Positions 1 through 64,000 of a stretch of DNA of 64,000 bases are shown piece by piece. This DNA comes from Candidatus Moanibacter tarae (GTDB lineage Bacteria > Verrucomicrobiota > Verrucomicrobiia > Opitutales > UBA2987). The translations under genes and the position numbers were made by a program. Under the pieces are notes generated by a model. That model did no database searches. It worked only from the letters and a program-made list of their open reading frames with translations, and was not told the DNA's origin. Where the stretch lies: the NCBI GenBank assembly GCA_003226295.1, contig CP029803.1:1481477-1545476 (forward strand), written 5' to 3'. Positions within the stretch are counted from its first letter, which is position 1, and each line of letters starts with the position of its first letter.

Positions 1-152
1 CTGATTTGAGCTGCTCAAAGATCATAAAAACCCAGAGAATTCCTGCTGAAGTACGCACATTTGTCTGTCGTACGAGATATGACTTATAGCAGAATCCTTG
101 ATTGCTCTACTCCACAAAATTTGCAGTCAATCTCTGTATTAGTGACGCCGAA

Positions 153-905
153 TCACCCTCTCCCGATATAGGGCATCTTGGTCGCCATTACAGTCATAAA
201 CTGTACATTCTCTTCAAGAGGAAGACTCGCCATGTACACAACAGCCCGCGCCACGTTATCAACATTCATCTTCGGCTCATTCTCTTGGATCATTGTCACC
301 GGGTTACCCTTTCCCGATCGAAAAGTCCTTTCCACAGCTGCGTTTCCAATATCAATTTGCCCACACGCTATATCATACTTTCGCCCATCGAGAGAAACTG
401 CTTTGGTTAAACCTGTTATGGCATGTTTGGTAGCCGTATAGGGTGCAGAATTCTCTCGCGGAACATGAGCCGAAACGGAACCGTTGTTGATGATACGGCC
501 ACCACAAGGATTCTGATCCTTCATTATCTTGAAGGCTTCCTTGGTGCAAAGAAATGTGCCGGTCAGATTAGTGTCAACAACCGCTTTCCATTGCTCTGTA
601 GTCAAGTCTTCAAAAAGAACCCCCGGAGCACCAATCCCGGCGTTGTTAAACAGCAAATCAAGCCGACCAAAAACTTCCTTTGTTTTGGTGAAGAGTGACT
701 GTATCGACCTAGGATCCGTCACGTCTGTCGGAAAAACAACCGCTCGTTGTCCAGCAGACGCCTCCGCTGCGGTCGATTCCAACAACTCTATCCGGCGTCC
801 TGCTAACATAACCGAATAACCCTCCTCAAGGAGAGCTATTGATGTCCTTTTTCCGATCCCCGAACCTGCTCCTGTTACAACTGCTACCTTACTTACAATA
901 CTCAT
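153..905 (-). CDS. SDR family short-chain dehydrogenase/reductase
   Basis: N-terminal TGAGSGIG Rossmann motif, NNAG, and catalytic YTATK (YxxxK). 250 aa is typical for classical SDRs. Confidence 0.85.
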
Positions 906-1150
906 CTCTGATACTTCTTTAAAAACTAAGGGTATAAAGAAAATTTCATTATGTTTCCCAGAAATTGGGAATTATTCTATCGACTACTTGAAAAGACAGC
1001 TAATTTAAATCCCAGAGGCAAGAGAGTTCCTGCTTCCTATTGTTTAACCAATTTCCAAATTAATATCTGCCAGCTATTTAGATCCACAGGATACGGCACT
1101 GAAGATATATCGCCAGGCATCAATACCTGAAGCAATCACTACATTTTTTA

Positions 1151-1651
1151 CTAATGGTTCTTCAAGCTTTCATAGAATAAATCCAAAGCTGCGGTCGCAA
1201 AAGCCACCATATTGTCATTTCGCTTTTTAGATTCTGTATTAACTAATATGCTAACCTCGCTCCTACCCGCGAGGCCGATTGCGGAATGCCCCGCTAAATC
1301 CCCATATCGATTCGCATCCGGACCAGCAGCCCCAGTTTCTCCGATTCCCCAGTCAGAACCTAAACTTTTCTTTGCAGCCCGACCTAAATCAATCGCATGC
1401 GCCTCCGTAGCTGGTCGATTGGCCGCCATCTGCGCCTCTGAAATCCCCATCAGGATTCGCTTAGAATCGTGCGTGTAAACCACACCTCCTCCTTTGAAGT
1501 ATGTGGAAGCACCGGGAACAGCCAAAAGCGCCGCCGAGATCAGTCCGCCAGATGAGGACTCCGCCACCGCAATTGTCTCTGATCGGGCCTTAAGAAGCTC
1601 ACTGACCTTGAGGGCTAATGTGCTAATATCACATTCCATGGTATTTCTCAT
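1151..1651 (-). CDS. CinA C-terminal domain protein / nicotinamide-nucleotide amidohydrolase (PncC-like)
   Basis: IAVAESSSGGLISAALLAVPGASTYFKGGGVVYTHDSK matches the CinA/PncC C-terminal domain signature. 166 aa stand-alone domain. Confidence 0.75.
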   Translation of the reverse strand: MRNTMECDISTLALKVSELLKARSETIAVAESSSGGLISAALLAVPGASTYFKGGGVVYTHDSKRILMGISEAQMAANRPATEAHAIDLGRAAKKSLGSDWGIGETGAAGPDANRYGDLAGHSAIGLAGRSEVSILVNTESKKRNDNMVAFATAALDLFYESLKNH

Positions 1652-1771
1652 TCGAAGTTGAAAAAACTAAAATGACTGCTGAATAAATCAAAGGAAGCTA
1701 AAGTTTAAGCCATTTATGTAAATTCGTTTTATTATAATTTTATCCATTTCAGGAACCGGCCCGAACAAGCA

Positions 1772-2311
1772 TCATTTCTCGAGAATAACCGCCTGTGGTC
1801 TCCAGGTCTCTGGATGTCCTTTGATTCCGTGACCCATGACTTCGATCCAAAATGGTATTACTTTGATCAGAAGATAATCCTTGGGATATTGCGGCCAGAA
1901 TTTTTTAAGATCCTCCTCCGCGAAGAAATTCTCCTTTTCTTTTGTCGGAAAATCATTGTGTAGGGTGGCTCGTCCCATCAGCGAAACATAGCTCGATGTC
2001 TCGTCATTATTAAAATATAGCGTGACTCTATTATTTGCCAGAATCTGATTTACCTTTCGTGTCGACGGACGAGTAGCGATCCAGATCGTCATTCCCTCCT
2101 TCGGAGCCGATCCACGTACTGTGCGTACCCGAGGGTGTCCTTCCTCGTCAATCGTAATTAGAGCGCAATTTGGATCCCCAGCGATGATCTCTCTCGCCGC
2201 CCTTAGAATGGTCGCCTCACTGGCTTCCTGAAACAGCTCCCCTCTACATTCACAAGCCGCAACTGTGAAGAAACAAATTAAAATAATCTTGATATCAGAT
2301 CGATTGAACAT
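1772..2311 (-). CDS. pyridoxamine 5'-phosphate oxidase-like FMN-binding split-barrel protein with N-terminal signal peptide
   Basis: Hydrophobic N-terminus (IILICFFTVAACEC). Central region resembles the PNPOx-like/general stress protein 26 fold (ITIDEEGHPRVRTV...IWIATRPSTRK). Confidence 0.45.
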   Translation of the reverse strand: MFNRSDIKIILICFFTVAACECRGELFQEASEATILRAAREIIAGDPNCALITIDEEGHPRVRTVRGSAPKEGMTIWIATRPSTRKVNQILANNRVTLYFNNDETSSYVSLMGRATLHNDFPTKEKENFFAEEDLKKFWPQYPKDYLLIKVIPFWIEVMGHGIKGHPETWRPQAVILEK

Positions 2312-2482
2312 AGGCCTATCCTCCGGTCATTCATTTAACTATGTCACAATACCAGACTCCTTTCAATGGCCAAACACTGGAAACCACGGAAATTGAATTA
2401 GTAGAACTAGTACGGAGCTAGGATTTTCAATTCCACTTGAGTTGGGGGGCCGATTTTAAAATCTAAAAGAATACTTTAAGAA

Positions 2483-3625
2483 ATGAAAATTATTGATGTA
2501 AAAACCTACCTCACCGGCCAGGCTTGGCCCGACAGAGAAGGAGTACGGAATTTCCTCTTTGTCCGAATTTACACTGATGAGGGAATCACCGGAATCGGGG
2601 AAGCTTCATCCCTTCCTGCAATAGAGGCAGAGATAAGAAACAAGGGGGCACTCATTATCGGTGAAGACCCGTTTCAAATCCAAAAATTGTGGAGTAAAAT
2701 GTATCTTCAATCTCACTTTATGACTGGAATTGCCAGCGGCGGTGCGATCTCAGCAATCGAGATGGCACTCTGGGACATCAAGGGGAAAGCTCTAGGACAA
2801 CCAATCTGGAATCTTCTTGGAGGAAAAATGCGTGACAAAGTACGGGCCTATACTCATGCCAATACTCCAGAACAGGCGAGAGCCTTTGTCGACCAGGGCT
2901 ACACTGGCCTCAAGATGGGAGGGATCGAACAAGCAGTCCAACGAGTCAAGGACATGAGGGAAGAAGTCGGAGATGACATAGATATTATGGCTGATCTTCA
3001 TGGCCCACCGTGGATGACCACTTCTGACGCTATCTCAGTCGGGAAAGCAATCGAGGATTACGGCCTGCTCTTCTACGAAGAACCTGTGGCACCGGAAAAT
3101 ATTGAGGCCTTATCCCGTATCCAAAATTCGGTCAACATTCCACTCGCTTCAGGAGAACGTCTGGCCTATATCTACGCAGCTCGTGAACTAATCGAGCGGG
3201 AGATTGTCGATATAATTCAGCCTGATGCCGGTCGTTTTGGTGGCCTTTCACAGATGATGAAACTGGCTGCCATGGCCGAAGCACACTACATTCAAATGGC
3301 ACCTCATGACGGTTCTCTCGGCCCTGTAGGGGAAATCGCCTCCATCCACCTCTGTGCGTCAATACCGAATTTCCTCATTTGGGAACACCGGACGGGAGAT
3401 GTCCCGCTTCGCTACGAGGTAATGCAACCACAACCAGAAGTTTTCGATAGTCATATTATCGTGCCGAACTTACCCGGACTTGGTGTCGACCTCATCGATG
3501 AAGTCATGTTGGCCAACCCTGGTGATTTCACTCCTGGAGGTCACGCTACTAACAACAAGCACGAATACCGTTTTGTTTATCCCCAGCCACGACGTGCCAA
3601 CTGGTTGAAGGGGAAAATCCAGTGA
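2483..3625 (+). CDS. enolase-superfamily dehydratase (mandelate racemase/muconate lactonizing family, galactonate dehydratase-like)
   Basis: MKIIDVKTYLTG...FVRIYTDEGITGIGEA N-terminal capping domain and the barrel region with EEP metal-ligand context. 380 aa. Confidence 0.8.
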   Translation: MKIIDVKTYLTGQAWPDREGVRNFLFVRIYTDEGITGIGEASSLPAIEAEIRNKGALIIGEDPFQIQKLWSKMYLQSHFMTGIASGGAISAIEMALWDIKGKALGQPIWNLLGGKMRDKVRAYTHANTPEQARAFVDQGYTGLKMGGIEQAVQRVKDMREEVGDDIDIMADLHGPPWMTTSDAISVGKAIEDYGLLFYEEPVAPENIEALSRIQNSVNIPLASGERLAYIYAARELIEREIVDIIQPDAGRFGGLSQMMKLAAMAEAHYIQMAPHDGSLGPVGEIASIHLCASIPNFLIWEHRTGDVPLRYEVMQPQPEVFDSHIIVPNLPGLGVDLIDEVMLANPGDFTPGGHATNNKHEYRFVYPQPRRANWLKGKIQ

Positions 3626-3724
3626 TCGTCAAAGAATTTCCTTCTCTAGGAAGGTTTCCTTTGGGGAACCAGCTGGCTAACTGAAACAGCAGAAAATCAC
3701 AGCCTCAATTTAGGAGTTAATTGA

Positions 3725-4414
3725 TTAAGACTTATAATCATTCCGGTTTTCAGTGCCATCGAGCAGCTCTACTACCCGGTGGAGTATCTCATGGGCCACC
3801 TCGATTTTTCTCATCAGCGGCAGCGCTTCCTTTTTGCCCGAAGGATACAAGATCGTAATGCGATTAGTATCAACACCGAAACCAGCATCTGAAGAGGAAA
3901 CGTCATTTGCACAAATGAAGGACAAGCGTTTATGCTTCAGTTTGTCCCGAGCATTTTTCAGGATGTTCTCAGTCTCAGCAGCAAATCCAATCTTGATGAA
4001 AGTATCCGGTAATTCCAAAAGAAAGTCCGCATTTTTAACGAATTCCAACTTTAGATTTTCACCGTCCTTCTTTATTTTATGAGTTCGCGGCTCAGCGATC
4101 CGATAATCAGCAACCGCGGCTGCCATCAGAAGTACATCCGCTGATTTGCATGCCGAGAGAACGGTCTTTCGCATTTCCATCGTTGTCTCGACTTCGCATA
4201 CCTGACCGTAACCTTCATACTTTGGAGGGAGCACAGTTGTAATCAACGTTACTTGTGCCCCACGCTCGCAGGCAGCCTCTGCAAGAGCAAATCCCATCTT
4301 CCCCGAGGACCTGTTCCCAACAAATCGAACTGGATCAATTGGTTCTCGTGTCCCACCTGCCGTCACTACAATTTTGCGTCCTAATAGATCCATTCTATTA
4401 CCTTTTAGTCCCAA
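3725..4414 (-). CDS. coaB: phosphopantothenate--cysteine ligase (stand-alone CoaB domain)
   Basis: VTAGGTREPIDPVRFVGNRSSGKMGFALAEAACERGAQVTLI matches the DFP/CoaB signature. Only 229 aa, with no fused CoaC flavoprotein domain. Confidence 0.75.
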   Translation of the reverse strand: MGLKGNRMDLLGRKIVVTAGGTREPIDPVRFVGNRSSGKMGFALAEAACERGAQVTLITTVLPPKYEGYGQVCEVETTMEMRKTVLSACKSADVLLMAAAVADYRIAEPRTHKIKKDGENLKLEFVKNADFLLELPDTFIKIGFAAETENILKNARDKLKHKRLSFICANDVSSSDAGFGVDTNRITILYPSGKKEALPLMRKIEVAHEILHRVVELLDGTENRNDYKS

Positions 4415-4938
4415 CTAACAGAATACCTTGGAAAACTACCATTTTATCGGTATCTAATCATTACTTTTCAGCAGTGCGTCAATACCCCTAAACAACCCTA
4501 ATGTAGATAATGGGTTTCTCCCCTCTCGGTTATAAATTAGACTACCCGACCCAAAGTAGTGAGGATGAAATGAATTTCAATCTACCGCAAGAACGTAGGA
4601 CGCAAAGATCGGCGAAAACATTCGTCCTTTAATAGTAATTGTACTGATTTTGACCAGTCAGAAAAATTTTACTCCTCTCAAAATCTGAGACAGAAACAGG
4701 GATTACCACAATGTCGTACAAATCCATAGTAGCCTTTTCCTTTAAGAAGTTATGCGGAATTAAAAAGAGAGTGTGCCCTAAAGCACGAAAAGATAGCAGT
4801 GGCCTAAATTCCGCACTAGGGAAATACTATCTAGCGGCAAAAATATTGCTTATTTCAGTTGCGGACCGAAAACGTTAATTGTCTGATGGTACCGGTTCCC
4901 CTTTAGATCTAACCACATAATCAAAAAAAGAAAATTAT

Positions 4939-5964
4939 TTGATGAAAATTGGAAACTGGGAGTCAGCCGAATCTATGCCGATGTTATATCGGGAGCTTCG
5001 GGAATTAGGACTTGAAACAAATATTGCTGAATTGGAAGCTTTTGGCTTTACAGTCGTCCCACCCGAAAAAGTAGCTCCACCGGAATTTCTCGAAGCAGCG
5101 AAAAAGGCGCTTCTTCGAATCGTTTCCGATCGTTTCGGGTCGATTGAGCAATCAGGCAACTTATGGAATGAAAGTAATGAGAATATCAGGTTTATCTTAT
5201 GGGACGATCCTATATTCGAAAAGGTAGTTCTTCTCCCCGCTATTTTAGGATTGGCAGAGTACCTCATAGGTACAAATTGCACACTCAGCCTATTCGATGG
5301 GTGGATGGCCGGCCCTGGCAAACTTCATACCCAGGTTCATTGTGACTGGACGGATCCGACCCGCCGGACGTTCCCTCCCGAATCGAATCATGTTAATACT
5401 AACTACCTTCTGACTGACTATTCCATAGAAAACGGGTGCCTCGGATTCATCCCCGGTAGTCATAGGTGGCAAAGAGGACCATCTCCAGAAGAAGGTAAAG
5501 TCTGGGCGGACAAGCTTCATCCTGTCGAAGCGCCGGCCGGTTCCGCCCTTATCTTCGGGGATCATGTGTGGCACGGTTCATTTCCCAGAAAAGTCCCAGG
5601 ACACCGGATGATGATCTTATCTGAATATTCCCGACCCCGACTCCAAATGCAGGAACCTTTCAGAGAATCTGTCACTCAGGAGATTTTGGATCGAAACCCC
5701 ATCCGCTTCAGTGGTCTCATGGATATCTACGGGATGTTCCCCTTCGGCAAAAACGACCGACCCTTGGAAAGATCGGAACTTGGCCCACCTGGTACTGGAG
5801 GGGCTTCAAGCGCGGATCGATACTGTAGCCTTTTTGACAATGAGCCAGCCGCCGGCCGTACTTCCCTTAGACCCCACATCGAGTACTATAAGCACGACGG
5901 GTTAATGCGAAGGGAGCGAAATAGAAAATTTGAAGAGGCCAAGAAGGATTGGAAATTCCGTTAA
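4939..5964 (+). CDS. phytanoyl-CoA dioxygenase (PhyH) family Fe(II)/2-oxoglutarate-dependent oxygenase
   Basis: HCDWTD (HxD) followed by GFIPGSHRW and a distal HVWHGS, the facial-triad pattern of the PhyH family. Confidence 0.6.
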   Translation: MMKIGNWESAESMPMLYRELRELGLETNIAELEAFGFTVVPPEKVAPPEFLEAAKKALLRIVSDRFGSIEQSGNLWNESNENIRFILWDDPIFEKVVLLPAILGLAEYLIGTNCTLSLFDGWMAGPGKLHTQVHCDWTDPTRRTFPPESNHVNTNYLLTDYSIENGCLGFIPGSHRWQRGPSPEEGKVWADKLHPVEAPAGSALIFGDHVWHGSFPRKVPGHRMMILSEYSRPRLQMQEPFRESVTQEILDRNPIRFSGLMDIYGMFPFGKNDRPLERSELGPPGTGGASSADRYCSLFDNEPAAGRTSLRPHIEYYKHDGLMRRERNRKFEEAKKDWKFR

Positions 5965-6264
5965 CGATCAAGTACTGACGGACTATATACTTGGGCATAC
6001 GAAACCTGAAGAATAACTGAAACCTTCAGCTTAGATCCTCGCGCCTCGGTATTTCTCTTACAGTCCATGTTCTGCACCCCCGTCAAGGGAAGTTACTACC
6101 AACAGCAATTTTTTGACCTTAGGTTGTCTTGCCCATTTTAATCAAAAGATCTTCCGACAACCTCTCCAATATTAAACCCCTTCTCTTGTTTTATTGTCAC
6201 ACCAAAGACTCAACTAGATTGAAATCCCCAAGGACCCTTGAAGCGCAACCCTCCTCCGATCACT

Positions 6265-7200
6265 TTAACCTATCGCGTCGAAAAGCATGTCAAGAAACCC
6301 TTGCCTCGAGACTTTCGTGACAATTTCCACGTTAAGCGGTTTTCCCGGGACCTCCAAGTGATTTACAACAGTCTGTCCGCGAAACACCTCGTCAGTGGCA
6401 ATGTCCACACGACATACTTTCGACTCCTCCACAATATCGGGCTTTAAAGCCACTGCCATAGCAATCGGATCAGGCAGATTGAACCAACCCGTATTTAATC
6501 TTTTCTTCATCACTTCGATCTTTGATGTCTGAATATCGGCACAAAATAGAGCCAAAGGCGTACCTACTGAACGAAGCCGTTCGTAGTCCTCCCTGCCAAA
6601 ATACGCAAACTCGCCAGCAATCTCCCAACCCACCATCTTAAGCCGCATACCTGAATTGAATACGGCATTTGCCGCTTCTGGATCGACCCATATATTAAAC
6701 TCAGCCACCGAGGTAATGTTTCCAGGCCCCCTTCCGGTTCCTCCCATTATGACGCATTCCACGACACGTTCGGCAATTTCTGGACACAGCCGTAACGCTG
6801 CGGCAATATTAGTTAGGGGCCCCAGGGTCACCAAAAACATCTCCTTTCCTCCTCTCATCAAGCGCGAACAGAGTTCGTTAACCGCATGTCCTTGATTAGG
6901 TTCTCGTCCTTTTAATGGCAACCCAATATCCCCCATCCCATCGGCCCCATGAACTTCTTGCGCAGTTTGAAGAGGCCGTAAAAACGGTTTCGCATATCCT
7001 GCGTAAATCGGCGCCCGACACATACACAGTTCTAGCGTATAAAGCGCATTCTGGACTCCTTGTTCCAGAGGGACATTTCCCGCCACCACAGTAACAGCAT
7101 CAATCTTTAAATCAGGATGTTTCGCGGCCATTACCAAGGCTACCGCATCATCTGAACCCGTGTCTGTATCGATAATTACCGTTCTCATAGCATAAACCAT
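6265..7200 (-). CDS. inosine-uridine-preferring nucleoside hydrolase family protein
   Basis: N-terminal IIDTDTGSDDAVAL aspartate cluster (DxDxxxDD). About 310 aa. Confidence 0.85.
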   Translation of the reverse strand: MVYAMRTVIIDTDTGSDDAVALVMAAKHPDLKIDAVTVVAGNVPLEQGVQNALYTLELCMCRAPIYAGYAKPFLRPLQTAQEVHGADGMGDIGLPLKGREPNQGHAVNELCSRLMRGGKEMFLVTLGPLTNIAAALRLCPEIAERVVECVIMGGTGRGPGNITSVAEFNIWVDPEAANAVFNSGMRLKMVGWEIAGEFAYFGREDYERLRSVGTPLALFCADIQTSKIEVMKKRLNTGWFNLPDPIAMAVALKPDIVEESKVCRVDIATDEVFRGQTVVNHLEVPGKPLNVEIVTKVSRQGFLDMLFDAIG

Positions 7201-7301
7201 ACAAACGAATTAGCTAATGACCAAAATATTGTGCCCCTAGGGCTGTTTATTTAAACAAACTTTCTATTGCGGGAACCATACCGGCTGTCACCCTTATCTA
7301 A

Positions 7302-8057
7302 ATGAAAATTCGCCCTTTATCTATTTTTCCCTATATCGTTGCTACATTCCTTACTTTTAATTCAGCGATACAGGGAGCTCTGGCTCCTGTCCATATGATG
7401 CAACCCGACTATCCGGATGAGCTGATGAGTACAGGGTTCGAGGGGGATGCGACATTAAAAGTCACTGTGACTACTGAGGGAACGGTGGGGAAATGCGAAG
7501 TCATATCTAGCGATCATGAACTATTGGGCATAGCGGCCAAAGAAGCAGTTCAGCAATGGATCTTTACTCCTCACGAAGTGGGTGGGAAGCCTGTGGAAAA
7601 AGAAGTTCAGATTCCATTTAAATTTCGTCTATCGGAAAAGCAAAGGGCCGCTCTCAAATTGAAGAAGCTTAACGCACTTTTTGGAAGAGAAGTTTTCCAA
7701 CCTCTAGATCCAAGTATCGAGATTATTGTTGCCGAAGATCTATCAGAGAATCCGCGTCCTACTATACCCATTATTCCCATCTATCCCCAGGAACTGAGAG
7801 GCAGCGGGAAAAAGGGTAAAGTGGTGTTGAAGTTCTACCTGGACGGAGAAGGTAAAGTAATCAACCCTTCAGTCCTCAGTTCGAGCGATCCTGCTTTTGA
7901 ACCCAATGCACTTGCTTCACTTATCAGAGGCGAATATGAACAACAGAAATGGGGAGAACAACCGATCTATGTTGAAATGCAGTGTTCCGTAGAATTTCTC
8001 GAACCGGCAAAAGAAGAGCTCAAGATTGAGGCCGAGAAAGAAGAGAACAGTAAATGA
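7302..8057 (+). CDS. secreted TonB C-terminal-domain-containing protein (two TonB_C-like repeats, no Pro-rich or TM anchor)
   Basis: Signal-peptide-like N-terminus. Two segments resemble the TonB C-terminal fold: GKCEVISS...GKPVEKEVQIPFKFRL and GKKGKVVLKFYLDGEGKV. Confidence 0.45.
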   Translation: MKIRPLSIFPYIVATFLTFNSAIQGALAPVHMMQPDYPDELMSTGFEGDATLKVTVTTEGTVGKCEVISSDHELLGIAAKEAVQQWIFTPHEVGGKPVEKEVQIPFKFRLSEKQRAALKLKKLNALFGREVFQPLDPSIEIIVAEDLSENPRPTIPIIPIYPQELRGSGKKGKVVLKFYLDGEGKVINPSVLSSSDPAFEPNALASLIRGEYEQQKWGEQPIYVEMQCSVEFLEPAKEELKIEAEKEENSK

Positions 8058-8288
8058 TAAATGATGATGGAGCCATACTTAGGTATTGTCCGACCTTCTA
8101 GTCACTATCTTTATTTTTCTGTTTATCACCCATTGATGACTTCTTTCCCGATCGACTTCAATTAACACCTAGAAGATTACGTTAATAACGATAAAAAAGA
8201 TGATCCAAAAACAACATACGGGTTCTGTTGTAAACAACGACTAATTTGTATTATTAAATGGATAAACACCCTATTACTTGATTGAGAT

Positions 8289-9101
8289 ATGAAACCTAGT
8301 GAAATGTTTGATCTGTCGGGGAAATTCGCGCTGGTATCTGGAGCGGCTAGTGGAATGGGGCGTGCTACTTCACTAGCCTTGTCTGAAGCAGGAGCAACTC
8401 TGATGTTGGCTGACATCAACGAGGAAGAAATGAATAAAACGGCTAAAGATATAAGTGACTTGGGGGGACATGCGGTTCCAGTAAAATGTGATGTATCAAG
8501 ACCCGATCAAATCCTTTCCATGTTTGAAATACTAGACGGTGAGTTTGGGAAAATCGACTTTCTGGGCAACATAGCAGGTGAGGGCTTACGTGGTAAGCCG
8601 GAAGATGTTTCGCTCGACGACATCGAGCAATCCTGGAGAAATCTTGTCTATGGTCGTTTCTGCTGTTGTCAAGAGGCGGGAAGACGCATGCTTGTTTCGG
8701 GTTGTGGTAGTATCGTAAACGTTGGTTCGCTGGCCAGTGTAACCGCTCTGGGCCGCGGCCACATTCCGTATAGCATGGCGATGGGAGCGGTTGTGCAAAT
8801 GACGCGCGAACTAAGTACGGAGTGGGCAGGTAGAGGCGTACGGGTCAACGCGATCCTACCAGCCCAGGTATTGAACCCGGGGCTTCAGGAACGGATTAGA
8901 TCTGATGCTCGTATTAAAGAGAAATTTCTTAGCGGGATACCAAGGGGTCGGTTTGGCCAACCTGACGACATTCGAGGGCTTGCAGTTCTTTTGGCGTCTG
9001 ATGCCTCGTCGTGGATAACAGGCGCCTTAATCCCAATGGATGGCGGCAACCTAGCTATGAATGCAGGGGGCTCCGTCGGAACTGAAGTATTCATCGAGTA
9101 G
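8289..9101 (+). CDS. SDR family oxidoreductase
   Basis: LVSGAASGMGRA Rossmann motif, NIAG, and YSMAMGA (Yxxx[K/M] region). Directly upstream of the E1/E2 genes. Confidence 0.8.
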   Translation: MKPSEMFDLSGKFALVSGAASGMGRATSLALSEAGATLMLADINEEEMNKTAKDISDLGGHAVPVKCDVSRPDQILSMFEILDGEFGKIDFLGNIAGEGLRGKPEDVSLDDIEQSWRNLVYGRFCCCQEAGRRMLVSGCGSIVNVGSLASVTALGRGHIPYSMAMGAVVQMTRELSTEWAGRGVRVNAILPAQVLNPGLQERIRSDARIKEKFLSGIPRGRFGQPDDIRGLAVLLASDASSWITGALIPMDGGNLAMNAGGSVGTEVFIE

Positions 9102-9173
9102 AAACATATTGATTTTGAAACAAAACCATTTCTGCCAAAAAAGACCAATGCTACCAAAACTGATTCATTAAAA

Positions 9174-11168
9174 GTGAAACCAGCACCCAAAGGCCTCAAC
9201 AATACGTCGTACCTCTCACTCTATCGGAACATGCAGCTGATTCGACGGTCCGAACTTCGGTTAGCAAGATCTCATCAGCAAGGGCTGGTCCATGGAGCAT
9301 GTCATACCTATGTGGGGGAAGAAGCAATTGCTTGTGGAGTCTGTGCCCACTTGCGCCTGGATGACATTATATTCAGTACTCACCGTGGTCACGGTCACGC
9401 ACTGGCTAAGGGCCTAGAACCAAAAGAGCTGATGGCAGAACTCTATGGCCGCGATACCGGGTGTTCTCGAGGGCGAGGCGGTAGTATGCATTTATTCAAG
9501 CCTGAAATCGGGTTAATGGGAACAAGTGGAATCGTAGGCCCTTGCATCCTACAAGCCTGTGGAGGTGGCTATAGTTTTAAAATCCTAAGAACCGATCAAG
9601 TGGCAGTCGCATTTTTCGGCGACGGTGCAGTTAATAATGGTGCGTTCCACGAAGGCCTCAATATGGCGGCTATTTGGAAGCTCCCGGTCATTTTCGTGTG
9701 TGAGAACAACGAATTCGCCACCGAAGTGGCATTCGAATACGCAAGCGGCATTCCAGACGTTGGACGCCGGGCAAAAAACTATGGATTACCCGGATTTGAA
9801 GTCGATGGGAACGATGTTGCTGAAGTTCATCGGATTGCTGGTGATGCTGTCCAACGAGCCAGGGCGGGCGAAGGAGCCACTCTCATTGAATGCAAGACCT
9901 ACCGCACTCGCGCCCATGCTGAAGGAATGGTCGATTTTACCTATCGGACACGAGATGAAGTGGACAGGTGGAAAACACGCTGTCCAATCGAACGGCTCCG
10001 AAACTCGATCATAGAAAACATTACAGACGCACAATCAGCATTGGACGAAATTGACGAAGAGATTAATGAAATTGTTGATCAATCCCACTCTTTTGCAGAA
10101 AAAAGCGCCTTTCCCGATAGTGCAACTGCAAAGGATCACGTCTATTCGAAGCCAGAAGTCGTTACAGCAACAAAAGAATCTCCCATAGGCACCCGGGAGA
10201 AGACGTACGTCGACGCTACTTTGGAGGCGTTGGATTTTGCCATGGCCCAAGACGAAACAATCTTTGTAATGGGACAAGGAATCGGGAAACGAGGTGGCAA
10301 CTTTGCGACTACTCTTGGATTATTTGATAAATATGGAGCGGATCGTCTGTGTGACACGCCACTTTGTGAGCGAGGATTTGTCGGACTGGGTTGTGGAGCC
10401 GCTGTATCAGGCACACGACCGGTAATTGATTGCATGTTCATTGACTTTATCAACGATTCCTTCGGCGAGCTCGTCAACCAAATCGCAAAAATGCAGTACA
10501 TGAGCAGCGGTCGTTTAAGAGTGCCAATAATTTTGAGAGGTTGTATTGGTGTCGGTCATTCAGCAGCCACCCATCACTCGGGTAGCTACCATTCGATTTA
10601 CGCTCACATTCCCGGCTTACGGGTAGTCCTTCCCTCAACACCCTTTGATGCAAAGGGACTCTTTGCACATGCCCTACGATCTTGGGATCCAGTACTTTTT
10701 CTCGAACACCGAGAACTAATGGCAACGAAAGGTCCCGTTCCTGAGGAATGGTACGAGATACCGTTCGGGGAAGGGGTAGTAGCACAAGAAGGAACGGATG
10801 TCACAGTGGTGGCATTTGCATTGATGTGTCGGCACGCTCTAAAGGCAGCGGAGCGATTGTCCAAAGATCACATATCGGTTGAAGTAATCGACCCACGAAC
10901 TGCTTCGCCTCTCGACCTTGGGATAATTTTGGATTCGGTAAATAAAACGGGACGAATTCTAGTGATAGATGAAGCATTCGGTCCGTGTGGGATCGCTTCA
11001 GAAATTGCAGCACGAGTTTCAGAAAAAGGCTTCAACGACCTAGATGCTCCAGTTAAATGTCTAACTGGAGATTTCACTCCTACCCCGTACAGTCCGAGTC
11101 TCGAAGCCGCAGTAGTACCGAACGTAGATCATATTGAAAACTCAATTCGACAACTAATCAACGAATAG
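9174..11168 (+). CDS. fused E1 alpha/beta subunit of a TPP-dependent 2-oxoacid (pyruvate/acetoin/branched-chain) dehydrogenase
   Basis: N-terminal half carries the E1-alpha TPP motifs (HRGHGH, GDGAVNNGAFHEGLN). C-terminal half carries the E1-beta transketolase-like region (TYVDATLEALDFAMAQDETIFVMGQGIG...). The GTG start overlaps nothing, and the stop overlaps the E2 start. Confidence 0.9.
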   Translation: MKPAPKGLNNTSYLSLYRNMQLIRRSELRLARSHQQGLVHGACHTYVGEEAIACGVCAHLRLDDIIFSTHRGHGHALAKGLEPKELMAELYGRDTGCSRGRGGSMHLFKPEIGLMGTSGIVGPCILQACGGGYSFKILRTDQVAVAFFGDGAVNNGAFHEGLNMAAIWKLPVIFVCENNEFATEVAFEYASGIPDVGRRAKNYGLPGFEVDGNDVAEVHRIAGDAVQRARAGEGATLIECKTYRTRAHAEGMVDFTYRTRDEVDRWKTRCPIERLRNSIIENITDAQSALDEIDEEINEIVDQSHSFAEKSAFPDSATAKDHVYSKPEVVTATKESPIGTREKTYVDATLEALDFAMAQDETIFVMGQGIGKRGGNFATTLGLFDKYGADRLCDTPLCERGFVGLGCGAAVSGTRPVIDCMFIDFINDSFGELVNQIAKMQYMSSGRLRVPIILRGCIGVGHSAATHHSGSYHSIYAHIPGLRVVLPSTPFDAKGLFAHALRSWDPVLFLEHRELMATKGPVPEEWYEIPFGEGVVAQEGTDVTVVAFALMCRHALKAAERLSKDHISVEVIDPRTASPLDLGIILDSVNKTGRILVIDEAFGPCGIASEIAARVSEKGFNDLDAPVKCLTGDFTPTPYSPSLEAAVVPNVDHIENSIRQLINE

Positions 11169-12424
11169 TGGCAAAGTCGAATTTAGTAGAAGTAGTAGTG
11201 CCCCGACTCGGCTGGTCAATGGACGAAGGTACTTTTGTTGAATGGTTAAAAGAGGATGGTGGACAAGTTGAAGTAGGCGATATGTTGTTTGTTCTCGAAA
11301 GCGAAAAATCTGCTCAAGAGGTCGAATCATTTGACGAAGGAATTCTCCGAATCCCCCCTGATGCTCCGATTCCAGGAGACCCCGTAAAAGTTGGTCAATT
11401 ATTAGGTTACATTGTTCCCGAGGGAGAATCTCCTCCCTTTGAAAACCGTTCAGAATCCGGACGAATAGAAACCTCAAAGGAGAGATCAGTACTTAATTCG
11501 CCTCAAGATATTGAAGTTGTAACGCAACACCGAGAACCAAGATCCTCATCGGCACGCTCAAATCAAAACACCAAGATCAGCCCGCGCGCCCGCCGTTTAG
11601 CTCGTGATTTGGGTATTGATTGGACGGCAATTCGGGGTACTGGGAAGGATGGGCGAATACGCGAAGAAGATATTCGAGTGGCATCAAAAGGATCGAATAC
11701 ACCTCCTCTTACAAAGGAAAAAGAAAAGTCTTTCAGCCTGCCCGGTAGATACATTCCTGTAACTCCGACCAGATTAACAATTGCACAACAAATGTCGGCA
11801 GGGATTAACCAAGCAGCTCCCTGTACCTTATCGAGCAAAGTCGTAGCTTCCAAACTAGTAGCTTTACGTCACAAACTGAAGCTGAATACAGACGGTATTT
11901 TGCCGAGCTACACTGACATATTTATCAAGCTGATTGCTTCTGCACTTAAAGAGGACCCAATGATGGCCGGCCAGTGGCACGATAAAGAAATCTTCCTCCC
12001 TACCGAAATAAACATCGCTTTCGCCGTCGATACAGAATCTGGAGTATGTGCTCCTGTGATTCAGGGCGCTGACGTAAAGCCGTTGTCTACTATCGCTTAC
12101 GAGTCCAATGCGTTGATACATGCTGCATATCAGAGTCGGCTGAAAATCGAACAGATTCAGGGTGGTATTTTCACGGTGACCAATCTCGGCTCACATGGAA
12201 TCGATTCTTTTACTCCCATTATTAATTTGCCTCAGTCTGCAATCCTGGGAATTGGCCGTATTCAGCGAGAACCGATCGTCGCCTTAGATAAAATTGAAAT
12301 CCAGCATACTATGCAGTTGAGCCTAACTTTTGATCATCGCGTCATTGATGGGGCTCCCGCCGCACGCTTTCTGGCTAGAATCTATGAACTGATTGATGAT
12401 GTTGAGAACTTTCTCCATCCTTGA
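11168..12424 (+). CDS. dihydrolipoamide acyltransferase (E2) with a single lipoyl domain
   Basis: Lipoyl domain with the candidate lipoyl-lysine in LESEKSA, a peripheral subunit-binding region, and the catalytic DHRVIDGA motif near the C-terminus. Start overlaps the E1 stop (TAGTG). Confidence 0.9.
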   Translation: MAKSNLVEVVVPRLGWSMDEGTFVEWLKEDGGQVEVGDMLFVLESEKSAQEVESFDEGILRIPPDAPIPGDPVKVGQLLGYIVPEGESPPFENRSESGRIETSKERSVLNSPQDIEVVTQHREPRSSSARSNQNTKISPRARRLARDLGIDWTAIRGTGKDGRIREEDIRVASKGSNTPPLTKEKEKSFSLPGRYIPVTPTRLTIAQQMSAGINQAAPCTLSSKVVASKLVALRHKLKLNTDGILPSYTDIFIKLIASALKEDPMMAGQWHDKEIFLPTEINIAFAVDTESGVCAPVIQGADVKPLSTIAYESNALIHAAYQSRLKIEQIQGGIFTVTNLGSHGIDSFTPIINLPQSAILGIGRIQREPIVALDKIEIQHTMQLSLTFDHRVIDGAPAARFLARIYELIDDVENFLHP

Positions 12425-12792
12425 GCCCAAGATGAAATCTCACCGATTGTAAGGATCTACAAATCATTCAGAGAACCAAGAAAACCTAAATCTGTCCTAA
12501 ACATCGACCGACTGCAATATCCGCGGACATGAATAGGCAACCCACACAAACAGAAAGCCCAACAAGATCATGGAACACAGGAGCGAACCCACATGTTGAA
12601 TGACGCTGAGTGGTTTACAGTTTTGCTGCCATTCACATGTGCCCATTGGATAAAGCGGTTTCTAGGTTAACTTAAAATAGGAAATTGCAGTTGCGCGGAT
12701 CTTTAAATGCGATAATTAAAACCCATTAGACAGTAGGGAACCGATTCCTACCTTTCTAACCAAACTGGGGAACGTGTCATCACTGAAAACCT

Positions 12793-13332
12793 TTGGAGCA
12801 AACGATGTCCACTTACTTTTTTAATCGTCTATCATTAAGCATTGTCACCATAGTTTTTCTTTCATTAACAGCATTTGCGGAAGAGCATCCTTCAGAGCAC
12901 CCCGAACACCCGAAGCATTCCGGGAAACACACTGAAAAAGTTGAGCCCAAAATTTCCAGCTTTCCCCCAGGTTCCGCCACAGCGCGTAGTATAGTAGGAG
13001 ACATTGCAAGTGGGATAAAATCTCATATTAAAGCCGTGACAGAAGGGGGTGACGGCAAGTATAAATTAAATCATAAAGGCGCTATGTTGTCTCTCGAACT
13101 TGAGAAAGTACACGAGGACAAACTCGCTCAGCTGGACAACGGGTATTTTTTCGCCTGTACTGATTTCAAAGGAACCGACGGCAATACCTACGACATCGAT
13201 TTCTTTCTCAGCGGCTCAAGAGGAGACATGTGGGTAACGGACGCAACAGTGCATAAAATTAACGGCTCCCCACTCTATACTTGGCGCCAACATTCCAATG
13301 GGAAGTGGGTTAAGGATCCTGTTTCCAAATAG
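12793..13332 (+). CDS. hypothetical secreted protein with His-rich N-terminal segment
   Basis: Signal-peptide-like start, then an EEHPSEHPEHPKHSGKHTEK His/Glu-rich stretch. No recognisable catalytic motif. Confidence 0.45.
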   Translation: MEQTMSTYFFNRLSLSIVTIVFLSLTAFAEEHPSEHPEHPKHSGKHTEKVEPKISSFPPGSATARSIVGDIASGIKSHIKAVTEGGDGKYKLNHKGAMLSLELEKVHEDKLAQLDNGYFFACTDFKGTDGNTYDIDFFLSGSRGDMWVTDATVHKINGSPLYTWRQHSNGKWVKDPVSK

Positions 13333-13612
13333 ATAACTCCAACTTTGAAGGCCTGTTCTTAACTTAATGGGAACTTCTAAAACACCCGTGTCAGTTCGCT
13401 ATTGGGATTCAATTATCAAGGCAAGGATGTTTCACCACGTTGCTTCGAAGTGGTTTTTTCTTCTCTTTTTGCCTATACGCTTTCGATCTCTACTTCGGAG
13501 GCATCACATTTGCCGACAACCACCTTTAAGGACTCAGTACAGCATTCAAGTATTCTAACTGGACTTTGAATTCGTATATAGGGCGAAAATTCCACTGATT
13601 GAGAAGTCGGCT

Positions 13613-14410
13613 TTGCTATGGATCCCGGTAGCCACTTCAGACGCGTTTCAGGAAGTCGCACTGATCGATATTGAATCTCCCCTTTCGGGAAAGACAATCA
13701 CGGACCGAGACTTTGGTAATCGTTTACTCTACTTCAAGCTCGACAAGAAATACACTGGAAGCGAAATCGTCTTGCGCTACCAAGTTAAACGTCGAGAGAA
13801 ATCACCATATGTGTCCTCCGAAATAGAATTGGCTAATTATCTTTGTCCCGAACGGCTCACGCCGTTCCATTTAGAATTCAAACGCCTCGCGGAAAAAGAA
13901 ATCGACAGCAAGATAGGGCAACAAGCAAAGGCCCGTGATCTCTATGAGCACGTACTTAGGCGAATGAGGTACGACAAGAGCGGCATTGGTTGGGGTCGAG
14001 GAGACGCACTCTACGCTTGCGATGTGAAGACAGGAAATTGTACAGACTTCCATGCCTATTTTATATCTCTTTCGAGATCAGTGGGTATTCCAGCACGGTT
14101 CTCCATTGGGGCAACAATACCTACCGGAAAAGACGAAGGCCCTGTGGGAGGTTACCATTGTTGGGTAGAATTCTACGCTGACGGAAAATGGTTTCCCATC
14201 GACATCAGCGAAGTATGGAAAACCCCTTCCTTGACGAATTATTATTTCGGAAATCAGCCGGCCAATCGAATCGGATTTACCCGGGGACAAGATCTTATCG
14301 TGACACCGTCCCCTTCAAGCGGGCCAATAAATTTTCTTATCTATCCTATTCTTGAGGTCCAAGGTAGAGAACAAGTCCTGATTCCCAATCTATGGTTTAA
14401 GAGGATTTAA
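13613..14410 (+). CDS. transglutaminase-like cysteine peptidase domain protein
   Basis: GNCTDFHAYFISLSRSVGIPAR (Cys nucleophile), GYHCWVEFY (His) and a downstream Asp. This is the transglutaminase-core triad pattern. Confidence 0.7.
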   Translation: MLWIPVATSDAFQEVALIDIESPLSGKTITDRDFGNRLLYFKLDKKYTGSEIVLRYQVKRREKSPYVSSEIELANYLCPERLTPFHLEFKRLAEKEIDSKIGQQAKARDLYEHVLRRMRYDKSGIGWGRGDALYACDVKTGNCTDFHAYFISLSRSVGIPARFSIGATIPTGKDEGPVGGYHCWVEFYADGKWFPIDISEVWKTPSLTNYYFGNQPANRIGFTRGQDLIVTPSPSSGPINFLIYPILEVQGREQVLIPNLWFKRI

Positions 14411-14481
14411 AAAGGGGACGGGCCCTTAATACTAAAACAAGCCCGACGAAGAAACTCTTATCAAGGACACTATAAAATAAA

Positions 14482-17400
14482 TTACTGGGCATCAAAATCT
14501 TTCAGCTCTCTTCGTGAGAAAAGAAAGAAAGCACCAAACCTAACTGCACGACGGATATCATCTAAGATTAGGTAGCAAATCGGTACAAGTATGAGGGTGA
14601 TACCAGTGGCAAAAAGAACCCCAAACCCAAGGGAAGTAGCCATCGGAATCAGAAACTGGGCCTGAAGACTTGATTCCAAAAGAATTGGGACAAGCCCAAA
14701 AAAGGTTGTAAGCGAGGTCAAAATAATGGGCCGAAATCGCGCAACACCTCCTTCCCATACAGCTTCTCTGATTTCGCAGTCCTCTCGTCGAAGGCGATTA
14801 ATGTAGTCAACCAACACTAGGGAATCATTGACCACCACACCAGTTAAGGCAATAACACCTAAAAAAGAAAGAATACTGAGATTCTGAAATGTAATAAAGT
14901 GACCGAATATGGCTGCTGCTATCCCAAAAGGGATTACCGCGATGACAATGAGTGGCTGCATATAGCTTCTGAAAGGAATCGCCAATAGGATATAAATGAC
15001 CACCGAGACCATAACTACTCCCCTCTTGATTACAGGAAGGATTTCAGCCATCTCCTTGGCTTCTCCCGACTTCAAAGATACAATCTGGGGAAATTGATCT
15101 AGGATCTGCGCCAAAGGACCTTCATTCGAATAGAGTTCGTTGTTTATGGCACTAACATCGGCCACGTCTTTGTCAGCATCCGCTTGAATATTGATTACCC
15201 TCTGACCATCAATTCGAACGATAGAGGAATATCCATCCCCGACCTGGATATCCGCTACTTCAGAGATTGGGATTTCGGCACCTTCGGGAGATCTGATCCT
15301 CATCGACTCGAGATGGCCCAGTGAAATCCGCTCCTGCGCTGGGTAACGGACCATTATCCTAATGTCTTCTCGATTCCGTTGCACTCGCTGCACTTCCTCG
15401 CCATAAAAACCCTGGCGGATCTGCCGGGCCAGATCAACGGAACTTAATCCCAGGATACGAGCCTGATCTTTGAGCCTGATTTTGATCTCCTTTTTACTTT
15501 CTGTGAACGTATCTCGGATGTCGTAAAGGCCCTTATATTCGGCTAATTGCCTACGAACCTTGTTGGCAGCATTCCTAAGATCCTCAAAATCCGGGCCTGT
15601 GAGACGAATATCAACAGGTAACCCCGTGGGGCCGCCAGCATTGCCTCGAATCGTTAATTTTCTCGCCCCAGGAACGGCTCCGATCGCCTCGCGCCAACGT
15701 CTTGATATTTCGAACGCATTTGAATCCCTTACCTCACTTTTTGACAATTCCACAAACATCGAACCAATGTTGCTGGCAGAAAAGGTGGATCCCATAGATT
15801 CCACATTAGCTGCCATTGGGACATACCCTAGGAAAACCCCTTTGTTCTTTACCGGATCCGGCTTCCCAGACCTGATCTCTTCCTGGGAAATATTGTGTAA
15901 AGATTCCTCTATATGATTCAGAGCGCGTTTAGTTTCTGCGAGAGGAATTCCTTCGGCCATTTTCAATTCAAGCATAAAATAGTCGGAAGGAATATTGGGG
16001 AAGAAAACGAAGCGCACCCAACCTCCAAGGGTGAAACCTACTGATATAATCAATAGAGCAACGAAAATTGCTAAAGTTACATACCGATGCTCCATCGCTC
16101 GGTTTAGTATCTTGCGATACCGGGTGTTGATGAAATTTTCGAGACCATCTGAGAACCAGCGTTGTAATCTAAAAAGAGGATTGAATCTCCCCCGTCGAAC
16201 TCGTTCATCGAATCGGCACAAGGAAAGATGGTATGGAAGCACCAACTTGCTCTGGATCAGAGAAAATATCAGCGTAGGAATAACCACCAGAGGCACCGAG
16301 ACAAAAAACTTTCCAATGAGCCCTGGCAGCGCAAAAATCGGAATAAAAGCGGCAATCGTAGTGATAACTGCGAAAGTGACAGGAGTACTAACTGCGTGAG
16401 TTCCCCTAATAGCACTCTCCGCGCCTGGCCCGTTTCGTTGGTACTCAGTGAATACGCTTTCTCCCACTACGATAGCATCATCAACCACAATTCCAAGAAC
16501 GAGGACGAAGGCAAAAAGAGAAATCATATTAATAGTAAGACCGATTGCAGGAGCAATCATGAGAGTGCCCAAAAAGCTAACGGGTATCCCAATGGCTACA
16601 AAGACCGCGAGCGACGGGCGCAGAAAAATGGCGAGAGCAAGAATAACCAACACAAAGCCATAGAACCCATTTTTCATCAGCATATTCAAACGGTCCTGAA
16701 GATAAAATGAGAAATCACCCCAAGCAACCAACTCGACACCTTCGGGCAACCAAGTTCCCTTGGCGTCCTCAACGTAAGAGTAAATCTTATGAGCAATATC
16801 AAGTGGATCCTCACGGCCAACCTCTTCAATCTTAACGAGAGTCGCCGAATGCCCATTGAAACGGCTGAAGAGATCCTGATCTTCGAAAGCGTCACGAACA
16901 TCCGCCACATCATTTAAATATATCCGAGTTCCATCAGGATGCGTGAGGAGAACGATTTCCTCAAAATCGGGGCCGGTGTAAGCTTGTTCTTTGGTCCGCA
17001 ATTGAATTTCCCCGCCCGATGCCTTGATCGTACCACCAGGTAAATCTAGTGAACTGCGCCGGATTGCCTGTACGACCGCATCGAAGCTGATCCCGTACCT
17101 CCGCATCTGCTCCTCTGAAACCTCGATCGATATTTCGTAGTTTCTCGCGCCCTGGACAAAAGCCCGGGAGATCCCCGGAATTCTGACGACGTCATCCCGA
17201 ATTTTCTCTGCCAAGGCCTTGAGGTTCTTTTCATCCGCTTCCCCATAAACGGCAACCCATATGATATCACGATCAAAAAGGAGCTCTTCCACAATGGGTC
17301 GCTCCGTCTCTGCTGGGAAGGATGGAATAGCATCTACTCGAGCCCTGATCTGATCTTTAACAGATGTGACATCGTAGCCCTTATTTACGGTGACTGCCAC

Positions 17401-17664
17401 GGACCCATGGCCTTCGTAAGCAGTTGCCATTATCTCTTTTATTCCGTTAATCCCCTCAATAGCCTCTTCGATGCGAATAATAACCGCTTCTTCAATTTCC
17501 GAAGGTGACGCACCCGGGTAGGGAACTCGCACTACTACTGTGTCGAGGGAAAAGAAGGGAAACATCTCTCGCTTAACGGTGAGTACTGAATAGCCGCCAC
17601 CGAATACCAGTAGCAGCATTAACAGATTAGCCGCGACTCCGTTACGAGTGAACCAAGCAATCAT
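14482..17664 (-). CDS. RND efflux transporter permease (AcrB/CzcA/HAE family)
   Basis: 1060 aa with 12-TM RND topology and typical AcrB-like N-terminus (MIAWFTRNGVAANLLMLLLVFGG). Start overlaps the upstream MFP stop by 4 nt. Confidence 0.9.
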   Translation of the reverse strand: MIAWFTRNGVAANLLMLLLVFGGGYSVLTVKREMFPFFSLDTVVVRVPYPGASPSEIEEAVIIRIEEAIEGINGIKEIMATAYEGHGSVAVTVNKGYDVTSVKDQIRARVDAIPSFPAETERPIVEELLFDRDIIWVAVYGEADEKNLKALAEKIRDDVVRIPGISRAFVQGARNYEISIEVSEEQMRRYGISFDAVVQAIRRSSLDLPGGTIKASGGEIQLRTKEQAYTGPDFEEIVLLTHPDGTRIYLNDVADVRDAFEDQDLFSRFNGHSATLVKIEEVGREDPLDIAHKIYSYVEDAKGTWLPEGVELVAWGDFSFYLQDRLNMLMKNGFYGFVLVILALAIFLRPSLAVFVAIGIPVSFLGTLMIAPAIGLTINMISLFAFVLVLGIVVDDAIVVGESVFTEYQRNGPGAESAIRGTHAVSTPVTFAVITTIAAFIPIFALPGLIGKFFVSVPLVVIPTLIFSLIQSKLVLPYHLSLCRFDERVRRGRFNPLFRLQRWFSDGLENFINTRYRKILNRAMEHRYVTLAIFVALLIISVGFTLGGWVRFVFFPNIPSDYFMLELKMAEGIPLAETKRALNHIEESLHNISQEEIRSGKPDPVKNKGVFLGYVPMAANVESMGSTFSASNIGSMFVELSKSEVRDSNAFEISRRWREAIGAVPGARKLTIRGNAGGPTGLPVDIRLTGPDFEDLRNAANKVRRQLAEYKGLYDIRDTFTESKKEIKIRLKDQARILGLSSVDLARQIRQGFYGEEVQRVQRNREDIRIMVRYPAQERISLGHLESMRIRSPEGAEIPISEVADIQVGDGYSSIVRIDGQRVINIQADADKDVADVSAINNELYSNEGPLAQILDQFPQIVSLKSGEAKEMAEILPVIKRGVVMVSVVIYILLAIPFRSYMQPLIVIAVIPFGIAAAIFGHFITFQNLSILSFLGVIALTGVVVNDSLVLVDYINRLRREDCEIREAVWEGGVARFRPIILTSLTTFFGLVPILLESSLQAQFLIPMATSLGFGVLFATGITLILVPICYLILDDIRRAVRFGAFFLFSRRELKDFDAQ

Positions 17665-18878
17665 GGGAGGTCTTTAGCTTCCCTTGGGAGGGCATCTCCA
17701 GAAATATTTTCTACGATGACTTCCATACCCTCGATTGCGAATACTAAAGGAGTTATACAGACGAGATCACCCTCGTTCAACCCTTCAGCGACAACCACTT
17801 TATCGATCCCCTTGCGCACAACTCTTACAGGACGTATCTGCAGGCGGGCCTGGGCATCTATCACGTAGACAAGCTGATTGTGTAATGAACCTCGAGGAAT
17901 GATCGCTGCATCCTTGATAAGATGTCCTAAGATACGGGCTCGGACAAATTGTCCTGGTTTCAGGGGTGGTTCGTCGGAAGCTCCGGCCCGAGAAAACGGC
18001 TTCAAAACCTTAGCTACAACGACGGTTTGCCGCGTTGAAACCTCAATGGCACCCTCAACTCGATCAACAAATCCAAGCCGAGAAATACGTCTTCCAGCAT
18101 AGTCGAATTCAAGGATGACTTCCGGTTTATCTGAGGCGTTAATGTCATCCTGATATTGCTCCGGTAATTCCACAAATGCCGCCTCCTCTGCCGAAATCGG
18201 TAGCCGAACTTCGGCCACATCGACCGAATAGATACGCGCTAAAGGGGTCACTCGCGCGGCTACCACCTGACCGATGTCCACAGACTTTTCCCTTACGCGT
18301 CCAGTATAGGGAGCGCGAATTGTTGTTAAGCGAAGATTGCGTTCCGCCACTTCAAGAGCCGCCTCAGCCGCTTCCATCTCCATCTTCGCCCTAAAGACCT
18401 GAGGCTTTCTCAGGGCTAAATCACCCCCTTCTCCTAACCCAAGATCGTTCCAATCATCACGAGCCTGCTCCGCGAAGGCACTTTCCTGCTTAAAAACGAG
18501 TCTGGCTTGGGCGAGTCTGCTTCTAGCTTCTGCACGCAGAGCCCGATATTCAGTAGAATCAATCTCAAGGAGCACTTCGTTCTCGTGAAAGAATTTTCCA
18601 GGAAAGAAGTTAGGAGAAACCGCAACAATAACACCCGAAACCTCGCTGGTTAGGCTCGTTTCCGTCCGAGGCTGAACAGTGCCGTGAGTCACCACTTCCA
18701 ACCGATGAGATTCTAGCTGTACTCTGACAACCTCAACCCTCGGAAGGACCGGAAGATCTTCTTTCTCCTCAGGCCTAGACCGCAACTTGTCCATATAGAT
18801 GGCAAACAAAACTGCGACACCTAGGATAACAAAAGACAGAATGATCGACCTTAAAACACCTCTAGTTCGCGAATTCAT
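17661..18878 (-). CDS. RND efflux periplasmic adaptor (membrane fusion protein, HlyD family)
   Basis: N-terminal TM anchor, coiled-coil hairpin (ALRAEARSRLAQARL...), and beta-barrel/lipoyl-like segments. ATGA overlap with the permease. Confidence 0.85.
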   Translation of the reverse strand: MNSRTRGVLRSIILSFVILGVAVLFAIYMDKLRSRPEEKEDLPVLPRVEVVRVQLESHRLEVVTHGTVQPRTETSLTSEVSGVIVAVSPNFFPGKFFHENEVLLEIDSTEYRALRAEARSRLAQARLVFKQESAFAEQARDDWNDLGLGEGGDLALRKPQVFRAKMEMEAAEAALEVAERNLRLTTIRAPYTGRVREKSVDIGQVVAARVTPLARIYSVDVAEVRLPISAEEAAFVELPEQYQDDINASDKPEVILEFDYAGRRISRLGFVDRVEGAIEVSTRQTVVVAKVLKPFSRAGASDEPPLKPGQFVRARILGHLIKDAAIIPRGSLHNQLVYVIDAQARLQIRPVRVVRKGIDKVVVAEGLNEGDLVCITPLVFAIEGMEVIVENISGDALPREAKDLP

Positions 18879-18894
18879 TTCTCAATTTAGTAAC

Positions 18895-18922
18895 CCCTAT
18901 AAATTACTAGGATCCTATAGGG
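18895..18922. promoter_or_regulatory. perfect palindrome TAGGATCCTA nested in a 7-bp inverted repeat (CCCTATA...TATAGGG) just upstream of the RND operon start codon; candidate operator
   Basis: Read directly from the sequence as CCCTATAAATTACTAGGATCCTATAGGG. It lies 17-44 nt upstream of the MFP start at 18878. Confidence 0.3.
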
Positions 18923-19248
18923 CATACTCAATTTAACTGACCCAATTAAGTCAGCAGGCCAGGTCGAGATTCTTCGACAAGTTAATTCTTTAACCAATAT
19001 AAAATTATCTTTTTAATTTCCCCATTCGGTCAAGAATCTTTATTTTGGTGCACTGCTCAAACTCACGAATAAGTTTGTTAGGGTTTCGAATGCGGTCCGG
19101 GAGACAGAGTTTAAGTCCTATTCCTAACAGAATTCTTGATACTTATCCTTTGCCATGATTCCATGAGGTATGAAAGTTTGTGCACCAATGGAATCGGGGC
19201 TTCCAGACTACTCAATTAGATTAACAAGGCCACCATTTGAAAACCTGA

Positions 19249-20823
19249 GTGATATGGACCTCACCAAAAATATCGATGTTCACAAAATATAGCCCGAAGA
19301 ATCATTTCGAAATCATTGGGAACCAGCCCCAGTATTTCCTCGATGACAGCATAATCGAATGGGTTAAGAATATCAAACGAACCCATCACGTGGCGGAAAA
19401 ATATAACGGAAATCCCGTTATTCGACGTGACCAGCCTTGGGAGGCTTGGCTTCATTTCAACACAACAGTGACTCTATTGCGTGACGATGATGGCCGTTTC
19501 CGTTGTTGGTATACCGACGTCACAAATCTCAGTTTTGAAGGAGGTGGTGCCGATGCTCTATACAAGCCGAAATTGAGTTACGCCGAGTCGACTGATGGCA
19601 TCCAATGGGAAAAGCCTAACCTCGGCATGGTTAAGATCGACGGGAGAGACACCAATCGTATCGACTGGGAAGCAGCTCCGGGACAACCAGTAGCACTGAC
19701 AGTAATCCGCGACCCCATTGATCCTGATCCGAAAAGGCGCTATAAGATGGCCTACCTTCCGGAAGCCTACAACGTCAACGTACCAAAGAAAAGTGTCATG
19801 GCGCATTCCCATTCGCTGGGACTGTGTATTGCTTACTCATCAGATGGGTTCCACTGGGAACATGAAGAGCGAAACCCGGTACTTGATATTTGGGGGAGTG
19901 ACGTGCTGACCATGACCTACGATATGGAATACGAGCGCTACGTCATTTATGGTCGTTGCCACTATATGGCAGAATCCGGTAACCCTTCTTCTGACCAATG
20001 GTTTACGCCTTACTATCCTGCTCAACCAAACGGATGGGTTTCTAAGAGAGCCATCTACCGTATAGAGAGCACTGACCTGATCCATTGGTCAGAACCAAAA
20101 CGGGTGCTAACGCCAGGTACGCTCCACAACCTTGACGATCAGTTCTACTCGTTGGCCTACTTTCGGCTCGGGCGTTACCATTGCGCCCTGATGCCCGTGT
20201 TTCATGCGGTCGACAATACTAAGGACACTGAATTAGTATACAGCCACGACGGAATAGAATGGCACCATTATCCGCGAGAACCTTGGAGGATTCAGCGGGG
20301 AGGCCAGGGGACCTGGGACGAGTTTCAAATCGATACCGTTATCCCACCTTTGCGATTGGGAGATCATCATTTGGTATTTTATGGCGGCGCTGATTTTCAT
20401 CACGATTGGGCAATGGTAGGAAAAGCCCAGGGCCTCGACACGCCGGAGGTAAATTATTCTCTGGAACAGTTGAACGAGAGTTTGGGGCTGGCAACCTTCC
20501 GCGCCGACGGATTCGTGTCATTGGACAGTGGTCTGCGCGAGGGAATCATCACCACCACACCTTTCTTCTCAACGGGAGAACAACTAATTATAAATGCCCG
20601 CTGTCACAGCAAAGGCTATATCGAAGTAGAAATCACCGATATCATGGATGAGGTTTGGAAAGGTTTTTCGCGCTCCGACTGCAAGCGATTCACCGGTGAC
20701 GAAACATCTCACGTGGTGGCTTGGAAAGGGCAGTCGGGAATTAATATGGTTCCCGGATACACAAGGGTTCGATTTTATATGAAGAATGCAGAGTTATATT
20801 CATTTCGAGTGGATAAGCTGTGA
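19249..20823 (+). CDS. hypothetical protein, possible beta-propeller glycoside-hydrolase-like fold
   Basis: Trp/Asp-rich sequence with NGNPVIRRDQPWEAW and recurring W-x-D/E blade-like segments resembling GH43/GH130-type propellers. Inference only. The alternative ATG at 19276 may be the real start. Confidence 0.4.
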   Translation: MIWTSPKISMFTKYSPKNHFEIIGNQPQYFLDDSIIEWVKNIKRTHHVAEKYNGNPVIRRDQPWEAWLHFNTTVTLLRDDDGRFRCWYTDVTNLSFEGGGADALYKPKLSYAESTDGIQWEKPNLGMVKIDGRDTNRIDWEAAPGQPVALTVIRDPIDPDPKRRYKMAYLPEAYNVNVPKKSVMAHSHSLGLCIAYSSDGFHWEHEERNPVLDIWGSDVLTMTYDMEYERYVIYGRCHYMAESGNPSSDQWFTPYYPAQPNGWVSKRAIYRIESTDLIHWSEPKRVLTPGTLHNLDDQFYSLAYFRLGRYHCALMPVFHAVDNTKDTELVYSHDGIEWHHYPREPWRIQRGGQGTWDEFQIDTVIPPLRLGDHHLVFYGGADFHHDWAMVGKAQGLDTPEVNYSLEQLNESLGLATFRADGFVSLDSGLREGIITTTPFFSTGEQLIINARCHSKGYIEVEITDIMDEVWKGFSRSDCKRFTGDETSHVVAWKGQSGINMVPGYTRVRFYMKNAELYSFRVDKL

Positions 20824-21145
20824 TCAGGGAAGCCTGACAGCAATTATCTGAAACGTAACGATATAACTTGAATAATTGTTTTCCCACGGTGTTCTCCAAC
20901 GCTATTCTTTCTATCCTTCGCGCTATAAACTCCAGCTAGAGGAAAACTTGGTGGGAGTTTTCTATTATCGGCGAACAATTTCTGTTCTCGGACATTTGTC
21001 TCTATTTACTTTGTGGATCCTGCAGACAAAATTGTACCTTCAAAAATTCCCCTTGGCAACACACTCTCCTATCATACCGTTCATTCCTAAACGAACCTGG
21101 GACTTCTTAACAGTAAATTCTCCCTCATGAAGAACAACTCAAAGA

Positions 21146-22459
21146 TTGCATCTCCCAACCTTCATTAATCATTTTTGCACTATGAAGCTGGAATGGATCC
21201 TCTATTTTCTTCTCGTCCTCTGGTCCCTCCAGGGATTCTACGGCTGGTTGAATCTTTGGCTTTATCGAACTCGAATGCGTATTCAGGATGAAGAACTTGA
21301 TCAACCACTAGGATCCCCCCCTCTTCCAGCAATACTAATGGCTCCGATGAAAGGAATTCGGCATAATTTTGAATTCTATATAAACGGTCTCCTCAATCAG
21401 GACTATCCGGATTACCATCTAGTATTTACCATTGAATCGACTAATGACCCCCTGTATCTAAGGCTTAGAACCAGGTTGGGGTTAACAGATGAAATACTGC
21501 TTTGGTCTCCATATGCAGGACCGCCACCGGATGGGTCATCTGTACAAGTTAGTCCAGGTCTGCGGAAAATCCAACTCATAGTGGTTGGTCTTTGCTATGA
21601 GGGCTCACAGAAAGTACACAATCAGCTAAGAGCTCTTCAAGAACTGAGAGAAGAGGACCGTCTGATTGCCGCCTCTGACGCTGACATTAATCCTCCTCAA
21701 AACATGCTATCTCGTTTACTGAAACCGCTTAATCAAGGTACTCACGTCGCCGCTACAGGCTATCGCTGGTTGATTCCCCTCAACCGCCATTTCGGGATGT
21801 GGACTGCTTCCGTGGTAAATTCTTCGGTAGCAACCATGGGAGGTCCTGAGTGGTGTAACCTAATGTGGGGGGGGGCCCACGCTCTCACCCGTGAAGCCCA
21901 CGAGGAGATCGGAATGACTGAGAAACTCAAGGGAGCCTTCAATGACGATCTTCAAACAGCTCACCACGTCCGATATAAAGGAAATAAAATCGCCTATATT
22001 CGCTCCCTTATGCTTCCGAGCTTGGAAAAATACAACTGGATAACCATGTTCGAGTTCGGATGGAGACAATATTTTCACGTCCGCATCTATGCTCCGTGGG
22101 CATGGTGGTCCACCCTAATAATAACGGCCCTATACATTTCTGGATCTGCTGCTGCCTGGGTGTCGCTGATCACCGGTGATTTCAAAATTCTACTGCCCAT
22201 TGGAATTGTCTTCCTTTTCAATCAAATGCGAGCTTCAGAACGGATCTCCCTCCAAAAGACTCTCTTTCCCGAGAAGGATTTGAATCGTCTCAAACCAACC
22301 TTCATTCTTGAAAAGTTTGGTACCTTTTTCTACATGACTGTCCATTTCCTCATGGTTTGTCGGTCCCGAATCGGGAACAAGGTTATCTGGTCTGGAGTAA
22401 TTTACAGAGTAAAGGGGAGGCAACAAGCAACAGTTGTGAGCAGATCTGATGAGTCGTAA
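21146..22459 (+). CDS. family-2-like glycosyltransferase (ceramide glucosyltransferase/HpnI-like, GT2/GT21)
   Basis: N-terminal TM helix, a D-x-D-like ASDADINP acidic motif, and a distal GWRQ/RW segment, the usual arrangement for GT2/GT21 membrane glycosyltransferases. The likely true start is the internal MKLEWIL at about 21182. Confidence 0.55.
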   Translation: MHLPTFINHFCTMKLEWILYFLLVLWSLQGFYGWLNLWLYRTRMRIQDEELDQPLGSPPLPAILMAPMKGIRHNFEFYINGLLNQDYPDYHLVFTIESTNDPLYLRLRTRLGLTDEILLWSPYAGPPPDGSSVQVSPGLRKIQLIVVGLCYEGSQKVHNQLRALQELREEDRLIAASDADINPPQNMLSRLLKPLNQGTHVAATGYRWLIPLNRHFGMWTASVVNSSVATMGGPEWCNLMWGGAHALTREAHEEIGMTEKLKGAFNDDLQTAHHVRYKGNKIAYIRSLMLPSLEKYNWITMFEFGWRQYFHVRIYAPWAWWSTLIITALYISGSAAAWVSLITGDFKILLPIGIVFLFNQMRASERISLQKTLFPEKDLNRLKPTFILEKFGTFFYMTVHFLMVCRSRIGNKVIWSGVIYRVKGRQQATVVSRSDES

Positions 22460-22671
22460 TTAGATAGAAACTTCAGGCACCCTGGATCTAAGTCGTGGCG
22501 TATTAGGAACACAAGTGAGTCACAGGGTTTTAGCCACTGTTACCCAAAGGCAACTCTGTCGGCTTATCTCTTGCTTATCCTCCCAAGCCAAATTTGTTTG
22601 GCACGGCCAACCTCATCTCGTAGTGATCCAGGCTTGAAACATCAACATTAGTGCATGAATCTCAAGGGACG

Positions 22672-23691
22672 ATGAAAAATTCGATAAATTCTCGGAAAAT
22701 TGGAGTAACCGAATTGGAGGTAACCTCCTTGGGCTTCGGCGCAGCCCCTATTGGAGATCTCTTCCAAAAGCTTGCCGAACCAGAAGCCGAATCCATTCTG
22801 AATGCTGCCTGGAACTCCGGCATCCGTTACTTCGATACTGCGCCCTTCTATGGCCATGGAAAGAGCGAGCTTAGAGTCGGCCAATTTCTTCGACAAAAGG
22901 ATCGGGACGAGTTCGTCCTCTCAACCAAAGTGGGCCGAGTGCTTCGCGCCCCCAAGGACCCCGCGAACTTCAAGTCAGATTTCTGGATCGATGCCATTTT
23001 TGATTTTCAATTCGACTATACCTATGACGGGGTGATGCGCTCCTTTGAGGATAGCCTACAACGCCTTGGACTCAATCGAATCGACGTATTGCTGATTCAT
23101 GATCTCGACCCCTGGTTCCATGGTCCAGACGTATTCAATGCATACTTTGGGCAACTTCTTTCGGGAGGTTACCAAGCTCTTCAAGATCTTAAAAATAGCG
23201 GTGCGATAAGAGCGTTCGGTGCCGGGGTAAACCTCCCTGGGACAATACCCAAGTTCCTGGACTCAATGGATCTCGATCTCTTCATAGTCGCTATGCCCTA
23301 TACCCTCCTTGACCAAGGTGCGCTGGATAGCGAGTTTCCACGATGTGCAGACCGCAGCGTTGGCATTGTCATCGGATCTCCCTTTGCCTCCGGCATACTC
23401 GCGACTGGTCCTATTGAAGGAGCTGTCTACGGTTACAAACCCGCCAGTCCGGAAATAATGGAAAAAACATGCCGCATAGCATCTGTTTGCAAAAAACATG
23501 GCGTCTCTCTTCGTTCGGCTGCAATGCAGTTTCCCCTCGCCCATCCAATCGTCGCTGCTATAATCCCGGGCTCAATCAAACCGGAATACCTCCCAACCAA
23601 TCGCGATGATTTTATCCGTGAGATCCCATCAGGCCTTTGGGACGAATTGAGAAAGGACGGTCTTATTAGGGAAGACGCCCCAACGCCCTAG
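22672..23691 (+). CDS. aldo/keto reductase
   Basis: LGFGAAPIGDLF N-terminal AKR motif, the (alpha/beta)8 pattern, and the C-terminal IPGSIKPEYL. The ATG at 22672 is preferred over the upstream GTG at 22651. Confidence 0.85.
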   Translation: MKNSINSRKIGVTELEVTSLGFGAAPIGDLFQKLAEPEAESILNAAWNSGIRYFDTAPFYGHGKSELRVGQFLRQKDRDEFVLSTKVGRVLRAPKDPANFKSDFWIDAIFDFQFDYTYDGVMRSFEDSLQRLGLNRIDVLLIHDLDPWFHGPDVFNAYFGQLLSGGYQALQDLKNSGAIRAFGAGVNLPGTIPKFLDSMDLDLFIVAMPYTLLDQGALDSEFPRCADRSVGIVIGSPFASGILATGPIEGAVYGYKPASPEIMEKTCRIASVCKKHGVSLRSAAMQFPLAHPIVAAIIPGSIKPEYLPTNRDDFIREIPSGLWDELRKDGLIREDAPTP

Positions 23692-24000
23692 GAAATCGGG
23701 TTTGCAACGATTCTTATGGGAAAAGTTATTCTGCCTACATTACACTGTTGAGTTACCTCGGGAATTTTTCAAATGGATCCTTTTTCGAATTCGGGTCCTT
23801 CACTCCAGTATTTGTACTCTCTTTCATTAAGCTAAGAACGAAAAAGAATTCCTATTCGAGGACAGAAGAAACGTAGATTAGCAAAACAAACCCACTGTAT
23901 ACGGGGGATGATTTCTATAGCTAACCAGTTCACATTTTGCGAATTCCAATGGCATAGTTGCTTAGAGGAACGTGAACGCTTCTCTCCGACGATACTCAGG

Positions 24001-25383
24001 TCAGAATTCCGCGTTACCCGGAGTTCGGGGGAACGGAATGACATCCCGGATATTGGAAACACCAGTGACGAACATCAACATCCGGTCGAACCCGAGTCCG
24101 AAACCGCTGTGAGGAACCGTGCCGTAGCGCCGGAGGTCTAGATACCACCAGTAGTCCGTCTTGTCGATTTCATGCCGATCCATGTTTTCCTCGAGCAGAT
24201 CGAGTCGTTCCTCACGCTGACTGCCACCAATTAATTCTCCGATGCCAGGAACAAGGACATCCATGGCTCGAACTGTCTTCTCATCGTCATTTACCCTCAT
24301 GTAAAAGGGCTTTGAGGCACGGGGGAAATCATAGATTGAAACCGGAGATTCAAAGTGTTCTTCAGTAAGATATCGCTCGTGCTCGGATTGCAAATTACCT
24401 TCCTCCTCAATTGGATATTCGAAGGTCTTGTTGGAGGCCTTCAGAACCTCGATCGCCTCAGCATGAGAAACTCGGAGGAAGGGCCTCTCTGAAACAAACC
24501 GCAGACGTTCTCTCAAACCCCTATCAACGTAGCGCTCAAAAAGGACCAGGTCATCAGCGCAATTCTCTACAACATCATCAACCAGGAATTTAACGAATTC
24601 CTCTGCCAACTTGATATTCCCCTCTAAATCGCAAAAAGCCATCTCCGGTTCAATCATCCAAAATTCACTTGCATGGCGTGATGTGTTTGAATTTTCCGCC
24701 CGAAAAGTAGGTCCAAAGGAATAGACGTTTGAGAGAGAGAGGGCAAAAGCCTCCACTCCAAATTGGCCGCTTACGGTAAGATAGGTTGGCCGAGAAAAAA
24801 AATCCTTTGCATCATTAACTTCCCCTTTTTCAATAGGGAGAGCAGCCGAGTCCAAAGACGTTACTTGGAAAAGTTCACCCGCGCCCTCACAGTCGCTCGA
24901 AGTAATTATCGGAGTGTGGACATAAATAAATTTCCGATCTTGGAAGAATCTATGCACAGCATAAGAAAGATGATTGCGGATACGGAACACGCACCCAAAA
25001 AAATTAGAACGAGGTCGGAGGTGCGCAATCTCTCTGAGATATTCATTACTATGTCGCTTCTTCTGAAGTGGATACGATTCTTCCGCCTTCCCAATCAACT
25101 TAACCGTCTCTGCTTTAATCTCCCATCTCTGTCCCTTGCCCTCAGACTCAACAAGACTCCCTTTTACCGCAACTGCCGAACCCGTGCTAATCGAAACTGA
25201 TTTGGCACCCTCAAGAAGGGAGGACTCAACGATAACTTGAATGTTCTTAAGGCAGGTACCGTCGTTAACTTCAACAAATGAGAGTTCTTTCGTATCACGG
25301 CGAGTACGCACCCAGCCTTGTATCAATACTGAGTCGATTTCTGAGTCACTTCTCAGAGCATCAATAATTCGCGTCCTTCGCAT
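24001..25383 (-). CDS. asnS: asparagine--tRNA ligase
   Basis: N-terminal OB anticodon-binding domain (VLIQGWVRTRRDTKELSFVEVNDG), class II motifs, and the C-terminal IPFPRTPG. 460 aa. Confidence 0.88.
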   Translation of the reverse strand: MRRTRIIDALRSDSEIDSVLIQGWVRTRRDTKELSFVEVNDGTCLKNIQVIVESSLLEGAKSVSISTGSAVAVKGSLVESEGKGQRWEIKAETVKLIGKAEESYPLQKKRHSNEYLREIAHLRPRSNFFGCVFRIRNHLSYAVHRFFQDRKFIYVHTPIITSSDCEGAGELFQVTSLDSAALPIEKGEVNDAKDFFSRPTYLTVSGQFGVEAFALSLSNVYSFGPTFRAENSNTSRHASEFWMIEPEMAFCDLEGNIKLAEEFVKFLVDDVVENCADDLVLFERYVDRGLRERLRFVSERPFLRVSHAEAIEVLKASNKTFEYPIEEEGNLQSEHERYLTEEHFESPVSIYDFPRASKPFYMRVNDDEKTVRAMDVLVPGIGELIGGSQREERLDLLEENMDRHEIDKTDYWWYLDLRRYGTVPHSGFGLGFDRMLMFVTGVSNIRDVIPFPRTPGNAEF

Positions 25384-25929
25384 TACACAAGCAATCTACC
25401 TATAGGGAATTCATATTTTAATCTTTATCGAATCAAAAAATCTAACGTACTCCTAGCATAATCATGCCATATTTTTAGAAGGCTAAAACACGAGAATGTT
25501 GTTAAAAAAAGAACTACACCCGACAATTATTTAAAAATCTACATTCATAGGCGAAAGAGCCGACATTATTGTTAAATTTCAGTTCTCGTAAGGAACAACT
25601 TCACAAATTTCAATATGCAAACTGCAAACAGAACACACTATCATCCGTTTTGTTGCTCCAGAAATAATTTGATTCAAAATGAACTGGCTATCAGCTGATC
25701 CAATCTGCCTGCAATTATTCTATTCACTACCCTATTCCGAGCAGACAACGTACCTTTATGAAGAGAGAAATAGCATGATCGACAATATCCCGACTGAAGA
25801 AAATATAACCATAATCTCGAAAAACATGGAATATCTCCATCCTTGCATTGTGTTTTGCATCTATTAGTTGTGATTGAGTCCAACCGTCCTGGACGTATCA
25901 GATAGGATAGAACCCATCACGGACATATA

Positions 25930-27138
25930 ATGAGATTCCGACAAAGCTCCAATCTTCGATTATACAAATATAAAAGCTGGGCCTTTATTCTCCTTATCCT
26001 TGTCCTCGCCAACGGTCGGCTTCTTTCAAAGGCAAGAGATATTGGGATACCTTTTGAAGGGAATCCCGGAAGTTTGAACGCTATTACCGACGTCAGCGGC
26101 GTGACCGTAGGTCACAGCACGATCGTGAAAGGTCAAGGACAGCTGAGAGTAGGCAAGGGGCCCGTGCGTACAGGAGTTACGGCAATTTTTCCGTTAGGAT
26201 CTATAACTTTAACGGAACCAGTTTTTGCCGGAATTTCTGCTCTAAATGGAAATGGGGAAGTAACAGGGGCAGCATGGGTGGAAGAGTCGGGCTTTCTGGA
26301 AGGTCCCATCCTCATCACTAACACCCACAGCGTTGGCATGACTCATCATTCGGTAATCTCCTGGCGTACTCGGCAAGCGGGGCCAGACTCGACTGGATAC
26401 TGGTGGTCCCTTCCAGTAGTCGCGGAGACTTGGGATGGACACCTCAATGATATAAATGGGTTTCACGTTAGAGAGCGACACGTCTACGAAGCACTTGAAT
26501 CGGCTCGAGGGGGGCCTGTTGCCGAGGGGAATGTGGGCGGGGGAACCGGTATGGTTTCTTACGAATTTAAGGGAGGTATTGGAACTTCGTCCCGAATTTT
26601 TAAGGTTGAAAAAGAGTTCTATACAGTTGGGGTTCTGGTCCAAGCGAATTGTGGCAGACGTGGACAGCTTCTCATCGCTGGGATACCTGTGGGACGGGAA
26701 ATTTCTGAATATACTTTCAAAAAGAGGTCCAACCCGAAGCCTCCCCAGCAAAACAGTTCGATCATTATCGTTATCGCAACCGATGCACCCCTTCTTCCTC
26801 ATCAACTCAAGCGGGTAGCTCGGAGAGCATCGCTTGGACTCGCCCGAACTGGAAGCACTTCGGCTAATGGATCCGGGGATTTCTTTATCGCCTTCTCCAT
26901 CAAGCCAATTCATAAACTGAAGAATTCCTCGCTGGAATCGGCAGATATGGTACCTAATAGACTTTTGAACCCATTATTTACTGCGACAGTTCAAGCTACA
27001 GAAGAGGCTATCATCAATGCCCTTGTGGCCGCAGAGACTATGGAAGGAAGGGATAATCACAGGATTATCGCCCTTCCCCACAAACGTCTTAAAGAGATTC
27101 TTCAGAAGCATAACCGCCTTAGACCGAAACAGAAATGA
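25930..27138 (+). CDS. DmpA/ArgJ-fold L-aminopeptidase/D-esterase (peptidase S58 family)
   Basis: NAITDVSGVTVGHSTI and the downstream Gly-rich region are characteristic of DmpA-family self-processing aminopeptidases. N-terminal TM or signal segment. Confidence 0.7.
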   Translation: MRFRQSSNLRLYKYKSWAFILLILVLANGRLLSKARDIGIPFEGNPGSLNAITDVSGVTVGHSTIVKGQGQLRVGKGPVRTGVTAIFPLGSITLTEPVFAGISALNGNGEVTGAAWVEESGFLEGPILITNTHSVGMTHHSVISWRTRQAGPDSTGYWWSLPVVAETWDGHLNDINGFHVRERHVYEALESARGGPVAEGNVGGGTGMVSYEFKGGIGTSSRIFKVEKEFYTVGVLVQANCGRRGQLLIAGIPVGREISEYTFKKRSNPKPPQQNSSIIIVIATDAPLLPHQLKRVARRASLGLARTGSTSANGSGDFFIAFSIKPIHKLKNSSLESADMVPNRLLNPLFTATVQATEEAIINALVAAETMEGRDNHRIIALPHKRLKEILQKHNRLRPKQK

Positions 27139-27300
27139 ATGCCCTAAACACACTTTATTCTTGTCCGACTTCCCTCAGGATTGTATGCATTAGTACCATA
27201 AATTGTGGTTAGAGTAAGTAACAACTGAAATTCCCTTGCCACTGTAGATCCGAACCCTAGGACCTGCCTACCAAAACCAGATCTAAAAAAAGGCGAAAAA

Positions 27301-27537
27301 ATGTCAGAACCAAAAATTGCTCAGACCAGGCCTTTCGTTCAAAAAATGGACCCCGGCACCTATTATTGGTGCCGCTGCGGCTACTCCAATAAACAACCTT
27401 TCTGCGATGGGGCTCACAAAGGAACCGAGTTCTCGCCAATTGAAGTTGTTATCGATGAGCCGAAAGTCGTGGCCTTCTGCGGCTGCAAGCTCTCCTCCGA
27501 TAATCCTCACTGCGACGGAACACACAGTACACTTTAG
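27301..27537 (+). CDS. CDGSH iron-sulfur domain protein (two CDGSH motifs)
   Basis: CRCGYSNKQPFCDGAH and CGCKLSSDNPHCDGTH, two copies of the C-x-C-x(5-6)-P-x-C-D-G-x-H 2Fe-2S motif in 78 aa. Confidence 0.85.
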   Translation: MSEPKIAQTRPFVQKMDPGTYYWCRCGYSNKQPFCDGAHKGTEFSPIEVVIDEPKVVAFCGCKLSSDNPHCDGTHSTL

Positions 27538-27661
27538 GGTTCAGTTGGCAAGGAATCCTCATTCCCGCATTCTTCCATTTTTAATGTCCAATGGAAACCC
27601 ACGAAAAGAGGTTTTGCCTTGTACAGTCTAATATATTGAGAAGCATATTTTACGAAAAACA

Positions 27662-28000
27662 ATGAGCAGTAATACAGTCGAAATAACTGAAGCTAATTTT
27701 GAAGAGCAGGTTGGGAATTCTGAGATTCCGGTGCTTGTCGATTTCTGGGCAGAATGGTGTGGTCCTTGTAAAATGATTGCACCGGTTCTTGAGGAAGTAG
27801 CAAAAGAAAGATCGGAATTGGTTAAAATAGGGAAAGTTAACGTAGATCATAGCACTACCCTAGCCAGTCGCTTTGAAATTCAAGCTATACCTACTATGTT
27901 AATTTTCAACAGCGGTGAGGTAAAAGAGCAGATTGTCGGTTTTACTAGTAAAGAAGCGATTCTAGAAAAAATCGATCAAGCCATTCAGTCGGATTCCTAG
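27662..28000 (+). CDS. trxA: thioredoxin
   Basis: WAEWCGPCK active site, 112 aa. Confidence 0.9.
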   Translation: MSSNTVEITEANFEEQVGNSEIPVLVDFWAEWCGPCKMIAPVLEEVAKERSELVKIGKVNVDHSTTLASRFEIQAIPTMLIFNSGEVKEQIVGFTSKEAILEKIDQAIQSDS

Positions 28001-28149
28001 GGGCAGGCTTTCGGAAATCCAGGCACGTTTGTTTTGGATTGTCTTGGGAGATGGTATTACAAACCGACCGACCTCAGATTAGACTTTTGCTCGTACGCGT
28101 TTAACAAACGGTGCAATCCCAGGGTTTTCGGTAATAACCGTCGAACTCG

Positions 28150-28860
28150 ATGACACCCGAACCCAAATCAAACAAGGAGCATAATAACCATCTAGGGGTC
28201 GCTATTCTTGCCGCCGGACAATCAACACGGATGGGCAAACAGAAACTCCTCTTGCCCTGGTGTAATTCGACGATTCTTGGCCATCTGATCACACTCTATA
28301 GAACTCTTCCAACGTCACAAATCACAGCTGTTTACACTAGGGGTAATTCTGCCGTAAGGAATGAACTCGAACGGAATGCAATTCCCTCACCAAATTGGAT
28401 TGAGAATCCGAAGATCTCGCCAGAAATGTACAGTTCAGTACTTTGTGCGATCCGTTGGAAAGGATGGTCTAACCGGATCACACACATCGCTATTGTTCTC
28501 GGCGATCAGCCACAGATTAGAAAGGCTACTATTTTTCAACTCACCCAATTTTCCAGGAAGAACCCTGAATCTATCTGCCAGCCTCAATATAAGGAGAAAC
28601 GCTGTCACCCTGTAATTTTGCCCCTATCAACCGCTCGCTCTATGGCTTCTCGGAACTTTATTCACCTAAAAGAAGCCCTTGAAGCCTATAAGCACCTTAT
28701 TCTTCCATTTCCATCTCAAGACTCAGGCCTGATAAATGACATCGATACTCCAAAAGACTACTTAGAGCAACGAACCCTGCACGGTATGAGTAAACAGAAT
28801 GGCCAGGAAACAGAGATACACGGAGAGCATTGCTCAAGAGACAGTAAAGGACCTTGTTAG
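28150..28860 (+). CDS. MobA-like NTP-transferase domain protein (molybdenum cofactor cytidylyl/guanylyltransferase-like)
   Basis: GVAILAAGQSTRMGKQKLLLPW, the N-terminal nucleotide-binding signature of the MobA/MocA family. Confidence 0.6.
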   Translation: MTPEPKSNKEHNNHLGVAILAAGQSTRMGKQKLLLPWCNSTILGHLITLYRTLPTSQITAVYTRGNSAVRNELERNAIPSPNWIENPKISPEMYSSVLCAIRWKGWSNRITHIAIVLGDQPQIRKATIFQLTQFSRKNPESICQPQYKEKRCHPVILPLSTARSMASRNFIHLKEALEAYKHLILPFPSQDSGLINDIDTPKDYLEQRTLHGMSKQNGQETEIHGEHCSRDSKGPC

Positions 28861-28987
28861 TGACTCTGTAAGTGAAGTGTCGGCCATCTACCGATTCGGA
28901 AAGGGCCACTTAACAAACCCACTCAGGTTGCTTTTCTTCAGGTGAGATCTAATCCCTTAAAGCCTCAAGGATGCGCTCCATTTGTCC

Positions 28988-30664
28988 CTATCGGTTTAGT
29001 CCCATTAGAAATTCTGCATTGGTCTTCGTCTTCTTAACTCGTTGGATAAGCATCTCCATAGCCTCTGTGGAAGGAACCCCCTTCATTACTCGACGCAAAG
29101 AATAGATTTTATTCATCTCATCCAGATGATAGAGAAGCTCCTCCTTTCGCGTCCCACTTCGTTCCAAATTAATTGCTGGATACATCCGTTTGTCGACCAA
29201 AGCCCGATCCAAATGCAGCTCCATATTCCCGGTTCCTTTGAATTCCTCAAATATCACTTCGTCCATCCGACTGCCGGTCTCAATCAAGGCGGTTCCAATA
29301 ATGGTCAAACTCCCTCCTCCTTCGATATTACGAGCCGAGCCAAAAAATCTTTTTGGCTTTTGGAGTGCACTCGCTTCCACTCCTCCCGAGAGAATTTTAC
29401 CACTACTGGGGCGAAGAGTATTGTATGCTCTCGCCAGCCGGGTAATAGAATCGAGCAGAACAACGACATCTCGCGAATCTTCCACCATTCTCCGGGATTT
29501 TTCGATCACCATCTCTGCAGCATGCACGTGGCTCTCGGCCGATTGATCGAAAGTCGAGCTCACAACCTCGCCTACAACCTGCCGCTTAAAATCCGTGACC
29601 TCCTCTGGCCGCTCATCAACGAGTAGGACAATAAGGTGAACATCCGGGTTGTTCAATGCGATGGCATTCGCAATACATTGAAGGAGTACTGTTTTCCCAG
29701 TCCTCGGTGGTGCAACGATAAGCCCCCTTTGCCCCAAGCCGATCGGAGTCAGTAAATCAACGATACGCATTGAGAGGTTGTCCCAGCCTACATCGGAATT
29801 ACTCTCCAGAAGAATGCGCTCAAGCGGATAATAGGGGATCAGGTCCTCAAACGGCGCTACCCCCTGATTTTTCGCCATTGCATCATCCATAACCGAGATT
29901 AACTTGATGACGAAAGGGCAGCTCTCCCCTTCCCGATGGGGATGCACTTGGGTATCTAGGATCTGTCCTCTTTTCAGCCCATATTGCTTAATTAAGCCAG
30001 CTGACACAAAGGCACTGTAGGGCCGTATACGATAGTTATCATTTTCGAAGACAATCAGCCCAAATCCCTGATCCGTAATCTCTAATACTCCTCTCATCAC
30101 AATTGGCACTCGGCGCTCGAACCCTGTTCGAATCACCTCATCGATCAGCATGTTCCGATTGGGAACTCCATTTGTCGAAACTCCAAGTGCCTTAGCCTCC
30201 TCCACCAATTCCACAAGAGACATGTTCAAAAGTGGAGTCACCAGAAGTGGACTCCCCCCGGTCGAATGCTCCTGTGACAAGATTTCCATCTCTTCCAGGT
30301 TGCTTAGGAAGTCATATCCGGTCAGATTGCCAATATTTGTTCCAATCCCATTTTCAATCTCTTGCAGGCCGCGCTGCGGACGTCCGCGAGGCTTCCTCTT
30401 TTGCTTCTTTCTTGGCATCAACGACCGGTTATTAGGCGATCTCCTTTCTCCTGACTGCCCTCGTGATCCTCTTCTGTTTCCCTCATTCGTATTTCTACGA
30501 CCCTTCGCTGTATCTCCACCTAGCCTCCTGTGATTTTCGCGTTGTTCTCCTTTCTGATCACTTATAACGGGCTCCTCGGAAGGAGTATTCGTTGAGATTA
30601 CATTCCTTCCAGAATCGGATTCGAGGACAACTTCCTCTTTGTTGCTTTCTTCGTTATTCGACAT
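28988..30664 (-). CDS. rho: transcription termination factor Rho with Arg/Gly-rich N-terminal extension
   Basis: RecA-type core with the Walker A motif APPRTGKT, plus Q- and R-loop regions ([31 protein letters not shown]). About 110 disordered RG/K-rich residues precede the Rho N-terminal RNA-binding domain. Confidence 0.92.
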
Positions 30665-30743
30665 AGTAACGTCGCAGTAGGCATATCCTACTGCACTCTT
30701 TTTAGAATCTCCTTTTAATGGATTCGCCCAAGTTTGGGATTAC

Positions 30744-31331
30744 TCAACAAAGGAAAAATTCTGCCTTCAGTACTGAGACTTGCTCTAGTAAAAATTTAAC
30801 TGGTCCATTATTGGACAATACGAAATCTGAACGATTGAGTTTCTCTCTCAAGGGCAACTGTCGATCAATCCGCAGCTTTACCTGCTCGTCGGTAAACCCT
30901 TTAGCCCTCAATCTCGCTAACTGCAAAGACTGGCTTGCCGATACACAAACAGTAAAATCAAATAGTTTTTCAAGGTTTTTTTCGAACAAAAGAGGGATCT
31001 CTACAACCCAAAGAACCCTGGGCATTGCCCGAACATTTAATTCCCAGTGCTTCCTAACTAAGGGATGAAGGAGGGTTTCTAACCATTCAAGATCCCCCGC
31101 ACCGCCAAATACAATACTAGCAAGGTGCTTCCTGTCAACCTTTCCCCGTCTTCCGAAGATTCTTTCGCCAAACCGATCTCTAAGAGCACTCCTTACCAAT
31201 TTGTCCCCGTCAAGCAACTCCTTCACAACAGCATCAGAATCCACCGTTTTCGCCCCTTCGGACTCGAAGCCTGCAAGCGCGGTTGATTTTCCGCATCCAA
31301 TGCCTCCTGTTAGGCCGATAACCATTTTCAA
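30744..31331 (-). CDS. coaE: dephospho-CoA kinase
   Basis: MVIGLTGGIGCGKST P-loop and 195 aa. Immediately upstream of rho on the same strand. Confidence 0.85.
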   Translation of the reverse strand: MKMVIGLTGGIGCGKSTALAGFESEGAKTVDSDAVVKELLDGDKLVRSALRDRFGERIFGRRGKVDRKHLASIVFGGAGDLEWLETLLHPLVRKHWELNVRAMPRVLWVVEIPLLFEKNLEKLFDFTVCVSASQSLQLARLRAKGFTDEQVKLRIDRQLPLREKLNRSDFVLSNNGPVKFLLEQVSVLKAEFFLC

Positions 31332-31552
31332 ATGTCAGAAAATGTTTCCATCACAGGCCAATTTAATGTGGGGAAATTGTATCGTATAGGAATATGACAC
31401 GAAAAACGTGATTCAAATAGCAAACCTGAATTCAGAACTGCCATCTTGGAGATGGTTTTAGAAACCGAAAATCTCTTTTCGAGCTGCTATACAAACACAT
31501 CATACCTCTGGTCAACTTTACACCCGAGATTACGATCTCGGAGATCAACCTC

Positions 31553-32449
31553 CTACTTTGCAAGCAGCGGATCACCTATGTTCATCAATGGAAGCGGCAT
31601 CGGACTATCACCATCTAGAAAATATAATTTTGTCGAGGGATCCTCGCTAATTTCCTTTAGAGCCTCAAGAGCTTGAAGCTGCAAATAGGCGGGATTAGAA
31701 GCGATCGCTTCATTAATTTTGTTGATCTCATAGGCTTGAGCATCTGCCAGAACCCTCCTTTGCTCTGCTTCCTCCTCAGCTGCTGCTCGCGAAGCCTCGG
31801 CCGCAACGACCTTTTGATTCATTTCGATTCTCACTCGTTCCAACTCTGCCTTCTGCTTCTCTACCTCCTGTTCACGTGTTTTCTTCGCTTCGATTCCCCT
31901 TGTTATGGCAACCGGTAAATTGATATCACGAATCAGTACCGCTTGGACTTCAATACCCTTCGCGGTTAGGTAATCCTTAAGAGCCACTTCCAAAGATGCT
32001 TGTAATTGTTCTTGGGTATCTTCTAGAAAAAAGTCTTCAGCACGCTTGATCGTTTTCCCCTGCTCGCGCAGTAAGGAGCGAAGTGTGGGTAGCAAGTGAA
32101 CTGTCACCGCTTCTCCAATGGAACCAGTTTCCTTGAGAATGCTTGGGGCCATCCCACCAATGATCCTGTATTGTACGCTGGCATCAATTCTTGTCTGAAG
32201 CTGATCCTGGGAAGGAACGCTCGCAGTCTCCTTAAGTGTCTTTTGACGAGTGTCAAAAAACATCCACTTATAGAGAGGGTTAACTGGAAAATGGAGACCT
32301 TCCTCGTAGGGCCTATCCTGGACTTCTCCAAATAATGCCGCCACTCCAACGTGGCCCGCTTCCACAGTTACAATCAGTCTCGAACCAATCAGGAGGATAA
32401 CACCAACAATGATTACGGTTCCAATTAGAGGCCATGAGGTAATATTCAT
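31553..32449 (-). CDS. SPFH/band-7 (prohibitin/HflC-like) membrane protein
   Basis: N-terminal TM helix, SPFH core, and a C-terminal Ala/Glu-rich coiled coil (AAEASRAAAEEEAEQRRV). Confidence 0.8.
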   Translation of the reverse strand: MNITSWPLIGTVIIVGVILLIGSRLIVTVEAGHVGVAALFGEVQDRPYEEGLHFPVNPLYKWMFFDTRQKTLKETASVPSQDQLQTRIDASVQYRIIGGMAPSILKETGSIGEAVTVHLLPTLRSLLREQGKTIKRAEDFFLEDTQEQLQASLEVALKDYLTAKGIEVQAVLIRDINLPVAITRGIEAKKTREQEVEKQKAELERVRIEMNQKVVAAEASRAAAEEEAEQRRVLADAQAYEINKINEAIASNPAYLQLQALEALKEISEDPSTKLYFLDGDSPMPLPLMNIGDPLLAK

Positions 32450-32496
32450 TTTCCTACTATCCTTTCTGTGCGCGCTGTACTTTAGTTATTCAAGAA

Positions 32497-33693
32497 TCAG
32501 TCTGTCCGTGCAGCTAGTCTGTTCACGATTAATTTCCCTATATTAAGTGATGCAGTAGCAGCTGGAGAAGGTGCGTTGCAAACATTAAGCACTTGTTTAT
32601 TCCCTTGAATAAAAAAATCATCAACCAATTCCCCGTCAGAGGCAAGCGCCTGAGCCCGAATTCCGCTTGGTGCTGGATAGATCTGATCCGCACGGATATC
32701 AGGTACTAGCCGCTGTAGAGCCTTCACAAAAGCTTTTTTGCTCAGAGAACGGTGGATTTCACCTAACGCAGTCCGCCAGTATCGCGTCGCTACTTTCCAA
32801 AACGCGGGATAGCTCAGAGTTTCGAAAAGATCAAAGGCATTGAAGTCTATTTTCTTGTAACCCTCACGTGCAAAAGCAAGGACAGCGTTTGGTCCACATT
32901 CAACAGCTCCGTCGATCATTCGGGTAAAGTGAACTCCCAAGAAAGGGAATCGGGGATCCGGTACCGGGTAGATTAAATTCCTGCATAAATGGTAGGCTTC
33001 CTTTCTCAACTTGAAGTACTCTCCCCTAAACGGTACAATCTTCACTTTCGCGCTTTCACTCATAGATGTGACTCGGTCCGAGTGAAGGCCAGCACAATTT
33101 ACTAAGAATCTTGAAGCGAATTCCCCTCTCGTCGTTTCCACAATGATCTCATCTGAATTTCGCTTCAACCCAACCACCCGCGTGTTTTTATGAATTTCTC
33201 CCTCATTCTCAAGAATTCGCCCACCAAGGCGCTCGCAAACCTCAACAAAGTCAATAATTCCTGCCTCCGGCACATGGATTGCTTTAATCCCCGCAGCATA
33301 AGGCTCGATTTCTCTCAATCTCTCTGGCCCAATTAGTTCACACTTTACCCCGTTGGCTTGCCCCCTCTCGTATATCCCATCTAACCTTCCCAGTTCACTA
33401 TCGTCAACCGCTACGATAACCTTTCCGCAGATTTCAAAAGAGACACCCTCACTGCGGCAGAATTCTTCCATTGCCAACTTCCCAAATCGACAGTTCTCTG
33501 CCTTGAGCGAACCCGGCCGATAGTAGATTCCAGAGTGGAGAACTCCTGAATTATGGCCCGTCTGATGTCGCGCCAGTTCTCCTTCTTTCTCCAATATGAT
33601 AACCTTCTTATCCGGATACCTCCTCTGGAAATTGTATCCTGTCGCCAGCCCCACAATTCCACCGCCAACGATGATTAGTTCAGCTCTTTCCAT
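32497..33693 (-). CDS. lhgO: L-2-hydroxyglutarate oxidase/dehydrogenase (FAD-dependent)
   Basis: IIVGGGIVGLATGY dinucleotide fold followed by HQTGHNSGVLHSGIYY, characteristic of LhgO/YgaF. Confidence 0.75.
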   Translation of the reverse strand: MERAELIIVGGGIVGLATGYNFQRRYPDKKVIILEKEGELARHQTGHNSGVLHSGIYYRPGSLKAENCRFGKLAMEEFCRSEGVSFEICGKVIVAVDDSELGRLDGIYERGQANGVKCELIGPERLREIEPYAAGIKAIHVPEAGIIDFVEVCERLGGRILENEGEIHKNTRVVGLKRNSDEIIVETTRGEFASRFLVNCAGLHSDRVTSMSESAKVKIVPFRGEYFKLRKEAYHLCRNLIYPVPDPRFPFLGVHFTRMIDGAVECGPNAVLAFAREGYKKIDFNAFDLFETLSYPAFWKVATRYWRTALGEIHRSLSKKAFVKALQRLVPDIRADQIYPAPSGIRAQALASDGELVDDFFIQGNKQVLNVCNAPSPAATASLNIGKLIVNRLAARTD

Positions 33694-33778
33694 TCTTTTA
33701 AATAGTTTTAATAACTTACTCAGACCACCAGATGTTGCGTAGCCAACGGCTGCACTTTCCCTTCCCTATATCACCTCA

Positions 33779-34774
33779 CTATATTTCTCCCGCATAACCA
33801 AATAAGGCGGAAGTCCCTCCAGTATGCCAGAACAACACCGTTTCATCCGATGAAATGTAACTTTTGCGTATCAGATCAATCATCCCGCCAAATGCTCTTC
33901 CCGTATAAACCGGATCGAGCAGCAAGCCTTCCGTTCCGGCGCAAAGCTGGATCGCTTCCCTCTCCATGTCACCCACGACTCCATAACCGCCTCCAAGATA
34001 ATCGTAACTCAGTTCATAGTCCGTCGGACCGAATTGCTCCTCGCTTCCAATTAGCTTCGCTGACTCATTAGAGATTTCTGCTAACTCTCTTTGATAAGGA
34101 AGGTCATCCAACTTCTCTTGGTCCACACTGATCCCCAGAACCTGACCAGAGAATCCCGCAATCCGAGCACCCAGGGCCATCCCGGCCTGAGTGCCCCCAG
34201 AACTGGATCCAAATACAATCCGATCGACCTTTTCACCTAATTGCTTAAGCTGCCCTTGCAATTCAACCATTGCCCGGACATATCCCAATGCACCCACACC
34301 GTTCGATCCACCAATCGGAATCACATACGGCCGCCGTCCTTGCTTTTTTAGATCCGCCGCAATCTCATCCATTTTTACACTTCGTTTCTCCTTTTCCGTA
34401 AAGTGTGCCCGAGCACCCAAAAGCCGATCTAAGAGAAGGTTCCCATTCCATATTTCGGGTTCTTCCCCTCCTAAAATCAAGTCACAATTTAATCCTTTAA
34501 GTGCAGCCACAGCCGCCGTCTGACGACAGTGATTGGATTGAGGAGCACCTGCAGTCAGTAACGTATCAGAACCCTTCGCAATCGCATCCGCTACCAGGTA
34601 TTCAAGTTTTCGGGCCTTATTTCCTCCAGTCGCTAAACCCGTCTGATCGTCGCGTTTAACTAAAATTCTTGGTCCCAAGAGAGATTTACTTAAGCGTGGA
34701 AGCCCATGAACTGGAGTTGGTAACTGTGCAACGCAAATTCGCGGAATATTATCGAAGTCATTAGGAAGCGACAT
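33779..34774 (-). CDS. PLP-dependent D-cysteine desulfhydrase / ACC deaminase family enzyme
   Basis: KRDDQTGLATGGNKARKLEYL with the PLP-lysine context (GGNKxRKLE), and a tryptophan-synthase-beta-like fold. 331 aa. Confidence 0.8.
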   Translation of the reverse strand: MSLPNDFDNIPRICVAQLPTPVHGLPRLSKSLLGPRILVKRDDQTGLATGGNKARKLEYLVADAIAKGSDTLLTAGAPQSNHCRQTAAVAALKGLNCDLILGGEEPEIWNGNLLLDRLLGARAHFTEKEKRSVKMDEIAADLKKQGRRPYVIPIGGSNGVGALGYVRAMVELQGQLKQLGEKVDRIVFGSSSGGTQAGMALGARIAGFSGQVLGISVDQEKLDDLPYQRELAEISNESAKLIGSEEQFGPTDYELSYDYLGGGYGVVGDMEREAIQLCAGTEGLLLDPVYTGRAFGGMIDLIRKSYISSDETVLFWHTGGTSALFGYAGEI

Positions 34775-35208
34775 GGATTTTCCCTTTCTTTGCCTCTTTC
34801 TCTTTCCACTTGATCAGACAGTCCACAAATTATTAAGCCAGTATTGCTTGTTGAAAACTCAAAAAATCAAAGTAGAGGATGCGGAAAATCTAGACAAACA
34901 CAATTCTGTACATTTCCATCCGGACCCGATAGTTATGTATAATCTCTTTTTGGACTATCCGCCTGTTAAGTTAAAATACGTCTAATTTGCTATGTGCCAA
35001 ACGTCTTTGGCCAACCTTTTTTAATGAACCTTCGCTAAAAGAGTGAAAATTCTTTCGGATACAACTTTCCTTTCAGTCTAAATACAAGATTGACACAGAA
35101 GAAATCACCATTTTTTCATCACGAAATTGAAGAAATATCTTCACCCAATCCATTTTTTGACAAAGGAACTAATTCTTTTTCGGCTAACCACGAAAAAACA
35201 GAAACACA

Positions 35209-36135
35209 GTGATTGAATCAGATCATTTGGTAAAAGATTTCGGGCTGATACGTGCCGTCGATGATGTTACGTTCAGCGTTAAAAAGGGAGACATTCTGGG
35301 TTTCCTGGGACCCAACGGCGCCGGGAAGTCCACCACCATGAAGATGATCACGGGCTTTCTTTCACCTACTTCTGGCACGGCTAGAGTGGGGGGATTTGAT
35401 ATACACAAAGATCCAATCTCGGCTAAGAGACTATTTGGTTATCTTCCTGAAAGCGGACCAGTTTATCAGGAGATGACTGTCTTGGAATTCCTCGGATTCA
35501 TTGCCGAGCTTCGGGGATATCGCGCATCAACTGAAAAAGCCCGCCGAATCGATCGAGTCGTCCAGATCTGCCACCTTGGAGAGGTTAGAAATCAGCCAAT
35601 CGAAACACTAAGCAAGGGCTTTCGTCAGCGAGTCGGGCTGGCCCAGGCAGTTATTCACGACCCACCCTATCTTATTATGGATGAACCAACCGATGGTCTA
35701 GATCCAAACCAAAAACAAGAAGTTAGACGATTAATTGCATCGATGGCGGAGGAGAAGGCTATCATCTTATCCACTCATATACTTGAGGAAGTCCAGGCAA
35801 TGTGTAATCGCGTCGTCATCATTACGCGGGGTGCAATTATTGTGGATGAAAAACCAGAGGAATTTCGGCAGCGCCATCCAAGATACAACGCCGTTCAACT
35901 AAACATCGCAGAAGGCCAATCATCTATAGAAATCAGGAAGGAACTGGATGAACTTCCGGAAATTGAGGAGGTACACGAAAAAAATGGAGCCATTCTCTTA
36001 GTGCCATCTGATGGCAGGTCAATAGATTCCCTCGTTCTCCGAATGGCGCAGGAAAAGAATTGGGAACTTAAAAATATAGAAAAAACCCCCATCCGCCTTG
36101 AAGATGTATTTTGGAATCTAACACACAGTAATTGA
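35209..36135 (+). CDS. ABC transporter ATP-binding protein (GldA-like, ABC-2 type)
   Basis: Walker A GPNGAGKST, signature LSKGFRQR, and Walker B LIMDEPT. Confidence 0.85.
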   Translation: MIESDHLVKDFGLIRAVDDVTFSVKKGDILGFLGPNGAGKSTTMKMITGFLSPTSGTARVGGFDIHKDPISAKRLFGYLPESGPVYQEMTVLEFLGFIAELRGYRASTEKARRIDRVVQICHLGEVRNQPIETLSKGFRQRVGLAQAVIHDPPYLIMDEPTDGLDPNQKQEVRRLIASMAEEKAIILSTHILEEVQAMCNRVVIITRGAIIVDEKPEEFRQRHPRYNAVQLNIAEGQSSIEIRKELDELPEIEEVHEKNGAILLVPSDGRSIDSLVLRMAQEKNWELKNIEKTPIRLEDVFWNLTHSN

Positions 36136-36174
36136 ATTTGTCTCTGCCTTGAACACAAATTATAGTAAGAGCAA

Positions 36175-36900
36175 ATGCGTATCATATTTACGGTCCTAAA
36201 ACGAGAATTCCTGGGCTATTTTCGGTCACCCGTAGCCTATGTCTTCCTTATTGTCTTTCTCATCGCATCCGTTGGTCTTTCCTGGTTCGTGGGGAGTTTT
36301 TTTGAAACTAATAGCGCCAGTCTCCTTAGTTATTTCTATATTCAACCATGGATCTTTCTTTTTCTGATCCCAGCCGTCGGCATGCGTCTCTGGGCGGAAG
36401 AGAAACGTTCCGGAACCTGGGAACTGCTCTTTACTCTCCCCTTGTCTGTTACTCAAGCCGTATTTGGTAAGTTCCTCGCTGGCTGGGCCTTCATCAGTCT
36501 CGCGGTCGTCCTCAGCTTTACTATGCCTCTGACCGTAGGCTATCTTGGCGACCCAGATTGGGGCCCAATTTTTACCGGCTATTTCGGTACTATCTTAATG
36601 GCGGGAAGTTATCTCAGCATCTGCTCATTAACTTCTGCCCTAACCAAGAATCAGGTTATAAGCTTTGTTCTAAGTGTAATCACTTGTCTCATCCTAGTTT
36701 TCCTAGGTTGGAGCGTTTTTAATGACTTGATGCTGGCAGCTAGATTTCCTGTCTGGCTTGTAGACAGCTTTTCTAGTTTCAGTTTTCTGACTCATTTTGA
36801 ACCAATGGTGAAAGGACTCGTTACGGTGCGTGATACCCTATTTTTCCTTTCCGTTATGGGTTTTTCCCTTTTCGTAAATGTGCTGGTACTAGAACGTTGA
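36175..36900 (+). CDS. ABC-2 family transporter permease (GldF-like)
   Basis: Six predicted TM segments, 241 aa, directly after the ATPase. Confidence 0.7.
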   Translation: MRIIFTVLKREFLGYFRSPVAYVFLIVFLIASVGLSWFVGSFFETNSASLLSYFYIQPWIFLFLIPAVGMRLWAEEKRSGTWELLFTLPLSVTQAVFGKFLAGWAFISLAVVLSFTMPLTVGYLGDPDWGPIFTGYFGTILMAGSYLSICSLTSALTKNQVISFVLSVITCLILVFLGWSVFNDLMLAARFPVWLVDSFSSFSFLTHFEPMVKGLVTVRDTLFFLSVMGFSLFVNVLVLER

Positions 36901-36914
36901 GTTGATCACTTACT

Positions 36915-38813
36915 ATGAGAATGAAATCCAAGTGGGTCGCCTTTTTTCTCCTTTTGATCGGCCTTACTCTCATAACTGTCATCGGGAATTTCATGCCTGG
37001 ACAACTAGACTTTACCGAGGACAACATATATACCCTGTCCGATGGTAGCCGCTCCCTTCTCGAGCAAATCGAAGAGCCAATAACTCTCGAATTCTATTTC
37101 AGCCGCAGCGTAGAAGACGTCCCCAAATACCTCAAGGATTTCGCAACTCGAGTGGAAACACTCCTTCAACAATACGAGAACGCTGCTGGCGGAAAAATCG
37201 AGCTTTCTGTTATCGATCCGAAACAAGACACGGAGGAAGAGGAGGCCGCAATACGATCAGGCATCACTAACCAGCTGATTTCTAGCGGGGGAAGTGTCTT
37301 TTTCGGACTCTTGGTGATTCACGCCGACCAGGAAGAGACGATAGCCTTCTTTGATCCCGCTCGCGAATCTTTACTCGAATACGACATCTCCCGAAAAATC
37401 CATCACGTCCAGCAATACGAACTGCCCAAGCTCGGTGTTGTTTCTGGACTCCCCGTAATCAGCCAGCTTGTTCCGGGTATGATGCCTCCTGGTCAGCAAA
37501 TGCCACAGGATTGGGTCTTCATCGAAGAACTCCGAACTAGCTTTGAGATCCAACAGATCGAGACTTCCGCCGATAGAATTCCAGATGATATCGACCTGCT
37601 AGCAATTATCCATCCCCAGAATCTTTCCGACTTACTACTATACGCTATTGATCAATTTGTCCTCTCTAGTCGACCTGCATTTATCGCCATTGACCCCTCA
37701 TCGGATATACAGAAATCACAAGTGGGGCAACAGGCGATGATGCGGGGAATAAATCTCACTTCTAGCGATCTTTCTGAACTTTTCGACAGTTGGGGTATCG
37801 AATTTGATCCCCTCTTCTTCGTAGGAGATCTTAAATACGCAGCGACCGTTGCCGCTGGAGCCAGTCAAATACGCTATCCTGCGTGGCTACTCATTGACTC
37901 CTTCAATTCCGACACTCCGGCTACCGCTCAACTCAATTCCGTCCTTCTGGTCGAGACCGGAAGTTTCAGAATCGTGGAGGGTTCGGATAATGAGCTTACT
38001 CCTCTGTTGACCAGCTCTAATCAAAGCGGCTCACTCACTAAGAGTATACTTACCTTTGGCGGACCAGATGAGGTGTTCCGACAACTTAAGCCCACCGGAA
38101 TTAGACACACCCTGGCAGGAATTGTTCGCGGAAACTTTAAATCCGCCTTCCCGGAGGGGAAGCCTAAAAAAGACGAAGAAATTGAGTCTGCTGAGGAGAG
38201 AGATAACCCTTCCCTTATGCTTCCCGACGAGGATAGTGAAACATCTTTCAAGGAATCTGAACTTACGAGTACCGTAGCCATCATCGCAGATACAGACTTC
38301 CTGGCTGATCAATACAGTGTTCGCCGTCTTAATTTCTTTGGTCTATCCGCGCTCAGGCCTCTCAATGATAATCTCAACTTTGTTACCAATGTTCTCGAGC
38401 TTCTCTCGGGAAGCGAAGACCTAATTTCACTCCGAGGGAAGGGAACAGCAATTCGACCGTTCACGGTCGTTCGGAACCTCGAGATCAAGGCGCAGATGAG
38501 TTACCAGGATAAGTATGAATCTATCCAAAATGAACTTAACGAAATTCAAGATCAGTTGCGAAATCTACAGAATGATCAAGCCGAAAGAGGAAAGTTGGTC
38601 GCAACACAAGAAGTTAGAAACGCTATCGTAAGATATCGTAAAGAAGAAGCCGACAAACGTGCTGCCCTCCGTCAAATTCGAAAGAGACTTCGGGAGAAAA
38701 TCGAGAGTCTAGACCGTCGGCTTGCTCTCTTCAACCTCCTCACCGTTCCAGTACTGATCTGTATTTTTGGTCTAAACTTTTTCGGCAAACGCAACAAACG
38801 ACAAAAGAACTGA
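36915..38813 (+). CDS. GldG-like ABC-transporter-associated auxiliary protein
   Basis: N-terminal and C-terminal TM helices flank a large extracytoplasmic domain, and the protein ends in a coiled coil plus a TM helix. The position after the ATPase/permease matches the GldA/F/G arrangement. Confidence 0.65.
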   Translation: MRMKSKWVAFFLLLIGLTLITVIGNFMPGQLDFTEDNIYTLSDGSRSLLEQIEEPITLEFYFSRSVEDVPKYLKDFATRVETLLQQYENAAGGKIELSVIDPKQDTEEEEAAIRSGITNQLISSGGSVFFGLLVIHADQEETIAFFDPARESLLEYDISRKIHHVQQYELPKLGVVSGLPVISQLVPGMMPPGQQMPQDWVFIEELRTSFEIQQIETSADRIPDDIDLLAIIHPQNLSDLLLYAIDQFVLSSRPAFIAIDPSSDIQKSQVGQQAMMRGINLTSSDLSELFDSWGIEFDPLFFVGDLKYAATVAAGASQIRYPAWLLIDSFNSDTPATAQLNSVLLVETGSFRIVEGSDNELTPLLTSSNQSGSLTKSILTFGGPDEVFRQLKPTGIRHTLAGIVRGNFKSAFPEGKPKKDEEIESAEERDNPSLMLPDEDSETSFKESELTSTVAIIADTDFLADQYSVRRLNFFGLSALRPLNDNLNFVTNVLELLSGSEDLISLRGKGTAIRPFTVVRNLEIKAQMSYQDKYESIQNELNEIQDQLRNLQNDQAERGKLVATQEVRNAIVRYRKEEADKRAALRQIRKRLREKIESLDRRLALFNLLTVPVLICIFGLNFFGKRNKRQKN

Positions 38814-38819
38814 ATACGG

Positions 38820-39968
38820 ATGAGATTGAAACGTATTTGTCTAGCTATTGCGATCCTCGGTACACTCGCCGCACTTGCATTATGGATCGATCGATCACAA
38901 TCCCAATTAAAGACGAAGGAGAAACCGGTCGGAGAGAATTTAGTTGCACATAAAACCATAGAGTTAACCAGTGAGATCTTACTCGGTGATTCCGATTTAG
39001 AAAACAAAGTGCATCTTAAGCTGGAAGATAACATCTGGATTCTTCCCGAATATCACCAATTCCCTGTAGATTTTAACAAACTAAAATCTTTTGTTAGTTC
39101 TCTCCTCAACGCAAAATTTATTCGACTAGTAACACGAAATCCGGAACGAATGAAGCAACTTGAATTCAATGAGAATACGGTTCGGTTCATATCTGCCGAG
39201 GGTGAGAATATCTGGTCGCTTATCACTGGAAAAGGGAATAACGCTGGAGGCCGCTTCGTTAAAGTCCAAGATTATGATGCAGCCTACTTGTCCGATATCA
39301 GCTTATACATCGACACCGATGAGAAAAACTGGGCCCAAAAGAAACTCCTCGACATCAAACCGAATCACGTCGAGGTCGTAAAACTAGATTACCCCGGAGA
39401 AGATAGATTCCTTTCTATTGCCCGCGCGACACATGATTCTATTTTTTCCTCTGAGAACATCGCTCAGGACCAGGAAATTAATGACTCAGCGGCCAAAGAT
39501 CTCATTCGCACCCTCATAAATGCCAGATTCTCAGACGTAAAGGAACCCGATAATCCAGACGCTCTGGCAGCCTTTGAAAACTCCCAACATATCGAGTTTT
39601 TTCTCTTTGGTGGTGAAACCTTTTCGTTCCGAATTGGCCGTAACCCGGCCGGATTCATAGGAAAAACAGAGGCCCCGGGGTCACCCGAGCCTGTCGAAAC
39701 TTTGAAATCCGAAGAAGGGCCTGATACGGGAATCGCTGACTTCGAAACCTCCGACAAGCCGGATGTGCCAGGGATGACTGATCTGAGACCTGTTTTTATT
39801 TTTTATTCAACAGCAAATTCCAAGAGCCAGCTCAACGACCTCATGAAACGCGTCTCTCTCTCCTATTCTGACTACACCTTTGATCAGATCAACGAGTCCA
39901 TAACGAGACTCATCCAAGCCAAGAAGGAGCCCAAAGAACTGGCTGAGGAGTCTAAAGACAGCTTGTAG
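38820..39968 (+). CDS. DUF4340-like protein (GldG-associated)
   Basis: N-terminal TM or signal segment and 382 aa. Follows GldG with a 6-nt gap, the conserved partner arrangement. Confidence 0.55.
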   Translation: MRLKRICLAIAILGTLAALALWIDRSQSQLKTKEKPVGENLVAHKTIELTSEILLGDSDLENKVHLKLEDNIWILPEYHQFPVDFNKLKSFVSSLLNAKFIRLVTRNPERMKQLEFNENTVRFISAEGENIWSLITGKGNNAGGRFVKVQDYDAAYLSDISLYIDTDEKNWAQKKLLDIKPNHVEVVKLDYPGEDRFLSIARATHDSIFSSENIAQDQEINDSAAKDLIRTLINARFSDVKEPDNPDALAAFENSQHIEFFLFGGETFSFRIGRNPAGFIGKTEAPGSPEPVETLKSEEGPDTGIADFETSDKPDVPGMTDLRPVFIFYSTANSKSQLNDLMKRVSLSYSDYTFDQINESITRLIQAKKEPKELAEESKDSL

Positions 39969-40258
39969 AATAATTCAGAATAGCAATATAGAGAGAATTG
40001 CAGGGCATCCGGACCTTCGAAAACGTTTAACACCTGCTAACATTTGATTAGTGGCCAGCTGTGCGACAAGATATGCCAATAGAAATCGAGCTAGCGGATC
40101 TGATGGAATGTCTTGGGTCGGGGCAATTGCGGAAGCATCTTATGCTGAGTACGAAAGGATTGGATAAGAAGCAAACGGCTAACAGCCTCTTCAGTTAGCA
40201 TCTTCGCCATATGTTGACATTCTCCGTCGGTTGCGCAGGATTAGAGTGTAGTGCGCCA

Positions 40259-40534
40259 ATGGGAAATCGAAGACAGAAGATTTTGATCCTCTACCTCGAC
40301 AATTCGGCCCTCGACAGCAAGGTTCTGGCCTGGACGCAATACGACGGAACCGGCAAATCACACCCGACATACGGAGACAGTGATTCCCCACCCTATGAAT
40401 CGGGATTGGATGCTTTGTTAGACGGATGGCGTGTCATTCAATTCCCGCAACTGATTCCGTCTGCTCCCGGGGCAGAATACTCGACTTCGTTCATGCAATT
40501 TGAATACATCTTCGAGAAACTTGAAGAAAGCTAA
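40259..40534 (+). CDS. small hypothetical protein translationally coupled to downstream PhyH-like oxygenase
   Basis: 91 aa ORF (MGNRRQKILILYLD...DGWRVIQFPQL). Its stop lies 4 nt before the ATG of the next gene. No recognisable family. Confidence 0.4.
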   Translation: MGNRRQKILILYLDNSALDSKVLAWTQYDGTGKSHPTYGDSDSPPYESGLDALLDGWRVIQFPQLIPSAPGAEYSTSFMQFEYIFEKLEES

Positions 40535-40538
40535 AAGT

Positions 40539-41375
40539 ATGAGAAATCACCTCTTGGACTCGCAGCAAATGGCACGCTTCGCCGCCCTCGGCGTGCTTCG
40601 CTTTGATAAATTGGTTCCGGCCGATTTGAACACAGCCGCGCACGAGGAAATGGCCGAATCTAATCCCCAGCGCCTGGCGGCCGGCACGCCGCTATCGGAG
40701 TGTTTTCCTGCCCCCTCCGCCATTGGCGAAATCATTCGGCTGCCGCAGATCCAAGGAATCATTGAAAGCTTAGTAGGCCCCGGTTGCGAGTACGACCACC
40801 ATTCTATCCACACGCGGGAACCCAGGCAAGTGATAGCACAAAGCATTCACGGTGACGCCATCATCGACACCCGGATGCATTTCGATATCCAACTACTCTA
40901 TTTTCCGCATGATGTGCCACCAGAAATGGGAGGAACGATGCTGATACCCGGCAGCCACTTCCGAAGAATCAACTGTTCCGACATCGCACGCTACCAGAAC
41001 TTCCTGGGGCAGGAGAAGATGCATGGAAAGGCAGGAACAGTGTTTGCACTGCATCACGGCATCTGGCACGGAGGAGGACGCAATGAGACAAATCGCATCC
41101 GATATATGTTCAAGCTGCGGCTGAATCCTAAGGTTCGCCAAAAGCGCCTATGGGATGTGAGTGATATTGATCAACAGAACTCAGGTGGGGAAAAAATCAG
41201 ATCGGAGATCAAACGCATCCTAGGTAAGAAAGAGTCATGGTTCGAGTTCGCGGACGGCCAGCTGGAAATTGTCAACCGGATCAAGTTTTGGCGCTTCCTC
41301 ACCGGGGATGAAACCTTCGACACCGGATACTGGCTGACGCGTATCGAAAATATGCCAGAATCCGTAGCAGGCTAG
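40539..41375 (+). CDS. phytanoyl-CoA dioxygenase (PhyH) family oxygenase
   Basis: HGD (HxD) then LIPGSHFRR and a distal HHGIWHGG. This is a second paralog of the 4939 gene. The start is taken at the internal ATG after the upstream ORF stop. Confidence 0.6.
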   Translation: MRNHLLDSQQMARFAALGVLRFDKLVPADLNTAAHEEMAESNPQRLAAGTPLSECFPAPSAIGEIIRLPQIQGIIESLVGPGCEYDHHSIHTREPRQVIAQSIHGDAIIDTRMHFDIQLLYFPHDVPPEMGGTMLIPGSHFRRINCSDIARYQNFLGQEKMHGKAGTVFALHHGIWHGGGRNETNRIRYMFKLRLNPKVRQKRLWDVSDIDQQNSGGEKIRSEIKRILGKKESWFEFADGQLEIVNRIKFWRFLTGDETFDTGYWLTRIENMPESVAG

Positions 41376-41723
41376 GATGGGACGCAGTAGCTCTCACAAG
41401 ACAATTACCCCCTGGAAACGGATATACGGGTTCCATGTTAGGACAGAGTCTTGACGGTGTCCGACGCCCCAACAACGGAAAGTTGCACCTGGATAGGAAC
41501 TGTAATTCGTAAGGTTTTTAAAGGCAGTGAAACGGGAACGGATAATTCGAAAGCAATCCCAATTTGTTTGACTTAAATACCAGTTTTTTACCCTATCCTG
41601 TCTACGGAGCGCCTACTGATACAGGCTGGGTTGCACGATGGGAAAGAGACTTTTTACCAACGGATTTCGGTCCTATCGTGCCGCTGAGGTTGTGCTGAAA
41701 GTATCCTAATTATAAAGGTCCAG

Positions 41724-42947
41724 ATGAGTGGAATGGTCATTAACGAGATGAAAGGCGATCTTCTGCTGTGCAGTTGGGGCGACACCTTGCAGGCGGAGCA
41801 AGAAGAACACCGTCTAAATACACCCGAACGCATTCGCGATGCACTTATTGAATGGAAGGAGAAGTATAATCTCGCCGGCGTTCTCTGGCGTCAGGAACGG
41901 TGGCTAGACAAATTCGCGAATATTCACCCACATGCCTACAACAAGGTGTCCAAGTATGGCGAGGCTGCTCCACAAGCCGAAGGCTATGAAATAACGCATT
42001 CGGTGGACGACGCCGTCGTCGCTTGTGAGGCAGCTCGTGAAGCCGGTATCAAGATCTTCTGCTACATCGACATGTTTGATGAAGGTCAGCCTTTCCACGT
42101 CGATAGCTGGAACAACAATCACTACTACTGGGAGTCGAAGTTCTTTGCGAAACACCCAGAATTCTATGCCTGTGATCGCACCTGGCAGAACAAACACTGG
42201 GGCGTGCCCGAGTACGCCTATGATCAAGTGCGCGACTACAAGTGCCGCGAAGAGCTCGCCTACCTGGTTGACAACTATTCCTGGGACGGTGTCTACATAA
42301 GTACCCGAGGTCATCGTCTCTCCGCGGTGAATGGCGATCAGTACGGCTTCAATGAACCCATCGTCTCAGCCTTCGCGGAGCGGTATGGCGTTGATATCCT
42401 TACGCAGAATTTCGACCTCGAAGCTTGGCGGCGCTTGCGCGGCGAGTTTGTGACGCAGTATATTCGTGAAGTTAGAACGTTATGCGAAGAACGGGGCCTC
42501 GAGCTTGGAATTGGGGTGCCACCGGGCGACTATTTTGGCCCCCCATTGGGCAACCTCTACCTCGATTGGCACACCTGGGTCCAGGACCGCCTCATCGACT
42601 TTATTGTCGTGGGACACGCCAACATAGTCGGCCGACATTTGCGTTTTGGCTACGGCTATCTTAACAGTTATTTCGAAGGAGAGTTCGGTTTGCCCCCACT
42701 TCCGAAGATCCTTGCCAACGACTACGCCCCCTTATGCCAGCAAAACCAGGTCGGGCTCTGGGCGAGTCTAATGATACGACAGCGTCTGGCCCAAGTCTAC
42801 GGGAGGCCGTACACAAATGAAATGCTCAGAGGTATTCCGAACCTCAATGGGCTACAATGGAGTTGGGCAAGCAAAGGCGATAAAATGCTGACAGTTGATC
42901 TAGGCAATGCTCCCTGGGCGTCGGATTTGGCGCCCGAAGGAGTTTAA
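41724..42947 (+). CDS. hypothetical Trp-rich protein (possible TIM-barrel glycoside-hydrolase-like)
   Basis: 407 aa with no recognised catalytic motif. Aromatic-rich and has a long, clean ORF. Inference only. Confidence 0.35.
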   Translation: MSGMVINEMKGDLLLCSWGDTLQAEQEEHRLNTPERIRDALIEWKEKYNLAGVLWRQERWLDKFANIHPHAYNKVSKYGEAAPQAEGYEITHSVDDAVVACEAAREAGIKIFCYIDMFDEGQPFHVDSWNNNHYYWESKFFAKHPEFYACDRTWQNKHWGVPEYAYDQVRDYKCREELAYLVDNYSWDGVYISTRGHRLSAVNGDQYGFNEPIVSAFAERYGVDILTQNFDLEAWRRLRGEFVTQYIREVRTLCEERGLELGIGVPPGDYFGPPLGNLYLDWHTWVQDRLIDFIVVGHANIVGRHLRFGYGYLNSYFEGEFGLPPLPKILANDYAPLCQQNQVGLWASLMIRQRLAQVYGRPYTNEMLRGIPNLNGLQWSWASKGDKMLTVDLGNAPWASDLAPEGV

Positions 42948-43105
42948 ATCCTTAAGGGCTCAGATGATCAAGCCCTCTTGGGGGAGAAACGGAACCTAAC
43001 CTCTGCTGGGAATATACCCCGTTGGAAAGGAATTCCTTATTCAGGATTTGTAAGATTTCGTGAGAAAGGGGATGAGCCGAATAATCAGATTACTTCAGAA
43101 TAAAA

Positions 43106-44089
43106 ATGCGAAAACACCTCATTCTATTACTTTTCACACTCTATATATCCGTTACCCTAACTGCGGATGAAACGTTGTGTAGCGAAATAGCAGAACCCGG
43201 CCCTAGAATTCCAGCTGGGATTGAGATTAAGCGGGCTCTTGCTTATAAGAAAGTCGGAGAAACCACCCTCGCACTGGACCTCTATTTCCCCAAAGGGCAT
43301 TCCAATGAATCGTCATTCCCTCTTATTGTTTACGTCCATGGTGGCGGCTACCGACGAGGCACTCGAGATGAAATTAGCGCTGTCCAATTTATGAATGAAA
43401 CTTTCCTTAAGCCGGTTGCTCAGGGACGTTATGCCCTCGCATCAATCGACTATCGTAAAGCGAGCAAAAAGGCTCCCTTCCCTCTCTTGGTTGAGGATAC
43501 GAGAGATGCCGTTAAGTGGCTCAGCATACGTGCTTCCGAATATCACCTCGACCCTGAACGAATCGGACTAGTCGGAGAAACAAGTGGTGGGCACTTGGTC
43601 TTATTGGCTGGCCTGGACAGCAAAATTGGGGCAGGGAAACCGACCGCCAATGGAAAGCCCCCTCATCCAGCTTCCTTTATCATGGCGTTTGCCCCTCCTG
43701 CTGATCTTACCCGTATCGCGAAAAGCGTTACTGACAGCGGTAAAAAGGGAGATAAGAAGATATATAACCAACTTAAGCTGGGGCTCGGCGGCAGGGTCGA
43801 CGAGATTCCAGAAGCCTATGCAGCTTCCAGTCCTGTAAACTATTTTCATAGCTCTTCCCCACCTACTCTTGTCATTGTGGGAAACCAGGACAAAAGAAGG
43901 GAACAAGCCGAATGGCTTCGGGAAGCCGCCAAGGAAACAACGGCCATGCTTGAAGTGATCGTAATCAAAAACGCAGGGGATCAAGCCTACCGAGGCTACG
44001 AGAATATGACTCCTTCAATTGAGGAACTAAAATCGTACCTTCAGAGCTTCATTTCCAAGCATTTCAACAACACGGTCAGCCACAAATAA
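43106..44089 (+). CDS. alpha/beta-hydrolase fold esterase/lipase (secreted)
   Basis: Signal peptide, the oxyanion-hole motif YVHGGGY, and the nucleophile elbow GETSGGH (GxSxG). Confidence 0.75.
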   Translation: MRKHLILLLFTLYISVTLTADETLCSEIAEPGPRIPAGIEIKRALAYKKVGETTLALDLYFPKGHSNESSFPLIVYVHGGGYRRGTRDEISAVQFMNETFLKPVAQGRYALASIDYRKASKKAPFPLLVEDTRDAVKWLSIRASEYHLDPERIGLVGETSGGHLVLLAGLDSKIGAGKPTANGKPPHPASFIMAFAPPADLTRIAKSVTDSGKKGDKKIYNQLKLGLGGRVDEIPEAYAASSPVNYFHSSSPPTLVIVGNQDKRREQAEWLREAAKETTAMLEVIVIKNAGDQAYRGYENMTPSIEELKSYLQSFISKHFNNTVSHK

Positions 44090-44563
44090 TTCTAATCCAA
44101 GGAAACCGACGAATCTTTGGCGTTTGCACTGACTCAATCCGAATACTAAAAGCCAAACTCTTTCAGGAAGAGAAAAGCTGGAGTTAATCCCCTTCCTTTT
44201 TTAGTTCTCTTAACTTGAATTCATCATCCACTAATTACTTAAATATTATTCTCCATTGATTGCCGCCCTCCTATTCACCGCTACAGTTTCTTTTCCTGAT
44301 CAACGACAGTCCTAGCGGAAAATCTAAACCTCCGAATGATTTATTTACGAATTGACCAACAAGAACTCGATTAATTGGGAAATCTAGTGGAGCAGTCCCC
44401 TGCCAAAGCAGTCACACCATTAGGAAAAAGTTGTTAATATGCTCCATTTTCTCAAGATACTGGGAAGTAATTAGATTTATCACGATTGACAAAAAACAAG
44501 ACCCGCTTCTTCTTTCCAATCTTTATACTTTAACATCACAATCCAAAACTGAGACTATTAATT

Positions 44564-45436
44564 ATGCCAAGTAGCGAGACCGTAGGATTCATTGGAACTG
44601 GAGTTATGGGCCGTAGCATGGCTAACCATCTCCTCGACGCAGGCTACCCTGTAAGCGTCTATAATCGCACCAAGGAAAGGGCAAACTCTCTCTTTGAAAA
44701 AGGTGCAGTCTGGAGAAATTCTCCTGGAGAAGTTGCCGCATCCTCCTCTGTTGTCATTACTATCGTTGGCTTTCCCAATGATGTTGAATCAGTCTACCTC
44801 AGCGAAAATGGGATTGTAGAAAATGCGAATTCGGGATCGCTCCTCATTGATATGACTACTTCAAGTCCGGTCCTTGCTCAAAAGATCTCGCAATCAGCAG
44901 CCGCCAAGGGAGTCGACACGCTTGACGCGCCAGTTTCAGGAGGTGACATCGGGGCTCGCGAAGCTCGTCTTTCTATAATGGTTGGCGGCGAAGAGCAGGC
45001 CTTTGACCGGGCCAAGCCTCTTTTTGACTGCATGGGAAAAAATATCATGCTGATGGGATCGGCTGGAGCCGGCCAACACACTAAAATGAGCAACCAGATC
45101 GCTATTGCCTCAGGAATGATTGGGATTTGCGAATCGATGATCTACGCGAAGCAATCTGGGCTTGATCCCGCACGCGTTGTTCAATGCATTGAGAGCGGTG
45201 CTGCTGGCAGCTGGTCGCTAAGTAATCTAGCTCCTCGCTTCCTCAAAGGTAATTTTGACCCCGGTTTTTTCGTCAAACACTTCATAAAGGATATGAAGAT
45301 TGCGATCGAAGTGGCCGAAGACATGAAACTTGATCTTCCAGGTCTCGCCCTCGCTAAGAGACTCTACGAACAAGTTGTATCAGAAGGTGGTGAAGACTTT
45401 GGCACTCAAGCGCTCTACAAAATCTATGACCGCTGA
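44564..45436 (+). CDS. 3-hydroxyisobutyrate dehydrogenase / 2-hydroxy-3-oxopropionate reductase family NAD(P) oxidoreductase
   Basis: VGFIGTGVMGRSMANHL N-terminal dinucleotide fold, a 6-PGDH-like C-terminal domain, and 290 aa. Confidence 0.8.
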   Translation: MPSSETVGFIGTGVMGRSMANHLLDAGYPVSVYNRTKERANSLFEKGAVWRNSPGEVAASSSVVITIVGFPNDVESVYLSENGIVENANSGSLLIDMTTSSPVLAQKISQSAAAKGVDTLDAPVSGGDIGAREARLSIMVGGEEQAFDRAKPLFDCMGKNIMLMGSAGAGQHTKMSNQIAIASGMIGICESMIYAKQSGLDPARVVQCIESGAAGSWSLSNLAPRFLKGNFDPGFFVKHFIKDMKIAIEVAEDMKLDLPGLALAKRLYEQVVSEGGEDFGTQALYKIYDR

Positions 45437-45504
45437 GTCCTACTGTTCACAATAACGGAAAGTCTATCACCCGAAGTACCAAGATTTGACGCTTCTCGGG
45501 AGGT

Positions 45505-45882
45505 CTAACTCTCGAGGATCTCAATCTCGTATCCATCCGGATCATCCACGAATGCCATTTTAAGTCCAGAGACGAACTGCTCGCGCCAACCGTCAGGCCA
45601 AATCTCCAGACCATTCTTTTCCAAGCGATCACAATATTCTATGATGTCCGGAACTCCAATCGCTAAGTGCATAAGGTCATCTGGTATATTTACCTCATAG
45701 TCGGGCGAATAAGTTAGCTCTAGAGTTGTTTCATTCCCAGGCAATTCGAGGTGCACGATCTGATTTCCGGCAGGCGACTTGTCGTTTCGACTTTTCAAAA
45801 CGAAGTCGAAGTTATCACAATAATAATTTATAGATTTCTCTAAATCACTGACACGCACTCGGGTATGGAGGAATTTATTCAT
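45505..45882 (-). CDS. VOC/glyoxalase I family protein (lactoylglutathione lyase-like)
   Basis: MNKFLHTRVRVSDLEKSINYY N-terminal beta-alpha-beta-beta-beta module and a distal metal-ligand His/Glu. 125 aa. Confidence 0.7.
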   Translation of the reverse strand: MNKFLHTRVRVSDLEKSINYYCDNFDFVLKSRNDKSPAGNQIVHLELPGNETTLELTYSPDYEVNIPDDLMHLAIGVPDIIEYCDRLEKNGLEIWPDGWREQFVSGLKMAFVDDPDGYEIEILES

Positions 45883-46555
45883 AAGCTCCTTGATTGGAGT
45901 TTCTTTCTAAATCGTGGTTCAAATATCGGGCACTAGGAAAATCCCTCAGGGATAGCTGTGCAAACTTAATCGATCTGGAACAAGACTCATATAGAATAGC
46001 TACAAGAGATACAGAAACCCGTGACAAGTACAACCCTGAGGCAGTCCATACAAAACAGTATTGTGCAGATCTCAGAAAGCCCTCGCCTGGATATCTGACA
46101 GCTGCCCAAGTCTTGTGAAGGTTATAATCTTATATCGCCTTAATTTTGCCAAGTTATCGACTTTAACTGCTCCCTAACTTAACGCATCCATAGCAAACAA
46201 AACCCGAGATCAATACTCAGGACAAGTTCATCCGGATTTTAAGTTGTATTTCCAATTAAAGGTTCGTTCACAGATTACGGAGACTGTGCATCTGTTCAAT
46301 ATTTTGTCGGCGTTCACGCGATTCAAACTTCAGATTCATTGCACCATGCCACCGGAATACTAATAAATAACAGCAAATTTGACATCCGTTACTTAATAAC
46401 GAAAGGTGCGCTCCTTCTGTTGAGGAGATTTTTTGTTTTGATCCCTTCCATTTATTTACCAGTCGTCGCAGTCAAATTCTTTAGGAAAGCCAAGTCAGGA
46501 ATAAGATTATCTTCTAAATACGGTTGGAAGACGTCACAGAATTTTGAACAAACCC

Positions 46556-47677
46556 TTAGTGAAAATCGCCCACGTTAATACCTCCCTTGTCCGTATTCCC
46601 GTTGAAAAGCCGACCTCAATCTCAACTAGGCAGCTCAGCGCAAGAGAATACGTCGTTGTTTCGGTAGAATCTGATTCTGGAGAAACGGGACACGGCTACA
46701 CCTATGCTGGAACAGTTGCTGGCTATTCTACCTTATCATTTGTTAAGGACGTCTTTATTCCTCTGATACTGGACTGCGATCCTCACCTTATTGAGCGCCT
46801 CTGGTCGAAAATGTACCAAGAAGTTTTACTCTCAGGTCGCCGTGGAGCTGCCATTCGTGCTCTCTCTGCCGTTGATATCGCACTCTGGGACCTTTTGGCG
46901 AAATCCGCCGGACTTCCTCTCTACCGTCTCCTCGGAGGGAGTTCCGATCGAGTTCCTGCCTATGCTTCTGGCGGTTATTATCGTCCTGGTGATTTGCTTG
47001 AAAATGTACGCGAGGAGATAACAGCTTACCAAGATCTCGGTTTCACTGACTTTAAAATCAAGGTAGGAGGTTCAGATTTTGACACTGATGTCGCCCGCGT
47101 AAAGGTCGCACGTGAAACCATCGGTTCCAGTGGTCGCCTTGCTCTCGATGCAAACAATGCATGGAAGTGGCCCCATGAAGCAATCCGGTTCGCTCGTGCA
47201 GTTGAAACTGCCGATATTTGGTGGCTCGAAGAACCGCTATCACCTGATGATTTCGAGGGGCACGCAGAAGTCGCCCGCACCCTTGAAATTCCGGTTGCCA
47301 CTGGCGAAATTCACGCCACCCGATGGGAATTTCGCCAGCTTATAGAACATCATTCTGCCGATATCCTTCAACCCGACGCCGCTGTTCTTGGAGGGATTTC
47401 GGAATATATGAAAATCGCTCATTGTGCCGCCTCGTTCAATCTTCCATTAGCCCCTCACTGGCACGCGAATCTACATGCCCAGCTCATCGCTGCTGTCAGC
47501 AACGGCCTAACAGTCGAATTTTTTGCCTTAGAACAGGACATCTATAATTTCGAACGCCTCCTTACTCCAGACACCCGCCTAAGGCCAACTAACGGCGAAA
47601 TCTACTTACCCGATCGACATGGAATTGGCATTGAATTTGACCAAGAATCCATCAATCGCTGGAGGGTTAATTCGTGA
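46556..47677 (+). CDS. enolase-superfamily (mandelate racemase/muconate lactonizing) enzyme
   Basis: MR/MLE N-terminal domain, then the KxK context (FKIKVG) and the metal-ligand D/E/D positions (LDANNAW, WLEEP, ILQPD). The GTG start at 46556 is preferred over the upstream TTG. Confidence 0.8.
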   Translation, partial: LVKIAHVNTSLVRIPVEKPTSISTRQLSAREYVVVSVESDSGETGHGYTYAGTVAGYSTLSFVKDVFIPLILDCDPHLIERLWSKMYQEVLLSGRRGAAIRALSAVDIALWDLLAKSAGLPLYRLLGGSSDRVPAYASGGYYRPGDLLENVREEITAYQDLGFTDFKIKVGGSDFDTDVARVKVARETIGSSGRLALDANNAWKWPHEAIRFARAVETADIWWLEEPLSPDDFEGHAEVARTLEIPVATGEIHATRWEFRQLIEHHSADILQPDAAVLGGISEYMKIAHCAASFNLPLAPHWHANLHAQLIAAVSNGLTVEFFALEQDIYNFERLLTPDTRLRPTNGEIYLPDRHGIGIEFDQESINRWRVNS

Positions 47678-47823
47678 TTCACTTAACACACGCAAAATAG
47701 CGTTGAGAATAGTTAAATTGCCCCAATACATCTAACTTATCAGCTAATTCGTTCAATGTACGAACAATCAAAAGGACAAATTTCATCGCCAATGTGGGCA
47801 GGCCGTGAAGTCCACGACTCTAA

Positions 47824-48660
47824 ATGAATTTTGCCCTCCGTCTGGTGATAGGGATTGCGATCGCTTACGGTGCCATCCTTCTTCTTGTTTCATTTTTCCA
47901 ATCTAGCCTAATCTACCGTAACCAGAAACCCAAACCTACTCGGCAAATTGTCCAGGACGGGGGCCTCAGATTCTGGCCAAAAAACAATAACTTGTACCGT
48001 GGTCTGCTGGCAACCACTCCAGCAGAAAAGTCCAAGGGTCTAGTCGTGGTCTTTCACGGCAACGCCGGAACTGCCGCCGATCGCATGCACTATTCTCGAG
48101 CCTTGAACCCACTAGGTTATAATGTTCTACTGGTTGAATATCCGGGCTACGGTGGACGTGATGGAAGCCTAAACGAGAAGTCCTTTGTTTCCGACGCCAA
48201 GGAAACAGTCCGACGCGCCAAGGCCGAATTGGGAGGCCCCATCTATTTATGGGGCGAATCTCTTGGTTGCGGAATTGCGAGCGCCGTTGCTGCGGATCCT
48301 CTAACCCAAGCCGATGGAGTCATTCTAGTAACTCCATGGGATACTCTCGCTGATTTAGTCCAGACTCTTTATTGGTACTTTCCTGCCAAGTGGCTGCTTC
48401 GCGACAAATACGACAACATTCGAAATCTTCAGAAATTTGATAATCCCATCGCCATCCTTGTCGCAGAAAATGATGAGATCATACCCCCCCACCATGCTTT
48501 CCGCCTCTTTGAAAGTCTCTCACCCTCCAAACGCAAATGGATTTTCCAGCGCTCTGGTCACAACAATTGGCCGTCTGATGCGACTGAATTCTGGTGGAAA
48601 GAAGTAATGGACTTCGTCTCTCTTGTAGACGGAAACTCCTCCATTCAAGTAATGCAATAA
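47824..48660 (+). CDS. alpha/beta-hydrolase fold protein
   Basis: N-terminal TM anchor, the VVFHGNAG oxyanion region, and the nucleophile elbow GESLGCG. Confidence 0.7.
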   Translation: MNFALRLVIGIAIAYGAILLLVSFFQSSLIYRNQKPKPTRQIVQDGGLRFWPKNNNLYRGLLATTPAEKSKGLVVVFHGNAGTAADRMHYSRALNPLGYNVLLVEYPGYGGRDGSLNEKSFVSDAKETVRRAKAELGGPIYLWGESLGCGIASAVAADPLTQADGVILVTPWDTLADLVQTLYWYFPAKWLLRDKYDNIRNLQKFDNPIAILVAENDEIIPPHHAFRLFESLSPSKRKWIFQRSGHNNWPSDATEFWWKEVMDFVSLVDGNSSIQVMQ

Positions 48661-48839
48661 CCAATTAATTGGATGTTTTTTCTGTTAAGCCGTACACTCT
48701 ATCTCCTATTTACCACGGAAGTGTGTCCCTTTAGATGTTCAAACCATCTCGTTTCAACACGACAAATTCAGCAAAGAAAAGATTCTCGTTCGTCTAGAAA
48801 CAACTCATACTGCTTTCGTACCCAAGGTCGCTATGACGC

Positions 48840-49214
48840 TCAATAAATTGCGACCACTACTCGATTCCGTTCCACACGCACCGGGTAAGTTTTCACCCGA
48901 CCACGATGTGGATTGGCAATCGCTTCACCTTTTCTAAGGTCAAACTCCCACCCGTGCCAGGGACAAATTAAGATCTCTCCGACCCGATCAAGTACAATCT
49001 CTTCCCCCGGAAGACATGGCTTGATAGCACCGCTTACGAATCCTCTCGAAAGGGAAGCTCCCTGATGAGGGCAAACGTCCCGAAGGGCGAAAAAGGAATC
49101 TTCCTTACGAACGAGAACAATGGCCTTCCCGGCTAATTGTACTCGACAGGCCCGTCCTTTTTCAAAATCGGATACCGCACCAACGTCATACTCATTTGAA
49201 CCCATAGAAATCAA
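48840..49214 (-). CDS. Rieske [2Fe-2S] domain protein
   Basis: CPHQGASL (CxH) and CPWHGWEF (CxxH) Rieske ligand boxes in 124 aa. Start overlaps the amidohydrolase stop. Confidence 0.8.
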
Positions 49215-50325
49215 CTGCGTTCTCCACCATAATCTTTCTTCTTAGCCTGCGGTCAATGATAGACGGAAGAGACCGATCTGGAGAATCGAAATCCCAGTGC
49301 GGATAATCTGTCGCAAACATCAAAAAATCATCCCGTCCAATCATCTCCATAATCTGCGGTAGGAAGCTCGGTTCCGGAGGCTCTTCCATAGGCTGAGTGG
49401 TCGCCCGAAAGTGGTGAAGGATGTACTCACTTGGAGCTTTCTGCAGCCAGGGGACTTCGCTTCTCAGTCCCCGGTAATTCTTGTCCAATCGCCACATCAG
49501 TGCTGGGATCCAAGCAAATCCCCCTTCTATGAGAACGATACGCAAATCAGGTAACTCCTCAAACACTCCTTCACAAACGAGACTTATGACATGAGTCTCA
49601 AAGGCCTGGGTCATACTTGTGTGATCCTCAATGTAATATGAGGGCCACCCGCAGGCAGTTATTGGATTACCTCCTCCCCCAAAATGAATTCCAACCGGCA
49701 ACCCAGCCTCGGCTGCCGCCCGGAAAATTGGTCGAAATTCACGGCGCCCGTAGGGAGAATGGGATCTAACCAACAAAAGCACCTGTACAAAACGTGAATC
49801 ATCCGCTAGTCGAAGTATCTCCTCCCCCGCTGCCTCAGGATCATGGCTATTGACGACAATCGATCCTCGCCAACGGGGGTCCGAATCTAACCATACCTCC
49901 AACATCCAATCGTTCATCGCCCTCATCAATACGTTTGCAAGATCGATATTATATACTGATGAAATCCCCATCAGAGGATTGAGAATAGCCAGGTCAACGC
50001 CCCATTTCTCAATTAACTGCTCCCGCGAGAATCCTGGGTTTGTTCCAGGTTTTTTACCGTCCGGAGGCCATGCATCCCTCCGGGCTGCCATTTCGAAGAG
50101 TTTGGGGTAAATAGAAACTCCTGGTAACGGCATTCCAGATTGTTCAATATAGGTTCTCCACCGCGAAGAGAGAAAGGGAAAAAGATCCTCCATCCCGTTG
50201 GGATAGTTGTGAACGTCAGCATCAATCAAATTTAGCCCTTTTGCCAAATCTACTTCTACATCCCCCCCCGATACAGACGTTTTCATATTTGTTCCCTCTT
50301 CAAAAGCTGGAGCCAGATTTGACAC
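49192..50325 (-). CDS. amidohydrolase-2 (ACMSD-like metal-dependent hydrolase/decarboxylase) family protein
   Basis: TIM-barrel amidohydrolase_2 pattern with the N-terminal IDADVH metal-ligand motif and a distal FATDYPHWD. 377 aa. Confidence 0.65.
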
Positions 50326-50371
50326 TAGTATCTAGGAATTGTCGAACCGTGTTTATATCAAGCAGCATTTT

Positions 50372-51568
50372 CTATTTCTCTCCCTCTCTCCTTCCCAAGT
50401 AAAGGAGTACCAATGCAAAAATTGGGCTTCCCACAGCAGTCAAGGGCAGAATCCAATAGACTTTGCCGAAAACCGAAAGGAGCAGAATAAGATATATAAA
50501 ATCCCGATTACCTAAAGCATCCATGATTTTCGAGATTCTACTCGATCTCGTCCTAACGACGGAGGAAAACGAGGGGATTTCGGTCCGGGCCCAAAACACT
50601 GATTTTCGGTACACTAACCATGCCGTCCACAACACACCTGCAATTGCAATAGCTGTTACGAGCAATGGCCATTTCCCCTGATTTCCAATCCACCATCCAA
50701 TCCCCATACAAAAAAATACAGCAGAATGTACTAAATTATCCCCCCAAAGATCGAGCTTCATACCTATTCGTGACTCCTGAAACCGAAGCCGCGCTAGTTC
50801 CCCATCACATCCGTCAATTATCGCATGAATGAGAAAGAGAAGTGCACCAGTAAATTGATCTATGGCTCGTGCCGAAAGAAAATACGGGCTACTCGATAAC
50901 CCAATTCCAACACTAAAAATTGTCCACAGATTTGGTGAGATTGGCGTCGATACAAGATGCCTAGAAATTGCCAAGGAGATTCGACGATGGAAATGACGGG
51001 CGATAAGGGAATCACTTTTCTTGATCAATCGCTCGAGGAGCCAGCTCTCGGCCTTATCAATCCCTGCGCCACTAGGAATCAAGGTCCGACCTTGATGGTC
51101 TACCTCAAGTAATTCTGTCTCAATCTCTCGATCAAAGACAAGACCTAGATCCTCTTCGCTTCGCCCATATCGGGTCGACGGAAACAATTTTAATGACTTT
51201 TTCGTTTCGATAGCAGCAGCCACCCCAGTGTCACAATAGAGTCGATCTGGTTTCAGTGGTGTCTCCAACAAAGTTTTGAGCCAAGTGGCGTCTGGGAGTA
51301 CACCCCCGACCATGAATACGATCCTCCTGAATCCAGCCAAATCTAACGTCGCATCCAACGATTTAAACTCTACGGTCGTCCCCTCCAGGATTTTTGTCAC
51401 CTCACGGTCCTCTCTCACGGCCACCCAGATGTTGTCAAATCCCGCTCTTTTAGCAGAGAGAACCATCCGGCGAATTAATGGCAATCCAAGTATAGGCTGA
51501 TCCAGTCTAACCGACTCATCTAATTCATCGGGCCAAAGAAAAACAACCAATTGCGATGAAGTCTCCAT
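50372..51568 (-). CDS. two-domain CDP-alcohol phosphatidyltransferase with N-terminal nucleotidyltransferase-like domain (IPCT/DIPPS-like architecture)
   Basis: The C-terminal membrane domain carries an intact D-G-x2-A-R-x8-G-x3-D-x3-D motif (CDGELARLRFQESRIGMKLDLWGD). The roughly 200-aa soluble N-terminal domain has an NTP-transferase-like pattern (PILGLPLIRRMVLSAKRAG) but lacks the Gly-rich loop. The start is taken at METSSQ. Confidence 0.6.
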   Translation of the reverse strand: METSSQLVVFLWPDELDESVRLDQPILGLPLIRRMVLSAKRAGFDNIWVAVREDREVTKILEGTTVEFKSLDATLDLAGFRRIVFMVGGVLPDATWLKTLLETPLKPDRLYCDTGVAAAIETKKSLKLFPSTRYGRSEEDLGLVFDREIETELLEVDHQGRTLIPSGAGIDKAESWLLERLIKKSDSLIARHFHRRISLAISRHLVSTPISPNLWTIFSVGIGLSSSPYFLSARAIDQFTGALLFLIHAIIDGCDGELARLRFQESRIGMKLDLWGDNLVHSAVFFCMGIGWWIGNQGKWPLLVTAIAIAGVLWTAWLVYRKSVFWARTEIPSFSSVVRTRSSRISKIMDALGNRDFIYLILLLSVFGKVYWILPLTAVGSPIFALVLLYLGRREGEK

Positions 51569-51688
51569 CCTAAAGATTAAATCGTAAAGCAACCGCCTTC
51601 AGTTATCCAGATAAACCTTGTCCGTGAAAAGAAGTCGGAAAGGTTGCTTTTTTCTAGACCGCTAAACTCCCACCTAATTCCTATCTAA

Positions 51689-52699
51689 TTAACGGATCTT
51701 TCCTTCATTCTTGAACCAATTGATACTTTCCAAGAGAGATGTACGACAGTCTCGCATGGGCGGCAAATCTAGTTTTTCAGCCGACCGACTACCGTTAAAA
51801 TGTAGAATTCGCTTTGTTAGCTTTACCCCAGTCACAGTGGCCATCGGTAGTTTTCGAGAGTTGAATAGATAGCGAATCCATTCTTCAAAATAGGCAAAAG
51901 TCAGCGCAACGGTATAAGGGATCCGCCGCTGGGGCGCAGGACGATCCACCAGTTTAGAGAGATATCGAAACAAATCGACAATCGTCCAATTCTCGTGGAC
52001 CAGGAGATAGCTCCTTCCCACTTCACCTCTCTGTGCAGCTATCCAGATTCCGGCTGCGACATCCCTAACATCAATAAAGTTAAGATACCCATCGAGATAG
52101 GCCTTAATTCGCCCATTGCAAAAGTCGCAAATCATTCGAGAAGGAGGACCCATGTTCCGATCGCCTGGACCAATTGGAATACTCGGACGGACAATAACTA
52201 CAGGATCGCCGGATTCCGCAGCCTCTCTGGCTGCCTCTTCAGCTAGCCACTTACTCTCACAATAGGGCCCTATCATATCCTCAAAGTCAGTTTGAGTCTC
52301 TTCAGTGATGACACCTTTCATTCCCTTCGGAGATAGTATGGACTCAGTCGAAACATGCACTATCCTCCCGGCTCCTGCTTTTCGCGCAGCCGAAAGCACA
52401 TTTCGAGTCCCTTGGTGATTGACCTGCTCAAACTCCTCTGAGTCTCGTGCCCAGAGATTAGGGTTCGCCGCTAGATGTAAGACCACTTGGCAGCCTTCTG
52501 CCGCATTTTTTACTCCCAAAGGGTCACGAAGATCGACATGAACAATCTCAACCCTATCCGAAGGCAGGTGATGCGTGAGAGCCCCGGGCTTCTCCAGTAC
52601 TCTTACCTCGCAGCCTTCATCCACAAGCATCTTTACAAGATGCGAACCCACAAAACCGGCCCCTCCAGTTACCAATACCTTCCTTTTATTTTCAGCCAC
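51689..52699 (-). CDS. NAD-dependent epimerase/dehydratase (extended SDR; HpnA-like)
   Basis: KVLVTGGAGFVGSHLVKMLVDEGCEV Rossmann motif, the YxxxK context (YCESK), and 336 aa. Confidence 0.8.
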   Translation of the reverse strand: MAENKRKVLVTGGAGFVGSHLVKMLVDEGCEVRVLEKPGALTHHLPSDRVEIVHVDLRDPLGVKNAAEGCQVVLHLAANPNLWARDSEEFEQVNHQGTRNVLSAARKAGAGRIVHVSTESILSPKGMKGVITEETQTDFEDMIGPYCESKWLAEEAAREAAESGDPVVIVRPSIPIGPGDRNMGPPSRMICDFCNGRIKAYLDGYLNFIDVRDVAAGIWIAAQRGEVGRSYLLVHENWTIVDLFRYLSKLVDRPAPQRRIPYTVALTFAYFEEWIRYLFNSRKLPMATVTGVKLTKRILHFNGSRSAEKLDLPPMRDCRTSLLESINWFKNEGKIR

Positions 52700-52732
52700 T
52701 CTCGAAATTAGCTTTCTAGCAAGTAATTCGAT

Positions 52733-53791
52733 TCATTCTCTTATTTCGATTCCAATCCGTGTAATCTCAATAAGCCTATCAAGCACATCCAAAGAGGGTG
52801 CCTGCTGCGTCTTCTCCATGCATTTAATGAAATTAAAAATCGATCGATTGAGAGGAATTTTACGTTCTCCTGCAAGCTCGATCAAATGACCGTTAAAAAA
52901 GTCAATCTCCGTCCGTCCTTTCTCGATATCACCCGCCATCGAACAGTAGGTGTTACGTAGTGAGTTTGCGAAAGGCTTTGCCAGGATCTTCGCTAGAAAG
53001 GGATAATGAAGAATGCGATTCACGGTGTCAGGATGGAAGGGCCCAATGACTCCTAGAGGCACACCTGCAGCCTTAAGGATGCCATAGTTTTCCTGCAAAA
53101 TCCGAAAGAAGAAATCACGGGCCTTTCGAATTGTTAAAAGCTGACCATTATCTAGACCAGCCATCGCCGCCAACGGACTAATGGCGGCATTATACATAAC
53201 CTTACTGTACTTGTAAGGAAGAACATTAGGAACAATCTTCACATTAAAATCACCATGCTTCTTGAGGACGTCTAACACCCTTATGAATTTCCCTTGAATT
53301 TCCCTCTTATTGTATTCTCCCCATTGGCCAATGTGGAGGTCTCCTCTCCTCGTAATTCGGGTCTGGGTCTTGTCCGGAAGGCATTCGGAAACAAATGATG
53401 CAATTCCTTCTAAGTTACTGCGTTCCATTAATTCTGAATCGAATCCATTCTGGATCGGCAGCACCCCTGCTGATTTAGGTAATCGCTTAAGAATAGATGC
53501 ATTCTCAAAACATTTCGTACAAAGAATGACAACACACGTATCCGAAGGCTTCCACTCCTCGAAGCAAACAAACTTGGCTGATAATAACGAACGATTATCC
53601 AACCCAATTCCATTACGACTACCCCATTCTAGTTTTCGTCGATCGACTTCGACAAACGTTACATCGAACCCGCCGGAAATGAGAGCATACCCTACCGCGC
53701 AGCCAATGCCTCCAGCCCCAACTATATAGATTTCCACGGAACTTTCACTGGGACCTCTGGTCGAACAACTCCAAATTGATCGTCCTTCCAC
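52733..53791 (-). CDS. 2-dehydropantoate 2-reductase (ApbA/PanE) family oxidoreductase
   Basis: IYIVGAGGIGCAVGYAL dinucleotide fold at the N-terminus and a KPR-like C-terminal helical domain. The true start is probably near 53734, which gives about 330 aa. Confidence 0.65.
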   Translation of the reverse strand: MEGRSIWSCSTRGPSESSVEIYIVGAGGIGCAVGYALISGGFDVTFVEVDRRKLEWGSRNGIGLDNRSLLSAKFVCFEEWKPSDTCVVILCTKCFENASILKRLPKSAGVLPIQNGFDSELMERSNLEGIASFVSECLPDKTQTRITRRGDLHIGQWGEYNKREIQGKFIRVLDVLKKHGDFNVKIVPNVLPYKYSKVMYNAAISPLAAMAGLDNGQLLTIRKARDFFFRILQENYGILKAAGVPLGVIGPFHPDTVNRILHYPFLAKILAKPFANSLRNTYCSMAGDIEKGRTEIDFFNGHLIELAGERKIPLNRSIFNFIKCMEKTQQAPSLDVLDRLIEITRIGIEIRE

Positions 53792-53947
53792 TACCCTTAA
53801 AAATTAAATGATTCACACTTTATGATAGCACGTTCCTACTACATTCAAGTACATTACTTCATATCTCGATATACTTGTAATCCAGGAGGCTTTGGACCTA
53901 TCTAACTTGAAAAATTCCAAGACCCAGATAAGGCATAGTAATTGAAC

Positions 53948-54712
53948 CTACTGGACAACAAGCCCACCGTCAACCGTCATCATATGGCCAATAACAAATG
54001 AAGCTTTGTCCGAACAGAGCCAGATGACAGCCTCAGCGATCTCCTCGGGCTTTCCGACACGTCCAATCGGCTGCCAACTATCAGCTTCCGCCTTTAAGTC
54101 AGGGTTGCTCGCGTAGATACGATCCATCAGCGGCGTGTTGACTAGCCCCGGGCACACGGCATTGATACGAATGCCCCGGCCCGCATACTCCACAGCGGCC
54201 GACTTGGTCAATCCGGCGACCCCATGCTTACTTGCCACATAGATTGGTTGATCAGGTATACCAACCAACCCTGCAACTGAAGAGCTGTTAACAATTGCGC
54301 CGGACCCTTGTTCCAGCATCTGCGGGATTTGGTACTTCATACAAAGCCAGGCCCCCTTAAGGTTTGTATCGATCAGCGTTTGGAAAGTCTCCTCAGCATG
54401 TCGCTGGTCTGGATTGGAAATTTCCCGCTCAATACCTGCGTTATTAAAGGCAAAATCGAGTCGGCCATAGGTCTCAATAGTCTTGCGAATCAGAACCTTG
54501 ACCTCGTCAGAAACCGTTACATCGGCTCTAACGAAGGTTGCCTCTCCGCCAAAGTCTTCAATCATGTTAACAGTCTCACCAGCACCTTTTTCATACATGT
54601 CGGAGACAACTGTCTTGGCACCCTCTCGAGCAAAGGCTAGAGCAGTGGCCCGACCTATCCCAGATGCACTACCAGTTACAAGTGCGACGTTACCCGCGAA
54701 CCATTCTTTCAT
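53948..54712 (-). CDS. SDR family oxidoreductase (FabG-like)
   Basis: ALVTGSASGIGRA, NNAG, catalytic YVASKHGV, and the PG motif. 254 aa. Confidence 0.85.
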   Translation of the reverse strand: MKEWFAGNVALVTGSASGIGRATALAFAREGAKTVVSDMYEKGAGETVNMIEDFGGEATFVRADVTVSDEVKVLIRKTIETYGRLDFAFNNAGIEREISNPDQRHAEETFQTLIDTNLKGAWLCMKYQIPQMLEQGSGAIVNSSSVAGLVGIPDQPIYVASKHGVAGLTKSAAVEYAGRGIRINAVCPGLVNTPLMDRIYASNPDLKAEADSWQPIGRVGKPEEIAEAVIWLCSDKASFVIGHMMTVDGGLVVQ

Positions 54713-54850
54713 TTTTATTCCTCATCAACAGGGTTACCATATTTTCCCAACCATTTTTATGTAATAAAATGCTCGATCTATCTACCCATCAATAATTTAA
54801 ATCAGTAAACAAGTCCATCCACCGGAAAATACAAAAGACGTTGAAGAGAT

Positions 54851-56110
54851 TCATGAATCAGCTATCCCGTCTCGGCATATTGCCGCTGTCGCATACCATC
54901 TCTGGTCTTTTATGACGGTTTCCCACCATCGGCTCATGTCTCTTTCGTTCATCCTTCCCCAATCTCTCGTCCCATCCTGTAAAGCTTCACCCATTCTTTG
55001 CGCTAATGCAACCAGCCTATCACCTTCCAACCGCTGCTCATCATCCCAAAAGGTCAGAGCAGTATCCAGTGATTGATTAGCCTTAAGGATCTCTGTAAGG
55101 GACATAACACTATACAGTGCCTTGGTAGCTCCAGCCGCAACATGGGGTCGGACAACAGCAGATGCATCACCAAGCAGACAGATATTACCCCTTCGGTAAC
55201 TCGGTATATTGCCATCAAATATTGCCTGTATAAACGGTCGGCCGGTGCGAATAATCATTTCTGCAATAAATTCGGGCAGAAACCTCAGAGCCTGCTCATG
55301 GAGCTCTGAAATCCTCTCATCCGAAACACTACCAGCGGGTAATGAAGTAGCGTGGATTGTACCGTTTCGGTCGGTGAGAGATTTAGCTAAATCGACTTCA
55401 GGCGTATTAACATACCATCCCCAGTTGAGTCGCCGTTGTCCAACCTCGGTTTCGCCATTACGCCCCGGGACAAGGTAAGCTATGAGATGGCCCAAAGGGG
55501 TAACAGCAAAGATATTAATCCCTTCCAGAACCGTAACGTCGTTGATAAGCTGCTCATCTATCAAACCTCGCCACATTATGTATCCAGCATATCGAAGTCC
55601 TTGGTCAGGGTATAGTATACTCCGGCCAGTCGACATGTACCCATCGGCGCAAACGACAAGATCAAAGACAGCATCTTGACCAGAAGCTAGTTCGACTACG
55701 GTGCCCCCTTCTCTCTCCTGAAAACCTGTCACTTCGCAACCTTGATGATAAATATCGTCACGTACACGTTTACGCAGAGTCCGATAGAGTGCATCCCAGT
55801 TGGTTGCAGCAATGTCGAAGTTTTGCTCCCAAAGAACACGTCTTCCACCCCCAGAGCGAGTATAGAAATCTCGCCTCCTGATGGGTAATATAGCCATTTT
55901 AGTATCAAAAATGTCACGCTCCTGGAGTGCCTCGACGAGGGCAAATGGGAATCCGATACCCGCACCTCGATCCTTTAGTGAACCCGTTGAGCGCTCGAAA
56001 ACTGTAACATCACACCCAGCGCGATCGAGTTCTATCGCAGCGGCACACCCAGCAATGGACCCCCCGATTATACACGTCCTTAATCCTTGGGCTACTCCTC
56101 TTTCTGACAT
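54851..56110 (-). CDS. FAD-dependent monooxygenase (UbiH/PHBH-like aromatic hydroxylase family)
   Basis: CIIGGSIAGCAAAIELDRAGCDVTVFER FAD fold, the distal DG motif (VVCADGYMS), and the GD motif (LLGDASAVVRPH). Confidence 0.8.
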   Translation of the reverse strand: MSERGVAQGLRTCIIGGSIAGCAAAIELDRAGCDVTVFERSTGSLKDRGAGIGFPFALVEALQERDIFDTKMAILPIRRRDFYTRSGGGRRVLWEQNFDIAATNWDALYRTLRKRVRDDIYHQGCEVTGFQEREGGTVVELASGQDAVFDLVVCADGYMSTGRSILYPDQGLRYAGYIMWRGLIDEQLINDVTVLEGINIFAVTPLGHLIAYLVPGRNGETEVGQRRLNWGWYVNTPEVDLAKSLTDRNGTIHATSLPAGSVSDERISELHEQALRFLPEFIAEMIIRTGRPFIQAIFDGNIPSYRRGNICLLGDASAVVRPHVAAGATKALYSVMSLTEILKANQSLDTALTFWDDEQRLEGDRLVALAQRMGEALQDGTRDWGRMNERDMSRWWETVIKDQRWYATAAICRDGIADS

Positions 56111-56298
56111 CTGGTTTTGACTGGGACACTTCCCTCTCTTAAGAGTGCTATAACCTTAGTTTCGATTATATTACATTCTCGGGACTCATACCAGCCCTGA
56201 TTTTGGACAGGTTAGCTTTAAATGTAGGATACTAGGCGCTAAGAAGATTTCTCTAATTGCTCCGTTTATTCTGAAGTCAAAATTCTGTGAAAGCAAAC

Positions 56299-56391
56299 TG
56301 GCGGAGAGGGCGGGATTCGAACCCGCGAGGCCCTTTTTAGAGGCCTACTCCCTTAGCAGGGGAGCGCTTTCGGCCACTCAGCCACCTCTCC
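56299..56391 (-). tRNA. tRNA-Ser (anticodon GCU)
   Basis: The minus-strand sequence is GGAGAGGTGGCTGAGTGGCCGAAAGCGCTCCCCTGCTAAGGGAGTAGGCCTCTAAAAAGGGCCTCGCGGGTTCGAATCCCGCCCTCTCCGCCA. It has a 7-bp acceptor stem (GGAGAGG/CCTCTCC), a D-loop, anticodon stem CTCCC/GGGAG with loop CTGCTAA (anticodon GCT), a long variable arm typical of Ser, the T-loop GGTTCGAATCC, and an encoded CCA. Confidence 0.85.
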
Positions 56392-56641
56392 TTCAGGAAA
56401 GTCTGGTACGAATTAACCAAAACCGTATACAAGTATCCGTTGGAAGGAGTGGGAAATCAACTGAATACTTCCTTGCAGGGGTTGGGAAGGGACAAAAGTA
56501 GACAAACAAAAGGCCTTTACTGGATTCCCTTTGTTGTTCCTACTCTTTTACTATCCAGAGTCCGTTCAATTCTATGGAAAATCCAGAGGATTAACACCCG
56601 AATTTTGAACAGCTGAATCCCTGTATATCTTACCCCTGCTT

Positions 56642-57631
56642 TTAGTTAGACCTAGTTCTCAATAATTGCTGACTTTCCACAATCTGCCATAGCAGTAGCG
56701 CAGGAATTCCAAAAAGGAGGGTACGGGCTCGAACCAAAAGAGCGAGCGCAAGTCCAGTTTCAGGACCTAGGCCGAGGGCCGTTCCTAGAACCATGAAACC
56801 ACCCTCCTGAACACCTAGAGCACCAGGAATAAAAAACACGGCATTGCGTACCGCATGCGTCATGCTTTCAAGCATTATAGCTTCGATTATACCAATTGGA
56901 TGACCGAGAAAATGAAGACCGATTAGAATCTGACCAGTCCCTAAAAAGACCCCCATCATGCGCCAGAACACTGCATAAAAGAGATCCCTTTTTTTCTGAT
57001 AGAGCTTATCTAGGGCTGTATCCAAGGCCTTTGCACCCCCTGTAACACTCTGCCAGTTTGCCACTTTTACGATCTTCTCAATGCGTTGTGCTAGGCGTGA
57101 AAACATTCCCCAGCGTTGAGCAATGTAGAACCCCATAACGCACAACAAAAACAAAGAAATCCCACCGATCGCAGCATGGGCAGTTTCCCCAAATCCGTAG
57201 TAATAGATGAAGAAAGCTATACCCAAAATAACGAAAATCGACTGAGAAGCGATCGCCAAAGTCACGTCGACGATGACGCTCGCACCAGCCTCGGAACTCC
57301 GAGATCCCCTAAGAGAAGCCAATCTAACCCTAAGCAACTCGCCTCCCACCTGAGCAACTGGCAATAGACTGTTTGCGGAAGTTCCCACCCACCGAATCCA
57401 ACAAACGGAGACGAATGAAGGCCGTCCCGCTGCACCCAATAAAATCCACCAACAAATAGCACTGGCCGAGAATGGGATTACACTGTAGGCTACCATTGCA
57501 AGCAGTCCCCACCCAGACTGAACGAGGGCCTCGGCCACCTTTCCGAATCCCTGAATCACAACCAATCCAAGCATCAATGCTATACCGATCAGCCAGAGTA
57601 GGATAGTGAAAATACGCATCGTAAACCTCAA
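56642..57631 (-). CDS. UPF0104 / lysylphosphatidylglycerol-synthase-TM-region (flippase-like, HpnL-like) membrane protein
   Basis: About 8 TM helices and 329 aa. The N-terminus MRIFTILLWLIGIALMLGLVVIQGFGKVAEAL, the conserved positions and the length fit the LPG_synthase_TM-only family. Confidence 0.65.
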   Translation of the reverse strand: MRFTMRIFTILLWLIGIALMLGLVVIQGFGKVAEALVQSGWGLLAMVAYSVIPFSASAICWWILLGAAGRPSFVSVCWIRWVGTSANSLLPVAQVGGELLRVRLASLRGSRSSEAGASVIVDVTLAIASQSIFVILGIAFFIYYYGFGETAHAAIGGISLFLLCVMGFYIAQRWGMFSRLAQRIEKIVKVANWQSVTGGAKALDTALDKLYQKKRDLFYAVFWRMMGVFLGTGQILIGLHFLGHPIGIIEAIMLESMTHAVRNAVFFIPGALGVQEGGFMVLGTALGLGPETGLALALLVRARTLLFGIPALLLWQIVESQQLLRTRSN

Positions 57632-57935
57632 ATCAAGTTCATCAGCGTCATTGAAAAGCTATACAATTGTCAATCGGTTCGTGCCGCAGACAAATACGTA
57701 GGACCTTCAAATGAGTATCATTATATACTATAGTGAAATAATCCGAAAAAATTCGGACGCTGGGTTTATACCCAGCATAGAAAATGCCAAGTTACCCTCC
57801 AATAAAATACTTCATAAAGTGCCTTAAATATTTGACTGTAAATCAATAACAGATTTAGGAACTAAATTAATTTGGACCCAAAGAACGGCTAGAGCATTTC
57901 AACAAGGAGTACAATTAAGAGGCACAACGGAACAA

Positions 57936-58451
57936 TTGATCCAAAGACTCTTCAAACTAATCCACCTCTTCCCCTCAATACCCATGCAACCCCATAACTG
58001 GAAGATCTCTTCGATATACTGTTCTATAGCCCTAGTTTCTTATTCCCAAGTCTGCGGCGTGAATTTAGCAGAGGGAAAACTGCTCTCCGGCACACTCAGT
58101 ATTCAGATCTCCGGATTGCGAAGCAAAAAAGGAACACTCAGGATCGGTCTATTTAATTCTAAGGAGACATTCTCCAAGAGAGGGAAAGCTCTTCGCTCAG
58201 CGGTAGTGAAACCGAATTCAAGAAAGGTCGAAACCAGCTTTAAGGAACTACCCTACGGAAATTACGCTATTTCCCTCTACCACGACGAGAACGACAATGA
58301 CAAATACAACCTAGGCCTTGTACTGTTTTCACGCGAGCGCTACGGGTTTTCCAACAATGTAAAACCCGGTCTCAGGGGACCCCCGTCCTTCGAAGCCGCG
58401 ATGTTCCTAATGAACTCAGATGAGAAAGTCGTAACAATAAAATTACATTAG
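57936..58451 (+). CDS. DUF2141-like secreted protein
   Basis: Signal-peptide-like start. GTLRIGLFNSKETF and YHDENDNDKYNLGLVLFSRERYGFSNN match the DUF2141 consensus pattern as I recall it. Confidence 0.5.
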   Translation: MIQRLFKLIHLFPSIPMQPHNWKISSIYCSIALVSYSQVCGVNLAEGKLLSGTLSIQISGLRSKKGTLRIGLFNSKETFSKRGKALRSAVVKPNSRKVETSFKELPYGNYAISLYHDENDNDKYNLGLVLFSRERYGFSNNVKPGLRGPPSFEAAMFLMNSDEKVVTIKLH

Positions 58452-58472
58452 GAGGTAAATACGGTGTTCTCG

Positions 58473-59492
58473 CTAGTCCATTTTTCGCCACTCATCGAAA
58501 GCCGAAGTGGTACGGACACAACCCACAGTGCAGGTTTTGTTGCAAAATTTTGGTGTATGGAACTGCTCTCGAAGGTCATCATGAGTATAGTCCATTAAAT
58601 TCTTGGAGAATATTCCCCGAGTTTGAGAGCACCAGTGGACGATTCCGAATTCGTCTATGTAGAGATAACGTGCTCCAGCCCGACATTTGAATGGAGCAAC
58701 TCCGTCTCGAATAAGTTTTTCCCTGTAACGATCAGCATCCTCCAACCTCGGACCAATCATCTGTTTGACCTCTCGATAGGCTGCCAACTCTTCCGTATTT
58801 AACCGCAATTGGCCGTTAGAATCATGAATAAGGAGGATTCGTGGAACAAAACCTCGGTCCCTGGCAAATCGAACCACCTCTACTGCTTCTTCAGGAGGCG
58901 CACTTCCAATCACACCGCTCATCACCACTTTGAATCGGGCATGTTTGCTTAATAGTTCGAGTTTCTTTCGGAGTGGCTGGAGCGTCTTTACAGTGATCTT
59001 ATTCGGCTTTACTCCATCGACGCTAATCTGCATATCAGTCAACCCACTAACATTGAGAGATTCTATGAGTTCTTCGGTAAGCCGATACCCATTAGTAATC
59101 ATCAGCCGCCGCCGTACACCAAGGGCTTTCAACTCGCTAATGAGGCCCGGTAAATCAGGGTGGAGCGTCGGCTCTCCTCCAGTTAGGCAAACCGCCCAGG
59201 TTTTTAGTTGGCGTAATTTTCTGAACCGACTGATCAAGACTTCCGATGCTATCGGCTCCGAGGTCTTATCGAATTCCGAACAGTAAGTACAAGAGAGATT
59301 GCAGCGCCGGACAATGACGATTTGCGCTAGGAACGGTCCGTATCGGATCCATTGAAAAGAGCTCAAATTACGGCCAGCCATACTATCTGGCGACACCTCT
59401 GCATACTCTTCTCTTCCTCCACTGGACGAATGCTTGTCCTTCTTCTCCTTCTCTATCAAGGACTTTATCCCCCAATTGAATCTGCCAGCCAT
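58473..59492 (-). CDS. radical SAM enzyme with C-terminal auxiliary Cys cluster
   Basis: CNLSCTYC (CxxxCxxC) followed by GGEPTL. The C-terminal cysteines (FKCRAG...HWCSQ...FCNKTCTVGC) suggest a SPASM/twitch-like second cluster. Convergent with DUF2141 and co-directional with dxs. Confidence 0.75.
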   Translation of the reverse strand: MAGRFNWGIKSLIEKEKKDKHSSSGGREEYAEVSPDSMAGRNLSSFQWIRYGPFLAQIVIVRRCNLSCTYCSEFDKTSEPIASEVLISRFRKLRQLKTWAVCLTGGEPTLHPDLPGLISELKALGVRRRLMITNGYRLTEELIESLNVSGLTDMQISVDGVKPNKITVKTLQPLRKKLELLSKHARFKVVMSGVIGSAPPEEAVEVVRFARDRGFVPRILLIHDSNGQLRLNTEELAAYREVKQMIGPRLEDADRYREKLIRDGVAPFKCRAGARYLYIDEFGIVHWCSQTRGIFSKNLMDYTHDDLREQFHTPKFCNKTCTVGCVRTTSAFDEWRKMD

Positions 59493-59576
59493 TTGATTGT
59501 CATGAGATAAACTCCACTTCTCGAGACTTATTAAGAGAGCGAAAGCTCCCTCACTAATGGACCGCTGAATTCTCGA

Positions 59577-61493
59577 TTAATGGGCCAATGTCGCCCTTTC
59601 ACGAGGCACAGAAATTTGGTTCAAGCGCTTCAGGATACGATTGAAGATCGAATTATTGTCGAGGTCGTTAACAGCACGTAGATCACCGACAGAACTCCCA
59701 TGATCAACAAAACGGTCAGGCCATCCAACAATCTCAACAGGAATTTCACAGGAGGACTCATTGAGAGCTTCCAAGACAGAGGAACCAAAGCCTCCTTTTG
59801 AAACATGATCTTCTATTGTCACGATCAGTTCCATCTTACTGGCGTGCTGCATAAGAAGCTCAAGATCGATTGGTTTAGCGAACCTGGCATTGACTACACC
59901 GGCTGAAATCCCTTCTTCAACTTCCAATCGATCCGCTAATTTGAGAGCTTCCTGAACCCAAGGACCTAGAGCCCAAAAAACAAGCTCTTTCCCCTCCCTT
60001 AGAACCTCGGCCTTGCCAATATCAATATATTGGGGGTCATCTTTTATAGTCACACCTGAAGCCTCCCCACGCGGATAACGAACAAAAGTCGGATCGGATG
60101 TATAAAGGCTCGTCCAAAGCATGTCCACTAATTCGTCTTCGTCCTTGGGCTGCATCACAACCGTACCCGGTATGCATCGTAAATAAGCTATATCGAAAAG
60201 ACCATGATGAGTCGGACCGTCCTGGGGAGATAGTCCAGCCCGGTCCATACAAAATGTCACTGGAAGGTTTTGGACGCCAACATCGTGAATGATCGGATCG
60301 TAGGCCCGCTGCAGCATTGTTGAGTAGATGGCACAAACCGGTCGAAATCCTTGGGTCGCTAATCCAGCCGCAAACAGCACAGCATGCTCTTCCGCCATCC
60401 CCACATCAAAAAATTGTTTTGGGGAGGCTTCGCGCAGCATATTCAAACTGGTTCCCGCCGACATAGCAGCCGTTATTCCCACCACTTTCGAGTCCTCTTT
60501 TGCAAATCGGACCATAGCCCTCCCAAAAACGTCCTGAAATTTGGGCGGACCTCCTGGTTTTCCCGGCTTGCTCTTACCTGTTGTAATATTAAAGGGGCTC
60601 GGACCATGGAATTTTTCCGGATCTTTCAACGCCGGTTCGTAACCCTTTCCTTTTGTGGTCATGATGTGGAGAACAACCGGACGGTCACAATTCTTACAGA
60701 ATTCGAGGTAGTGGGTAACCGCTTCTAGATCATTCCCCTCAATTGGACCAAGGTAGCGCAGTCCGTAGTTTTCGAAAAGTGACGATGGTACAAACAACTC
60801 TTTGGCCTCTTTTTTTGCCTTTTTCCCGATTTTTATAAGGGATTCACCACCAGGCAATTTTTCCAGGAACTTACTGACATCCTGATCGATACGGTTGTAA
60901 ATTGGATTGGTGATCAACTCATTGAGATACTTTGATATAGCCCCAACATTCGGCGAGATAGACCACTTGTTGTCATTTATTACGACGATGAGCCGCTTAG
61001 TGTGAATCGCCACATTATTAAGGGCTTCCATAGTGATTCCACAGGTTAATCCCGCATCGCCAACCACGGCTACAACGTGCTCATCACTCCCTCTGATATC
61101 TCGTGCCACCGCCATTCCAATAGCAGCGGAAAGCCCGGTTCCTGCATGCCCCGCACCATAACTGTCGTGAGCACTCTCCGTTCGACAGAGGAAACCACTT
61201 ACCCCCCCCGTCATCCGAATATTCTTAAAACCGTCTCCTTGCCGTCCAGTTAGAAGCTTGTGGACATAGCCCTGATGGGAAACATCAAAAGTGAATTTGT
61301 CTCGCGGGGAGTCGAACACCCGGTGCAAGGCAAGAGTGAGTTCTACCACTCCCAGATTGGGGCCCAAATGACCCCCATTCACAGACGTTACTTCGATAAG
61401 TTCTTCACGGATTTCATCAGCTAACTTAACCAACTCGTGCTGAGTAAGCTTTCTAATATCCGAGGGTTCATTTATTTCATGTAGGATTGCCAT
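59577..61493 (-). CDS. dxs: 1-deoxy-D-xylulose-5-phosphate synthase
   Basis: N-terminal GGHLGPNLGVVELTLALHRVF, the TPP motif GDAGLTCGITMEALNNV, and a transketolase-like C-terminal. 638 aa. Confidence 0.92.
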   Translation of the reverse strand: MAILHEINEPSDIRKLTQHELVKLADEIREELIEVTSVNGGHLGPNLGVVELTLALHRVFDSPRDKFTFDVSHQGYVHKLLTGRQGDGFKNIRMTGGVSGFLCRTESAHDSYGAGHAGTGLSAAIGMAVARDIRGSDEHVVAVVGDAGLTCGITMEALNNVAIHTKRLIVVINDNKWSISPNVGAISKYLNELITNPIYNRIDQDVSKFLEKLPGGESLIKIGKKAKKEAKELFVPSSLFENYGLRYLGPIEGNDLEAVTHYLEFCKNCDRPVVLHIMTTKGKGYEPALKDPEKFHGPSPFNITTGKSKPGKPGGPPKFQDVFGRAMVRFAKEDSKVVGITAAMSAGTSLNMLREASPKQFFDVGMAEEHAVLFAAGLATQGFRPVCAIYSTMLQRAYDPIIHDVGVQNLPVTFCMDRAGLSPQDGPTHHGLFDIAYLRCIPGTVVMQPKDEDELVDMLWTSLYTSDPTFVRYPRGEASGVTIKDDPQYIDIGKAEVLREGKELVFWALGPWVQEALKLADRLEVEEGISAGVVNARFAKPIDLELLMQHASKMELIVTIEDHVSKGGFGSSVLEALNESSCEIPVEIVGWPDRFVDHGSSVGDLRAVNDLDNNSIFNRILKRLNQISVPRERATLAH

Positions 61494-61783
61494 TATTGAA
61501 ATAACGATGGTTAGTCTCGGACAAACTGATTCCTGTGTTGATTCAGCGTACGGGCACTCTCAAATTCATCCGGGAAAAAAACGAGAATCCAACTCCAATC
61601 CCACAGTTCAATTGGTCAGTGGTGACACAATTAAGATCGTAGGGAAATGGTTAAATACCTTATTGCCATATTGCAACCACTTTTCGATTATCAAAATTTC
61701 ATATATTCTGTATAATCTGATTTCCATTTTTACCCAAATGAAGCGCTCCTAGATTGCAGAGCATTAACCTGGTTCTCCCTTCA

Positions 61784-63034
61784 ATGATAGCGATAATTTA
61801 TAAGTTCCCCGGGGATGCCTGGGTTCAACTTGGTGGAATGTCCGTCCTTGAGCGGAACCTGCGGTCGCTCGATAAAATCAACATTGAAAAAGTACGAATC
61901 GTCCTTCCTCCCGGAGAGTATCCACCAACGATATCCATTCCAAGGCCCCTCGGAATAAAACAAGAGATTGTCCACGAAAAACTAGTCGAGAATAACCTAC
62001 TTTCTACGTTAGGAGTGGCATTCCCAAAGAATTCCGAGTCTGCGTTGATCTTTCACGCTAACTTACTAACAGACCCCAGGATTTTTATCTTCTTAGCAGG
62101 CTTGAACTGTGCATTTTTTTCCCTAGATCCAGACGCAACAACACCGCAAAAAAATTGGAGGATCGCCCTACTAAGATTTAAAGACCTGGAAAAGGTGGAT
62201 GAACTGTGGGAAAAGGTAGATCTAATAACTCAAAACGATATAGCCAGCTATGACACCGAAGTCCGCGGGGAAGTCGATCCTTACTGTCTAGGTATAAATA
62301 GTCCCGAAAAACTGCACCAAGGCTGGGAGATCCTCATACGGAGATCGCAGAAACGGCCAGGTGATTTCATTGAGAAATACGTCCATCCCGACATACAAAA
62401 CTGGATTGTCAAAAGGATCTGCGACACCTCGATAACTCCGAATCAGATCTCTTTCATTGTCATCGCCTGCGCTGTAGCTGGCGCAATCCTATTCTATCAT
62501 GGACTTTTTCTTATCGCATGGATTTTGGCATTTTCAGCAACAATACTTGACGGCGTAGATGGCAAACTCGCACGTGTTAAACTGATGACTTCCAAGCTTG
62601 GTAAGTTTGAGCATATTTTTGATTACTTTGGTGAAAACGCTTGGTACCTCTGTCTAGCAAGAAATCTTGCTCTTACCTCCGGGCCCTCTGCATGGCTCTG
62701 TGGTATTGCCATTTCAGCCTGCGACACCGTGGATCGAATTATTGCCGCCTTCTTTGAAAAAAGAATGAAAATAACGCTTGACGAATATTCACTGTTCGAC
62801 CGCGACTTTCGACTGATTGGGGGCCGCAAAACCATATACCTTTTTTTCCTTCTGGTCGGTTTTTTTTCCGACTCCCTCTATTCTGCTCTTAAAATTTCAT
62901 TAGCCTGGGCAATCTTCACTGTCTTCATACACGCAACCAGAAGCTTCTGGCATTTCCGGAGAGCACCAAGGGTTGGTACCATCTCAGCCATACCTGAACA
63001 GGCCAAGTCTTCTTCAGATGGAACGGGGACATAG
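61784..63034 (+). CDS. second two-domain CDP-alcohol phosphatidyltransferase paralog with degenerate catalytic motif
   Basis: Same architecture as the gene at 50372-51568, with an N-terminal NTP-transferase-like soluble domain (IAIIYKFPGDAWVQLGGMSVLERNL). The membrane domain carries DGKLARVKLMTSKLGKFEHIFD, where the first conserved Asp of G-x3-D-x3-D is His and the second Asp is shifted. Start at the internal ATG. Confidence 0.55.
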   Translation: MIAIIYKFPGDAWVQLGGMSVLERNLRSLDKINIEKVRIVLPPGEYPPTISIPRPLGIKQEIVHEKLVENNLLSTLGVAFPKNSESALIFHANLLTDPRIFIFLAGLNCAFFSLDPDATTPQKNWRIALLRFKDLEKVDELWEKVDLITQNDIASYDTEVRGEVDPYCLGINSPEKLHQGWEILIRRSQKRPGDFIEKYVHPDIQNWIVKRICDTSITPNQISFIVIACAVAGAILFYHGLFLIAWILAFSATILDGVDGKLARVKLMTSKLGKFEHIFDYFGENAWYLCLARNLALTSGPSAWLCGIAISACDTVDRIIAAFFEKRMKITLDEYSLFDRDFRLIGGRKTIYLFFLLVGFFSDSLYSALKISLAWAIFTVFIHATRSFWHFRRAPRVGTISAIPEQAKSSSDGTGT

Positions 63035-63365
63035 CTTTCTAATGAATAAGCGAATGCTCTCATCTCTTTAGGAAGATTTAGGGCCAGCTTTGGCCATCTA
63101 GCAGGGCAAAGATATTTCCTGAACCAAATCAATAATCGTTGGATCTAAGATGGGCTTTAGAATAAGATTGAAGATGTTTATCTTTGATACACCGGTACAC
63201 TGGTCTCAACGGTTCCATTCGCTACCTTGGTCATTTGGTTCACGTAATGAAAGGAGGTTTAAAACCTTCATGAATCAATTAGCACACCCTTTGAACAATC
63301 AAGGGATTTCTCTAATCCAAACCTAATTGGGAATCAGAATATTCCACCAGTACTTTAACAACAGC

Positions 63366-64000
63366 CTAGTTACTACGTCGCGAGCGCAGAAGATAGTAAG
63401 AAGGCAGTATGATCAAGGTCGTGGTCATGGTAAGGAAGACTCCCAGACAAAGCAACTGGCCAAGACTAGCGGTACCTCGATGAGAGAGAAACATGAGCGT
63501 GCCAAAACTAAACATAGTCGTGAGCCCGCTGAAAAGGACACCTCTAGCAGTACTAGTGTGTAGAAAGTCTGTATTCGTACCGGAGATGCTCCGCATGCGA
63601 TGGACCATATGGATACCATTATCAACTCCTAGTCCAAGAAGAAGAGGCAGGGCTATTATATTGGCAAAGTTAAAGGATGCTCCCATGAGAACAGTCGCAG
63701 CGCCGGTGAAGAGACCAGCAACAAGCAAGGGGATCAAGACGAGAAGGGGTTCCGCCCAATTCCTAAAGATGGCTATCAATAGTACCGTAATAAGTAATAA
63801 GGCACTGAGAAAAGCCTGTTTAAAAGAATAGACAATGGTCCTCCCCGCTTCATATGTAAATATGGGACCCGAAGTTGCATTGGAAGCAACCGTCCTTACT
63901 TCATTGACGAAGCGGATTAAGGCTTCATTTTCGGATATGTTAAGGTTTGAAAAAACTTGGATCCGAAAGCGTTCGTTTTCGCTAATCCAACGGTCGCGAA
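63366..64000 (-). CDS. MMPL/RND-superfamily transporter, C-terminal portion (HpnN-like); gene continues beyond window end
   Basis: The reading frame stays open from the window edge to the stop at 63366. The translation (…FVNEVRTVASNATSGPIFTYEAGRTIVYSFKQAFLSALLLITVLLIAIFRNWAEPLLVLIPLLVAGLFTGAATVLMGASFNFANIIALPLLLGLGVDNGIHMVHRMRS…) is the characteristic last TM bundle of MMPL/RND exporters. The ORF track's 137-aa call begins at an internal TTG. Confidence 0.65.
   Translation of the reverse strand, partial: RDRWISENERFRIQVFSNLNISENEALIRFVNEVRTVASNATSGPIFTYEAGRTIVYSFKQAFLSALLLITVLLIAIFRNWAEPLLVLIPLLVAGLFTGAATVLMGASFNFANIIALPLLLGLGVDNGIHMVHRMRSISGTNTDFLHTSTARGVLFSGLTTMFSFGTLMFLSHRGTASLGQLLCLGVFLTMTTTLIILPSYYLLRSRRSN

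What the first reader, a model, noticed from the sequence alone, without database searches (positions are those of the whole stretch)
61754..63034. Second paralog of the two-domain CDP-alcohol phosphotransferase with substituted catalytic aspartates
The window holds two copies of this rare architecture about 10 kb apart. In this copy the motif reads DGKLAR-x8-G-KFE-H-IFD. The first Asp of the G-x3-D-x3-D metal-binding pair is His and the second is displaced by one residue. That points to neofunctionalisation, such as altered metal or alcohol specificity, or to a non-catalytic regulatory or scaffold paralog. The gene is divergently transcribed from dxs, and an HpnN-like exporter converges on its 3' end.
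Basis: seen in the sequence. Interest (0 to 1): 0.75.

Follow-up and report, generated by a model that had tools for sequence, protein, structure and literature searches.

The report
Variant-motif CDP-alcohol phosphotransferase, not a dead enzyme
The gene is real, but its catalytic motif is only shifted by one residue, with a Glu in place of one Asp, and this is the conserved hallmark of a widespread, uncharacterised enzyme subfamily that travels with a flippase-like membrane protein and a radical-SAM enzyme in lipid gene clusters.

Summary
The ORF, the motif string, the second copy about 10 kb away, the divergent dxs and the convergent HpnN all check out. The reading "His replaces the first Asp, and the second Asp is displaced" is an artefact of assuming fixed spacing. 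Every alignment tried (BLASTP, phmmer, profile against four PDB enzymes, hhalign) places a one-residue gap after the Gly. The motif is therefore D-x2-D-G-x2-A-R-x8-G-x2-E-x3-D, with Glu276 at D3, Asp280 at D4 and His277 as a neighbouring residue. This is not peculiar to this genome. Relatives occur at 363 loci among GTDB species representatives. Of the best 80, 75 keep G-x2/3-E-x3-D-x3-E. In 54 of 58 loci with enough flank, an HpnL-like membrane protein and/or a related radical-SAM gene lies nearby, and 25 also carry a canonical paralog. Sister Opitutales carry inositol-phosphate synthase and an IPCT-like cytidylyltransferase next to it. The N-terminal domain has a nucleotidyltransferase fold but lacks the GxGxR loop, so the deposited name "bifunctional IPCT/DIPPS" is unsupported. 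The gene is under purifying selection (dN/dS 0.18). It is most likely an active phospho-alcohol transferase in an exported-lipid head-group pathway. The substrates are unknown.

The parts
61784..63034 (+). Gene for a 416-aa two-domain protein (the ORF is open from TTG 61754). It has an N-terminal nucleotidyltransferase-like domain and a C-terminal six-helix CDP-alcohol phosphotransferase domain.
   Evidence: AlphaFold model: pLDDT 90.3. Foldseek top hits over the full length are 4mnd (IPCT-DIPPS) and 4o6m (AF2299).
61784..62353 (+). N-terminal cytosolic domain (about residues 1-190). It has a nucleotidyltransferase fold but lacks the GxGxR loop and the Lys signature.
   Evidence: 16 of 62 family members hit PF12804. 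Only P0063 keeps AAGRGSRL...KPL. The DIPPS 'AGLGTRL' loop is an insertion relative to the family profile. Foldseek hits to IspD, RmlA and GMPP cover this half.
62438..62452 (+). P-N-Q-I-S (residues 219-223). This is the P(D/N)xx(T/S) cytosine-binding motif at the start of TM1.
   Evidence: T218, P219 and N220 are invariant in the 62-sequence alignment. The motif's role is taken from PMC4634129.
62549..62575 (+). D256-G-V-D259-G-K-L-A-R264. This is the first half of the signature on TM2 (D1, D2, G1, A, R).
   Evidence: All are invariant in the family. They align to DGCDGE[IL]AR of DIPPS, AF2299 and paralog 1.
62600..62635 (+). G273-K-F-E276-H277-I-F-D280-Y-F-G-E284. This is the second half of the signature on TM3, with a spacer of 2 instead of 3, Glu at D3, Asp at D4 and family-specific His277 and Glu284.
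   Evidence: G273, H277 and D280 are invariant, and E276 and E284 are at least 90% conserved, in 62 sequences. 75 of the 80 best genomic relatives keep G-x2/3-E-x3-D-x3-E. The helix starts at residue 273 in the model.
62795..62830 (+). F-D-R-D-F-R343-L-I-G-G-R348-K. This is a conserved Arg-rich motif between TM4 and TM5 and is the likely acceptor or phosphate-binding site (inferred).
   Evidence: R343 and R348 are invariant and R349 is nearly invariant. The motif aligns with the P-G-K-R-D-E-R region of DIPPS.
58473..59492 (-). Radical-SAM partner (339 aa) with a SPASM/twitch-like C-terminal Cys pattern.
   Evidence: An ortholog (43% identity) lies next to the family member in the Arenicellales locus. 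Related rSAM genes lie within 8 kb in 28 of 58 loci and are adjacent in 12. The best PDB hit is 7tol, the GDGT/macrocyclic archaeol synthase, over the core only.
56642..57631 (-). HpnL-family (LPG_synthase_TM, flippase-like) membrane protein.
   Evidence: TIGR03476 scores 310 bits against a cut-off of 196. An HpnL-like gene lies within 1.5 kb of the family member in 42 of 58 loci and often overlaps it.
50372..51592 (-). Canonical two-domain paralog (DGCDGELAR-x8-G-x3-D-x3-DNxVH). It sits with HpnA-like (51689..52699) and ApbA-like (52733..53791) genes.
   Evidence: The same ApbA-epimerase-paralog trio is found in Tistlia. A canonical partner lies within 8 kb of the variant type in 25 of 58 loci.
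59577..61493 (-). dxs, divergent from the gene. It is kept inside the cluster in the Opitutales relatives.
63366..64000 (-). 3' end of the HpnN-family RND lipid exporter (877 aa in full), convergent with the gene. An HpnG-like nucleosidase lies beyond it.
   Evidence: The frame is open to the window end. The full protein scores 915.7 bits on TIGR03480 against a cut-off of 751.85.

Best explanation
The gene encodes a catalytically competent member of an old, widespread and uncharacterised subfamily of AF2299/DIPPS-like two-domain CDP-alcohol phosphotransferases. The subfamily's signature is D-x2-D-G-K-L-A-R-x8-G-x2-E-x3-D-x3-E. Glu276 takes the metal-ligand position D3. Asp280 is the catalytic base D4. 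His277 is a neighbouring residue conserved in most of the subfamily and is not a replacement for Asp.

The N-terminal domain keeps a nucleotidyltransferase fold but has lost the GxGxR loop, so it probably binds a ligand or regulates rather than making the CDP-alcohol.

The enzyme works as part of a conserved module. The module comprises an HpnL-like flippase-type membrane protein, a ~330-aa radical-SAM enzyme and often a canonical-motif paralog. In the Opitutales it sits among dxs, HpnN, and HpnA-like and HpnG-like genes.

The inferred mechanism has three steps. At the cytosolic face the enzyme transfers a phospho-alcohol head group from a CDP-activated donor to a hydroxyl acceptor, making a polar membrane lipid. 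The donor is most likely CDP-inositol or a related CDP-polyol. The HpnL-like protein then flips the lipid, and the RND pump exports it.

Shown here: the motif register, the conservation, the fold, the gene neighbourhoods and purifying selection. Inferred: catalytic activity, the donor, the acceptor and the lipid product. The confidence of 0.6 is for the whole statement. The register and 'conserved variant, not a lesion' part alone is about 0.95, and the CDP-inositol donor in this particular organism is about 0.35.
For: Motif register:
- all place a one-residue gap, giving E276=D3 and D280=D4.
- Relatives with G-x3-[DE]-H-x2-D spacing bridge the two forms.

Conservation:
- D256, G257, D259, G260, A263, R264, G273, H277, D280 and T218-P219-N220 are invariant.
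- E276 and E284 are at least 90% conserved.
- 75 of 80 genomic relatives are intact, and the D3 position is Glu in all 75.

Fold and selection:
- The model has pLDDT 90.3.
- The best PDB matches are IPCT-DIPPS and AF2299 over the full length.
- dN/dS is 0.18.

Module:
- HpnL-like or rSAM genes lie nearby in 54 of 58 loci, and a canonical partner in 25 of 58.
- The rSAM and the family member overlap start to stop in a Methylomirabilota locus.
- A sister clade that lost E/D4 has also lost both partners at a syntenic site (L007 versus L005).

Donor clue:
- MIPS plus an IPCT-like NTP transferase lie directly beside the ortholog in sister Opitutales (L017/L027, L019, L023, L024) and in several Desulfobacterota.
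- The canonical family sits with a MIPS::NTP-transferase fusion in L012.

Lipid and export clue:
- HpnN passes its cut-off.
- An LPG-synthase-like gene is also a companion of Bacteroides inositol-lipid clusters (PMC9246714).
- An Arenicellales locus places two family members inside a serine-palmitoyltransferase cluster.
Against: - No enzyme of this subfamily has been assayed.
- The literature calls the eight signature residues 'absolutely conserved' (PMC4634129), so D3-to-Glu with a shortened spacer could reduce or alter activity.
- Six-TM CDP-alcohol phosphotransferases are described as using soluble acceptors, which fits a solute product as well as a lipid product.
- No MIPS or cytidylyltransferase gene was found for M. 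tarae itself. There is none in the window, none in the 8 kb beyond it, no M. tarae contig among the top 80 metagenome loci and none among the top 120 MIPS proteins.
- In this genome HpnL and the rSAM gene are 4.1 and 2.3 kb away, not adjacent.
- No shc or hpnH lies in the window. The HpnA-like and HpnG-like proteins score below their curated cut-offs, so the hopanoid link rests on HpnN and HpnL family membership and on context.
Confidence: 0.6

Rival explanations
1. It is a DIPP-synthase-like enzyme that makes a soluble inositol-phosphodiester compatible solute, such as di-myo-inositol phosphate or glycero-phospho-inositol, from CDP-inositol and a phosphorylated polyol.
For: The best curated-family and PDB similarities are to IPCT/DIPPS. 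The six-TM architecture is typical of enzymes with soluble acceptors. The conserved Arg-rich motif aligns with the DIPPS P-G-K-R-D-E-R region. MIPS and IPCT-like genes lie beside orthologs.
Against: The NF041135 score is 61 bits against a cut-off of 580. The consistent partners are membrane and lipid proteins (HpnL-like, RND exporters, rSAM, an Spt cluster), not solute genes. By my own knowledge DIP-type solutes are known from (hyper)thermophiles, whereas this family is common in mesophilic marine and soil lineages. No MIPS was found for M. tarae.
Confidence: 0.12
2. It is a CDP-diacylglycerol-dependent (or other CDP-lipid-dependent) phospholipid synthase, of the PIP-synthase or cardiolipin-synthase type, that uses a soluble alcohol as acceptor.
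For: It has PIPS-like fold matches and profile hits. The conserved Arg residues could bind an inositol-phosphate acceptor as they do in PIPS. A published speculation holds that AF2299-like long-N-terminus proteins of Iodidimonas and Emcibacterales could act as cardiolipin synthases (PMC10411912).
Against: Similarity to PIPS is much weaker than to DIPPS and AF2299 (E 2e-7 versus 1e-22). A dedicated IPCT-like cytidylyltransferase next to orthologs points to a CDP-inositol donor rather than CDP-DAG. There is no experimental support.
Confidence: 0.15
3. One reading: the catalytic Asp pair is disrupted (His at D3, D4 displaced), so the protein is a non-catalytic regulatory or scaffold paralog.
For: Read with fixed G-x3-D-x3-D spacing, His and Tyr fall on the Asp positions. 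The Pfam score is weak at 34 bits. A related clade really has lost the acidic residues.
Against: All alignments restore E-x3-D with a one-residue gap. All other signature residues are invariant. Purifying selection is seen. The truly degenerate clade is distinguishable and has lost the partner genes, whereas this gene keeps both the motif and the partners.
Confidence: 0.05

Closest known systems
AF2299 (Archaeoglobus fulgidus; PDB 4o6m, 4o6n, 4q7c)
   Same: It shares the two-domain architecture: a nucleotidyltransferase-like cytosolic domain without the catalytic loop, followed by a six-TM CDP-alcohol phosphotransferase. It is the best single-sequence PDB hit (E 5e-10), scores E 2e-22 with the profile, and gives Foldseek TM 0.63-0.80. 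It also has an acidic stripe D-x3-D-x3-D on TM3, compared with E-x3-D-x3-E here. Its physiological substrates are likewise unknown (own knowledge).
   Different: AF2299 has the canonical G-x3-D-x3-D and DGCDGEIAR. The present family has G-x2-E, Lys instead of Glu two residues after D2, and His after the D3 position. Identity is only about 14%.
Bifunctional IPCT/DIPPS (A. fulgidus AF0263, PDB 4mnd; NCBIfam NF041135). This is the name under which the protein is deposited.
   Same: Homology and fold extend over the full length (profile positions 3-411 against residues 41-451, E 1e-22; Foldseek E 3e-14). In sister genomes the gene sits beside MIPS and an IPCT-like gene.
   Different: The N-terminal GxGxR loop and Lys are missing. 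The score is 61 bits against a cut-off of 580. The signature is a variant. The genomic partners are lipid and membrane genes.
Putative CDP-inositol ('alternative') inositol-lipid cluster of Bacteroides vulgatus and Prevotella (Heaver et al. 2022, PMC9246714)
   Same: It follows the same logic: MIPS, an NTP transferase that makes CDP-inositol, a CDP-alcohol phosphatidyltransferase and a nearby LPG-synthase-like membrane protein. The same combination is seen around orthologs in Opitutales and Desulfobacterota.
   Different: The Bacteroidetes pathway is itself unconfirmed. It was found with the canonical DX2DGX2AR...GX3DX3D pattern, and the paper mentions neither a radical-SAM partner nor an N-terminal NTP-transferase-like domain. 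M. tarae lacks the adjacent MIPS and NTP genes.
Paralog 1 in this window (50372..51592) and its family
   Same: It has the same two-domain architecture (hhalign probability 99.7%, 353 columns) and also has HpnL-like and MIPS contexts.
   Different: It has the canonical motif DGCDGELAR-x8-G-x3-D-x3-DNxVH. It is 24% identical over 131 residues. It travels with ApbA-like and HpnA-like genes.

Membership tests
CDP-alcohol phosphotransferase superfamily (Pfam PF01066) | Match to the family HMM above the curated gathering score | tested here: met
   34 bits against a cut-off of 22, residues 228-320 of the 426-aa ORF. All 62 aligned relatives match.
CDP-alcohol phosphotransferase superfamily (Pfam PF01066) | Strict signature D1xxD2G1xxAR...G2xxxD3xxxD4 with eight 'absolutely conserved' residues (PMC4634129) | tested here: not met
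   Seven of the eight are present. D3 is Glu276 and the G2-D3 spacer is 2, not 3. This is a family-wide variant and not a lesion.
CDP-alcohol phosphotransferase superfamily (Pfam PF01066) | Six-TM fold with the signature split between TM2 and TM3, and a P(D/N)xx(T/S) motif at TM1 | tested here: met
   The model has helices 219-239, 242-265, 273-299, 302-328, 337-361 and 365-393. Foldseek matches DIPPS, AF2299 and PIPS. P219-N-Q-I-S223 is invariant.
CDP-alcohol phosphotransferase superfamily (Pfam PF01066) | Metal-dependent transfer of a phospho-alcohol from a CDP-linked donor | not testable with these tools
   This needs enzyme assays.
Bifunctional IPCT/DIPPS (NF041135; the deposited annotation) | Equivalog score of at least 580 bits | tested here: not met
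   61.3 bits, C-terminal half only.
Bifunctional IPCT/DIPPS (NF041135; the deposited annotation) | Catalytic cytidylyltransferase signature (GxGxR loop, Lys) in the N-terminal domain | tested here: not met
   The loop is absent from the query and from 61 of 62 relatives. The DIPPS AGLGTRL is an insertion relative to the family profile.
Bifunctional IPCT/DIPPS (NF041135; the deposited annotation) | Inositol-1-phosphate supply (MIPS) in the same genome | tested here: inconclusive
   MIPS is adjacent in sister genomes. None was found for M. tarae in the window, in the flank, or in the top hits of two searches. The whole genome could not be read.
Variant-motif subfamily defined here (DGVDGKLAR...G-x2-E-x3-D-x3-E) | Signature intact, including K261, E276, D280 and E284 | tested here: met
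Variant-motif subfamily defined here (DGVDGKLAR...G-x2-E-x3-D-x3-E) | HpnL-like (PF03706) and/or related ~330-aa radical-SAM gene in the neighbourhood | tested here: met
   HpnL is 4.1 kb away and the rSAM gene 2.3 kb away in this window and in L015/L016. Across the family, 54 of 58 loci have one or the other.
Hopanoid (hpn) biosynthesis cluster | Curated hpn family members and the cyclase or HpnH in the locus | tested here: inconclusive
   HpnN (915.7 > 751.85) and HpnL (310 > 196) pass. The HpnA-like (314 < 368) and HpnG-like (165 < 187) proteins fall short. No shc or hpnH was seen in the parts of the window scanned.

The most novel reading that the evidence does not exclude
The variant-motif transferase, its radical-SAM partner and the HpnL-like protein form an undescribed three-component pathway. 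The pathway would install a phospho-cyclitol or phospho-polyol head group on an outer-membrane lipid, and the radical-SAM enzyme may remodel that head group. The lipid would be a hopanoid or other isoprenoid in Opitutales and a sphingolipid in Arenicellales. The canonical paralog would do a separate step. If true, this would give HpnL, and perhaps HpnA, their first biochemical context. It would also define a natural CDP-alcohol phosphotransferase that uses Glu at the D3 metal site.
Probability: 0.2. Interest if true: 0.75.

Novelty: new variant of a known kind. Interest (0 to 1): 0.4.

Why it matters
The headline claim, that the catalytic aspartates are replaced, does not hold. That result should stop this gene being listed as a pseudoenzyme.

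Three things remain useful.
- A large, phylogenetically broad subfamily breaks the 'eight absolutely conserved residues' rule of CDP-alcohol phosphotransferases in a consistent way: Glu at D3 and a spacer one residue shorter. Motif-based searches such as PHI-BLAST with GX3DX3D will miss it.
- The subfamily is tightly linked to HpnL-like proteins, whose function is an acknowledged open question in hopanoid biology, and to an uncharacterised radical-SAM enzyme. This gives a concrete, testable gene set.
- The public annotation 'bifunctional IPCT/DIPPS' on both paralogs is wrong in its bifunctional part.

Tried and rejected
- Fixed-spacing reading of the motif: rejected after four kinds of alignment.
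- Alternative register D280-x3-E284 as D3/D4, which needs a three-residue insertion and is suggested by 'FDYFGEN' against 'LDLWGDN': rejected. No alignment method chose it, and relatives with G-x3 spacing support the one-residue register.
- Sequencing error or pseudogene: rejected (conserved orthologs; dN/dS 0.18).
- Recent duplication: rejected (24% identity; both types co-occur across phyla).
- Search for MIPS or an IPCT-like gene in M. tarae: tblastn of the window found none. A protein search showed no M. tarae entry in the top 120. This is a weak negative and does not prove absence.
- Search for shc or other hpn genes in the rest of the window: only housekeeping genes were found among the ten large ORFs scanned.
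- Literature searches found no description of this subfamily or module. The terms tried were HpnL; CDP-alcohol + radical SAM + hopanoid; AF2299; CDP-inositol; and hopanoid + inositol + phosphatidyltransferase. The AF2299 structure paper itself was not held.
- Model coordinates are not exposed, so the geometry of the E276/D280 carboxylates relative to D256/D259 could not be measured.
- The apparent 137-aa truncation of HpnN in the ORF list is a listing quirk. The frame is open to the window end.
Full report
**What is in the sequence**

An ORF runs from 61754 to 63034 on the + strand. The deposited protein is identical from ATG 61784 (P0001, 416 aa, Candidatus Moanabacter tarae, Verrucomicrobia). 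Every homolog begins M-x-A-[IV] at that point, so 61784 is the likely start. I number residues from there.

Pfam recognises a CDP-OH_P_transf domain at 34 bits against a cut-off of 22. A second two-domain gene with a canonical DGCDGELAR-x8-G-x3-D-x3-D lies at 50372..51592 on the - strand. dxs is divergent. An RND gene converges on the 3' end, and its full-length product passes the HpnN TIGRFAM cut-off at 915.7 against 751.85. The descriptive part of the finding is therefore correct.

**The motif register**

The claim that His sits on the first Asp of G-x3-D-x3-D, and that the second Asp is displaced, depends on assuming a fixed spacer. Four kinds of alignment all insert a single-residue gap right after the Gly:
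- BLASTP against paralog 1;
- phmmer against AF2299;
- a 62-sequence family profile against DIPPS, AF2299 and two PIP synthases;
- profile-profile hhalign between the two paralog families, at probability 99.7% over 353 columns.

This gap aligns Glu276 with D3 and Asp280 with D4. Some family members have the canonical spacer (GDRLDHxLD, GGILEHFCD, GDRYEHILD) and bridge the two forms.

In the AlphaFold model (pLDDT 90.3) the TM3 helix starts at G273. E276, D280 and E284 therefore lie on one helical face, which parallels the D-x3-D-x3-D of AF2299. According to PMC4634129, D1 to D3 bind the metal and D4 is the catalytic base, and a P(D/N)xx(T/S) motif on TM1 binds the cytosine. That motif is present here as P219-N-Q-I-S223. 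Seven of the eight signature residues are kept, and D3 is a conservative Glu.

**Conservation**

In an alignment of 62 relatives the invariant residues are D256, G257, D259, G260, A263, R264, G273, H277, D280, T218-P219-N220, R343 and R348. E276, E284, K261 and W287 are at least 90% conserved.

A scan of one genome per GTDB species found 363 loci encoding relatives with DGVDGKLAR. The taxa include Opitutales, Methylomirabilota, Myxococcota, Desulfobacterota, Binatia, Entotheonella, Planctomycetota, Rokubacteria, Latescibacterota, Arenicellales and Emcibacter.

Among the best 80 loci:
- 75 have G-x2/3-E-x3-D-x3-E, with 71 at x2 and 4 at x3.
- The D3 position is Glu in all 75.
- The next residue is His in 48, Asp in 10, Cys in 7, Ser in 7 and another residue in 3.

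The His is thus a clade feature rather than a universal one. The gene is under purifying selection, with dN/dS of 0.18 against an 89%-identical ortholog. Sequencing error, a pseudogene and a recent lesion are excluded.

**The N-terminal domain and the public name**

Foldseek matches the whole chain to IPCT-DIPPS (4mnd) and AF2299, and matches the N-terminal half to IspD, RmlA and GMPP-type nucleotidyltransferases. Of the 62 relatives, 16 hit PF12804.

The GxGxR loop and the following Lys are absent from the query and from all relatives but one. In the profile alignment the DIPPS 'AGLGTRL' appears as an insertion. The NCBIfam IPCT/DIPPS equivalog scores 61 bits against a cut-off of 580. The deposited name 'Bifunctional IPC transferase and DIPP synthase' is given to both paralogs. 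It is therefore unsupported in its bifunctional part.

**Genomic company**

In M. tarae and close relatives the order is HpnL-like, DUF2141, radical SAM and dxs on one side, this gene in the middle, and HpnN and an HpnG-like gene on the other.

Across 58 intact loci with at least 3 kb of flank on each side:

| Neighbour | Loci (of 58) |
|---|---|
| HpnL-like (PF03706) gene within 1.5 kb, often overlapping | 42 |
| Related ~330-aa radical-SAM gene within 8 kb | 28 (adjacent in 12) |
| HpnL-like or radical-SAM gene | 54 |
| Canonical-motif two-domain paralog | 25 |
| HpnN-like RND gene | 16 |
| IPCT-like NTP transferase | 11 |
| MIPS | 9 |

Further context:
- The M. tarae rSAM protein is 43% identical to the one beside an Arenicellales family member.
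- In sister Opitutales (L017/L027, L019, L023, L024) MIPS and an NTP transferase sit directly next to the ortholog. That NTP transferase best matches the IPCT half of NF041135. L024 also carries a bona fide HpnA (490 against 368), HpnN and an HpnG-like gene.
- In Arenicellales two family members, each with its own rSAM gene, lie inside a cluster with serine palmitoyltransferase and an RND pump.
- The canonical family recurs as an ApbA-epimerase-transferase trio in Tistlia, as in this window. It also recurs with a MIPS::NTP-transferase fusion, a short CDP-OH transferase and an LPG_synthase_TM gene.

**A natural control**

A sister clade, 38-43% identical, has lost D4, which is now Gly, Lys, Asn or Ala, and in most members the Glu at D3 as well. 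None of the three such loci with enough flank has an HpnL-like, rSAM, MIPS, NTP, RND or canonical-paralog neighbour. One of them (L007) is syntenic with an intact Methylomirabilota locus (L005) but lacks exactly the rSAM and HpnL-like genes, plus an encapsulin pair. Loss of the partners and decay of the acidic residues go together. This argues that E276 and D280 are functional in intact members such as this gene, and that the three genes work together.

**Most likely function**

I conclude that this is an active CDP-alcohol phosphotransferase of a variant subfamily. It probably transfers a phospho-polyol head group in the synthesis of a polar membrane lipid, which the HpnL-like protein then flips and the HpnN-type pump exports. 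The donor is CDP-inositol where MIPS and IPCT are adjacent.

The same logic was proposed, without confirmation, for the 'alternative' inositol-lipid cluster of Bacteroides and Prevotella, which also has an LPG-synthase-like neighbour (PMC9246714).

The role of the radical-SAM partner is unknown. Its core is closest to the archaeal tetraether/macrocyclic archaeol synthase (7tol, E 3e-10; NCBIfam Tes). It also has a C-x12-G-x4-C ... C-x3-C-x3-C tail that I read as SPASM/twitch-like (direct reading of the sequence). Either lipid-tail chemistry or cyclitol chemistry is conceivable.

**Caveats**

- No member of the subfamily has been assayed.
- Six-TM enzymes of this superfamily are described as using soluble acceptors, so a DIPPS-like solute product is a live rival.
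- I could not find MIPS or a cytidylyltransferase for M. tarae itself. The donor in this organism is therefore open.
- The hopanoid link rests on HpnN and HpnL family membership and on context. The HpnA-like and HpnG-like proteins are sub-threshold here, and no cyclase was seen in the window.

**Literature**

Two recent hopanoid studies state that the functions of HpnL and HpnA are unknown. One paper notes AF2299-like long-N-terminus transferases in Iodidimonas and Emcibacterales and speculates that they act in cardiolipin synthesis. In the held library I found no description of the variant motif or of the transferase, rSAM and HpnL module.

**Verdict**

The specific 'substituted catalytic aspartates' claim is an alignment artefact. 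The gene nonetheless belongs to a coherent, uncharacterised subfamily with a consistently remodelled signature and a conserved set of partners. I rate it a new variant of a known kind, with moderate interest of 0.4.

Noticed in passing
Loci L007/L008, L020, L025, L026, L028, L032 (proteins P0016, P0019, P0022, P0023, P0026, P0028-P0037): A sister clade of the subfamily has lost the catalytic Asp (D4 is now Gly, Lys, Asn or Ala) and in most members the Glu at D3. It has also lost the rSAM and HpnL-like neighbours. L007 is syntenic with the intact locus L005. These may be genuine pseudoenzymes or relics.
   Followed up: partly
window 50372-51592 (-) and 61784-63034 (+): Both paralogs are deposited as 'Bifunctional IPC transferase and DIPP synthase'. 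Neither has the cytidylyltransferase GxGxR loop, and both score far below the NCBIfam cut-off (61 and 74.5 bits against 580).
   Followed up: yes
window 58473-59492 (-): A 339-aa radical-SAM protein is conserved with the subfamily. Its core is closest to the archaeal tetraether/macrocyclic archaeol synthase (PDB 7tol, NCBIfam Tes). Its C-terminus carries a SPASM/twitch-like Cys pattern. No curated family claims it.
   Followed up: partly
window 50372-53791 (-); locus L014 5837-9194: The three-gene unit of an ApbA/PanE-like reductase, an HpnA-like epimerase/dehydratase and the canonical two-domain transferase is conserved between this verrucomicrobium and an alphaproteobacterium (Tistlia). This suggests a separate head-group sub-pathway.
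   Followed up: no
L009 / L084 (Arenicellales MAG chromosome OZ244194.1, about 1.93 Mb): A sphingolipid-type cluster holds an HpnA/OleD-like reductase, serine palmitoyltransferase, an unknown 373-aa protein and an RND pump. It also contains two subfamily members, one with G-x2-E-H and one with canonical-spacing G-x3-D-H, each beside its own radical-SAM gene.
   Followed up: partly
L012 4368-6248: A single 626-aa protein fuses myo-inositol-1-phosphate synthase to an NTP-transferase domain. It sits next to a short CDP-OH transferase, an LPG_synthase_TM gene and a paralog-1-type gene.
   Followed up: no
window 9174-11168 (+): A 664-aa ORF matches the pyruvate dehydrogenase E1 alpha subunit in its first half and the E1 beta subunit in its second half, so it appears to be a fused E1 alpha-beta gene. 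An E2 gene follows it.
   Followed up: no
window 61507-61752 (+): An 81-aa ORF fills the dxs-transferase intergenic region. It is called as a gene in one public assembly (L001) but not in another (L002). It has no family hit and is probably spurious. A TTATCA-17-TATAAT promoter-like site lies inside it at 61688-61716.
   Followed up: no
window 57936-58451 (+): A DUF2141 protein is conserved between the HpnL-like and radical-SAM genes in all the Opitutales loci examined (L015, L016, L019, L023, L024). Its function is unknown.
   Followed up: no
window 63366-64000 (-): The ORF list shows a 137-aa ORF for the HpnN C-terminus, but the reading frame is open to the end of the window. The gene is intact (877 aa) in the public contig, so this is not a truncation.
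   Followed up: yes
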